From assembly GCA_964016885.1 (NCBI GenBank), contig OZ024742.1:81406001-81470000 (forward strand): 64,000 nucleotides of DNA, read 5' to 3'. Made by a program: the position numbers and the translations under genes. The notes below the pieces were generated by a model. The model was not told the DNA's origin and searched no databases. It saw only the letters and a program-made list of their open reading frames with translations. Below are positions 1 through 64,000 of this stretch, piece by piece (the first letter of the stretch is position 1; the number at the start of each line of letters is the position of its first letter). This DNA is from Eledone cirrhosa (lineage: Eukaryota).

Positions 1-1850
1 TTCTTCTGCATGAAGGTGTAGACCCACAAAGTTTTCAGGACCTCAAAACTGTTGATAGAGAAATAGGTGATACGTACCGGGAAGCCTGCTTTAAGCGTGG
101 TCTTTTGGAAGATGATTCGCAATGGCATTCCACTTTAGCAGAGGGTGCTTTGTTGAAATAACCTAAAGGGCTACGGGAACTCTTTGCCATTTTGCTTCAA
201 AAGTGTGAATTGGGTGATCCCAAATCTTTATGGGTCAAGTACAGAGACTTCTTGATTGAGGACTTCCCGTGGAAGTTGGTTACAGCGATATTATCTACAA
301 CAGGGCACTCATTGATATCGAGGACGCCCCCCTCGACATGGGTGGGAGTGAGTTGGCGACGTATGGCTTGCCGTCAACCGTCAGAGAGAAAGCTAACATG
401 TTGGCCTCGGATTTGTTGCGGGAAACAGTATATGACATCGAATCTCTTTCCCAATGCTTAGAGGAAAATGAGCCCAAACCTCTGTCGGACCAAAGGTTGG
501 CCTGTTTAACTATATCATTGACGCGGTTCAAAATCAGACTGTGGGTATTTACTTTCTTGATGTTCTTGGGGGTACCGGAAAAACTTATGTAACGAAATTG
601 ATTCTCGCTAAGATTCGTCAGGAGAAAAAAATTGCGTTGGCCGTTGCATCGTCCGGGATCGCTGCTTCTTTGCTGCCGGGAGGCAGGACAGCACGTTCAA
701 CCTTTAATAAACTCCCCTTGGATTTAGTAAAAACTGAGACACCAACATGCGACATCAGCAAGAGTTCACACGAAGCTTTGGTTCTCAAAAAATGTTGCCT
801 CATTGTTTGGGATGAGTGCACAGTGGCACACAAGTGTGCCCTTGAGGCATTGGACAGAACCCTGGAAGACATTAGGGATTCTACAGCTCCTATGGGTGGC
901 GTAACCGTTCTGCTATCGGAATTTTCGGCAAATGCTGCCTGTCATCCCCAAAGGGACAAGAGCTGATGAAGTGCGTGCCTGCCTTAAATCGTCCCTGTTG
1001 TGGCTCCAGGTGAAGAGTTTGTACCTGAGCACAAATATGCGTGCTCATTTGCATGGTGACAACATCTGCAGCATTTGCTCAGAATATTTTAACACTTGGT
1101 GAGGGCAAGGTCCCTGCTGATGACAGGGGCGGCATGGCAATCGACTCCCTGTGCAACATTGTGAACAGCCCTTCTGACCTGTGGGAAGCAGTTTTTCCTA
1201 ATGTCTCATCTAACTTTAAAAACCTCGATTTACTCAGCGAAAGAGCCATCATCGCTTCGAAAAATACCATGGTTAATTTTATTAACGAGCAGCTGATTGA
1301 GAAGATTCCCAGTAAAGAACACATCTTCAAATCTATCGAGCGGACATCAGACCCCGAGGATATCGTTAATTATCCGTTTGAATTATTAAATTCCCTTGAG
1401 ACCCCAGGGCTTCCACCTCACATTCTTAAGCTTAGGGTTGGCTGTCCCATTATGCTAATAAGGAACTTGTGTCAACCAAAGCAGTGCAACGCTACTCGCA
1501 TGGTCGTCAAGTCACTGACGCCCCACTTGATTGAGGCCACCATTGTAACGGAGTGCGGGAGAGAGGAAAATGTTTTCATTCCAAGGATGAACCTTTTCCG
1601 CTCAACTCAGATATCCCGTTCGATTTCCGGCGATCCCAATTCCCGGTGAGATCATGTTTTGCCATGTCCATTAACAAGTCACAAGGGCAAACATTGTCGG
1701 TGGCGCGCATCCATTTGGTGGAGCCATGCTTCTCCCATGGCCAACTTTATGTTGCCTGTTCCCGCGTAGGGAGCAGAAATGGACTGTTTGCTTACACTTC
1801 TGAAGGGATGACACGCAATATCGTCTACAAAGAGGTGCTAGAGATGTTGG
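1..1850 (+). pseudogene. Helitron Rep/Hel helicase region, disrupted by stops and frameshifts
   Basis: Helicase motifs are split over at least 4 frames, with an in-frame TAA near 158 and frameshifts near 540, 920, 1040 and 1600. Confidence 0.9.
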
Positions 1851-2158
1851 TGCAGATGTTGGAGGTGTTGGAGCTCTGCCGTCTGGAAAACTGGTAGGAT
1901 CACCCATAGCGGACAGATCTGACACCCAGCGGCATCTGGATAACCATCTTGCAACTTTGGTCTACTAAATTCGCTATTGGAAGATTATTTACCCATCATT
2001 GATTGTCCAAAATGCCAATTGGTTCGTAACTATTAATAACCGGTTCAACTGCTTTACGCACTTAATTGATAAGCTTATTGCTTTCAAGCTACGTTTACCT
2101 GCATGTAACTTGTCATAGCAAATGAACAAACCCGAGCAACGCCGGGCTAAACTGCTAG
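1..2158 (+). mobile_element. Helitron, decayed autonomous copy (3' part: PIF1-like helicase and 3' terminus)
   Basis: Frameshifted ORFs 541-966, 1041-1649 and 1553-1897 carry PIF1/SF1B motifs GGTGKT, VASSGIAA, IVWDEC, FAMSINKSQGQTL and CFSHGQLYVACSRV. There is a subterminal hairpin CCCGAGCAACGCCGGG (2131-2146) and a terminal CTAG (2155-2158) followed by T, the canonical Helitron 3' end. Confidence 0.95.
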
Positions 2159-3189
2159 TAATCTATACATTACGGTTTATATTCACATGTATGCCGTAGC
2201 CTTAAATTTAAAAAAAGAATCTGACATTTTTATAAGAATTCATATGTAATATTTACCTATCTCATTTATTTCTTACGCGTAAAATCGTGTATCAAACAAA
2301 CATTCGCAAATAAATATGCATTCTAGATTATACATATGTTTTAGGACAAATATCTGTCGCTTTAAACACTGAATCTATTTAGTGAATAACCCATAGCACA
2401 CAGTTATTGAGCTATAAATACAGAACAGTTATATTTTGAATTATTTGAATCAACATGTTATTTTTCCTCGACTGACAAAGTGTAAAAGAATAGAAAACCA
2501 TCCAAATAATCAATCCTAACCAGCAAATGCCGAATATTCTGATAGGAGCTTTGTTAAATCACAAGCTATATTTTTGAAATCAGACTATCAGAAATGTATG
2601 TGTATATGCCGGGAACATTTCATAGATCCACTCCGTTAGATTGGCGTTCAGAGAATGTTCTTGTTATTCTTCAAATATAGAAGCATGTGATCCTTAATAG
2701 TTACGTTTTACTTATTTCTTTCTTTAAAGCTGATCTATCATATTTAAAAAAAATGATTCTAGAAATATATACTAAGTATTTTCAAATCATGATATAACTT
2801 ATTTTGTTAGGTTACTTAAAATTATCTCAATATTTTAAATAGTTAATTTAACATTCAATGTATACTAAATTATTAACTAGCAATACTTCGTAAGGTATAA
2901 ATGTGATGCCATTTTAAAAGAATACCGTGTAAAATTAAATAAAATGAGTGTGTCATTCGTTTACATGTCCTTGAATTACAACGAAATTACATTAAATTTT
3001 ACAACGTTCGACGTTAATATTCAAGTCGATATGAGTATACGAAACGCGACACTATTTTATACATAATATTATAATATTCATCCGAGCATCCATGATGTTT
3101 ATAATATAAAAGATATGTATGAAAAAGAATTGCTGTAAAAATGATTAATTCTTGACATTATTAAAATGCAAGAACACATCAAAAACTGT

Positions 3190-3244
3190 AAATAATTATA
3201 AATAAACGATTTATGTAACATATTCATTTTTGTTAATGATATTC

Positions 3245-3303
<59 letters not shown>

Positions 3304-3309
3304 TATATA

Positions 3310-3384
<75 letters not shown>

Positions 3385-3487
3385 TCATATATATATATAT
3401 GTGTATATATATACATATATACATATATATACGAATATCATTAACAAAAATGAATATGTTACATAAATCGTTTATTTATAATTATTT
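3190..3487. repeat. Palindrome with 56-bp perfect inverted arms around a ~185-bp (TA)n tract
   Basis: AAATAATTATAAATAAACG...GATATTCG (3190-3245) is the exact reverse complement of 3432-3487. Confidence 0.95.
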
Positions 3488-3713
3488 CAACAGTCCTCTT
3501 ATACAATCCATGATGGTAACTTATGCATTTATTGTTCTTATGGGTTGTTACCGTTAAAGCAAGTATACTGTGTAGACGATTTGTCTAACATCAGCATTTT
3601 TCTTAATGTCTTTCTTATACTGAATCTCCACACACTACGAATGTAGAGAGCCTTCTCCTGCTTACTGCTGTTTTTACCAAACCAACCTCTACTGAATGAA
3701 CATTATATATATG

Positions 3714-3803
3714 TTAACTTTGCCTTTCATTCTTACGGGGTCGATAAAATGATGTACCATTAATACACTGGTTAATTGCTGGACTTGTGCCAAAAGTAGA
3801 AAC

Positions 3804-3810
<7 letters not shown>
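3714..3810 (+). mobile_element. tRNA-derived SINE, 3' fragment
   Basis: AACTTTGCCTTTCATTCTTACGGGGTCGATAAAAT...GTGCCAAAAGTAGAAACAATTA matches the fuller copies at 5737 and 30777. Confidence 0.85.
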
Positions 3811-3840
<30 letters not shown>

Positions 3841-3899
3841 TGTATATATATATATATACATGTAGGAGGTGAGTTTCATTGTAGCACACCATGTCTCCC

Positions 3900-3970
3900 T
3901 ATTTTATCTGATGAGACCGCAAATATCGTCCCTGGATGATATTTGTTTTTGAAATGCGCATAATAAAATA
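3900..3970 (+). ncRNA. Type I hammerhead ribozyme motif
   Basis: TATTTTAT-CTGATGA-[G ACC GCAAATATC...GATATTTG TTTTT]-GAAA-TGCGCA-TA-ATAAAATA. Stem I is a perfect 8 bp, the core is intact, stem III is palindromic and the cleavage triplet is AUA. The base of stem II has two mismatches. Confidence 0.8.
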
Positions 3971-4015
3971 CATGAAACGTTTTTAACCATCTTTTAATTT
4001 CTTCTTATATATATA

Positions 4016-5184
4016 CTAGCATTAAAGCCCGCCGTTGCTCGGGGTCAGTAAGTTACCAAAGTAAGGTTGCTCCAACAATTTTATTGCAGCACTATTTTGT
4101 TTGCCAGGGACTGGGTGAATGAATTGCAGACCTGGACTGCCGAAGCGGGAGCTGCACCAGCAGTAACAATTGTAGTTTCGCCTATGGATATTATCTCTGT
4201 GCAAAGAAGTGTTGACATTTATTGTTTCACAGTACTTGCGCAACACGCGCGTAGACGATGCCAGCCGTACAACAGAGCTGCGATGGAGTTGTTCTGAATG
4301 GTTGTCTAATGTGTGTTTTCTAAATTTAAGACAGCAGGGAGGGATGTGATATGGGGGAGAGTTAGCTGCTGATTCTAGCAGGTTTAGTGACCTCATAAAG
4401 GATATGGGTTTTCTGAATTTAAGACAGTAGGGAGTGGTGTGATATGGGGGTGAGTTAGCTGCTGTTTCTAGCAGGTTTAGTGACTTCATAGAGGATATGT
4501 TTTCTAAATTTAAGACAGTAGGGAGTGGTGTGATATGGGGGAGAGTTAGCTGCTGTTTCTAGCAGGTTTAGTGACCTCATAGAGGATATGTTTTCTAAAT
4601 TTAAGACAGTAGGGAGGGGGTGGTATGGGGGGTGAGTTAGTTGCTGTTTGTAGCAGGTTTAGTGACCTCATAGAGTATATTATTGTGTATAGAAATAAAC
4701 TGATACTTCTTTCTTCCACGTTCGTTGAGAGGTTTTAAAAAAGATTTATCGCTATTTTTTTTGTTGTTGAATACATTTATCTGTTGCTTTTGAATAATTG
4801 TTGTTTCGTATGAAATGTAGTAAGTTCTCTTTTTCATTGAAGTAAATAAATGTTTGACCGTTCCACACTCAATAACAAACGTTCTCTCTCTCTCTTCGGC
4901 GTAAAGGAAGTTTGTAAGCATGTATGTAGTTTTATCTAATTTTAAGAGAGTAATGAGAGGTATTCTGATTGTATTAGAGGGGTAAAGTGTCATGTATTTA
5001 GTTTTATTGATTCTTTCCGTAATTATGGGTGAGTTTGAATGAAATAAATAGTCCTTCACCTAAGATCGATTATTTACAACATTCTTACAGACGTTGAGTC
5101 GAATCGGTTTGAAAATGTGCAAATGTATAAACATGGAACATGCACACACTCTCACACACACAACACCAATCTGTCTTTTATAGA
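4016..5184 (-). mobile_element. Non-autonomous Helitron, both ends present
   Basis: The minus strand reads A|TCTATAAAAG... at 5184 and ...CCCGAGCAACGGCGGG-CTTTAATG-CTAG|T at 4016. The hairpin is almost identical to that of the Helitron ending at 2158. Confidence 0.85.
4314..4675. repeat. Minisatellite of 4 x ~91-93 bp inside the non-autonomous Helitron
   Basis: The unit T(A/G)AATTTAAGACAG...GGTTTAGTGACCTCATAGAGGATATG recurs at 4321, 4414, 4505 and 4596. Confidence 0.95.
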
Positions 5185-5185
5185 T

Positions 5186-5315
5186 AATTGTTTCTACTTT
5201 AGGCACAAGACCAGCAATTACCCAGTGCATTACTGGTACTTTATTTTATCGACCCCGTAAGGATGAAAGGCAAAGTCAACCTCGGCGGGATTTGACCTCA
5301 GATCGTAAAGGAAAT
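5186..5315 (-). mobile_element. tRNA-derived SINE, 5'-truncated
   Basis: Reverse complement of the SINE core (TTTATCGACCCCGTAAGGATGAAAGGCAAAGTCAACCTCGGCGGGATTTGA). Confidence 0.9.
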
Positions 5316-5736
5316 GATACATATATATATGAGTCGTGGATTCAATCGTTGGTAAACATAGTAAGTAGTATATATACAGCATTTAATATAGAAATGACTT
5401 CTACAGGACTAGAACTGTTTCATTCGAATTAAATCATCAGGAGAGCCAACTGCCATTGTGGTATTGTGGTATTCATACGTTTTCTTGTGTTTGCAGATGG
5501 TGATTAGGATGAATTGAAGTCATTGGCCAAGGGATGTCAAAGAACAGGGATTCTTTGAAAAAACTATATAATAAAAATATACATAAATGCTGCGTTTCAC
5601 ACATTTGTTTCTTTTTTTTGTAAGAAAATGATGATTGATTTTAAATAAGTGATATAATTTATGGAGAAAAACTCTGCATTTCAATATTACTCAATGTAAA
5701 ATGTAATGAATGCAACATTGGAAAACATTATTTTCT

Positions 5737-5925
5737 GGTGAATTGGCAGTATCGATAGAGGGTCGGACGCCTTGCTTTGACGCATAGAGTTACGGCCCTT
5801 GCCATTCTGAGTTCAAATCCCGCCGAGGATAACTTTGCCTTTCATCCTTACGGGGTCGATAAAATAAAGTACCAGTAATGCACTGGGATAATTGCTGGCC
5901 TTGTGCCAATAGTAGAAACAATTAT
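5737..5925 (+). mobile_element. tRNA-derived SINE, near full length
   Basis: Pol III A-box-like TGGCAGTATCGA, B-box GAGTTCAAATCC, conserved core TTTGCCTTTCATCCTTACGGGGTCGATAAAATAAAGTACC and an ATT tail. About 8 copies occur in the window. Confidence 0.9.
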
Positions 5926-5999
5926 TTTTTGTAATATATTAAATCAAAATTATATTATTATATCTTATTCTTATTTTGTTTCTTGTAAATAATTTTTTT

Positions 6000-6730
6000 G
6001 AATATATCACTTCAAACCTTGATCATTTCATTTTGTGAAAACTATTATTTTCAATTTAGTAATTCAATGTTCGATTATTAATTTTTTAACATAATAAATA
6101 CATGAAAATATATTTCATACTTTGTCCTAATGAAGAACATCAGGGAAAACAACATTTCTTGTCTTCCTTTGATTGGCTTAAATGTAGCGATTCTTTGAAT
6201 TTCCAGTTCTTGAAACAGCCACATAAAAGATGGCATGACTGAAACATGGGTTTGACTTTGATTCTTATTGATGCTCATGGCAAAGCATGGTCTCATTGTG
6301 AACTGCAGTCTCTTAAAAGTAAAAGGCAACTCGCTATCACTTGGTATAATTGGAATCCTCGGAAAGAAAAGAGCTTTACCTTTGTAAGCCCCGAGTATAA
6401 TGGTTGCTTCAATCAAGTTCTCATGCAATCTTGTTCCATTTATTGGCCAACATTTTCACTATTGGGGTTTAACCCTCATTAGGGTGTCTTAATATTATTG
6501 AAATGTGTTGACATTTTGGGAATAGGCATCATATCTCGTCATTTAATTATGGTTTAAATTTCGTATACATCGAAGGGAAATACTTTTCAGCGGGGATTGT
6601 GACCCCGGGAAAATAATTAAAATGAAATATACTTATCCAATGTAGTTATGGAGGTATATCTCCAAAACCATAGGAGGAGATCGTGGACAAACAACCAACT
6701 GAACAAACAAACAGACAGGAAGTACAAGTT

Positions 6731-6740
<10 letters not shown>
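6000..6740 (-). mobile_element. Internally deleted Helitron (helicase C-terminal remnant plus putative 5' end)
   Basis: ORF 6078-6428 contains NLIEATII...PRIPIIPSDSELPFTFKRLQF..RPCFAMSINK.QSQT, homologous to the helicase at 1500-1700. Boundaries are approximate and no intact 3' CTAG was seen. Confidence 0.8.
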
Positions 6741-6766
<26 letters not shown>

Positions 6767-7211
6767 TATAATCACTTTAGACACACGCACACACACACAT
6801 ATATATATATATGTGTGTGTGTGTATATGTGTGTGTGTGTAAAGTGATTCAGGGCCCCGACGGCTAAGATCCGACAGCTATCAAAACGGCCGGAGCTCAG
6901 CCGTCGGGGTCCGTAATATCTTCAGAAAACCCATTCTACTACCCCAAGTATCGAGTACTCTGATGGGGTACGGTCCACCTGGTATTTTACCCCATTTGCT
7001 TACACAGAGAGATGGGGAGGGCGAGAGAGATGGAGGCGATCACAGTGGGAGTTAGGATCCTCTCTGTTCGGACCTGGTTGTAGGTAAGGAGGTATGTATT
7101 CATCTAGTGCTTAGTATGGTATCATGCTATCTACGTTTGTTGACAAGTTGACTTGTTGACTAACTACTAACAACAACTACTACAACTAATACTACTACTA
7201 CTACCAGTATG

Positions 7212-7252
<41 letters not shown>

Positions 7253-7549
7253 GTTCACCGCACAACGTCCTTATACACACAAATATATATAACAATGTTA
7301 GGGTTGTTTTCAGTAGCAACAATAACTGAAGATGCCTTAAGTTAGTTTGGAATAGCAGTCGGCCCCAGGTACTCGGTAGTTCTAGTGGATGGTGTGGTAA
7401 TATAATCATAATGAAAGAATGCCTTAAACTTATTATAGTCTAAAATGTGGTATCCCTCACTTGCTTTTTCTCTCCCACTATATCTAATTATAATGAAAGA
7501 CAGAGAAAGCCAGGGTGTGTGTCTGTGTGTGTGTGATAGAGAGAGAACG

Positions 7550-7659
<110 letters not shown>

Positions 7660-7704
7660 TGAGAGAAAGAGATAGATAGATAGACAGATAGACAGATAGA
7701 TAGA

Positions 7705-7970
7705 TATATTTCTTTATTTGCCACAAGGGCGCACAAGAAAAGGGGACAAAATAAGGACACATGCCGGGAAGTTTACATATAATCGTGTAAAAAATGAAAC
7801 AATCAATTATGACAAGTGAAATCCCCAATAGGGGGAGGCGCCACAAATGCATTGTTTAATACCCCGTAGATAGAACAACCCTCAACTTCAGCAGCGTGTT
7901 GTGCAAGTGCTTCCTTCTTCCCTTTGGTCTATTCTTTAACCTACAGGCTTATAAACAGAGAAGGCCCAAT
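7705..7970 (-). mobile_element. Tx1-type LINE, 3' UTR fragment in (GATA)n
   Basis: Diverged duplicate of 8062-8330. It ends GCCCTTGTGGCAAATAAAGAAAT followed by (TATC)n on the minus strand. Confidence 0.85.
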
Positions 7971-7998
7971 AAATAAATAGATATATATATATATATAT

Positions 7999-8039
<41 letters not shown>

Positions 8040-8061
8040 GAGAGATTAAGATAGATAGATA

Positions 8062-10768
8062 TATTTCTTTATTTACCACATGGGCGCACAAGAAAAGGGG
8101 AAATACAAAGACATGCCGGAGATTTTACATACAGTCGTGTAAAAAATATAAAATCAAACAATTACAACAATCGAAATCCCCAATAGGTTGGAAGCAGCAC
8201 AAATGGGTTGTTTAATACCCCGTCGATAGAACAACCCTCAACTCCAGGAGCGTGTTGTGCAAGTGCTCGTTTCTTCCTTTTGCACTCTTCTTCAACCTAC
8301 AAGCTTATAAACAGAGAAGGCCCAATCACTCGGGCCATTTTCGCTTCATTCACCAACCTTTCAATAAATTTACTGGGAAGCAGTGCCTCTCTCTCCACTC
8401 TGATTCTCCTTCTAAAGTGATACTTAGAGAAGGGAATCAATTGTTGTCCGGAGACAAAGGCATCTGTCCTCAGTCCTCTCAATCTCGTCCACCATATAAC
8501 TTCTTTCACCATAGCCACCGTACAGAGGAAAACCGCATCTCTTTCGTTTTTGAAAGAGGCTGGCGATTTGATCCTTACTATGGACTCGGTAGTCAACTGT
8601 ATTTGCCCCATACGCGACAGCAGTTGTTCTGCATAGTTCCACAGGTCGGTTACGCCCGGGCAGTGTACAATTGGGTGTAGGACTGTTTCAATGTCCTGCG
8701 CGCATCTTGGAAGTCCTCTTGGACCGATCCCTGCCGGGGCGTCCGTGCCTGTAGATCTTGTCACGAACCGGTAGAGCTCCTCGGTAGCACTGCCAGGCCA
8801 GGGACCTCTGGAAGTTGTCCATAGGTCCCGGGCGGAAAGTCCTACCAAACAGACTGGTGAGCTCATCTTCTTCGAGGCCCTGAGTCTCTCCGAGCACGTC
8901 GAAGCCCATGCAACGTACAATCCCGCTATAGAATGTCCTAGTGGAGTCTCCACTGATTATGTTTTTGTTGTTGTTTTAGTTTGTTGTCCGTCCAGGAGTT
9001 TTCTTTTTATCGTGGGTGCTTCTGTTTGGGGTGGGGTTGGTGTTAGTTTGGCTGGTAGGGGGATGATTGACTGTGGTGTTGTTTGTGTTGTTGTTTGTGT
9101 CTGTGGCTGTGTGTTGGTGTTGGTGATTGGATATTTGGGGGTTTTGTGGTGTCTCTTTTTTCGTTTTTTAGATTTCCGTGGCTCTCCCTCTTCCTCACTT
9201 AAAGAAGGACAAGCAGCTTCATGCGTCGATGAGTAAGCATCGTCAGGAGTGTGGGGGTAGGGGTATGTTGTGTGGTGCGTGGTGGTGTTTTGGTGTGTGT
9301 TTTTGTGGTAGTGTTTGATGGAGTGCGATGGGGTGGGGCTGTGTTCTTCAGGGGTGTTGTCTCTTTTTTTCTGTTGTTTTTGGTTGAGTGGCTGTTTGTT
9401 TTGGTGTGGTTGCTGGTTTCGTCTGTCGTTGTACTTGTGGTGGTGGTGGTTGTTTTGGTGTTGGTGTTGCTAATAATGTTTTTTTAATGATGTTGGTGTG
9501 GTCTGTTTGTGAAGGACAATAGGCTTTTAGGTGTGCTGTGCTACCACAGCGAAAGCAATGAAATGTTCGTCCTTCAACCGAAATGTGTATATTGTTGTTA
9601 TCATCGATGACGACTCTCTCGGGTATTTTGGAGATTCTCTCCGGCCTCATTTGCAACATAATCTCGAAATCAGTACCTGCCCAGCTTTGTCGAATAGACT
9701 GTCGTATCGAAAGAATCATATCAGTTTCTGGCTCTACGAAGCCAGCTAAGGTCCACCAGATGTTAATGTTTGGTGTTATATATATATATATATTTTTTTT
9801 GTGTCCTTTTTCAGATGTATGTAGGGAAAAAGGTGAATGCTTTTGACACTGTTGTTGTCACAGAATGTTTTGGGGCGAGCGCCTCGCTTTTAAACAGTAC
9901 GGAAACACTTCCGTACTGTTTTCCTCGTTGGAGAAATTCGATATTTGCTAGAATTTCTTTCAATGTATTTTCTATACCTCCTTGACTAACAAATATATGC
10001 TTTCTTGTGGTATTGGACACAGTCCTAAAGATCACTGATCTTCGAACTGTGTCTTCTTTTATTTCAAGGGGTGAGTTAATTCTAAACCTACCCTTTTCTT
10101 AGAAGTTACTCCCTTGCTGGAGCATATCTCTTGCATTGGAAATGTCAAGATTTTTAAATCTTGTTTTTTTTCATTGTTTCAGCGAAAGACATTTTTTTTT
10201 TGTTTGGTGTTGCTGTTGTTGTTGTTGTTGTTATCGTTGTTAGCCTCGGTGTTGGAAATCTCAGTTCCTTGACGAGGTGAAACTTTTTATGTAGATGTAG
10301 ATGTGGACTTGTTGATGATGTTTTTTTCACGTGTATGTATTTTAATGGGTTTAATTCCTACGTTTTCATTATTTTGTCTGCTTCGACGGTAGAAATTGTA
10401 CAATCTTCAAGTGGCAATATATTTTTCCCTTTGTTGACAGTCGTATCTATGGCGACGTCCATAGTAGCAGAAGTAGATATAACGTTAAAATCTGCCTCTT
10501 TCTCTCTCTCTTTTCTCTATTGACGTTCTCCAGCGTCACCTTCGTGTTATTCATGTTTTATAGTTGGCAAAATTTGATATTTTAAAACAAGTTTTAAATT
10601 AAATATTCGCCCCTAAAGGGGCGAAAAATGGGATTAACGCCAGCTGACAATTTAGCTTGGGGGTTAATCTACAAAATAATATGTTTTTTCAAACAATTTA
10701 TTCTGTTTTTGGTATATAAATTTACAAAAAATCTTACCGGCGATGTTCCACGCGTCAGGCAGAACGAG
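8062..10768 (-). mobile_element. Tx1/L1-clade LINE derivative: 5' UTR + ORF1 joined directly to the ORF2 C-terminus and 3' UTR (EN/RT missing)
   Basis: ORF1 pieces include an RRM-like segment (IEFLQRGKQYGSVSVLFKS) and the zinc knuckle CFRCGSTAHLKAYC. 8297-8953 matches the C-termini of the other Tx1 copies (PRCAQDIETVLH, LWNYAEQLLSR, KEVIWWTRL). Both flanks are (GATA)n-type repeats. Confidence 0.85.
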
Positions 10769-11059
10769 AGATAGATAGGTAGATAGACACATAGGTAGAT
10801 AAGTAGATGGATGTAATGGAATTTTTGCTATTTACATTTGAATATGTGTGAGATCAGATTTTATCACCTGGTACAGAGAAAGTCTGCCGAGTATTTGTGA
10901 TTGCAAATAGATCTGGAATATTTTATTAGGCGAATTCTAATTTCAGTGTCTGCCAGTTTTTAATTACTTCACACTATCATTATATTTCTAGATTAAATCA
11001 CAGAAATAATTGAATTCTATCTCTACGTTTTAGTTTTGATTTCCACATATATATTTTCG

Positions 11060-11578
11060 GAGTGAGTTAGTCGGCCGGGCGCACCGAAAACGATAAATGG
11101 AAAAGCATGAAACGAAAAGTCATTTCTCACTCTTAGTACGGCTGATACTTAAGTGTAAGTATGTATGTACACGTACATACATATATGTATACAGACGTAC
11201 AGTAGTATGTATATATATACATACATGCACACATATATATGCACTCGATATGCCAATTAGCCTGCTCAGCCGTTAATATGCATAAGGAAAGTATATACTT
11301 TCAGACGCCAACCATCTGACAGATAGGTATACTGACGATAGCTAATAAGCTTGGAACTAGTACATCGTTCCTGTGTCCGTGTTGAACAAAAAGGCGACGA
11401 TGGTTGCCTGAAAACTGTACGGCGTAATTCGGGCTGTTTGTTTACAAACTAACCGGCATTATTATAAATGTTCGGCAAACCCATACGTACATATATATAT
11501 GTGTGCATTTATGTATATATATACATACTAATGTACGTCTGTATACATATATGCATGTATTGTACATACATACTTACA
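11060..11578 (+). mobile_element. Dispersed, 5'-inverted copy of the hammerhead-bearing ~420-bp repeat (retrozyme-like)
   Basis: 11060-11240 matches the array at 26930-28140 in the same orientation, and 11242-11578 matches it inverted. A degenerate hammerhead CTGACGA-TAGC-TAATAA-GCTT-GGAA-CTAG-TA-CATCGT lies at 11332-11368. Confidence 0.85.
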
Positions 11579-12464
11579 ATTGGCGGGGCCAATTGAGGTG
11601 AAATAACTGTGCCGTATTGTTGTCATGAGATGCGAGTGTGAATTTTGTTGCGGGCAGATCGCACGGGGCCCAAGTCTTGGTGTAGATTTTTATTTTCGAA
11701 TTTGATTTCATACATTATTTTTATGCCTTGTTTCATTTTTTGTATTTTAATATGTTTATTCTTCTTATTATTATTTTAATTATTTGGCTCTTTTTATTTT
11801 GATACATTATGTGACAATGTTGTTTTGTCTGATGTGGGGGCGGTGGTGCTGGGATTATAGAGGTTGGCGAGTGGAACTGGCTTTACAGATAGATGTGGGT
11901 GTGTTGGTGGGGGATAGTCAGGCCAAGGTGTTGGGTAGCGGAGCTGGCCAGTAGGCTCCGGTTTGTTGTGGGGGATGGAGAGGGGCATCAAGGGTTGATA
12001 TTTAATTTTTCTTTACAGCAGCAGTTGAAGCATCTTGCTGATTAGATTGTCCAATGAGCAGAGAGAGACACAGAGAGAAGGAGAGAAAGAGAAAGATAGA
12101 GAGAGAGACAGATATTTAGACACAGAGAGTGGAAGCGCGAGGGGGAGTAAGAAGAAGGCCACCCTACCCTACCATCGGTGTTATCGGCTGATAATGACAT
12201 GAAATAGAGGGGTGAGGCTTGGAGGGAGGAGGTCGGGTCTGATCCATTGTGTAGATATGTAGTGCTGCTTTTCCTGTCTGGTCATTACTTTCCTGACGTT
12301 TTTCTTTTGAGGGGGGTGCAGAATTTTAAAGAGAAGAAGGTTAAAGAATGGACGTCCGAAGGTCTTCATACATGGAAGAAAAGAGCTACCCAAGTTTTAG
12401 TCTGACCACCCTCTAGTGTATAAGAGGTCTGGATTTTGTGGCTTTTCTTCTGGTGCTTATACGA

Positions 12465-12535
<71 letters not shown>

Positions 12536-12538
12536 CGA

Positions 12539-12596
<58 letters not shown>

Positions 12597-12599
12597 GAG

Positions 12600-12630
<31 letters not shown>

Positions 12631-12689
12631 GGAGAGAGATATACATATTCTTAGAAGAACCCCGAGACGACACATCCGTGCCTTTTTAT

Positions 12690-15600
12690 TCTCTAACCGG
12701 TAGAGCCTATTCATTTCTTGAAATTTTGCATAGAGTGAACGCCAAAAACTCGTTCGGATCAGGCTTCAGACTGGTCATTTCATTCGACTTGACGACTAGA
12801 ACGGCGTCACTATTCTATAGAACGCCAAACCGGAACCTCTACTGACTGCATTAATCCAAGTAGCTTGATATGAATGCCTCACAATATTACATATGTCAAG
12901 TGCCAAAGATTGGGTTTCGTCTGACATTAGTTTGCATGTATCTCAAAGTGATGAGCTGTAGAATGAAGGCCGGATAAAAGGCAAATAGTTCCCGCTTCTC
13001 TCATAGTGGCTGGGGTATCAGCACATACAGAAGGGAAGAGACAGGATACATAGACATAAGGGCAAGATCTGAAAAGTTTAACATACGAGGCCATTTTTAT
13101 CTGAAAACCATGTAGGTGTCTATTTGATTGACGTGATATCACCTACTGTAGACATGACCAAAATCATCTGCATTAATTATACAACGAAAAACCATGTCTC
13201 AAGTGAAAGATCCTTTCTGTCATATCAGTTTCTCTATGATTTATTGCGTTGACAATTATTTATCTTGTCTTCCCTCCAATCTCTGTTTCACATCATCATC
13301 ACATTTCACTTTTTCTCTCAGTTCCTTATTAACACATGCTTTCCCTCAATTTGCGGAACACATTGATATTTGTCATTCATTTCTATAAAACTTCTTTTAC
13401 TTCAATTCCCTCACTATCTTATATATTTAATTGGCCGTTCTGTAGCTCAATATACTTTGTTCAGATGTTTAGATTTTTCTCTAAATGACATTAGGGGACA
13501 TTACAGATATTTTCTAAACATTTGGTTCTTTATATTAAATTGTAATTGAATCTTTATTGAAACTCACATTATTTATTTCTGATATTGTATTTCTCAAGGA
13601 ATTATAGCAAAGAATGTTACCCTACAGTTACGACATCCCCTGTATATATAATGTAGGGTGAGCAGACATATATCCTCTAACAAAACAGTCAGTTAAATGC
13701 ATACGAAAATATATATCATTGGAATGAATAGTCCATTAATAGACGTACTTCCGATTCTCCCCAATATTCGACAATTGCTATAATTATAAGTCTGGAAAGA
13801 CTATATTTTTAATTTCTTCAATGATTCTTAAGTCAAGATTATATTTTCACCTCTACAGACAGGCTTGAAGTTTTTTTTTATTTTTTAAGGGAAAATCGTC
13901 CCGGGACACATTATTGTAAATTGAAGACTCACTTCGGGCATCCGAGAATGCGCTTTTCCTTTCAATACAGGTGCTCTTATCCACCATTGTATCCTCTATT
14001 AAACGATACAATTTCCCTCTTATTCATAACGAGATCAAATATGCTTACTGCCATTTAAACTGGGATGATTATATTTCAAATTTTAAACGTTTTCTAAAAT
14101 AACCGGATGTTCATAGTTCTAGATACAAACATATTACATAATAAACAGTCATCATCAATATCATGCAATGGTTGCATGGATAACTGTCTTTAACGTATTG
14201 ATTACTCTTAAACCGAGGAATTTCCTTCCTTCATACTGTTTTACATGTAGGATATATGGGTGCTTGAACCAGCTACTATTTCATTGGTCTGTTCCGGGAA
14301 CTATTTTATTAAAGATTGTTAAATGTATACTGGGTTTAAATTTTGAAGACACTTTCTCATATGAAACTACTGTAAAAGGGAGGATCATCATCGAATATTT
14401 CCAGAGATGGTGTTTGTAAGGATTTGTAGAACCCATCGTTAAGTCCAGGTTTAACTCAAGTCGGTATACTTTAGACAGAATAGTAGCTATTGTGGACTAC
14501 AGTCCAATGTTAGTGACGGTAGCCCTAATATTTTCGGAATATATCTAGAGTGCGACAATCAAAATCCTGTGATAAGGCCAGGCCAACATCTAGGTATATT
14601 TCAAATACATTTTTGCAAAATGTATTCTTTAGTGTATATATATATATATATATATATATACTGCTTCAGATTTCGTAACCCAAACAGACCCATTACTAAA
14701 AAAAGATGATTTAATGCGTACGTACATTATGATGTCAATTTCCTTACCACTACTAATTTAATCTACTCGCAAATGCTAAATAATTAATTCATAATGGCCT
14801 AAAATTCGTGGGTGAATGACAACGATGTCGAACTGTGATAATCAGCTTCTAATATTAGAAGGAATACTTCTGAATCTGTATAAGTCCGAAGTTGCCATGA
14901 TCAATTGTAAGATATTTCTATTATTGAAAATACGTATATTAGTATGCTTTAATATTTACTTATTGGCCACATCTAATTTAATTCCTGCAGGGTTCGGTAC
15001 TCTGAATATATATATGAGAGTGAAGTCAAATCAAAACTGGAGTACTTCCAGATGATGAATACTTCAAATACTCTGACAATACAGTCTGCAGACCCAATTG
15101 ATGAGGTTAACTTGAGGCTGCAAATATGATCGAGTATCTTGTGCATACGAGTGTATTCGTGAGGCACTGATAACTGTCGGATCCAAATGTTTCCTAAACA
15201 TTATTTCGTTATGCTCCCGCATGGTGGCATAATCTTGCTTCTCGTACACAGTGATCAAACACTTCGTATCTCCGATGTCGGCGGTTGCACTGCCGAACAA
15301 CTGTAAATGGTGTTTCGCGATGACTTAAAGCTATATTCAAGACGCGAGATAGGCTGACGGCCATGCTTCCCACTGCCCTCCTTTCATCACAACACATTAC
15401 GACAGCCCAACTTTGTGTGTGACCCTGTGTGGGACTGTATGATGAACACATACTTGGCTGAAATGCGTGATAAAATACACATTCATGTACGCACACACGC
15501 CTACACAAGCGTCCGATAGCAATCATTTGCTGCGTTGATTCGCTCAAGCACGCGTTCACACTCACGCCCATATATTCACAACAGGAAATCTATCTTTCAC

Positions 15601-15960
15601 ATGACCTGAGGTGCATACTATCACAGTATTCTACAGGCACATACATATACACCCATGTGAACTAATACTATGCTAAGATTATCTTCACTTCAATTTCTTT
15701 CATGCAAGTTTCATCATACGTATCTAGTATCGTTTAGAAAAGCAATATTGGCTTTTCCTCTCCGTTTGAGATCACATTTCTATAGATATTGACGTCTGCT
15801 GAAGTTCACATATTTGATGGATTATATTGCATTGCCTGTTGTGACAGACCGTCCCGTCATGTAAATGCCAATTTATTTTCTTCCGTCGTCAAGGTTGGTA
15901 TATTACACTGTTGATTCAAACTGAATTGCGGGACATATATTTCCGAAGTTAGCAACAATG
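12690..15960 (-). pseudogene. Probable decayed multi-exon host gene, C-type-lectin-domain-like
   Basis: Several ~340-480 bp non-repetitive blocks are bounded by AG/GT (e.g. 14960-15300, 14237-14589). Broken translations include IGDTKCLITVYEKQDYATMREH, MVDKSTCIERKSAFSDARSE, QQCNIPTLTTEENKLAF and LDICNIVRHSYQATWINAV...FLAFTLCKI. There are many stops and frameshifts; the family call is by eye only. Confidence 0.35.
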
Positions 15961-16199
15961 ACGGTTAGAAATGGAAACAAATAAATAAAAACCCAAACAA
16001 TATTGTTCGTAGTATTTTCGTTGTTAATATGATTGGTGAACGGGTTCTTGATTAATGTTGATAATATAATTATTTACGATTAAGGTATCTTTGTTGTTTG
16101 AAAACCGATATAATCACAGGAACAGCTTCAGCATATTGCACGTTGATTTAGTTTATCCAGAGCATTTATAGTAATAATGATAACAAATACTTTTGTTCA

Positions 16200-16953
16200 T
16201 AGTGATGATGACAACGACGACTCTGATTGTGATGATGATGGGTTGGTGGAGGAGGAGGATGAGGAGGAGGAGGGGGAGGGGGGGGGGGTGATGAGGAGGG
16301 GGGGGGGATTAGAAGGAGACAGAGGGTAGGAGGTCGTGGAGGAGGAGGAAGATGTTGATGGGAATTATGGTGGCGAAGATTATGAGATTGTTCATATATC
16401 TAGTGATAATGAAGATGATGGTGATAACGCTGGTGCTTCTGTTGATGGTGTCAGCGACGATCATTACGAATGTTTTGATGCTGATAATTAATATAATGTA
16501 GAAAATATGACGATGAATGTTATGAAGGTGATGGCGTCGAAATCAACAATATCACCGACGACCAGGCTGAATAGAAAGACGTTTATGAAATTCATGTCGA
16601 TGATAATGAATATATTGATGTTGATGATGAAGGTGATGATAAATATATTGAAATTGATGATTTATGAGTATGATGATTGGACACGTAATGTGATATAGAC
16701 AGGTGTTATGATATTAATATTGCTTGTGCTTCTGTTTTGCTTCTACTACTACTGCTGATGATGATGATGCTGATGATAACAATGATGATGGTAATGATTT
16801 GCAATAAATGCCTGTGGATGTTGATGAGAGTGATGATGATGGAACATCATTACTTGTAGCTTGATCTTTATCATCATCATCATCATCATCATTATCATCA
16901 TCATCATCATCATCATCTTGATCAACCTCCTCAGTTTTAACATCATCACTCAC

Positions 16954-17006
<53 letters not shown>

Positions 17007-17240
17007 AAACATATTGGTGATAAAGATTTATGAGTATAGGAAGTGGGATGATGTTAATATCTTATAGATTAGAAATGCAAGATATTATGAGCATGATGAT
17101 AATGATGGCTTTGGAAATATTGGTGGGAATGGTATTGCTAAAGGCAGTGTTGTTGCTAGTCGTGATTTTGGAGATCATGTTGTTATTTTTAATTTTAGTT
17201 TTGTATAGCTGTGATTGTGATTGGGATGATGTTAGCGAAA
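16200..17240. repeat. Low-complexity (GAT)n/(GGA)n/(CAT)n region
   Basis: Degenerate trinucleotide tracts, which explain the poly-M/D/H/I ORFs. Confidence 0.9.
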
Positions 17241-17953
17241 TTTGAAATATTGCCCTGGTGATATTTCAAGATGACATGAAATTAAATTGAAATACTTTCA
17301 AACGTACTTACTCCATTCGTTATTTTTTAAGCACTCTTTTGAAAATCAGTTCATTAATGCATTTGTGAAATATAGTCCGATGGGAATTAAAGCATCGCAA
17401 TACCTGTTAAAATTGAATATATATCAAGACACGCACCTATATTTTATGATGTGCCGGGCATACGTACATACACTTCGATTTGCAAAGTATATGAAAACAA
17501 CATAAACATGACAAATTAACTCAAGTATATATTTGTGAATATATAACTTACATACATACACACATACGTATATTTACACCCGCTCACAAACATTCACTAA
17601 ATGGTGTATATATATATATATATATGGCTTCTACAGGACTACAACTGTCTCATTCGTACATGTATGTGTGTATGTGTGTGTGTGGTGGTGGGGGGGCGTA
17701 TTTGTGTGTGTTTGTGTACGTGTGAGTAAATTCATGTGTATGTGTAACCATTATTTATTAGTGAAACAGAAAACCGCGTTGCACATATAGTTTATATGAA
17801 TGATATAATCAAATTGGCGACGTGGTCGGAGCAATTTTAAGAATTTTGTCTACACGAACGACACACAGGGGAGGGCTAGTGGCGTTAAACCCGCCCGACA
17901 ACTACTTTACGAAACACAAACACTCACATACAGACACACACACACACACAAAC

Positions 17954-18019
<66 letters not shown>

Positions 18020-19304
18020 GTCTTTTAGGCTTGGTCTAATGTCTAAATTCATCTGAGATTTGTAACGGGATAGAGTGATATTTTGTAATTATAAAGGAAA
18101 TAAAATATATAGTAATAAAAAGAAAAAGCAGCGAATTATTTTTCTAGCCAACTTTCCGCTTTAGAGCGCTCGATAGATAGCTCGGAAATATATCACATTA
18201 ATCAAATATCTATTGGAACAAACCATTTATTTTCTCCAATTGAAAATATATTCAGTGCACCACAATCTATGATTTATAGTGATCGCTTGACTTCCACTTG
18301 GTTATTTTGCTCGTTTCGCATCGTTTTCGCAATCAATGCACCTCACTTACATTGGACAAGTCAATTGGAAATAGTTTCATCAATAGTAATATCATAGCTA
18401 ATCAAACATATGGGCCATAGATCAATCTATCATCAAAAACATCCCGAGTCACCTGGATTATCTTCTCTTAATCCATTGATAGAATGTATGTACATCTACA
18501 TATATAATTGTATGTGTGTGTATGTATGTTCTCATATATGTATGTATGCGAGTGTGTCTATGTGTATATGTATGTATATATATACTCCTTGTTTTGTGCA
18601 TGTATGTAGTTTTTCCGTTTTGTTCTCTCTTTTGTCTCTCCTGTCAAAGTAATTCTTTGGTTCAAATAAGTTCAAATGTGTTAATGAATCACTTTAAATA
18701 TATGACTTATATTATAAATTCTGATTCACTGCTCATTCTATTTATTTGCTAGTTATTTATAATTTGCTCATTGAAATATTTGGCACATTTTACATTTAAA
18801 TTGAATAGTTGTAATGTACCATAGCCAATTTTATTTTATTTCATTGCTCTATAATTGCTTTTATTGTCTTACCTCTATTATTATTTGTTATACGAATGCA
18901 GTATTTTTAAGATAATACTGCTCATTACATTCCATTAGGTATTCAGTTTATAGAAATGCTTGTTTATACATACAATAAATAAATTAACTAAAACATAATA
19001 ATGAACATAATAATAAGGTTCCACTATCACTGAACACATATGTTATTAGTGTGTCTAATTATAATGTCATATTTTAAAATTATAACGTTAATTGGCTGGC
19101 GCTGTATATCCGATCAGGATCTATTTTATTTCAATGTTCATAATATGATTTCATAATACCCGTCACTCGCATAAACAAAACCACATGCATACATTCAACC
19201 AACTATTGTGTAATTTTTAATAATTTTCAAGATCACTACTGTTGCAGGGATACTTGTTGAAATTATCGCTCCCTATATTAATATTCAGCTGATGAAGGGC
19301 AGTT

Positions 19305-19655
19305 AAATGGCAGGATCGGTAGATCTTAGGGCAATATGCTTTGCAGCATAGAGTGACGGTTAACTACGGTTTGAATTCAAATCCCACCGACGATAGCTTT
19401 ATCGATAAAATAATGTACCAGTAATTCACTGTAGTCGATGTCATTGAAATTGTTGGCATTGGGGCTAAATCAAAAAACATTACTGAGGTGGTGAAACAAG
19501 AGAATCGTTAGAAGGTCCGATAACATTCTTTGCGATATACGTTGCGGCTCTCTGCTCTCTGAGTTCAAATCCTACCGAGTCCAACTTTGCATTTTATCCT
19601 TTTGAGGTCGATAAAATACTACCAGTGAAGTACTGGGGTAAATTCGTCCACTGTG
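19305..19655 (+). mobile_element. Two adjacent diverged tRNA-derived SINE copies
   Basis: GAATTCAAATCCCACCGA...TCGATAAAATAATGTACCAGT (19372-19422) and GAGTTCAAATCCTACCGAG...GAGGTCGATAAAATACTACCAGT (19561-19626). Confidence 0.75.
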
Positions 19656-20538
19656 TATCATTCTCACATCCATTCACTCCCTCTCTATCAGACTCTGGAA
19701 GAATTCTGCAGTATTCAGAGACAGAGACGAGATGGGTTACACCAAATTTAAAATGCCCAAGAAACGATTTATGTCATTGCGGTGCAACTATGTCTCCACC
19801 AGGAGTTATGTAACCATTCAATGCCAACATGATTTCAGAAGGGAAAACGGAAAAACGCATAAAAATATCCAACTATCTATTGTCGATGATTTGGCTTATG
19901 TTTTTAAGGTTGAATTTATCATTCCTTATCCTATTATTTGCTTGGCATATAAGGAATATTATTTGCTTGTTTCACTGCCGCATAATTTTCTTTATGAATA
20001 GTTTTGTATTCCATTTATATTTGATCAGCTATAGTGGAATTTTTTTATGCGTTATGTATAAGACAAATATTATGTGTTTCCACACGAAAAAAAAATTAAA
20101 GGAATTTACTTTAAGCTAACATACATTTAAAATACAAAATTTGCTCCACTTGTGATTCAACAAGTGATTCACTATCAACATGCTCTGGGTTACGGATAAT
20201 TGTAAGATATTCCGTGTTATTCGAATTTGTCATGTCCTTGTAATGTTAGTGCAACCATCCGACAGGTGTTTATGTTCCAGATTAATACTGTAATTTTGTT
20301 CGTATCTTGGAGGTTATATACACACATTATTTGTCTATCTTCATACTTCACATAAGCACAGCATTGAAGCAGCCTAATCTCTTCCCATATGCATCCACAA
20401 TGTCATCTCTTTTAATATGTAATTCGTCGTTTATTAAATGTTTAATGACTTATCGAAATATAGTCTGTTTTCTTTTTAGCAAACAATTACCACAATAGAT
20501 AATAGGGGTTAATAATGGTGTATATTTTGGAGTGAAGG

Positions 20539-20588
<50 letters not shown>

Positions 20589-20636
20589 ATGTGTGTGTAT
20601 GCGCATGTGTGTATATGTGCGTGTGTGTGTGTGTGT

Positions 20637-21275
20637 GTATAAACAAATAGTAAAAAGGAAAAGCATACAGTAGAGAATGATGGAGGGATATTTTCAGTGT
20701 AATATCAAAACGTAGTTATAAGTTGGGATTTCCGCATTTGATCGTGCACCGGCTTCAGCCTTATATGCTTTTTCAACGACGGAAACATATAGTGCAGTTA
20801 AATTGTATATTTATACAAATAATAATAAAATGGAGGAAACACTTAGTAGTTTTTACATACATATTTAGAGAGGAAAGTTTATATTTCTGTCCGAAGTTCT
20901 TTTTTGCTCTCTACTAAGGTTGACCAACAGAGGTGGTAGCAGTTTAAATTGTTGGTTTCAACTGCTGGCTTCGACTGGGAGAAGGGGAATGAGAGGAAGG
21001 AGGAGGAGCAGGAGAAGAAGGAGAAGGAGAGGGAGGGGCAGGGGATAGATGTAGTAGCAATATCAGGGCTATGGTAAGGAGGGGGAAGACGCAGAATGGG
21101 TGGGTATATTAGAGGGAGACGGCGAGCAGCTGTAGTGGTGATAATCACTGTTGATAATGGTAAGGGCACGATTAAATGCGGAAATCCCAACTTATAAATG
21201 AATGTTTTGATATTATACTGAAAAAATCCCTCCACCATTTTCAACGTATTTTTTCCTAGTTACTATTTGTTTATA
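20637..21275. mobile_element. Non-coding element with ~110-bp diverged inverted ends, probably a Penelope-like pLTR fragment with inversion
   Basis: ATAAACAAATAGTAA...TTATAAGTTGGGATTTCCGCATTTGATCGTGC (20639-20747) is inverted at 21166-21273. A very degenerate hammerhead-like remnant lies at 20741-20780 (minus). Confidence 0.55.
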
Positions 21276-21484
21276 TTTATCAACTCGTGTGTCAATTTTC
21301 TACATTACACACACACACACACTTACACAAAATACACACATATACACGTACACACACACGCACACATTTATATATATATATATATTAAGTATATGTGGTT
21401 GTTTACCGACACCTCAGTATGCAGATTGGAACAATCGACGAAGTACGCAGGTTGGTTTGTTTACTCCGGAGTAATATAACATAA

Positions 21485-24430
21485 GTAAGTCAAACATGTA
21501 AAATGTGGCTTCGTTTATTATAGATTATCTGCTATATATATTTCGGTGACAGCTATTATTGGCTGTGCCCTCTTCATGAAGTACGAATTAATGTGGAAAG
21601 GGCAGGTAAACATGTAGTTGAAATGTGTTCCACGCTCTCAATTCATCGATATGTCCAGGTCCTAGGTTTGTTGTTAGTCCTCCGAGGAACTGGAACCACA
21701 TGGGCTAGAACAAACGAATTTCAGCGTCAGAATCCACGGTCGTACCCCAATGGTCAGTTATCATACCACTCCCTAGTCGAAAGTCTATAGAAATTCTTCT
21801 GGGATAGGTCATCCTGTTATAGATGTTTTTATCAGAATGTGTAAATCCTGCTGACCTAGTTTACTGAGGTGGTAGTGGTGTTAAGAGGTCAGCTTGCAGG
21901 TCAGCCTTAGTAGGCTGCTGCTATGATAGGATGAATGTATGTGTGTAGACTGGCATCTAACCTGCCACCACATCACGTGATGGGGGATGCCAACCAAAGA
22001 ATGCGTCAGTTACAACCAATAAAAATAATAAATAAAATATTTAGAAAAATATGAAATGAAATAAAAAAACCTGTGTGTCAGAATCGAGATGTGTAAAGAA
22101 TTACAATTCTTACTTTAGAATAGAGTACATAGTGTAATTGTCCGTCACCGCACACCGTTGCCCGTGCACACGTATAAACACAGGCTCGGGTGCATTCACC
22201 TATTTACGTCCACACAGTTCAACAAAAGATGGGTGCGTTGTAAAACAAATGAAGTAAAAGTGAAGTAAGAAATAAAAAACCAAAAGACATGTGTCGAAAT
22301 CCAGATGTGTAAAGTACTACAACTCTGATTTCAGCATAAAATACATATGCGTATATGTTCGTCAACGCACACCTCTGCACGTACACACGCACAAACACAG
22401 GCTCAGGTGCATTCCCATATTACGTCTACACAGTCACACACACGCATATATGCACGCATACACACAATTCCATATAAGCCCACATGTGGATACACACGCA
22501 GGGACATAAGTCACCTCTGGAGGTGGGGAGAGAGTAAGTAGTAGTAATAGGTGCGTCCTATTTACTTGTGGTATTTATCACTGACGCATGCGTGCGAAGG
22601 GGATCGGGTTCGAGGCAGGATATCCTCCGGGTGCTCGGATCATTATCAGGGGTTGGCCGTATGGGCCCAGTGGTGGGAAACTTGGTGTGCCTGTTTGTAC
22701 ATAGGATAGGACTGCGCCGACGTACTTCGTCATTGTATATCATCTGGTGTCAGCTAACTTGAGTTCTGGTTATGAAAGTGACAGAGACGGGTTGATCACA
22801 CTGGTTTGATGCATTGTTTTAGCTGCTAGGTAGGTGTGTTGCTATATGTGCGAATCGAAGCGAGTAAAGGGCGATAGAGGCGGATGTTGCGGGTGGTGTT
22901 GGTGTAATTTGGGTTCGGTGGGACGGACTCCTGTCCCTATAGCTCCAGTGGAGTTCCCATCCCAATGGGTTGTTATACATATAGCTTGAGGTAGGTTCTG
23001 GTCCTGAGGTGTATACATGTACCGAAAAAGTCTGTCTAGAGGTTGATTAGGCTACTCCCACCACTGAGTATCTCAAGGGTCTCGCTCAGACAGAGGTTGC
23101 AGATGCCATATCCCGCTCTATCAGGTGGCACTTTACTGATTTTGGACCAGGCCATAGAATACGGGGTCCTGACAAACTTAGCTTCCAGATCAGTTCGGAA
23201 AGAGCCGCATTTTTCCTTTTGCCCTCCCTATTAAAGAAATGGCGATGGTTATACCATCTGTCTTTGAAGCTCGTTAATGTGGCTCCTATGTAAAGGTACT
23301 TAGAGTTAGGCATTGTTACTCGAGATCTGTATACTAAGTTCTTACTTAGGCATTTAATACTAAGGGGGCATAATGTGGGGTTCTGCAGTTGCAGTAGGTG
23401 GTCGACCCTTGAATGACCATCGTGGGGTTCCCGTTGCGTAGTATGGGGTGGTCTGCCCCTGGGACCGGTGGAGGGTCTTTGGTCTATTTGGGTTCCAAGC
23501 GTGGGTTACGGGTCCAGCATTCCCCCCATACCCTGCTCTGCTGGGTGTCTATAGTGTCAGCTGCTGGCTGTGTGTAGTTTCTAAGTCTACTTCTATTGAT
23601 GCTAGCTACGTGCTGGGCTACGCTGCGTGTGGTAGAATACGAGAGCTTCACCGTGTGTCTGTCGAAGATATTGTGGTATACGTGGTCCCTCGGGAGCACT
23701 TATCTATTGCCCTAAAGAATGACCGGGGTAGGCTCATCTTCAGGCCCGCTGAGAAGGGTGGGTTTTACCACGAAATTTTACTTTTCTGTGTGGGTGGGTT
23801 GAGCGTGCTGTGGCCTGTTGGGGAGTTGTTGGGTTGCTACTGGTTCCCGCATTGTTTCTTCCCCTTTGGGCGCTATGTGTTTTGCTAGCTTCTCGGCCCG
23901 TATCTGTTGGGTGGTGTGTGCCACGCTGAGAGCTTTACAAAGGAATGTTCCCCCATCATACCTGCTTTGTGTCTTATGTTTGGGAGCGTCGGGCTCGGGG
24001 TTGTTAGTATCACCCCTAAGACCTCATCGCGTACTGGCTTCCTCCCATGGCTAGGCGTACGCATCCTTTTCGCTAATATGGTGGTGCCGCGTTCAGCAGG
24101 CTCCATGGCTTCCACTCTTCTTGCACTGTTAGGGTTCCCCCCTCCCGGATACCGAGGGTCGGGAGGCCCGATGGGCTATCTATATAATGGCGCCTCGGGT
24201 TGTAAGATATAGAGCTGCGTTAAAATATTCTGCGTTGTTATCGAAGATCTCCTTATTGGCGCACAGGCTGGAGATCCTGTCCGAGACACTCTTGATTACG
24301 GCCTTAATTATGGATCTAGGGTGGTTTGACTTAGCAATAACATATACCAATTTCTGGTTGGGCTTCGGATAGGGGTAGTATTGCTCAGTGTTTAGGCTCA
24401 GGGTGTTGTCTAGGAAGTTGACTACCTTTC
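21485..24430 (-). mobile_element. Penelope-like element, 5'-truncated and decayed (RT thumb, linker, GIY-YIG, long 3' region)
   Basis: The minus strand encodes KVVNFLDNTLSL...KPNQKLVYVIAKSNHPRSII (24430-24300), HNIFDRHTVKLSYSTT, and GIY-YIG YIGATLTSFKDRWYNHR...LSELIWKL. A hammerhead-like motif lies at its 3' end. Confidence 0.88.
21526..21583 (-). ncRNA. Degenerate hammerhead ribozyme at the end of the Penelope-like element
   Basis: Minus strand: ATGAAGA-GGGCACAGC-CAATAATA-GCTGTCACC-GAAA-TATATA-TA-GCAGATA. C3 is mutated and stem I is weak. Confidence 0.6.
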
Positions 24431-24457
24431 TATTTTATATATATATATTTATATATA

Positions 24458-24938
24458 CTAGCAGAGAAACCACCCTCGGATGGTTTTCTGCTAGCATATG
24501 TAGTGTCTATATTGATATTATACACAAATATATATGCATGTAAATAGAATCGTAATTGACAATATACACAGAAATTGAACGAACACTGTCTTACACTGTC
24601 TTCTGTAATCAGTAACGTAATCCCTGATACATTTAAAAGAATACGATATTATATATAAACTGCATTAGGAGAAAATTAGCGACGGAAATATATGCGATTA
24701 TAAGTGTTATAATATAGCGGCCGCTAACGGGAAGTGTTGACATTTGACAATTTTAAAAAAAAGTGAATCTTTAAATGAGCTATAAAATATATTTAATTAA
24801 CAGCCACGAAATTTAGTAGATACATTATGTAATATTCATTCATTATTCATTCAAAGTAATCCAACTTATTTTACAAACGGGGTCAAAAATAATAATATTC
24901 TGGATGCAGTCCTGCACTCCTTTCTTTATTATTATAGT
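24458..24938 (-). mobile_element. Short non-autonomous Helitron-like element
   Basis: Minus-strand 3' end AAACCATCCGAGGGTGGTTT (hairpin)-CTCTG-CTAG|T at 24458, inserted in a TA tract. The 5' end (TTTATTATTATAG) is degenerate. Confidence 0.55.
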
Positions 24939-26327
24939 TAATATATATATATATATATATATATAATGTTTGTCTTCTTAAATTAATAATGTTCACTGGC
25001 CTATTTCCATTTCATATTGCTATTTATAATGCGTGACCAAAATGTTGCGATTCTTCCATTGCATAGTTATGACTTTCTCTTCATATGTTCTAGCTACGGG
25101 ACTATTAGGTGTTTTCCATAACAACACAAATGACAAGGACGACTTCTAGTAATTACAAAATATTTCATGGTTCGTTATGGTTCATTTAACACGTTTGGAA
25201 ATTTGAACGGCGTGGAACTGATGAGTATTTCTCGCTTTCCTACAAATATCATTTTAAACATATTTCAAAATGCATATCTATTGTATTATATATATCGCTG
25301 TTTTTGTATTACAGGTCTGATATTCTAATCTCACAGAATACATAGACTGTCATCAATTGACAATCAGGTGAATGTATAGTAGGCATTAAATTGTGTTAAA
25401 TCGAATGTGCTGTCTAACAATATGACTACAATTCAGTTATTTAACTGCCGATTTTCTATTAAATTCTTCAATTGTTATATATTAAGTTATTTATATTATT
25501 ATCCTCCTGTTTGCCACTAATACAACATATCACCATTACACGAAACTATACCTGAAAGTATGTGACTATTTAGGAATATAAATACATATCAATATACGTT
25601 TCTTGTTCCATATCTGATAATTGCGCAAAAAAATGTAGTTTTTCATGATCTGGGAAAATTAACCATTAAGGAATACAATAATTCTAGTAATTTCTTCTAT
25701 TTCGATAATAATTAAATTAACTATGTTTTCCCATTAAATATTTTGAAGAGTAACAAATTAGACATTGTATGATTTAAAATGTAACAAGTCTTAAAAAAAA
25801 AGATGTTGGCAATTATTAATATCGAGGTTAATGCATAGTAGATATTGATTTTAGTAAATTAGAAAGTGCTGTATAAAGGATGCCCATACATATACGGTAA
25901 TAAGCTGATTCAAATTGCCGTTGTTAAACGCACAATTTGCGGCATGGGAGATCTAGTACAACTAGAAAAATACCTCTATGAAATAATAATCTAACGTCGT
26001 CATCAAGGCAGGAGTCTATGTACATTTCTAACCTTAATTTTCAAGCATAACCAATGTATATTCATTTGCAATACAGATTAAATTATGAATTAGTAGCTGG
26101 ACGTATAAAACACTGTGAGCACGGTGAGCACGACTCAGTGCAATTAAGAGTATATTATATGTATCCTTATAAACTTGTAATCATAATAATTTTCCTGACA
26201 TAGCATTAACAAATTATGTTACCTTTGAAGCCTTAGTACAAATGTCATGTATAGTATTGCAGGTATATAATATCCAGTGTTCACACCATGGAAAGCTTCC
26301 ATGAACTATTGATCTAACATTATTATT

Positions 26328-26510
26328 CGGCAATATCGGTAGATGGTCAGACGACATGTTTTGTCGCATAGAGTTACGGCCCTTGCCATTCTGAGTTCAA
26401 ATCCTGCCGAGATTAACTTTGCCTTTCATCCGTATGGGGTCGATAAAATAAAGTACCAGTAATACACTGGTTAATTGTGGCCGTGTGCCAATAGTAGAAA
26501 CAATTATTAT
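26328..26510 (+). mobile_element. tRNA-derived SINE
   Basis: GGCAATATCGG, GAGTTCAAATCC, the conserved core and an ATT tail, as at 5737. Confidence 0.9.
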
Positions 26511-26955
26511 TCAAGTATGAATATTATATATAAATATATACATATACACATACATGTATATATATATAATGGTCTCCACGTTCTCAGCTCCACGGGCACG
26601 CTTACTCTATCTACAGATATTGGGTGGTTCAGTAAACATATATATGAAATATTGTACTCTCTTAATGAAGGATTAAAGTCGGATACGCCGAGCGCTTTTT
26701 TTAAAAACATATTTCATTCTAAGTGTGAAGCTAACACAATTAATCATTTGATTATCTCTGTGTTTCTCAATTTTTATTATAATATCCATCTTTAGGTAAG
26801 TCGAGTCTGGATTTCTACCTGGTACCATTGAACTACTATTTCCAGTAGACTTGAGCGGCCAGGAATCACGAGCAGATTACGCTGAGTTCAGATAACGGGA
26901 ATTTTCTTTAATTCATCACCACCTAAATGCCCCTTTGTTCAACACTGACAAAGGA

Positions 26956-26998
26956 ACGATGGACTAGTTTCTAGCCTTTTAGCTGTCATCAGCACTGT
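26956..26998 (-). ncRNA. Type I hammerhead ribozyme, array unit 1 (best preserved)
   Basis: Minus strand: ACAGTG-CTGATGA-CAGC-TAAAAG-GCTA-GAAA-CTAG-TC-CATCGT. The core is intact with a GUC triplet and palindromic stem III. Stem I extends past an AGGTAT bulge (GGA/TCC). Confidence 0.85.
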
Positions 26999-27365
26999 AT
27001 ACCTTCCTGTCAATCGATTGAACGTTTGAAAGTATATACTTTCCTCATGAATATTAACGACTGAGCAGCCTAATTTGCATATTCAGTGAGTTGGTCGACC
27101 GGACTAACCGAAAACGATACATGAAAAGAAATGAAATGTCAATTCTCACTCTTAGTACGGCTGATACTTAAGTATAAGGATGTATACAGACTTACAGTAG
27201 TATGTATATACATACATACACATATATATATATATATATATATGTACATCTGGGTTTACCGAACATTTATTATACTGTTCGTTTGGTTTGTAAACAAACA
27301 GCCCGAATTAAGCCGTGCAGTGCTCGGCAACCATCGTACCCCTTTTGTTCAACACTGACAAAGGA

Positions 27366-27408
27366 ACGATGAACTACTTTCTAGCTTCTTAGCTGTCATC
27401 AGCACTGT
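27366..27408 (-). ncRNA. Type I hammerhead ribozyme, array unit 2
   Basis: ACAGTG-CTGATGA-CAGC-TAAGAA-GCTA-GAAA-GTAG-TT-CATCGT; stem III is mutated. Confidence 0.75.
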
Positions 27409-27791
27409 ATACCTTCCTGTCAATCGATTGAACGTTTGAAAGTATATACTTCCTTATGAATATTAACGGCTGAGCAGCCTAATTTGCATATTGAGTGAGT
27501 GAGTTAGTCGACCGTGCTAACCGAAAACGATACATGGAAAAAAATGAAATTTCATTTCCTACTCTTAGTACGGCTGATACTTAAGTATAAGTATGTATAC
27601 GTACTTACATATATGTATACAGACTTACAGTAGTATGTATATACATACATACATACACGCAAATATATATGTACGTATAGGTTTACCGAACATTTATGAT
27701 TATGTTCGGTTTGTTTGTAAACAAACAGCCCGAAGTAAGCCGTACAGCGTTCGGCATCATCGTAGCCCTTTTGTTCAACACTGACAAAGGA

Positions 27792-27834
27792 ACGATGAAC
27801 TAGTTTCTAGCTTCTTAGCCGTCATCTGCACCGT
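27792..27834 (-). ncRNA. Type I hammerhead ribozyme, array unit 3
   Basis: ACGGTG-CAGATGA-CGGC-TAAGAA-GCTA-GAAA-CTAG-TT-CATCGT. Stem I is fully paired, but the core has a U4>A change. Confidence 0.7.
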
Positions 27835-28134
27835 ATACCTTCCTGTCAATCGAAAGTATATACTTTCCTTATGCATATTAACGGCTGAGCAGCCTAATTT
27901 GCATATCGGGTGAGTTAGTCGGCCGGGCGTACCGAAAACAATAAATGGAAAAAAATGAAATTTCATTTCTCACGCTTCTAACGGCTGATACTTAAATATA
28001 AGTATGTATACTTGCATACATATATGTATACAGACGTACAGTAGTATGTATATACATACATACATGCACACACATATATATATAATAACGTATGTGTTTA
28101 CCGAACATTTATTATACTGTACGTCTGTATACAT

Positions 28135-28810
28135 ATATGTATAGAAACTCACCAGGAGAATGTTTCGCCATTTAAGTGGGTTCCAATTCGGCCGTGTGGG
28201 TCATCAGCATGTGGAAGGCCAATAGTGTCCGCACTACTAGAGAAAACTAACTTTCGCAAATGTATATATATGGGAAATGCGTACGCGAGGCAGTAACCGG
28301 TGGTATGAACAGAACAAGCTGCTATAGGTGGCAGCCTATACTATTCAGTTTATGGTGTTCAACAGCAGAGAAAGGGCAAGGAGCAATTATCAAGTTAAAT
28401 ATAGGAGCAAATGACTCGCGTATGATACTGTAATTAAATGAGATCAAAGGAAATAGTTTTCCTGGGCATTTTAAAAATGCAATATATAGAGGGGAAAGAC
28501 ACAGGAGAGTGTGTTTTTCTTTACAGGAATTTCAAACCACCAGCGTGAAGAGAATATAAGCTAATAGAGGCATAGGAAATACATTAAAATTAGAAGTATG
28601 AATTAAAATGAGGAACCAACCTCATATCGAGATCACACATGTACCAGGAGAGTGTTTCACCATTTAAGTGGGTTCTAATTCGCCCGTGTGGGTCATCAGC
28701 ATGTGGAAGGTCGATATTGTCTGCACTACTAGAGAAAACTAAAGTAAACTACCTTTCGCACATGTATATATAAGGGAAATACTTGCGTGAGGTAGTAACC
28801 GTAACATATA
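28135..28810 (-). repeat. Second hammerhead-bearing tandem repeat (period ~492 bp, ~1.35 units)
   Basis: ACCAGGAGA.TGTTTC.CCATTTAAGTGGG...GGGTCATCAGCATGTGGAAGG...AGTAACCG occurs at 28151 and 28643. It is unrelated in sequence to the adjacent 420-bp repeat. Confidence 0.85.
28636..28705 (-). ncRNA. Type I hammerhead ribozyme motif, family 2
   Basis: CACATG-CTGATGA-(34 nt, CCA/TGG base)-GAAAC-ACTCTCCTG-GTA-CATGTG, with a perfect 6-bp stem I and GUA triplet. A sister copy lies at 28135-28213. Confidence 0.75.
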
Positions 28811-28947
28811 TATATATTTGCAGTTATATTTGCTTTAATGGTAAGTCACATTTTATATCTTTTCTTTACTTTGCCCTTTTCATTTATTTTATTTTCCTTT
28901 TCTTCTTTACCTTTATTGCTATCGATTCATTGTAGATACATTCCTGA

Positions 28948-29011
28948 AAAGTTACAACCACAGACATTTCCACTTATAACTACCTAACAAGAATTATGTT
29001 TGTGTGCGTGA

Positions 29012-29059
<48 letters not shown>

Positions 29060-29197
29060 ACACTCACGCACACAAACATAATTTTTGTTAGGTAGTTATA
29101 AGTGGAAATGTCATATATATATATATATATGTATACACTCACGCACACAAACATAATTCTTGTTAGGTAGTTATAAGTAGAAATGTCTGTGGTTGTA

Positions 29198-29202
<5 letters not shown>
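28948..29202. repeat. Arm-(TA)n-inverted arm-(TA)n-inverted arm structure
   Basis: 28948-29018 is copied in reverse complement at 29057-29112 and again at 29131-29202. Each copy has one private substitution. Confidence 0.95.
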
Positions 29203-29264
<62 letters not shown>

Positions 29265-29447
29265 TGTTATACTTGGAAAGGGTCATATTGTTGTAATAAT
29301 ATTGCCAGAAATAATAACGGAACACACTCACTGTTTGGTTGGTTTTCGCTTCTGTATCTTTTATATCACCATAGTTAGTGTATTTGGCAATCAATGTTTA
29401 TCATTAACTAACCAATGGTTACAAATATATATATACATATATATATA

Positions 29448-29499
29448 TAGTCTAACAGATTTCTTTCGTTACACATCTACAACATCATCAGTGGTACTA
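29448..29499 (-). ncRNA. Degenerate hammerhead-like motif, family 3 (paralog at 57708-57759 +)
   Basis: TAGTACCA-CTGATGA-T-GTTGTA-GATG-TGTAAC-GAAA-GAAATC-TG-TTAGACTA. The core and stem II are good, but the cleavage triplet and stem I are imperfect. Confidence 0.55.
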
Positions 29500-29547
29500 T
29501 TATCATGTTACCTCCTATTGTATTGTAATGTTCACGCCATTTTTATT

Positions 29548-29578
<31 letters not shown>

Positions 29579-30021
29579 TTTTAGTCGGCGTCTCTTAAAA
29601 GGAGAAAAACGGTTCAGTACTATGCGAACACGCCAGACAAAGACATAAATGTAATATAGACAACATAGAAATGAAGATAATATCTATACATAGAAATGAC
29701 CCAACAGGTAGGCAAGTCAGAGAAACAAGTGAAATATAGCTTAGAAAACCAAATTTAAACACAAAAAAACGAATGGAATAACAACAACCATACCCAAACA
29801 AACATTACTGAATTATGGGAAATATATATAAATAAATAAATATATAGACAAGTACAATAACAACAAATACATATAAACACACTCTAGTATACAAGGATAG
29901 AATACACAAACCAAAACACATACGCTCTAACGCGAACACACACATAAAACAGTATACACCCACGTAAACCCATGCACAGAGATATTACAATACAATAGGA
30001 GGAAACATGATAATAGTACCA

Positions 30022-30448
30022 CTGAGTCCCTTGTGCAGATGGACTCGACGTCTTCCTTCGAAGAGGAAGGGAAGGCGGTTTTCATCTGCCTATGTGGCCA
30101 TTGCGAAAGAGATTGTGTGGTGGACAAGGTTGAAAGGGTTAAAGACAGAAACTTTCCTCTTCGGCGTATCCCTGATTAACTTTCTCAAGTTTTACTTGAA
30201 GAGGAAAATCTGGGTGGAGAGGCAAGTGCTGTCTTCTAGAAAGTTTGTTGAAAGGTGGGTGAATGTAGCGAGAACGGAACCGCTCTGAATATACGCTTTT
30301 AGTTTGAGGAATGGGAGAACATTGAAAGATGGCCCTTGCCCTGGTGGTCAGGGTGGCCGTGGTCTTTTGTGTGGTTTTCGCCACGAGTAACCCTCGGAGG
30401 TTTCCACCTATTGGGGAATTTTTCTTTGATTGAATTTTCCTTTTTATT

Positions 30449-30499
<51 letters not shown>

Positions 30500-30655
30500 T
30501 CTATGGCTTTCTTCTTTTTCGTTTCTTATATAAATAATAAAAATCTTTACTCGCACAAAACCCACATCGTACCATCCTGTACCGTCCTCTACCGTGCTGT
30601 GCCGTCTGTAATGTGATTCTTGATGTCAGCCCTTGTAGCCAATAAAGAAATCATT
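30022..30655 (+). mobile_element. Tx1-type LINE, 3' fragment
   Basis: AKEIVWWTRLKGLKTETFLFG...KRKIWVERQVL...FVERW, then a 3' UTR ending CCCTTGTAGCCAATAAAGAAATC(ATT)n. Confidence 0.9.
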
Positions 30656-30678
30656 ATTATTATTATTATAATAATAGT

Positions 30679-30721
<43 letters not shown>

Positions 30722-30776
30722 GGTGATAGTAACCCACATGGTGGATATATCGTTATGGAATCACTCCTGTAAGTTT

Positions 30777-31086
<310 letters not shown>

Positions 31087-31133
31087 CAACCTACACAAAT
31101 ACGTGACTGATAGTAAGGAGCCAATGCTCAGAA

Positions 31134-31610
31134 CTGTAGCATTAAAGTCACCAGGCACGATGACTTTGTCTGCCTGAGGGATATTTCTTAAAACACCTTT
31201 CAAGGCATGGTAAAAGGACACTTTTTCTTCATCGACAGAATCCAAAGTTGGAGCATACACACTAACCAGGGTCGCATATCTTCCTTTGTCTAGCGAATTC
31301 TCATGGGCATTAGACGCTCACTAACCCCTACTGGGAATTGTTCTAGTTTATTCACAAGAACAGTCTTAACAGCAAATGCTACACAGTTCTGGTTCCTTCA
31401 TCTCTTCCTTTCCAGAAGAATGTATATTCTCCACAAAATTCTGTAAGATAACCATCTCCAACTACCCTCGTCTCAGATAAAGCCACGATTTCAAGATCGT
31501 AACGTCGAGGCTCCTTTGCAACAAGAGCGTTCCTTCGTTCAGGCGTTCCAAGGAATCCCTTTCAAGCAGCGTCCGTACGTTCCAGCAGCGAAGACTAAAT
31601 GCCTTGTTTG
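31134..31610 (-). mobile_element. RTE-clade LINE fragment (AP-endonuclease N-terminus)
   Basis: The minus strand gives CWNVRTLL, RYDLEIVALSETR, YTFFWKG and VSVYAPTLDSVDEEKVSFY...IPQADKVIVPGDFNA. It abuts a ~58-bp R4 fragment (31082-31140). Confidence 0.85.
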
Positions 31611-31791
31611 GCTCTATTACAGTGGCAGGATGACGAGCGGGCCCAGGCTGTGATAACCTGCGTCCCCTACCCTTATTACCAATTATCGTTTTATTCCAGA
31701 ACCTGTAGTGCCAATTATCTATTATTGTTTTGGAACATCATTGAATTTTGAAATAAAAAAAATAATAATAGTAACAATAATAATAATAATA

Positions 31792-33700
31792 CAAGAGACC
31801 TTAAAAAGGCTACATAAGGAATGTTAATGGCTGCGCAGGAGCAGGCCCTTAAAACGAAGTGCTTGAAACACCATATTTACAAGGAGGAGGCTAGCCCACT
31901 GTGCAGGATCTGTGGAGAGAGAGATGAGACTGTGGCTCACATTGTATCCGAATGTAAACACCTAGCCCAGATTCACTATAAAGCGAAAGTATGAAGTCCT
32001 GGAAAACAGAGTTAACATCGGGCGGAGATCCTTAGGAGGCGTGAAGATCAAGAGAGGTATCTATCAGGGAGATAGTTTGTCCCCTCTGTTGTTAGCCTTT
32101 GCCCTGATACCCCTGACCATTATACTGCCGAAAGTGAGAGCAGGATACAAGTTGGGAAAGGGAGAGCTTACCATCAATCACCTCCTCTTCATGGTCGATC
32201 TTAAGCTCTTCGAGAAGAGTGAGAAGGAGTTGGATGTGCTTGTTGACACTGTCCGTATTTTCTGCAATGATATATGTATGCAATTTGGTATTAGTAAGTG
32301 TGGAGTCCTTGTGATGAATAGGGGTAAATTGAGCAGAAGCAACGGAATCCAGGTACCAACAGGTAAGATGATAAAGGAAATTAAGACTGAAGAAGGATAC
32401 AAATATGTAGGTGTTCTGGAGGCTGATGACATCAAGAACAAAATATGAAGGAATTGGTAAGATCTGAATACATTCGGAGAGTAAGGAGCGTATTAAAGTC
32501 ACATCTGAACAGTAGGAATGCCATAAGTGCTGTAAATTCCGAGCTGTGTCTATTATTAGGTACAGTGCGGGAATTCTGAGATGGAATGTTGCTGAACAAA
32601 AAGAAATGGATAGGAAGACTAGGAAGCTATTGACTATCTACAACATGTTCCACAAGATGAGTGATGTCGATAGACTCCACTTAAGGAGATCTGAAGGTGG
32701 AGAGGTCTTATTAGCATAGAGGACTGTGTTCAGATGGAGAAAAACAACCTACATAAATACGTGACTGATAGTAAGGAGCCAATGCTCAGAATTGTACTGA
32801 AGGAGAGGACAATAGACCAGGGGATGTCCGAGGAGGAAATAACAACGAGGAGAAAGAGCAACCTTCATGAAAAATCCCTTCATAGTACCTTCTTTGATAA
32901 AACTGAATTTAGAGATCCACAAACATGGAACTGGTTGAAAAGAGGAGACCTTAAAAAGGCTACAGAAGGAACGTTAATGGCTGCGCAAGAGCAGGCCCTC
33001 AAAACAAAGTGGCTGAAATACCATATTTACAAGGAGGGTGCTAGCCCACTGTGTAGGATCTGTGGAGAGAGAGAGGAGACTGTGGCTCACATTGTATCTG
33101 ATTGTATCTAGCCCAGACTCACTATAAAGACTGGATACATGATGTGATGGGCAGGGTGATCCACTGGCACCTATGCAAAGTAAACAATTTACCACGTTCT
33201 GAGAAGTGGTATGAGCATAAGCCAGATTCGGTGATAGAAAACGATCAGGTGAAGGTGCTGTGGGATTCTAGGATACAGTCGTACAAGAAACTGGAACACA
33301 ATAGACCTGGCCTGGTGGTTTTGGACAAGGGAAAAAGATCGTGCCTGATTGTGGATGCAGCTGCCCATTCGACACGAAAGTGCAAGAAAAGGAGAGGGAG
33401 AAAATTAACCGATACCAGGACTTAAATTGGGAGGTAAAAAGGATTTGGAACTGCCAGGATGACAAAGTGGTCCCGATTGTCATAGGCGCACTAGTTACTA
33501 TCTCAAAGAGTCTCCCAGGATGGTTAACGAAAATTGATACAACCCCGCTTTTTGGAACACTTCAAAAGGCATGCTTGCTGGGAACAGCAAGAACCCCCCG
33601 ATACGTCCTAAATGTCTGAGGCTGCAGGTAGTGGGTTGATAATCATTTCAACAAACTTTCCAGTTAAATAACATCAATGACTGAGACTCAAAGAACAATA
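31792..33700 (+). mobile_element. R4/Dong-type non-LTR retrotransposon, 5'-truncated, rearranged and decayed
   Basis: [37 protein letters not shown], and RLE motifs HNRP..VV.DK, IVD.ACPFD, EKINRYQDL. 31792-31983 is a displaced second copy of the zinc-knuckle region. Confidence 0.92.
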
Positions 33701-34249
33701 ATATTACACTATTAATAATTATTAATTAATGCAATCGGCAATGCCTTTGCGTGACGAATATTTTTAAAGTGAGGGAAGACTGTGCACTGAGCCAATCTCA
33801 CTCTTTGAGCGACAGTAGCTATATCCCGATAGAAGAAAATATCAACATCATCGGTAACAACTGAGCCGCAGGTTTTATTTAGGAGTTAACCCAGTTTCCT
33901 GAGGTGCCTTCTCCTAGGAGAATGCCCTGACAAGTGCTAGGGGTTCTTCGCTCTCAGTGCTTTAACTGCGTGATCGGGTATGCAGCCCGACTATTTCTAT
34001 GTCCCCGCGCATAAAAATTAAAAGTAAAAGCTCACTTATTGACACTTATACGTACGGCATGCACACACGCGCGCACACACACACACATACATACGCGCGC
34101 ACACACCAACACTCATACATACAAACACACACACACACGCTACTCACTTAGACACGCACACACATATATATATATATTACCGTCATTACTGATACAAGAT
34201 TACAAGAGTATGTCAACTCTTGACTTTCAAAAGAGTTCCTATAGTTGAA

Positions 34250-34430
34250 GCCGTTCGTGTTAGCGATCAGTATTATTATAATTGCTTTACTGCATAGAGC
34301 TATGGCCCTCCACCCTCCGAGCTCAAATCCCGCATTGCCTTTCATCCCCAAGGAGTCAACAAAAGAGAGTACCAGTAATGCGCTGGAACAATTGCTGGCT
34401 CCATGACAAAAGTAGAAACATTATTATCAT
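34250..34430 (+). mobile_element. Diverged tRNA-derived SINE
   Basis: GAGCTCAAATCCCGCATTGCCTTTCATCC...AGTACCAGTAATG...AAAAGTAGAAACATTATT. Confidence 0.75.
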
Positions 34431-35867
34431 TAAAGTTGTTGTTTTCTTAAGGCCCGGTCTCTGGTGATGGTGGTGGTGGTGGTGATGGTGGCAGTTGATG
34501 TTGTTGTTGTGTTGTGTGTGTGTGTGTTTTGTTATTTTGTGTATTTTGTGTATTTTTCGGTTTTTTTAATCGTTTGATGCCGCTGTTGTAAATGTTCATT
34601 TCAATTCATCTGAAGCTGGGTTGCTGTAAACATTAGTGCCGGTGTCGTTGTTGTAGATATTGGGGTTGAAATCCGGTCGTTTAACTGAGTGATGTATATA
34701 CACACATATACATACATATAAATATTTATACACACATACACATTCAACACAGACTAGAGAATTTGACAACAGGTCGGTGACTTTAGCCTAGATAGGGTAA
34801 TGACATGTGTAAATGTAAATGTGGTGGTGGTGGTAGACGTTATTGTAGTGGCGGTGTGTGTAGGGGGGGAGGGGGGTTGATGACGGGCACTGAGATGTAT
34901 CTAGTTCATTTGTCCGTTTTCTTCTCTCTGCAAAATTTGAATTTTAACCATGTTATATAGAGATGTAAATAAATGTAAAATGTAAAATATAAATAATGAT
35001 TGCCCTGGCAAAATATACGAAAATATGTGTGTAACTTTCACAAACTTCCCAAGTCCAGTGACTAAACAATTGTTGTATTTTCATGCTTCAGAATACAAAA
35101 ATTAATTAAAAACTCAACCCACGAAAAGACAGCGTATATTTATATGTTAAGTCCTAATCAGATGAAATAGCCTTGTCCCTGAATGGAAGAAACATGTCTT
35201 TAATTGGTAGATATGAAAAACCAATCATATTGGACACTTCCAATTATCGGTGTGAGAAAATTAACCAACGACTGACAAGTGTTAATTGAATTCGAGGAGG
35301 TTTGCAATTAAAATTCAGTAATTGAAAAACCTTGCTACAGTGAAATTGCAATTCACATAGATGTAATGTGCTCGTTAATTATATGACAGAAAACAATATT
35401 GGGTCACAACTCATTTCCACTAAATTGATATTTAACCCTTGGCGACATGCTTCTATAAATTGTTTGTATACAATACTATTCATTCTTATAACAAAAATAA
35501 CACAGACTTATTCTCGCTATACATATTCAGATTACAAATAATGTATAAAGAATACAAAGGTACTGATTAATTACTGTAAGTATTTGATATATTGCTTTCT
35601 CTCGCCCATTAATTAATGCGATAAATTTCGGGATATAAAATGTGTACCTTGTACTACATTAATTCTCGACAGTAACAAGTAGGTTGTAAGTACAGGCGTA
35701 AAGAGTGTGTTTATTGCTGTTTGAAGATTGATATGCAAATTTCAACAGAACATGCTACCGAACTTGGGATACATGCAGCTTACATCTAGTATCTAGTTTC
35801 TCGCTACAGGAGCTTATTTCGAATAAAAGCCTATGTATTCACATATTTAAAACAAGTACATGAAGAT

Positions 35868-35931
35868 ATTTGTCAAAAACATCTAATGCATATATATATA
35901 TATATATATGCATTAGATGTTTTTGACAAAT
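35868..35931. repeat. Perfect palindrome with 22-bp arms around (AT)n
   Basis: ATTTGTCAAAAACATCTAATGC-(AT)n-GCATTAGATGTTTTTGACAAAT, followed by another TA run. Confidence 0.95.
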
Positions 35932-35939
35932 TATATATA

Positions 35940-38900
35940 TATAAATAAAAGGAATTCCAACTTTGTCTGATTTACTCGTTTTATTTACAATGATTTAAAC
36001 ATTTTAAAAATGTATAATGGTATTAGAATGAAATAGTATGGCAGAATATTAAATGTTAAGTGTTAATTGAACAAGTACTTTCATGCTTCCGCAATCTTCT
36101 GGTCATTTTGTGTGGTGACAGTCAAGTTTGCAATTTTCAACTGTAAAGAGATGGGTAAATTGTGTGCCTTATATACAGTGAAAAATGGCTCCAGAATGCC
36201 AAATCTTTCAAACTGCATATCGACCAATCGGTGTGTAGTTTCACTGGATTACTAAAGCAGATTGGTTTAGGCGTCACGGTTGGTTGAGCATGTCTAACGA
36301 CTACTAATTGACCCTATCGAAAGCATGAATTGTTTTGCTATTTTTAGAAATGATGAACATAGCATTTTCTAGTAATCATCACCATCAACATCACTTTTAT
36401 TATTATTATGGTTGTTGTTGTTGTTAGTGGTCGTAGTCATAGTCATAGTAGGATTAATATCCCATTATTATTGTTCATTTAGCTTGGATTTGAATTTATC
36501 AATAACATTCTTTTCTTTGATTTTTCGCTTGATTTCACTTGGGCTGTGTAATTTGTAGAATGGAAATATTATAAATATTCACTGACCACATGTTGCTCTA
36601 TGGCTACTTAGGGGTATCTGACGGACATTTGGGTCTCTGATTTGCTGTAGGTGTACTCGTGCACGTTCCGATAGAGTGTTTCCAGTTTGAGCGACATATA
36701 GTTCTTCACAATTCGGGCATTTATTGCAGTAAATTAGATTTCTGATTTTGCAGTTCATATTTGCATTTGGGAATATTTTTCCAGTTTTTGTTTTCATATA
36801 TTGACCGGCGTGTATGGATTGAAATGTGCCACATTTACTATCATTGCATTTAGATACAGTGAATGATTGGTATTTGTTGTTAATGTCAAACTTTGCTTTT
36901 GTTAGTAATTGCTTCAAATGTTTCGGCTGTCTTTTACTAAGACTCAATGATCGATCTGTGATTAAGCCTTTTAATTCATTACTTTGAATAATCATCGGTA
37001 GGTTTGCTTTGGCAGTGTTGAATATATTCTGGTGACATGGGTTGCGTGCCATTATAAATGGTATGACCAGTTCTTCGTTTCTTCTTCCTTGGGTTGTCCT
37101 AAGTTGTTGTATAGGTATTTTTATAGCCCGCTGTATGCCATTTTCTATAAGTAGAGATGGGTATTTTTAGATGTTAGGCGTTTGTACCTGGTATTCGTAT
37201 CTTCTACAATGGTACAAATTCTTCTGGCTAGGCAGTATGGGATGTTGCGTTTTGTATGAGGTGGATGGCACGACTTAAAATTCAGATATTGATGTGTGTC
37301 TGTGTGTTTATAATATATATCCGTGGTAATGGTGGTGTCGTTTTTGATTATCATTATATCTAGGAATGGTAATTTGGTACTAGTCATCTCTTTTGTGAAT
37401 TGGAGAGATGGGTGTAGGTTATTCAGGAGGATATTGCACTCATCCAGAGTATATAGAGATTCTGTCCAGATGATGAAACAGTCGCCAAGGTATCTCTTCC
37501 AAGATTTTTCAATGTACTTTCTAAAGTCAGTGCTATATTTATCCTCCTTTTCTGGTAGAGTTGTTGTTCTAAGTATAACATTACAGAGTTCGCGTAAACG
37601 GGAGCAAACTTCGTTCCCATCGCTGTGCCTCTAATTTGGATGTAATTATTTCCATTGAAGAAGAAAGTGTTGTTTTCCAGAATAAGTTTAACTGCGTCTA
37701 ATATAAATGGCGCTGTGAATCTGATGGGAATCACTTCTCTATCTTTTTCCACCCAGTATTTAACCGCCTTTATTCCTAAATTATGTGTAATGCTGGTGTA
37801 AAGGCTTACCACATCAAAACTAAGTAGAAGTGAATTCGTTTCTGTGGTTTTGGGAAGATGAGACAGGAAGTCGATATCATCCCGGATGAAACTGGGTATG
37901 TGAATACATAGTGGTTTCAAAATAATGTCAACAAAATTGCTTAGACGGTGGGTGGGGCATGTTGGACCAGCTATAATAGGTCTAAGTTTTAAGTCTTTTG
38001 GGTGTAGTAATTTAATGTACTCACTGTTGTGTTCTTTTACTGCCAGTTGTATTTCTTTTGACTTATGAACTTTCGGTAGACCATACAGGTTGCTGGGTTT
38101 TGGCTCAAAATTGGTGATGTAGTCTCTTTCCTTATCAGTAAGTGAGTTGCGGTATTTTGAAGCCAGGTTGTTGATCTTCTTCATGATGTTGTGGTCTATA
38201 TTTGACAGTATTTAATGATATAATGTTTTGCCTTTCAGTTGTTCCTCAACCAAATCTTTGTAGTATTCTGCATCCATTATAACAACTGCACCCCCTTTAT
38301 CTGCTTGTTTAATTATTATTGTTTTATCATTTTGTATACGTTTAAGTGCAGACATTTCTGATTTGTTTATGCTTGGCCTAACATTAGCATTACGTCTAAG
38401 AGGAAATTTAGACAGGATGTCAATGTATTGGTCGAGATAGATATTTCTTCCTTTTGGCGGAGTGAAATTTGATTTATTCTTTACTAGTGATTCATCACCC
38501 TCATTACTTTTATCAGCGAAGAATTCTACAAGACGTAATTTTCAACAGAATTATTGGGTATCCTCCTTCAGTTCTTGGTGGTTGACTGTTAGAGTCGGTG
38601 TGAATTTCAGTCCTTTTGACAGAATTTGCATTTCATCATTGTCAAGATCTCTTTTGAATAAATTAATTATTTTAGGATCTATGTGTACATTTGTTTTGGG
38701 TATGTTTCCTGCTGGAATTTTTCTTTTTCCGGTTTTTGTTGTCTTGACGTTAAAAAGTGGATTTTTCTCTGTTCAGGATTTATATTCCTGTTGGTGTTTG
38801 CTTGATGAACTTTTTGTCGTGATATTATATTTGGTTTCTACTCTATCTTCTCCAATAACTTCCTTTAAGAAATACATGGGTATTTAGATTTTAATCATTC
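35940..38900 (-). mobile_element. Penelope-like element (RT + GIY-YIG), decayed, near full coding length
   Basis: LYGLPKVHK, LRPIIAG, SFDVVSLYTSI, GTAMGTKFAPVYAN, LPFLDI, DIYYK.TDTHQYL...SCHP.HTKRNIP and NLIYC.KCPNCEELYVAQT...LSER..H, with several frameshifts. The 5' boundary is approximate. Confidence 0.93.
36066..36108 (-). ncRNA. Minimal hammerhead motif in the Penelope 3' pLTR (degenerate)
   Basis: Minus strand: AATGAC-CAGAAGA-T-TGC-GGAA-GCA-T-GAAA-GTAC-TT-GTTCAATT. U4>A change, GNRA loop 2, palindromic stem III. Confidence 0.6.
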
Positions 38901-39340
38901 TGCTCTGAGGAAATGTTAGTCGCAGCATTTGAAAATTGAGTTTCTGCAATCAAATATTTATTAATTATCAATTGCACAAAGCATGACTCGGCTGTATAAC
39001 TATTTTTGAAACATTTGTAAGCACTCGGAATAAATTACCTTTTTATGATGTCTACCTGTTATTATTCATTCTTTATCTACACTCCGGAATACAGAAGGAT
39101 CAGAAACTGAATTTTTCCGACTATTGTTCCATAACTCTTTCAGTAACCCCTCAGCATACGTCAACTCTATCTAGTGTAGTAATTAACCATTACTGCATTC
39201 AGAATAACCATAAGCATTTCTTGCATAACCCAATATATGTATATATATATATGTATATATATACATATATATATATATATATTTATATCATTTTTTTAAT
39301 TTATAATAAACGAAGCCACATTTTTCATATTTGACTTAAT

Positions 39341-39393
<53 letters not shown>

Positions 39394-39406
39394 ATTATTA
39401 TTATTG

Positions 39407-39451
<45 letters not shown>

Positions 39452-39524
39452 CTTGAATCTCAGTCATTGATGTTGGTTAACTGGAAAGTCCGTTGGATTG
39501 AATATCAAGCCACTACCTGCAGCC

Positions 39525-42500
39525 TCAGATATTCAGGACGTATCGGAGGGTTCTTGCCGTTCCAAGCAAGCATGCCTTTTGAAGCGTTCCAAAAAGCGTG
39601 AAGGGGCCGATTTTCTTTAACCATCCCTGGAAACCTTTGGAGATAGTCCCCAGTGCGCCTATGACAATCGGGATCACTTTGACTTCATGGCAGTTCCAAA
39701 TCCTTTTCACCTCCCACTTTAGGTCCTGGTATCGGTTAATTTTCTCCCTCTCCTTCTCTTGCACTCTCGTGTCGAACGGGCAGGCCACATCCACAATCAG
39801 GCACGATCTTTTTTCTTTGTCCACAACCACCAGGTCACGTCTATTGTGTTCCAGTTTTTTGTCCGTCTGTATCCTAAAATCCCACAGCACCTTCACCTGA
39901 CTGTTCTCCATCACCGCCTCTGGCCTATGCTCATACCATTTCTCAGAATGTGGTAGATTGTTTACTTTGCACAGGTGCCAGTGGATCACCCTGCCCATCA
40001 CATCGTGTCTCCAGCCCTTATAGTGGGTCTGGGCTAGGTGTTTACACTCGGACACAATGTGAGCCACAGTCTCCTCTCTCTCTCCACAGATCCTGCACAG
40101 TGGGCTAGCCTCCTCCTTGTAGATATGGTGCTTCAACCACTTCGTTTTGAGGGCCTGCACCTGCGCAGCCATTAGCATTCCTTCTGTAGCCTTTTTGAGG
40201 TCTCCTCTTCTCAACCAGTTCCATGTCTGTGGATCTCTAAATTCAGTTTTCTCAAAGAAGGTACTATGAACGGATTTTCCCTTAAGGCTGCTCTTCCTCC
40301 TTGATGTTATTTCCTCCTTGGGTATCCCCTGGCCTACTGTCCCCTCCTTCAGTACAGCTCTGAGCATTGGCTCCTTACTATAGGTCACGTATTTGTATAG
40401 GTTGTTTTTCTCCATCTGAACACAGTCCTCTATGCTGATAAGACCTCTTCCACCCTCAGATCTCCTTAGGTAGAGTCTATCGACATCACTCCTCTTGTGG
40501 AACATGTTGTAGATAGTCAATAGCTTCCTAGTCTTCCTATCCATTTCTTTTTGTTCAGCAACATTCCATCTCAGGATTCCCGCACTGTACCTAATAATAG
40601 ACACAGCACGGGAATTTACTGCGCTTATGGCATTTCTGCTGTTCAGATGTGACTTCAATACGCTCCTTACTCTCCGAATGTATTCAGTTCTTAACAATTC
40701 CTTCATTTTTTTGTTCTTTATGCCATCAGCCTCCAGAACGCCCAAATACTTGTATCCTTCCTCAGAGTCAATTTCCTTTATCATCTCACCTGTCTCACTT
40801 TTCCCGAAGAGCTTAAGATCGTCCATGAAGAGGAGGTGATTGATGGTAAGCTCTCCCCTTCCCAACTTGTATCCTGCTCTCACTTTTCGCAGCATAATGG
40901 TCAAGGGCATCAGGGCAAGGACAAACAACAGAGGGGACAGGCTATTTCCCTGGAAGATACCTCTCTTGATCTTCACGCTTCCCAAGGATACTCCAGTTGA
41001 TGTCAACTCTGTCTCCCAGGACCCCATACTCCTGCCCAGCAACTGTCTGATGTTATCTGCCACCCTGAAGATCTCCAGGCTTTTGGTGATCCAGGAATGA
41101 GGCACCATGTCAAATGCCTTTCTGTAGTCTATCCATCCCATGGCAAGATCAGTGTGTCTCCTCCTGCAATTCCCCATTACCATCTTATCAATAAGCAACT
41201 GGTCCTTTGTACCACGTGACTTCTTTCGGCATCCTTTCTGTTCGTCCGGCAACAAGTTGTTTGTGTGGAGGTGATGGTAGATTTCCTCAGACACAATGCT
41301 CGTCAACAGTTTCCACATTACGGGCAGACATGTGATAGGTCTATAGTTGGTAACATCATTACCCTTGATTCGGTCTTTCATTATCAGAACTGTGGTACCT
41401 TTTGTCAACCACTCTGGCACCTCACCCGACACCAAGCAGTCATTGAACATGGCCGTCAGCTTCGGGTGGAGGGATGTTAAATGTTTAATCCAATACCCCT
41501 GCACACCATCTGGGCCTGGTGATTTCCAGTTGGTTAGTTTTTTGGCTTGCCCCTTAAGAGTTTCAACTGTGATACTCAAATCAGTCTGTTGCTGTGCCTG
41601 CTCACCGATCTCCCTCTGTACTGTCTCAATCCACCCTGCCTGGGCATTGTGTCTAACATCCTGCTCCCATATTCCTCTCCAGAATGTTTTAGCTTGTTCC
41701 GCCCCAGGGATCAAGTCGTTGCCTATTTCTTTCCCCTCAAGCTGTCCAAACAGCATCTTCTGGTTGTTGTCGAACATGCGGTTCTGTTTATACTGACTGA
41801 CTCTGTTCTCGTATCGCCTGATTTTGGCACTCTTTGCTACAATGCGTTGCTTCAATTCCTCTATGATAATAATTAGCTTTTTACTCCTAGTTTTGTATTT
41901 TATTTCCAGTCTATTTTTAGTGCCTATGTTTTTTAGTGTCCCATTCAGTAGTGACTCAAGCTTTCCTATGTCATTTCTCATTTCCCCGATTTGCCCACTC
42001 AGTCGCTTCCTCCACCACGGCTCTGCTCTTTCTTGTCTGTTGTTTCCTCTCGCTTTTATACCAAGTAGTTTCCTCACCGTATTTGCTGTTGCTTTGAGGA
42101 TACTGTTGCACTGGTGAAGACTCCTCTCCTCAAGGTATGGGATGACTTTGTTTACCTTAGCTGTTGTTTCTTTTAACTTTTTTCCTGTCTACAAATCTTA
42201 GGTTCATAGGTCTCCCACTATCATTGTTCAACTCACCTACCACTAAATTTAGGATGTCAACCGAATCTTGTCCTAGCCCGTCAGCATTCATCTCCTCAGT
42301 GGCCGTATCTCTGTTCCAGGTATTATTTATCTCAGTATTCAGATCATTGTCTGCTTCGGGTGGTTCCTCCGTTCTCAGGACCTCCTCACCTTCATTTCCC
42401 GCCGGCTCGCTTGTCTGGCATACTACACCCGCCATCTCCAAGCCATTCTCTCTGCTCAGTTCCTCCAGTTCCAGCTCGCTTATCCACCCATTAGTTCTTA

Positions 42501-42783
42501 TTACCCGAGCCTGCCCGGCCAATTTTTGTTCATCTAATTTAAATAAACCAATCTCGTTCCAGATGTTATGCATCCGTCTCCTGTAGCCCCTCTCCTTGGG
42601 GTTACTTTTCAGGTAGCATTGCATAACAGTTCTATTCAATTCTTTCGTCCAGTTGGTTCTGGCCCCTTTCCTTCTTCTTCTTCCTCCAACATCAGCAGTA
42701 TTTGGTTGACAGTCAGGTTCCTGCTGCTGAGCCAGGGGGCACCTGTTGGGTGAGAGTCTGTCACATGACGTTCTAGTCTCCAT
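39525..42783 (-). pseudogene. R4-type ORF (N-terminal domain, RT, zinc knuckle, restriction-like endonuclease) with one frameshift and an in-frame deletion
   Basis: 208-aa and 850-aa ORFs with KSPGPDGV, YRPITCL, WIDYRKAFD, QGNSLSP, FMDDLK, CRICG..EETVAHI..EC and RHD...R.DLVVVDK..IVDVACPFD..EKINRY. About 45 codons are missing after GKSE relative to the sister copies. Confidence 0.93.
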
Positions 42784-43333
42784 TTCACCGTTATTCGAAC
42801 TGTTTATGTTCGATATTTAAACACTCTTATCGAGGATTGGCGAATGTATGTTTACATAGCCATCTGTGGATCCGCCATCCCACTTGGCCCTTGTGTGGCA
42901 TTATCACCACGCTGTATACGGACACACATAAACAAACAAACACACGGGCAGAAAGGGCCCCAAAAATGAATAAGCATAAGTTTCATTGTAATGTAGTATT
43001 CGAATGTCTGACTTAGTTTTTGTTTTTTAAGTTTTACTTTTTCCCCCCTCTTCTCTGTCCGTCCGCCTGCTTCTCTCTTCATTCTTATTTTCTTTACGTT
43101 TTTGGGGTTTCTTTTTTTGTTTTTGTTTTTCTCTGTTTTTCTCGTTTTTTACTGTTGTTGCTGTGCTGCTTTTGTTGTTTGTTTTTTCTTTTTTCTTTTG
43201 AGTCTATCTATATATTTTGATGCCTTCCTCTTTGTTAGTAGTAGGAATTCTATAATGAGACTGGCGGCGTTGGCGATACTGAGACAGTGGTGGTGGTGAT
43301 GTCGGTACCGAGGCAGTGGTGGCGGTGATGCGA

Positions 43334-43980
43334 CCGTATTACTGTAGTGATAGTGCTGTAGCGGTGGCAGCAGCAGTGAAGGAGTCAAGGGGTGGTGGCG
43401 GCGGTGATGGGATAGTGGTGGTAATGATGGCCGTAGTGAGCGGTGGCGGTGAAGGTGAAAATGCTGTTGTGTTTAGTGTACACAGATGATGGGGTGGGTG
43501 GTGTATCTAGTTTCTGGTGTTGGTGAGTTTCGCTGTCCTATATAGTGTAGCCAGAGGAGAGGAGGGGGGGGGGGGTTCTTCTTCTTCCATTTATAGCCAT
43601 TTTATTTTTTTTTGGATATACAGTGTACAATACGAAGTTGAATATTTGAATATTTGAGCCGTATTACTGTAGTGATGGTGCTGTAGCGGTGGCAGCAGCA
43701 GTGAAGGAGTCAAGGGGTGGTGGCGGCGGTAATGGGATAGTGGTGGTAATGATGGCCGTAGTGAGCGGTGGCGGTGAAAGTGAAAATGCTGTTGTGTTTA
43801 GTGTACACAGATGATGGGGTGGGTGGTGTATCTAGTTTCTGGTGTTGGTGAGTTTAGCTGTCCTATATAGTGTAGCCAGAGGAGAGGAGGGGGGGGGGTT
43901 CTTCTTCTTCCATTTATAGCCATTTTTTCTTTTGGATATACAGTGTACAATACAAAGTTGAATATTTGAATATTTGAGCC
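43334..43980. repeat. 325-bp tandem duplication in the R4 5' region
   Basis: CCGTATTACTGTAGTGAT...TATTTGAGCC starts at both 43334 and 43659. Confidence 0.95.
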
Positions 43981-44147
43981 TTATAACAATATATTTTGGG
44001 TCCGAATTTTTTTGGGGCTCAAGCCGGGTGCTTTACGTAGCATTTGTACTAAGAGTTGTTATTTCACAAATGATTTAAATATGTTAAAAATTCAAAACTT
44101 ACGGGAGCGATTTCATGACCTCCGTCACCTCGTGCGTCTTCTTCCCA

Positions 44148-44223
<76 letters not shown>

Positions 44224-44234
44224 TTTATTGTTCT

Positions 44235-44844
44235 TTGAGTCTCAGTCAATGATGTTATTTAACTCGAAAGTTTGTTGAAATGAATATCAAGCAGCTACCT
44301 GTAGCCTCAGCTATTCAGGACGTATCGGAGCGTTCATGCTGTTCCCAGCAAGCATGCATTTTGAAGTGTTCCAAAAAGCCAGTACGCCTATGAAATTCAG
44401 GACCACTCTGACTGCATGGCAGTTTCAAATCCTTTTTAACTCCCACTATAAGTCCTGGTATCAGTTAATATTCTCCCTCTCCTTTTCTTGCACTCTCGTA
44501 TCAAATGGGCAGGCTAGATCCACAATCAGGAACAATCTTTTTTCCTTGTCCAAAACCTCCAGGTCAGGCATATTGTGTTCTAATTACTTGTTCGTCTGTA
44601 TCCTAAAATCCCATAGCACCTTCCCCTTTCGTTTTCTATCACCGACTCTGGTTATGCTCATAACTTCTCAGAATGTGGTAAATTGTTTACGTTGCATAGA
44701 TGCCTGTGGATCAGCCTGCCTATCACATCATGTCTCCAACCTTTAGAGTGAGTCTGTGCTAGTTGTTTATAATCGGATATAATGTGAGCCACAGTCTCCT
44801 CTCTCTCTCTCCCTCTCTCTCTCTCTATCCTTCTCTCTCTCTCT

Positions 44845-44896
<52 letters not shown>

Positions 44897-44932
44897 CTCT
44901 CTCTCCACAGATCCTACACAGTGAGCTAGCCC
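44235..44932 (-). mobile_element. R4/Dong-type 3' fragment with an internal (GA)n expansion
   Basis: LCRICGERE[(GA)n][22 protein letters not shown], with the same 3' UTR as 39452-39525. Confidence 0.9.
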
Positions 44933-47900
44933 ACAACAACAAAACACACACACCCAGCAACAATGACAAGAAAATAGCAGAACCACGCCCCACCCTCACC
45001 AAAAGAAATGCACAGCAATAAATACACAGCAATAAATACACACAACAAGAAACTAATGACTTACATAATAGAACACACAGACATTTCACAGCACGACTAC
45101 ATAATACCAGCACCAATCAAAACACCAACGAACATAAGACTGGGAAGAATATCAAAGAAACAATACACAAACATTAAAAAGAAATTCCCCAACGCAGTTG
45201 GTGATTTCAGAGACCTAGGAGGGACACTCATCCAGAAAGTATATTCGGATATACTCACAGAAGAGCCGACGACCAGCCGAAGGGACGATTCAATGGTCCC
45301 TTAAGCAGACAATCAAGGTAAGTGATCCTTTCTCACTTTCCCCATTCCTCACCCAACATGGCCTTATTCAGGATAGGAAGTGTAAACCTGCGTGGCTTGA
45401 GCTCGGTTTGGAAGCAGGGTCTCTTGCTTAACGACTTCAGGTCACTAAACATAGATGTGGTGGCCATCAGCGAGACGAGAATCTCCGAAACGCAAGCCTT
45501 CGCACCGATCTTCAACGGTTACGAGGTGTACGCATCTCCGAGGCGTCTGGGAGCGGGGGGGGGGGCTGTGTTGTTTCTGGAAGGCTTGGGTCTCGCCCTA
45601 CGGACCATCTTCCTGGACCCAGAAGGTAAGTTGATGGTGCTGGACGTAAGCGGCACTGAAGGCAACGCTTTCAGGCCAGTAGCCGTCTATGCTCCGACAG
45701 GGACAGAAGGGCCAGATTTCTTTAGACGGCTAGAGACCTTTCTTGGAACGTCCCGCTCTTTAGTGATAGTGGGCGACTGGAACGGTATCTTGGATGCACG
45801 CTGGGATTGTGTGGGGCTAGTGGATAGGGGAGGAGGGTGTAAGAGCCTCACCAAACTGCTCAGACGTTTTGAATTGTCTGACAGGTATCGACTCGATCAG
45901 CCGAATGTGCCAATGTGGACATGGAAAAACCGCATCTGGTCATCCAGATCGTATCTCGATAGGGTTTTCTACAGAGAACTGGATACGGCTAGTATAAGTT
46001 GTCCACAATTTAATATATTCGATTCCACAGACCACAAATTTGTGATCTGTGAAATCGACATAGACAGACTTCATAGACAAGGCCCTGGTTACTGGAAGCT
46101 GAACGCGTCTTTCCCGGCGCGCAAAGCCTACAGAGACCGGATTAGCGTATTAGTTAGGCGGGCGTTGACGGGAGCGGTCGTCAACAACAGGCGTGGTTCG
46201 CCCTGAAAAGGGCAATTAAAGTAGAGTCGATTAGGTTTAGCAAAGGACTAGTGATAGAAGAAAATAGAGTAGAGGGAGAGCTAGTCAGAAAGTTAGAAGA
46301 GGCGTTTAGGACAGGCATCGCAACCGACGTGCCTGCTGCGAGATTGGTACTCGACCAATTATTCAACGCAAAACATGAAGGCTGTGTTGTCAGAGCAAGA
46401 GCGCGTGCTCTGAAACACGAGGGGATAAAAGCCGTCCAATGGGCCCGGGTGGAAGAGGCGCGACGGGGCAACAAAGGCACAATTCGGTCTTTGTCTGACC
46501 AAATCGTATGCGTATTGCTCGATCCTGAGCAGATGTGTGAAGCCTTTAAGCAGCACTTTGCTGAACTGTTCGGGAGCAGCGGCGACCCGGATCGGGGCAT
46601 GGACTACAGTGCATACCACGACGGACTGCTAGGCTCACGACGACCGCGCCACAGTGTTGCGAAAAGCCAATAACAGCCAGTAAAATACGGGAAGCGATGG
46701 CTAACCGCACGAAGGGTAAATTGCCAGGTTTGGATGGTCTGCCCGACGAGCTTTATCCATTTATGCCGGACTTGTTCGGTGAAATCTTGGCAGACCTCTA
46801 CTGCAACTGGCAGCAGAACGGGAGCATTCCAGATGTGTGAGCCGGGGAGCGGTGGCGCTGCTGAGAAAAGACCCGATCAAGGGGGATGTTATCGATCATT
46901 TTAGTCCCATAAGACTGCTAAACGCAAAGTTCAAGATTTTAGCCAAGGTGTTAGCACGAGGTTGGAGCTTGTCGTCAAGGATCTGGTGGGAGAGGCGCAG
47001 ACATCTGCCATTCCATACAGATCCATACACGACAACCTCCACCTCATGCGATACATCATAGAGAGGGTGGTTAAGGAACCTGGCACGGGTGGGGCCCTGA
47101 TCAACTTGGATCAATCCAAAGCATTCGATAGGGTCGACTATCGGTACCTGGCGGCTGTCCTCGTGGCAGCCGGTTTCGGGCGCGTTTTCAGGGGTTGGTT
47201 CGCTGGGATGTACAACGACATCTGCTCAGTTGTGAGGGTGAACGATCAGCTGTCGCACCCGTTCAGCATCATGGGCTCGGTCGGCCAGGGTTGTCCCCTC
47301 TCGTCCCTCTTGTACGTATTGGCTCTCGAGCCGTTACTGCACAAACTGGGGGCGATGAGGGGCGTTCCACGCGAACTAGGATGCGGGAAATCCGAGTCGG
47401 CTTACGTCGACGATTTCACCGTTGTGGTGTCCAGCACCAGACATGTCCATATACTCGGCACCGCTCTCAAGGAATAGGAAGTGGTGACAGGAGTAAAGAT
47501 AAACCAGGAAAAGTCGGTGGGCTTGCAGCTCGGCACCTGGAGAGGCAAGTCCATGCCGTCCGAGAGCGTCGTGGGGTGTTGGACGGACGGACCGGTTAAA
47601 TTGCTCGGGGTCAGGTTTGGACCGGACCTCCAGATGGAGAATAACTGTAACGAGGTGACGAGCAAGGAGGCCTCCCTCACCCAGAAATGGGCCGAGAGGA
47701 AGCTGTCCCTGAAAGGCCGGACGGAGGTGGCGAATGCGTACATCGCATCCGTCATCTGCTAACGCCTCACCGTCATCCCTTGGTCCGGCCCAACTCTCAC
47801 CAAAATGGAGCGCCTCCTCTTCCGCTTTCTGCGGAAGGAACGCGCTCCCATGGTCAGACGATCCATCTCCCGATAACACCAGTGATGTAGAGGTCTGGGC

Positions 47901-49078
47901 GTGCCATGGCTGATGATGCGCAAACATGCGCTGAGGCTGCGGCATCTCTGGTGTTTCCTTGACGGTGAACAGGTGTGGTCGCCGTTCGCCAGGAACGTTT
48001 TCCCACAGCTCGTCTCCTTGATGGAGCTGCAGTCCTGGGTCAGGAAAAGACTGAGGGATAGCGCTTGGAAACTGGAATGTCTGCAGGCCCTCACTTCCCT
48101 CTGCAATCTGGGCACCAGTATCGGTGGAACATCCACCTCGGCGTTCTATAGAGGACTAATGGAGGAGAAAGAGCGACGACGTTCTGCGAGAGATCTTGGG
48201 CGTCGAAGAAGATCAGCAGTTTGGTCTATTCCGGAGAACTTTCAGCCCAGGGCCTATGGATAACTTCCAAAATTCCTGGCCTGGCAGTGCTACCGAGGAG
48301 CGTTGCGGGTTCGAGATAGGCTCTACAGGCACGGAAGTGCCGTCAGCCGAGCCTGTCCGAGATGTGTGCAGAGCGACGAAACCGTCGTCCAAGCACCCAT
48401 TCAGAGCCCGAGCATCGCTGACTTGTGGAGCTATGTCGAACAGTTGCTGTCTCGTGTAGGACTGATCCGGTTATCGATGAGTCCATTGTGCAGATGGTCT
48501 CTTTCGAGGAGGAAGGGCAGGCCGTTTTCATCTGCCTGGTGGCCATGGCGAAAGAGATTGTGTGGTGGACAATGTTAAAAGGGTTAAAGACAGATACTTT
48601 CCTCTTCGCCGAATCCCTAATTAACTTTTTCAAGTTGCACTTGAAGAGGAAAATCAGGGTGGAGAGGCAAGTGCTGCTTTCTAGCAAGTTTGTTGAAAGG
48701 TGGGTGAATGTAGGGGAGAATGGTCCGAGTAAACAGGACCGCTCTGAATATACGCCTGTAGTTTAAGAAATGGAAAAATTGAGAGAGCGCACTTGCCCTG
48801 TTGGTCAGGATGGCTGTGGTCCTTTGTGTGGCGTTCGCAACGAGTAATCCTCGGAGGTTTCCCACTTTTTGGGGAATTTTTCATTGTTTCAATTTTAATT
48901 TTTATTGTTTATATATATATATATATATATTTCTGTCTTTCTTTTCCTTTTTTATATAAATAATAAAAAAGAAAATCTTTACAAGCACAAAACCCACATC
49001 GTACCGTTCTGTACCGGCCTGTGCCGTCTGTAATGTGTTTATCTTGATGTCAGCCCTTGTGGCCAATAAATAAATCAT
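44933..49078 (+). mobile_element. Tx1/L1-clade LINE: end of ORF1 plus complete but disrupted ORF2 (APE, RT, zinc finger) and 3' UTR
   Basis: GSVNLRGL, AISETR, AVYAP, GDWNG, SYLDR, TDHK, GYWKLN; NLDQSKAFDRV, GQGCPLS, AYVDD; CPRC...ET. Ends CCCTTGTGGCCAATAAATAAATC(ATT)n. Confidence 0.93.
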
Positions 49079-49097
49079 TATTATTATTATTATTTTT

Positions 49098-52000
49098 CAG
49101 TCTCAGTCATTGATGTTAGTTAACTGGAAAGTTTGTTGAAATGAATATCAAGCCACTATCTGCAGCCTCAGATATTCAGGACGTATCGGAGGGTTCTTGC
49201 TGTTCCCAGCAAGCATGCTTTTTGAAGCGTTCCAAAAAGCGTGAAGGGGCTAATTTTCTTTAACCATCCCTGGAAACCTTTTGAGATAGTACCTAGTGCG
49301 CCTATGGCAATCGGGACCACTTTGACTTCATGGCAGTTCCAAATCCTTTTTACCTCCCACTTTAAGTCCTGGTATCGGTTAATTTTCTCCCTGTCCTTCT
49401 CTTGCACTCTCGTGTCGAATGGGCAGGCCACATCCACAATCAGGCACGATCTTTTTTCTTTGTCTACAACCACCAGGTCAGGTCTATAGTGTTCCAGTTT
49501 CTTGTCCGTCTGTATCCTAAAATCCCACAGCACCTTCACCTGATCGTTTTCTATCACCGACTCTGGCTTATGCTCATACCACTTCTCAGAATGTGGTAAA
49601 TTGTTTACTTTGCAAAGGTGCCAGTGGATCACCCTGCCCATCACATCATGTCTCCAGCCCTTATAGTGAGTCTGGGCTAGGTGTTTACTCTCGGATACAA
49701 TGTGAGCCACAATCTCCTCTCTCTCTTCACAGATCCTGCACAGTGGGCTAGCCTCCTGCTTGTAAATATGGTGTTTCAACCACTTCGTTTTGAGAGCCTG
49801 CTCCTGCGCAGCCATTATCATTCCTTCTGTAGCCTTTTTAAGGTCTCCTCTTTTCAACCAGTTCCATGTCTGTGGATCTCTGAATTCAGTTTTGTCAAAG
49901 AAGGTACTATGAAGGGATTTTTCTTGAGGCTGCTCTTTCTCCTTGATGTTATTTCCTCCTTGGACATCCCCTGGCCTATTGTCCCCTCCTTCAGTACAGT
50001 TCTGAGCATTGGCTCCTTACTATCAGTCACGTATTTGTGTAGGTTGTTTTTCTCCATCTGAACACAGTCCTCTATGCTGATAAGACCTCGTCCACCATCA
50101 GATCTCCTTAAGTAGAGTCTATCGACATCACTCCTCTTGTGGAACATGTTGTAGATAGTCAATAGCTTCCTAGTCTTCCTATCCATTTCTTTTTGTTCAG
50201 CAACATTCCATCTCAGAATTCCCGCACTGTACCTAATAATAGACACAGCTCGGAATTTACTGCACTTATGGCATTCCTACTGTTCAGATGTGACTTTAAT
50301 ACGCTCCTTACTCTCCGAATGTATACAGTTCTTATCAATTCCTTCATTTTTTTCTTCTTGATGTCATCAGCCTCCAGAACACCCAAATACTTGTATCCTT
50401 CTTCAAAGTCAATTTCCTTTATCATCTCACCTGTTGGTACCTGGATTCCGTTACTTCTGCTCAATTTGCCCTCTTCATCACAAGGACTCCACACTTACTA
50501 ATACCAAATTGCATACATATATCATTGCTGAAAATACGGACAGTGTCAACAAGCACACCCAACTCCTTCTCACTCTTCCCGAAGAGCTTAAGATCGTCCA
50601 TTAAGAGGAGGTGATTGCTGGTAAGCTCTCCCTTTCCCAACATGTATCCTACTCTCACTTTTCTCAGTACACTGGTCAGGGGCATCAGGGCAAGGACACA
50701 CAACAGAGGGGACAGACTATCTCCCTGGAAGATACCTCACTTGATCTTCACGTTTCCCAAGGATTCTCCAGTTGATGTTAACTCTGTTTTCCAGGACTTC
50801 ATAATTTTGCCCAACAACTGTCTGATGTTATCTGCCACCTTGAAGATCTCCAGGCTTTTGGTGATCCAAGAAAGAGGCACCATGTCAAATGACTTTTTGT
50901 AGTCTATCCATCCCATGGCAAGACCAGTGTGTCTCCTCTTGCAATTTTTCATTACCACCTTATCAATAAGTGACTGGTCCTTTGTACCACGTGACTTCAT
51001 TCGGCATCCTTTCTGTTCGTCCGGTAACAAGTTGTTTGTGTGGGGGTGATGGTAGATTTCCTCAGACATAATGCTTGTCAACAGTTTCCACATTACGGAC
51101 AGATATGTGATAGGTCTATAGTTGGTAACATCATTACCCTTGATTCGGGCTTTCATTATCAGAACTGTGGTACCTTTTGTCAACCATCTGATACCTCACC
51201 TGACATCAAGCAGTCATTGAACATGGTTGTCAGTTTCGGGTGGCGGGATGTTATATTTTTAATCCAATACCCCTACACACCATCTGGGCCTGGTGATTTC
51301 CAGTTGGTTAGTTTTTTGGCCTGCCCCTTAAGAGATTCAACTGTGATACTCAAATCAGTTTGTTGGTGTGCCTGTTCACTAATCTCCTTCCGTACTGTCT
51401 CAATCCACACTGGCTGGTCATTATGTTTAACATCCTGCTCCCATATTCCTCTCCAGAATGTTTTAGTTTGTTCCGCCTCAGGGATCAAGTCGTTGCCTCT
51501 TTCTTTCCCTTCAAGCTGTCCAAACAGCATCTTCTGGTTGTTGTCTTACATGCGGTTCTGTCTATACTGACTGACTCTGCTATCGTATCGCCTGATTTTT
51601 GCACTCTTTGCTACAATGCGTTGCTTCAGTTCCTCTATGATAATATTTAGCTTTTTCCTCCTAGTTTTGTACTTTATTTCCAGTCTATTTTTAGTATCTA
51701 TGTTTTTTAGTGTCCCATTCAGTAGGGACTCAAGCTTTCCAATGTCATTTCTCATTTCCCTGATTTGACCACTCAGTCGTTTCTTCCACCAAGGCTCTGA
51801 TCTTTCTTGTTTGTTGTTTCCTCTCGCTTTTATACCAAGTAATTTTTTCACCGCATTTGCTGTTGCTTTGGGGATATTGTTGACTGGTGAAAGCTCCTCG
51901 CCTCAAGGTATGGGATGACTTTGTTTACCAAGCTGTTGTTTCTTTTAACTTTTTCCTGTCTACAAATCTTAGGTTCATAGGTTTCCCACTATCATTGTTC

Positions 52001-53790
52001 AATTCATCTACCACTAAGTTTAGGATATCAACCAAATCTTGTCCTAGCCCATCAGCATTCATCTCCTCAGTGGCCGTATCTCTGTATCAGGTATTATTTA
52101 TCTCAGCATTCAGATCATTGTCTGCTTCGGTTGGTTCCTCCGTTCTCTCGACCTTCTCACCTTCATTTCCCACTGGCTCCTTTGCCTGGCATACACCACT
52201 CTCCATTTCCAAGCTAATCTCTCTGCTCAGTTCCTCCAGTTCCAGCTCGCTTATCCACCGATTATTTCTTATTACCCGAGCCTGCCCGGCCAATTTTTGT
52301 TCATCTAATTTAAATAGACCAATCTCGTTTCAGATGTAATGCATCCGTTTCCTATAGCCTTTCTCCTTGGGGTTACTCTTCAGGTAACATTGCACAACAG
52401 TTCTATTCAATTCTTTCGTCCAGTTGGTTCTGGTCCCTTTCCTTCTTCTGCTTTCTCCGACACCAGCAGTATTTGGTTGACAGCCAGGTCCCTGTTGGGG
52501 AGCACCTGTTGGGTGAGAGTCTGTCACATGACATTCTAGTCTCCATTTGACCGTTATTCGAACTGTTTACGTTCGACATTTAAACACTCTTATCGATGAT
52601 TGGCGAATGTATGGTTACATAACCACCGGTGATTTCATCACTTCTGGTGATTTCGTCACTTCTGGTGATTTTTGTGTGGCCTTATCACGCTGTAGACGAA
52701 CATAAATTAACAAACAAACAAACAGACAAAAAAAAAACCAAAAATGAATAAGCACAAGTTTCATTGTAATGTAATGTTTGAATGTCTGACTTAGTTTTTC
52801 CATTCCCTTCTCTGTCCGTCTGTTTGTTTTTCTCTTCACTTTTCTTTTCTTTACGTTTTTCGTTGTTGCTGTGCTGCATTGATTTTGATTTTTGGCTTTT
52901 TGATTTTGACCGGGACATCAATTCAGTCTATTTATATATTTTGATGCCTTCCTCTTTTAGTGGGGACAGTACGATGTAGCAGGGGCTAGTGGGAGAGAAT
53001 AGCGGCGGTAGTGATAATGAGGCGGTGGTGGCGGTTCTGTGCTAGTAGTACCTAGCAGGAGGTAGTGAGAGAGAATAGCGGCGGTGGCGATAATGAGGCA
53101 GTGGTAGTGGTGATGTGATCGTAGTAATGTAGTGATGGTGTTGAAGTTGGAGTATGGTGTTGGTGGTGAAATTATCTTTAGCTATTTAGCTATTTAGTCA
53201 TTTTGACATTTTTGTCCTTTTCGATTCTAGCATTCCTGATCCAAAATTAAATATTAATATTGTTTAGTGATACCGCCACCTTCCCCTTTCGTAAGTTAAC
53301 AGAAGGTAATGGGGGAATAGCGGTGGTAGCAATGAAGGAGTGGTGGCGGCGTTGATGGGATAGTGGTAGTAATGATGGATGAGTGGTGGCGGCGGTGTCT
53401 GTAGTGATGGCGTTGTCGTTACTGAGTTTTGTTGAATAGACTGTATTTGTGCTTGATCGGTGAATCTATGCGGTTAGTCGCGTATATGTGTTGACATATT
53501 TTTCTTAATATTGGATTTAAACATTTTGTGAAAGCTTGAGACAATAATAATAGTAATTATAATTATTATGCTGGGATTGGTGGGGGTGGGGTGAAATTGC
53601 CGTTATCTGACTGTTGTATTTAGTGTACACAGAGGAGTGATGGGGTAGGTGGTGTATCTAGTTTGTGGTGTTGGTGAAATTGCTGTTATTTGGCTGTTTT
53701 ATATAGTGTAGACAGAGGGGGTTTTCTTCCATTTATAACCATTTTCTTTTTTGAATGTAAAATTTATATTACAAAATTGAATATTTGAGC
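49098..53790 (-). mobile_element. R4/Dong-type element, near full length, multiple frameshifts
   Basis: Colinear with 39452-43980, with ORF fragments from 49168 to 52527, and flanked by (TAA)n. Confidence 0.95.
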
Positions 53791-53791
53791 A

Positions 53792-53847
<56 letters not shown>

Positions 53848-53859
53848 AGTTGCATTTAT

Positions 53860-55045
53860 CTTGCTTTATGTTCATACGAGTTATCACCAAGTCACAACCA
53901 GTGACCTCAAGAGACAACAAGGTCTGCCATGTTCAAGAAAGAACATACATACTCACACATGCATCTTTAGTGTTTAGACTTGTGATGCACTTATATTGAC
54001 AGAATCTTCCTTAGTATATGGGCAGTTCCCAATAGGACTATCTTTTGTATTTCTCCTATACGCGGGTTTCCTGGGATTTGCGATAAGTAATCATTAGACC
54101 CATTAGGTATCATTCCCAGAGCGCCTACAACCACTGGTATTATTTTAGTTCTCAATTTCCACATTTTTCCAATTTCTATCTCCAGGTCCTTATACTTGCT
54201 CAATTTTTCAAATGTTTTTATATATACATTCTTGTCTATTGGAACGGACATATCAATTAGAAGGCATACCCTCTTTTTAAAGTCCTTCAATATTATATCC
54301 GGTCTATTTGCATCTATTTTTCGGTCTGTTTGGATGCTAAAGTTCGACAAGATTGAGATGTGATCTTTTTCAAGTATGGGAGGTGGTTGATGCTCCCACC
54401 AATTCTTTTGATGGGGCAGGTCAAAATGCTTACACATTATCCAATGTATGTATTGTGCAGCTCTGTCATGCCTGTTTAGGTATTCGGTTGGAGCTATAGG
54501 ACTGCACATTGAAATTATATGGTCAATGGTCTCTGGTTGTTTTTTGCATACACAGCATAATGGGCTGCATCCATTTTTTATTATGTTGGCTTAGTAATTT
54601 TTTGTTGGCAGACACTGATCTTGTGCTGATATAATCAGTCCTTCAGTCTCCGATTTCAGTCCAGAGGATGCCAACCACTGATGGGTTAAAGTTTTGTCAA
54701 CATCAGGATTGTTAGCTCGTTCTGGGTATTTTCCATACAGAGGCTTTTCTTGCCATTTCTTAGCCAGTTTCTGTAGCAGTTCTTTCTTTGCAGTTACTTT
54801 TACCTGCTTTGCTTTTTCTGTGTTTTCCATTTCAGCAGTAAATGGGACTTCTGAAATTTGTAGTCCATTACTGTATATTTGTGCATCTGTTGTAATGGAG
54901 TAAGATCTTTTGATGCTTTCGTGTTTCAAAACGAGTTTGATCATCCAATTATGTGATTCCCTTATATATGTAGATAATCCAATTGTTGCAGTTTTCAACC
55001 CAAATATCTAACTGGAATATTCCACGTCCTACTTCTTTCCTAGGG
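53860..55045 (-). mobile_element. Second, divergent R4/Dong-type family, 3' fragment
   Basis: WQEKPLYGKY, LKSETEGLIISAQDQ, EYLNRHD, ANRPDIILKD...LIDMSVP..EKLSKYKDL, PVVVGALG; flanked by (TAA)n. Confidence 0.92.
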
Positions 55046-55063
55046 AGATATATTCTATCTGTA

Positions 55064-55123
<60 letters not shown>

Positions 55124-55157
55124 TATTATTAATAATGATAATAATAATAATAATAAT

Positions 55158-56570
55158 GATTTCATTTATTAACCACAAGGGCCGACATGTAGGGGAAAAT
55201 ACGAAGACAGGGACAGTGGGGGTTTACAATAAAGTCGAGTAAAAGTGCACATTGGCAAGACTAATTTAACAATGAAAATATAAAAATATAAAATAAACTA
55301 TGCATAAATATAACAAAATAAATTCCCCGATAGGGGGTGTACGACCCTGGGGTGAATCGGGTACCCCACCAATCCTGAACCACCCAGCGCTTCTAGGGCA
55401 CCCAGGGAGAGCACCCCTCTCCTCAAGTTAGCTAGCCTATAGGCGCATGGTCAGAGTAGGCCCATTCACACGAGCCATTCTCGCTACATTCACCCACCTA
55501 TTAGCAAATGTACTGGGGGGCAGCACTTCTCTCTCCACCCTCACCTTCCTTTCCAGGTGAAACTTGAAGAAGTTTATGAGGGATTGGCCGAAGAGAAAAG
55601 TGTCTGTCTTCAGTCCTTTTAACCTGGTCCACCATATAACACCTTTCGCAACTGCCACGAGACATAGGAAAATGTCCTGCTCTTCCTGACCTAAAGAAGG
55701 CGATCGATCGATCTTCACTATGGACTCGGCCGATAGCCGGATTCGTTCCACACGCGACAGTAGCTGTTCGACATAACTCCACAAGTCAGTAATGCACGGA
55801 CATTCGACAAGTGCGTGCAGAACGGTTTCACGGTTTCGTCGTCCTGTGCGCATCTTGGGCAGGTCCGTCTGACAGCACTTCCGTTCCCGTAGAGTTTATC
55901 CCGAACCGGCAGTGCTCCCCGGTAGCACTGCCAAGCGAGGGATTTCTGGAAATTGTCCTTCGTCCCCGGCTCAAATGTCCTCCGGTACAGACTGGTCAGT
56001 TCGACTTCGTCGAGGCCCAAAGCTTCTCCGAGTGCGTCATCGCACTTGCCCACCACTAATCCTCTATAGAACTCGAGAGTGGAAGTTCCACTGATCGCAT
56101 TGCCCGCTTGGTAGAGGGAAGTGAGTGCCTGGCAACATTCCAGGTGCCAATCACCCAGTATCTGTCTCTTCTTGACCCAGGACTGCAGCACAGTCAAAGA
56201 AATGAGCTGCAGAAAGGCCCCTCTTATAAACGGCGACCACACCTGTTCACCGTTGAGGCAGAATATCTGGAGATGTCGCAGCCTCAACGCATGTCTGCGC
56301 ATCATTAGCCACGGCATGACCAGCCCTCCGCGTAGAGGGTGCTGGCAGCAGATGGACCGCCTCACCAACGGAACTTGTCCTCTCCACAAGAATTTGAAGA
56401 GGAGCGGTTCCAACTTGACGAGGCGCGGACGGGGGCAAGGCACGACGGTCAGTCGCTAGTAGATGACGGACGCGATGTACGCATTCGCCACCTCCGGGCG
56501 ACCTTTCAGTGATAGCTTGCTCCCAGCCCATTTTTGGTTGAGACTGGCTACTCTGCTTGTTACCTCGTCC
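55158..56570 (-). mobile_element. Tx1-type LINE, 3' fragment (subfamily B)
   Basis: FKFLWRG, GGL.MPWL, WQCYRGALPVRDKL, CPRC, IWWTR. It has its own 3' UTR ending CCCTTGTGGTTAATAAATGAAATC(ATT)n. Confidence 0.92.
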
Positions 56571-56571
56571 C

Positions 56572-56603
<32 letters not shown>

Positions 56604-56606
<3 letters not shown>

Positions 56607-57200
56607 TTTTTTTATTATCCACAAGGGCTGACATCAAGAAAAACATTACAGACGGCACAGGACGGTACAGGACGTTTGGTGTGACTTTTGTACGTGTAAA
56701 GATGTTTATTATTTATATAAGAAATGAAAAAGAAAAAGAAATAGAAACATATATATATAAACAATAAAAATAAAAATTCAAACAATGAAACATTCCCCAA
56801 TAGGGGGGAAACCCCCGAGGGTTACTCGTGGCGTAAACCACACAAAAGGCCACGGCCACCCTGATCACCAGGGCAAATGCACTCTCTCAATTTGTTCCCA
56901 TTCCTCAAACTACAAGCGTATATTCAGAGCGGTCCCGTTCACTCGGACCATTCTCGCTACGTTCACCCACCTTTCAACAAACTTGCTAGAGGACAGCACT
57001 TGCCTCGCCACCCTGATTTTCCTCTTCAAGTGAAACTTGAAAAAGTTAATCAGGTATTCGCCGAAGAGGAAAGTCTCTGTCGTGAACCCTTTCAACCTTG
57101 TCCACCACACAATCTCTTTCGCCATGGCCGCCAGGCAGATGAAAACCGCCTGCCCTTCCTCCTCGAAGGAAGACGGTGAGACCATCTGCACAATGGACTC
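56604..57200 (-). mobile_element. Tx1-type LINE, 3' fragment (duplicate of 30022-30655)
   Basis: ORF 56910-57191 AKEIVWWTRLKG...FVERWVNVARM, with the same 5' truncation point as the 30022 copy. Confidence 0.92.
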
Positions 57201-57608
57201 AGTGGTACTATTATCATGTTTCCTCCTATTGTTTTGTAATGTCTCTGTGCATGCGTTTACGTGGGTGTATAATGTCTATTGCGTGTGTGTTCGCATTAGA
57301 GTGTGTGTGTTTGGTTTTTGTATTCTATCTTTGTTTACTAGTGTGTGTTTATATGTGCTTGTTGTTATTGTACTTGTCTATATATTTATTCATTTATATA
57401 TATTTCCCTTATTTCAGTAATGTTTGTTTGGGTATGGTTGTTGTTGTTATTCCATTCGTTTTTCTGTTTAACTTTGGTTTTCTAAGCTCTATTTGACTTG
57501 TTTCTCTGACTTTAATTTCTATGTTGTCTATATTACATTTATGTCTTTGTCTGGCGTGTTCGCATAGTACTGAACCGTTTTTCTCCTTTTAAGAGACGGC
57601 GACTAAAA

Positions 57609-57659
<51 letters not shown>

Positions 57660-57940
57660 AATAGAAATGGCGTAAACATTACAATACAATAGGAGGTAAC
57701 ATGATAATAGTACCACTGATGATGTTGTAGATGTGTAACGAAAGAACTCTGTTAGACTATATATACATATTATATCTCTATTTTTAACCTTTGGTCGGTC
57801 AATGATAAACGTCGATTGCCAAATAAATTAACTATGGAGATATAAAAGATACAGAAGCGAAAACCAACCAAACAGTGAGTGTGTTCTGGTATTATTTCTG
57901 GCAATATTATTACAACAATATGACCCTCCCCAAGTATAAT

Positions 57941-57998
<58 letters not shown>

Positions 57999-58232
57999 CG
58001 AAGGAAATGTGGTAGGGAACCAGGTGGACCATAACGCACCAAAGTACTCAATACTTAGGGTAGTAGAGTGGGTAATAGGAACGATGCAAATATATATATG
58101 TTACGGTTACTACCTCGTGCAAATATATATATTTTACGGTTACTACCTCGCGCAGGCATTTCCCTTATATTTACATGTGCGAAAGGTAGTTTACTTTAGT
58201 TTTCTCTAGTAGTGCAGACAATATCGGCCTTC

Positions 58233-58312
58233 CACATGCTGATGACCCACAGGGCCCAATTGGAACCCACTTAAATGGCGAAACATTCTCCTGGTGTGTT
58301 TGTACATATGTG
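58233..58312 (+). ncRNA. Type I hammerhead motif, family 2 (paralog of 28636-28705)
   Basis: CACATG-CTGATGA-CCCACAGGGCC...AAATGGC-GAAAC-ATTCTCCTGGTGTGTTT-GTA-CATATG. Confidence 0.65.
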
Positions 58313-58552
58313 ACTTACATATGAGGTTGGTTTCTCATTTTAATTGATACTTTTAATTTGAATGTGTTTCCTATGCCTCTATTAGCTTATATTCTTTTCA
58401 CGCCGTTGGTTTGAAATTCCTGTAAAGAAAAACACACTCGTCTGGTCTTTCCCCTCTATATAGTGTATTTTAAAGTGCCCAGGAAAACTCTTTCCTTTGA
58501 GCTCAGTTAATTACAGGATTATATGCGAGGCCGTTACTCCGTTATTTTACTT

Positions 58553-58587
<35 letters not shown>

Positions 58588-59036
58588 GCGCGTATGTGTG
58601 CGCGCGTGTGTGTGTGTGATTGTGTCTATTACAATGTCAAGCTTTGATGTCTCTGAACGCCAGTAACCTACCTATTTATATATATTTTTTCTAGTATGTT
58701 ATTTATCGCTTTTCGGTGAATATACATTATTGCAGCGAATGGTTTCAGTGTTTAAGTTTAGACCACTCTCATCGATTTAATGAACTGTGCTGTTATATAA
58801 GTGAAACGTCCCCTCTCACAAGAGTTGGGGAAGCATTTCGACGGAAGCAATAGACTAAAAAATGCATATCTAATAAATAGTTAAAAACACTGTCTCATGC
58901 CATCGAAACATATATTTGTCGCTATCTACGTTGCAACGAATTTCTACTAATCGCAGAAAATAAAGTTGGCAGGTGTGCGATGACAACTGATAGGGTAACA
59001 CAATTCATAATAGTAATCTATCGTTTTTATTTGTAT

Positions 59037-59145
59037 AAAATATGGCCCTAGTATATACTTTATATTTATTTTAAAATATGGCCCTAGTATATACTTTATA
59101 TTTATTTTAAAATATGGCCCTAGTATATACTTTATATTTATTTTA
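59037..59145. repeat. 3 x 36-bp perfect tandem repeat
   Basis: TATGGCCCTAGTATATACTTTATATTTATTTTA at 59041, 59077 and 59113. Confidence 0.95.
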
Positions 59146-61656
59146 GAAATAAATAGAGAAAGTGTACACTGTTATTATATGTGTTTCTTCGTAATCGGTG
59201 CATTCTATGGCTAACACTTTCTCTTGAATGTAATTCGGTGTTTACGAAAGAGTTGAATGTGAAATGTGAACTTGATGCAACAATCACACAAAGAACATAA
59301 ACTTCGATCGCGTGTATGTCGTCTTATCCTATAGTTTTAATGGAACAAAAAACGTCAGTTTTAAGTATATGATATGCCATTAAGAACAAATTCTACTTTG
59401 TTGAAATGGCCATAATTCATTTAAATTGAATACATGAATGTATCTGAATGTTGAAATACACAGCATATCCTGTAGTCAAATTTACTATCATATTTATGTA
59501 TAACTTTATTTGCGTACATGTGCGTGCGCACTATACAAATATTCAGTCCAAATTCTAATTCATTTAAATCATCAGCAATTTGCCACGTCACTTAAATTTG
59601 GTATTCAAACATTGCAAGTATTTCATCTAGTTTTATATTTTGTTGCATGTTTATCTATTAAATGTTCACTCGTTTACCACTTATTCTCATTAGATTAATA
59701 ATAAACAAATACATTGACACATAAACAAAATAGCCTCCCGAAATCATACTATAGAAACGCTGTACGATAGCTCTATAATGGATTCTTCTACAGTGTCTCC
59801 ATTATTTTTCTTCCCTGAGGCGTGTTGGTAATTCTTTAAAAATATATCTGATGTATACCGAACCTAAAAAATGAAAGTCAAATATAAAAGAGGTATATAA
59901 AAAAATTTCAAATGCGTAGACTACTGACACTTTAGCCAATTCTGAATTAAATTAAATTATCTTACTACTTGTGCATTTCACCCAGGGAAGAAAGCATCGT
60001 TCCGAATGACCAGCTCTTAAATATAGAACGTTGGCGATAAGCCAAGGTAATAAGAAAATAACGACTTCTGCAACACATTCATTCACCTAAACACGCTGTT
60101 CTTTGGAATAAATGAGGCATGAATAGCGAATACACTGATTTTGAAAGCATTTTCTCTTTTACTTTGTTCTCCTGCAGCTGAAAAGAAACTATCACTTGAT
60201 AGATTAAGTTTGATAGCTTCGTTTCATCTGACCTGCTTAATGCAGATGTTTATAGGAGCCAATATTTTATTATTGCTTCTGAAATGCACCCAAATTATGA
60301 CTATAAATCACCACAAAAAGTAATCCAGTGAAGTTATAAACAGATCTACAGTTTTGAAACATCGATGAATTTACAAACATATATTATCCTTTATTTTCGG
60401 CTATGTACGAACGAAATTACAAAGAAATGAAAATAACTACTACGCCACATCTTTTAAAAACGGTATGTATTCATTCCCATCATAGTATTAAAAATGTTAC
60501 ACTACTTGCATAGAAAGTGAAATATATTCTTATACGCACGTGTCTGGCGTCGTGCTTTTGAAATAAGCCCAATTTACTTCAACAAAGAAAAAATAGCAAT
60601 CTCTTTCATATACTCTACGTTTTCATTGTAAATATTCCGACGTACACAATACTTTGAAGACATCAACACAACTTCTGATGCACATGATAAAGCGTGTATG
60701 TCAGTTAACCCTCATGCGTCCAGAAAGAAAGATATTTAAGAAAATTACAACTTAAGTATTTATTTTTCAATATAACCATATAGACAAATATGTATGTATG
60801 AATATATATATTACAAGCATCTGGGTTTTGTCATTGATACGTGCAATCACGAATATTTATGATTAGTTTAGTAGTAAATTTTCATCGCATCCGCTTTATC
60901 TCTGCTACCCTACTTTCCGAAATCGATAAAGTAAAGACCTAGTCTAGCAATTGAATTGCTATAATGGTCTCCTCCGTTCCACAATGTGTTAGACTTATTC
61001 TTAAATTAGCAACCAGTGTAGGTCTTGGAGAAATTCAGCCAATAAATTTCATAATACTCACGAAATTTTACAGTATATATACAAAACAAAACTCTGCCTG
61101 TCTTCTGGAACTGGAAAGTACACGACCTGTTCATGTCTATTGTATCAAGCGATTAAGGTGAGTAACAGTAATTAATTGGTTATGTAAGTCATGAAGCCAA
61201 TACCATCATTGAATAGGTAATGGCATAGAACCATGAGTAGTACGAAGGAACTATATATATACAAATATACGCACATTCCCACATCCATACACCTATATAC
61301 ATTCACACATACACACATACATACATACATTCATACAAACAATCACACCACATAAATGGTCGCAAACTAATACGCATACGAAATTAACATCATACATACA
61401 CCATGGCACAGTTCACATAAGAATATGTACAGACACATACAGACACACACATAGATATGCATAGATACTCACATAAACTGACACATATGGATTGGCAATA
61501 TAACGATACACACACAGATAGATACTCACACAAACACGTACATGAAAACATGAACAAAGCAAATAAAAAGCACATGCACATATTATTGTATGAGCTATTG
61601 CCTTGTCATTTCCCTGTTTGATGAGAGAAGTAGGGTAGCCGTTTTCATTGAGAACT

Positions 61657-61694
<38 letters not shown>

Positions 61695-61696
<2 letters not shown>

Positions 61697-64000
61697 TTTC
61701 TTTATTAACCACAAGGGTTTACATAAAGTAGACATTAAGGACAGTGCAGTAAAATACAGGACGGTACAAATGGGCATTTCTGCGTTAAAAAACAAAAACA
61801 GAGGATGTAACAAAAAAATAACAATGAAAAATTCCCCAATTGGGGAAGACTTCGGAGAGACATTTGTGGAGAAAGCCCAGTAAAAGGCCACAGTGAGACT
61901 GACCACCAAGGCAAGTGCCCTCTCCCAGTTTTCCACCTTTAATTTACGGATATATACTCAGAGTAAGCCCATTCACTCGGGCCATTCTTGCTTCTCTCAC
62001 CCATCTTTCAACAAAATGCTGGGAAGAGAGCACTTCCCTCTCTACTCTGATTTTCCTTTTCAAATGGAATTTGAAAAAGTCAATCAGAGCATCACCGAAG
62101 AGATAAGTGCTCGTCTTCAGCTCTTTCAAACGTGTCCACCATACTATCTCTAAGGCCATGGCCACCATACAGATAATAACTGCCTGCCCTTCCCGTCTAA
62201 AGGAGGAGGGCGGGGCAATCCTCACGATGGACTCAGATGATAGCCGGATCCGTCCTACACGCGACAGCAGGTGTTCGACATAAACCCACAAGTCAGCAAT
62301 TTTCGGACACTGGACGAGTGCGTACAGGACGGTTTCGTCGCCCTGCGCGCATCTCGGACATGTCCGGCTGACGGCACCTGCATGCCTGTAGAGTTTATCC
62401 CGAACTGGCAAGGCTCCTCGGTAGCACTGCCAGGCCAGAGATTTCTGGAAGTTGTCCATAGGCCCTGGCCCGAAAGTTCTTCCGAAGAGATTGGCTAGTT
62501 GATTTTCGTCGACGCCTAGAGTTTCCCCAAGTACGTCGTCGCTCGTCCCCTCCACTAATCCTCTATAGAAAGCCGAGGTGGAGTTTCAACCGATCACATT
62601 GCCCGATTGGTCGAGGGCTGTGAGCGCCTGAAGACATTCCAGTCTCCAGGCGCTCCCTCTCGGTCTTCGAGGAAGAGGTGGAGATGTCGTAGCCTGAGCG
62701 CGTGCCTGCGTCTCATCAGCCACGGCATGCCGTGCCCTCCACGTAGCGGGTGTTGACAACAGATGGACCGCCTGACCATCGGAGCGCGTCCCTTCCACAA
62801 AAAGCGAAAGAGCAAACGCTCCAGCGCAGTCAGGCGAGGCTTAGGACAAGTTACGACGGTCAGGCGGTAGCAGATGTACGCGTTAGCCACCTCCGCTTGT
62901 CCTTTCAGGGATAGCTTCCTCTCCGCCCATTTCTGGGTGAGAGAAGCCACCCTGCTCGTCACCTCGTCCCAGTTTTTCTCCGTCTGGAGGTCTGGACCGA
63001 ACCAGACCCCTAGCAATTTAACCGGTCCGTCCGTCCAGCGTCCGACGACGCTGTTGGACGGCATCGACCTGCCTCTCCAGGTGCCGAGCTGCAGGTCCAC
63101 TGACTTTTCCTGGTTGATCATTTCTCCTGTCACCGCTTCGTATTCTCTTAGTTTAGTACCGATCGCCTCGATGTCTTTGGCGTTCGACACCACTACGGTG
63201 ACATCGTCCGCATATGCTGACACGGATCTTCCGCATCTTAGTTCGCGCGGGACGCCCCTCAACGTCTCCAGTTTGTGCAGTAATGGCTCGAGAGTCAATA
63301 CGTACAAGAGGGACGAGAAGAGACATCCTTGGCGGACCGAGCGCATGAATTTGAACGGTTCTGACAGGTGACCGTTCACTCTCACCACAGAGCAGATGTC
63401 GCTGTGCATGGCAGCGATCCAGCCTCTGAAGACGGGACTAAAGCCAGCCGCCCTCAGGACTGCCGCCAGGTAACGATGGTCGACCCTATCGAAGGCTTTC
63501 GACTGATCTAAATTGATCAAGGACCCACCCGTGCCAGGTTCCCTAGCGAGCCTCTCTACGATGTATCGCATGAGGTGGAGGTTGTCGTGGATGGATCTGT
63601 CGGGAATGGCGCATGTCTGCGCCTCTCCCACCAGACCACCAACGACAAGCGCCAACCTCTTTGCTAGCACCTTGGCCAAAATCTTGAACTCTGTGTTTAG
63701 CAGCGTTATGCGCCGGAAATTATCTATGTTATCCCCCTTGTTCGGATCCTTTCTCAGCAGTGCCACCGCTCCTCGGCTCACAGAACTGGGAACTCTCCCA
63801 TTACGTTGCCAGTTGCAGTAGACGTCCGCCAAGAGGCCTCCGAACAAGTCTGGCATTTGTACGTAAAGTTCATAGGGCAGGACATCCAAACCAGGCGATT
63901 TACCCCTTGTGCAGCCAGTCATTGCCTCCCTTACTTCAGCGGCTGTTATCGGCTTTTCGCAACACTTCGCCTCAGTGGCCGAGAGCCGCGGCAGTCCGTC
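61695..64000 (-). mobile_element. Tx1/L1-clade LINE (RT to 3' end; continues beyond the window)
   Basis: 442-aa ORF with KSPGLD, FRRITLLN, LDQSKAFDRVDH, VRQGC..S and AYADDVT, then a 203-aa C-terminal ORF with CPRC. Ends CCCTTGTGGTTAATAAAGAAATC(ATT)n. Confidence 0.95.

Follow-up and report, generated by a model that had tools for sequence, protein, structure and literature searches.

Fixed 3' ends and paired inverted arms in a retrozyme family of Eledone cirrhosa suggest Penelope-like two-ended priming as the probable origin of a decayed insertion

How a non-coding hammerhead repeat came to be copied over more than its own length, with one part of the copy turned round, is the question raised by positions 11060-11578 of the 64,000-nt stretch of the Eledone cirrhosa genome analyzed here (the window; contig OZ024742.1 of assembly GCA_964016885.1, positions 81,406,001 to 81,470,000 of the forward strand). 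Unit positions below refer to the natural 438-nt unit, with position 1 counted from the cleavage site. The inverted arm of the locus (11060..11240, minus strand, which carries its hammerhead sense; unit 136-316) starts at GAGTGAGTTAGTC, and the forward arm (11242..11578, plus strand; unit 312-438, then 1-222) starts at CACTCGATATG and ends exactly at the family's fixed site A (CATACATACTTACA). Both match an array at 26.9-28.1 kb of the window, the left arm in plus orientation (86% over 184 nt) and the right arm in inverted orientation (82% over 344 nt). This array (26934..28142, minus strand) holds ~2.8 units of another subfamily, with unit lengths of 426 and 410 nt and a short inverted piece at its right end, and is itself a dispersed insertion.

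The arms overlap by 5 nt, CACTC at 11242..11246 (plus strand) recurring as GAGTG at 11060-11064. In addition, a block of 87/86 nt occurs in both, as copy 1 at 11154..11240 (minus strand, unit 136-222) and copy 2 at 11493..11578 (plus strand); the copies are identical at 82 of 87 positions and differ by four substitutions and one deletion, and unit 223-311 is present in the left arm alone. At 181+337-5 = 513 nt (525 unit positions), the template exceeds one unit in length. The first-pass annotation had described this pair of overlapping arms, the block common to both segments, a template exceeding one 410-426 nt unit and a passage through the hammerhead cleavage site (11362/11363, in the right arm), and all of this was confirmed. 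The rare allele G206, seen in 14 of 431 observations in the family, is borne by both arms, in either copy of the block, and private substitution rates do not differ significantly between the left (4/181) and right arm (14/337; p = 0.32), which fits one event and one source.

The two ends of the copy are unlike. The right end is site A, and the left outer 3' end, at unit 316, is neither of the two fixed sites of the family; it lies 33 nt past site B (window 11093) and meets the start of the right arm. The left junction (11044..11059, no strand assigned) comprises a short TA tract, likely a remnant of the target, followed by TTTTCG(G). CATAT at this junction is complementary to unit 318-322, and TTTTCG(G) is a 7-nt inverted copy of 11084-11090, possibly a templated filler. 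The left flank proved single-copy in a flank search for an empty site. The right flank bears no TA tract and consists, outside the element, of a truncated fragment internal to an unrelated high-copy repeat (11583..11688, plus strand), for which 839 candidates were found; all 14 copies read extend upstream of this fragment. Other copies lie within ORFs bearing a motif that we take to be that of a non-LTR reverse transcriptase, and one ORF piece from these copies had no match in Pfam. The same repeat also borders another mapped copy of the family (L152). Neither a target-site duplication nor a poly(A) tail was found at the locus.

A descriptor search located a decayed type I hammerhead at 11326..11368 (plus strand); its decay is absent from the first-pass annotation. 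It comprises CTGACGA (11332-11338), stem II (11339-11352), GGAA (11353-11356) in place of the family's GAAA, and the cleavage position 11362/11363, with a minimal, palindromic stem III of two pairs; 5 nt of the 5' strand of stem I are deleted, and the copy no longer folds as a hammerhead. An intact copy (L014) does fold as type I. The family core reads CUGAYGA, GAAA and GUH, with stems I, II and III of 6, 4 and 2 bp, and 92-98% of 291 near-intact copies preserve the pairing of these stems, which are conserved rather than covarying. The exception is the 10.1-11.1 pair (unit positions 415 and 428), which is U.U in 195 of the 291 copies and C.A in 77, neither a standard pair, and whose two positions covary between these states. 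Because of this pair, it is uncertain from the sequences whether the family ribozyme would cleave itself. Rfam gave no hammerhead at the gathering threshold in the 64-kb window and no hammerhead family at E<=1 in the 26.9-28.1 kb array, and its miRNA-like matches were rejected as TA-rich noise. Hammerhead-like cores from at least three other repeat families were also seen in the same 64 kb, at 28207 (-), 28699 (-) and 58239 (+), at 29491 (-) and 57716 (+), at 3908 (+) and at 5440 (-).

Units of 410-440 nt, non-coding, occur in tandem and dispersed in thousands of copies; across the 3.0 Gb genome a 23-mer of the unit has 1617 exact matches and a 67-mer of the ribozyme 696. We mapped 257 loci, this one included, with 284 elements not touching a locus edge. 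The other loci came from four samples: the 29 best matches, 92 loci from the first 100 of the 1617 23-mer matches, 55 distinct loci from inversion-requiring patterns (70 of 82 matches returned, 15 duplicates removed), and, as the replication or intact-ribozyme sample, the first 80 new loci of the 67-mer. Mapping was done with BLAST, short segments of low identity being discarded; in TA-rich parts the mapped ends may be off by several bases. No ORF was found in the element, no recurring coding extension in the flanks of mapped copies, and no excess of target-site duplications (2/283 vs 1.95 in shuffled data). Judged by its unit, copy pattern and hammerhead core, the family would be classed as a non-LTR retrozyme, agreeing with such elements in the features testable on sequence. 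Some copies have been caught up in other duplications: at L002 (900-1310 and 2140-2400) the DNA flanking an element copy is duplicated in inverted orientation, and the copy lies inside this larger duplication; at G000 C10 25.86-25.88 Mb (L187-L189) the same inverted element recurs every ~6.5-7 kb as part of a larger tandem duplication; and at L125 (358-1681) eight rare alleles are common to the second and third of its three units, suggesting tandem duplication after insertion.

Across the family, the outer 3' ends, taken in hammerhead polarity, are strongly concentrated. There were 173 at site A (unit 202-232, about 222, after CATACATACTTACA) and 180 at site B (unit 260-285, about 283, after CTTTTCCATTTAT; ~60 nt from A), so that 353 of 435 ends fall at A or B, and only 4 of 435 lie within 10 nt of the cleavage site. 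The replication sample alone gave 116 of 126 ends at A or B and none at the cleavage site. Over the first three samples together, (TA)n adjoins 185 of 236 A or B ends and 14 of 72 other 3' ends. The 5' ends show no such concentration, and 6 of 473 fall no more than 10 nt from the cleavage site, vs 22.7 expected. Since the fixed ends are 3' ends, mostly adjoining (TA)n, and the 5' ends are scattered, the data support a copied RNA of hammerhead polarity, as had been proposed from this single locus. A third fixed priming site near 316 was considered and found no support in the unbiased samples. A predicted AC-rich hairpin (z -2.6) has site A in its loop; Frangieh et al. (2024, PMC11167929) report such a position for a Penelope-like reverse transcriptase start.

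Segments longer than one unit numbered 220 of 473, and 348 of 473 cross the cleavage site, partly a result of how loci were selected; among single-segment copies, 53 of 75 in the first samples and 20 of 32 in replication exceed one unit. These results support the view that the template is not a cleaved linear monomer and that a span above one unit is ordinary for the family. The first-pass annotation had inferred a template beyond monomer length that runs through the cleavage site and had suggested tabulating the ends and lengths of dispersed copies; the tabulation makes such a template the family norm, with many copies above one unit and few ends at the cleavage site.

Inversion is likewise common. 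Among samples not picked for inversion, one set of 137 elements (this locus among them) contains 57 head-to-head junctions, and in the replication sample a head-to-head inversion is carried by 47 of 82 elements. Two-armed elements with both ends standard nearly always combine one A with one B (A/B 75, A/A 3, B/B 2; p = 2e-17; 30 vs 1 in replication). Moreover, the two arms of an element share rare variants: 66 of 382 rare alleles (17%) are common to both arms of 65 A/B elements, against 47 of 3659 (1.3%) in a subfamily-matched cross-pair control, a 13-fold excess, and only two of the 65 (L143 and L151) have arms from different subfamilies. This pairing and the shared source of the arms are quantified here; a one-end tail is already known qualitatively. 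The template stretches copied into the two arms of A/B elements overlap widely (medians 427 and 430 nt), and in 36 of 75 each arm includes template that the other lacks, as also at this locus, which argues against fold-back on the first cDNA; fold-back was therefore rejected as a general mechanism. Both target ends were thus likely primed on one source template.

These properties can be set beside three known systems. Like metazoan non-LTR retrozymes, the family is a non-coding repeat, both tandem and dispersed, each unit of which holds a single type I hammerhead; a stem III of 1-2 bp with a palindromic loop, thousands of copies and co-occurrence with Penelope-like elements are further common features. 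The family differs from them in the U.U (195) or C.A (77) at 10.1-11.1 of 291 copies, and its units of 410-440 nt are at or slightly above the 170-400 nt of the retrozymes described by Cervera and de la Pena (2020, PMC7229834). In a preprint, Li et al. (bioRxiv 10.64898/2026.07.22.740005) regard animal retrozymes as non-autonomous Penelope-like sequences on the basis of distribution and trees; insertion ends, inversions and fixed priming sites do not appear in the covered portions of these two sources.

For Penelope-like elements, Craig et al. (2021, PMC8557442) describe truncated copies in inverted orientation, partial tandems, a tail that is often confined to one end, and (TA)n targets, and treat the origin of the inverted copies and of the one-end tail as an open problem. 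In vitro (PMC11167929), both strands are cut and extended, two internal starts that serve either strand bound the tail, and ribozyme cleavage is not needed; pairing per molecule is absent from the portion covered. With EN+ Penelope-like elements our family accordingly shares partial tandems, an inverted 5'-truncated copy, a one-end tail, (TA)n targets, two internal reverse transcription starts, extension of both strands and no reliance on ribozyme cleavage; unlike them, it has no ORF and a tail of ~60 nt rather than 30-40. The Penelope-like marks of insertion are all present in numbers, namely two internal 3' ends (353/435), a one-end tail (A/B 75 vs 5), partial tandems, inverted copies (57 junctions in 137 elements, and 47/82) and TA flanks (185/236). 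L1 twin priming, as set out in Meyer et al. (2010, PMC2837659), resembles the locus in having an inverted 5' part that meets the beginning of the 3' part with its outer end, and in its short junction overlaps. The family, however, shows no poly(A) tail and no target-site duplication (2/283 vs 1.95), its primary priming is internal, and most of its arms read far past each other, which is impossible from one linear L1 mRNA. The literature searched, mostly outside subscription papers, contained no report of the one-A-one-B rule and no paper combining retrozymes with twin priming; papers on Penelope-like elements and twin priming, judged by title and abstract, concerned telomerase or L1.

The locus is probably a decayed retrozyme insertion, produced at a TA-rich target by Penelope-like two-ended priming on an RNA that was longer than one unit or had not been opened at the ribozyme. 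Such an RNA would serve as template, a Penelope-like RT-endonuclease would cut both strands of the target, each DNA end would prime reverse transcription inward on the RNA, and the two cDNAs would be joined head to head via short microhomology. At this locus the right end would have been primed at A and have run 349 unit positions through the cleavage site, and the left end would likely have been primed at 316-322, with TA complementarity aiding, where the first cDNA stopped. More tentatively, a dimeric Penelope-like enzyme on one RNA, possibly a circle, might always prime at A and B, in which case the locus would record a second primer that slipped to a TA-complementary site and halted the first after one lap of a circle.

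Several other explanations have to be weighed against two-ended priming on one template. That the 5' part of an uninverted copy of 1.2 units was flipped at the DNA level between TA-rich tracts might be suggested by CACATATATAT, which borders the inverted arm on both sides (11044-11054 and 11230-11240), and by the self-complementarity of (TA)n; yet this flank match is no better than that of 145 of 1017 control windows, and reversing such an inversion would place a TA tract and CGAAA within the unit at 316/312, where the unit has neither. Inversions of the family are, moreover, polarised (160 head-to-head vs 9 tail-to-tail junctions in 257 loci, 55 of them picked for being inverted) and tied to the fixed A/B ends, so that DNA-level inversion was rejected as the family mechanism and is very improbable here. 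The wide overlap of A/B arms and the mixed subfamilies of L143 and L151 are what priming of two separate RNA molecules on the two target ends would give; but the 13-fold excess of shared rare alleles and the shared G206 would require both RNAs to come from one source locus, and the abutting end would go unexplained, which makes this reading improbable. Granted two-ended priming on one source, the form of the template is the next matter. One reading, which takes up the circle that the first-pass annotation offered beside an uncleaved multimer, makes the template a covalently closed monomer circle carrying both primers; the A-primed cDNA would have gone round to the second primer at 316 while the second cDNA displaced it. 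The frequent crossing of the cleavage site and the scarcity of 5' ends near it (partly a matter of sampling) agree with such a circle. Where a column recurs in one arm its copies differ by 7.6%, roughly double the private rate (3.95%), which indicates units near-identical at insertion, as a circle or a multimer predicts, and rare alleles at columns present at least three times were found in all copies 11 times (in six elements). Animal retrozyme circles exist and a route has been proposed, with circular templates suggested for copying beyond one unit (PMC4209133 and PMC7229834). Every one of these points, however, also fits an uncleaved multimer. Of 98 segments with repeated columns, those of four loci (L009, L071, L086 and L090) change allele from one unit to the next at several diagnostic sites, which a monomer circle could not produce, so that some copies need multimers. 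Rare alleles were present in only some copies 33 times, although eight of these come from one likely later duplication and ~15 are expected, by estimate, from parallel mutation; in L116 and L119 the patterns are 2:2 and matched by round. Standard-ended arms are not significantly halted at the other primer (14/152 vs 9.3, p = 0.055; 3/79 vs 2.7), and a Penelope-like reverse transcriptase used uncleaved RNA in vitro (PMC11167929). On these mixed patterns the multimer may be put somewhat ahead, and we regard a circular RNA template, a monomer circle at this locus included, as possible but doubtful.

The abutting left end bears on two-ended priming most directly. It could be coincidental if the left arm once reached B one unit further out and ~405 nt were later deleted. 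The right end is A, hence the A/B rule predicts B on the left; most non-standard outer ends do not abut the other arm's start (59/67 beyond 10 nt); the copy is decayed and its right flank is a truncated repeat without a TA tract; the left junction has a 7-nt templated-looking filler; and chance cases must exist among thousands of inverted copies. On this reading the chance of coincidental abutting is ~2.5% per non-standard end. With this locus excluded, 4 of 67 such ends abut within 5 nt (1.7 expected), 8 of 67 within 10 nt (3.2 expected, p = 0.015) and 14 of 67 within 20 nt (6.3 expected, p = 0.003), three thresholds having been examined, an overall enrichment of ~2.5-fold that speaks against deletion. 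The discovery set gave 5/28; a test fixed in advance on the new sample gave 1 of 9 vs 0.42 expected (p = 0.35) and the inversion-targeted sample 2 of 30 vs 1.5 expected, so that the excess comes mostly from the discovery set. The clear cases resembling the locus are L087, L079, L154, L059 and L110, several of which start at AT-rich template next to a TA tract, and a search aimed at the region found L196 ending at 321 and L152 at 315, again contrary to deletion; abutting ends are not significantly richer in TA flanks than the remaining odd ends (p = 0.07-0.16). The share of odd ends is higher in the initial sample (41/192) than in the intact-ribozyme sample (10/126), indicating that many reflect later decay, and the copy at this locus is also decayed. 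The TA tract complementary to unit 318-322, within 5 nt of the end, favours priming, and the 7-nt filler fits either reading. By our estimate from the observed and expected counts, any one abutting end is somewhat more probably real than fortuitous. At this locus the deletion reading appears rather unlikely, internal twin priming is slightly favoured, and we hold with moderate confidence that the left end was a true priming site. The twin-priming geometry proposed by the first-pass annotation thus stands in that the arms abut (316 vs 312), and has to be qualified in that this is a minority form, the usual one being two fixed sites, A and B.

If a dimeric enzyme does always prime one RNA at A and B, two-ended priming would be the normal Penelope-type mechanism and would explain both the one-sided tail and the inverted copy. 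The link between retrozymes and Penelope-like elements has hitherto rested on co-occurrence and sequence trees; here, thousands of short insertions with readable ends offer a Penelope signature on a retrozyme. With the in vitro system already in use, the one-A-one-B rule could be checked molecule by molecule. As a dead copy, the locus is only moderately informative, and the value lies in the family statistics.

Elements combining RT and GIY-YIG abound in the genome (over 10,000 candidates), and several of them show the inverted layout too. The retrozyme unit forms a terminus in none of the 36 GIY-YIG loci examined (20 loci and 16 longer stretches). No RT + GIY-YIG ORF flanked by this repeat as a pseudo-LTR, the mark of an autonomous Penelope-like partner, was found among them, and clustering of the flanks of mapped copies revealed no partner element using the unit. 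A 20-nt likeness of the tail to the 3' UTR of one Penelope-like element, L209, was rejected as too weak (0 of 300 shuffles for L209; for its relatives L210 and L220, 22 and 85 of 300). It lies ~100 nt before that element's TA junction and is a possible lead to a partner element. Within the window, 36582-38211 (minus strand) contains broken ORF pieces, one of which had no match in Pfam; their start resembles that of the Penelope-like ORFs of L232 and L233. Finally, four autonomous Penelope-like elements (L232, L233, L238 and L239) carry a hammerhead-like motif ~400 nt downstream of the ORF, with the unusual U.U pair next to the core, as in the retrozyme family, and a palindromic loop III.
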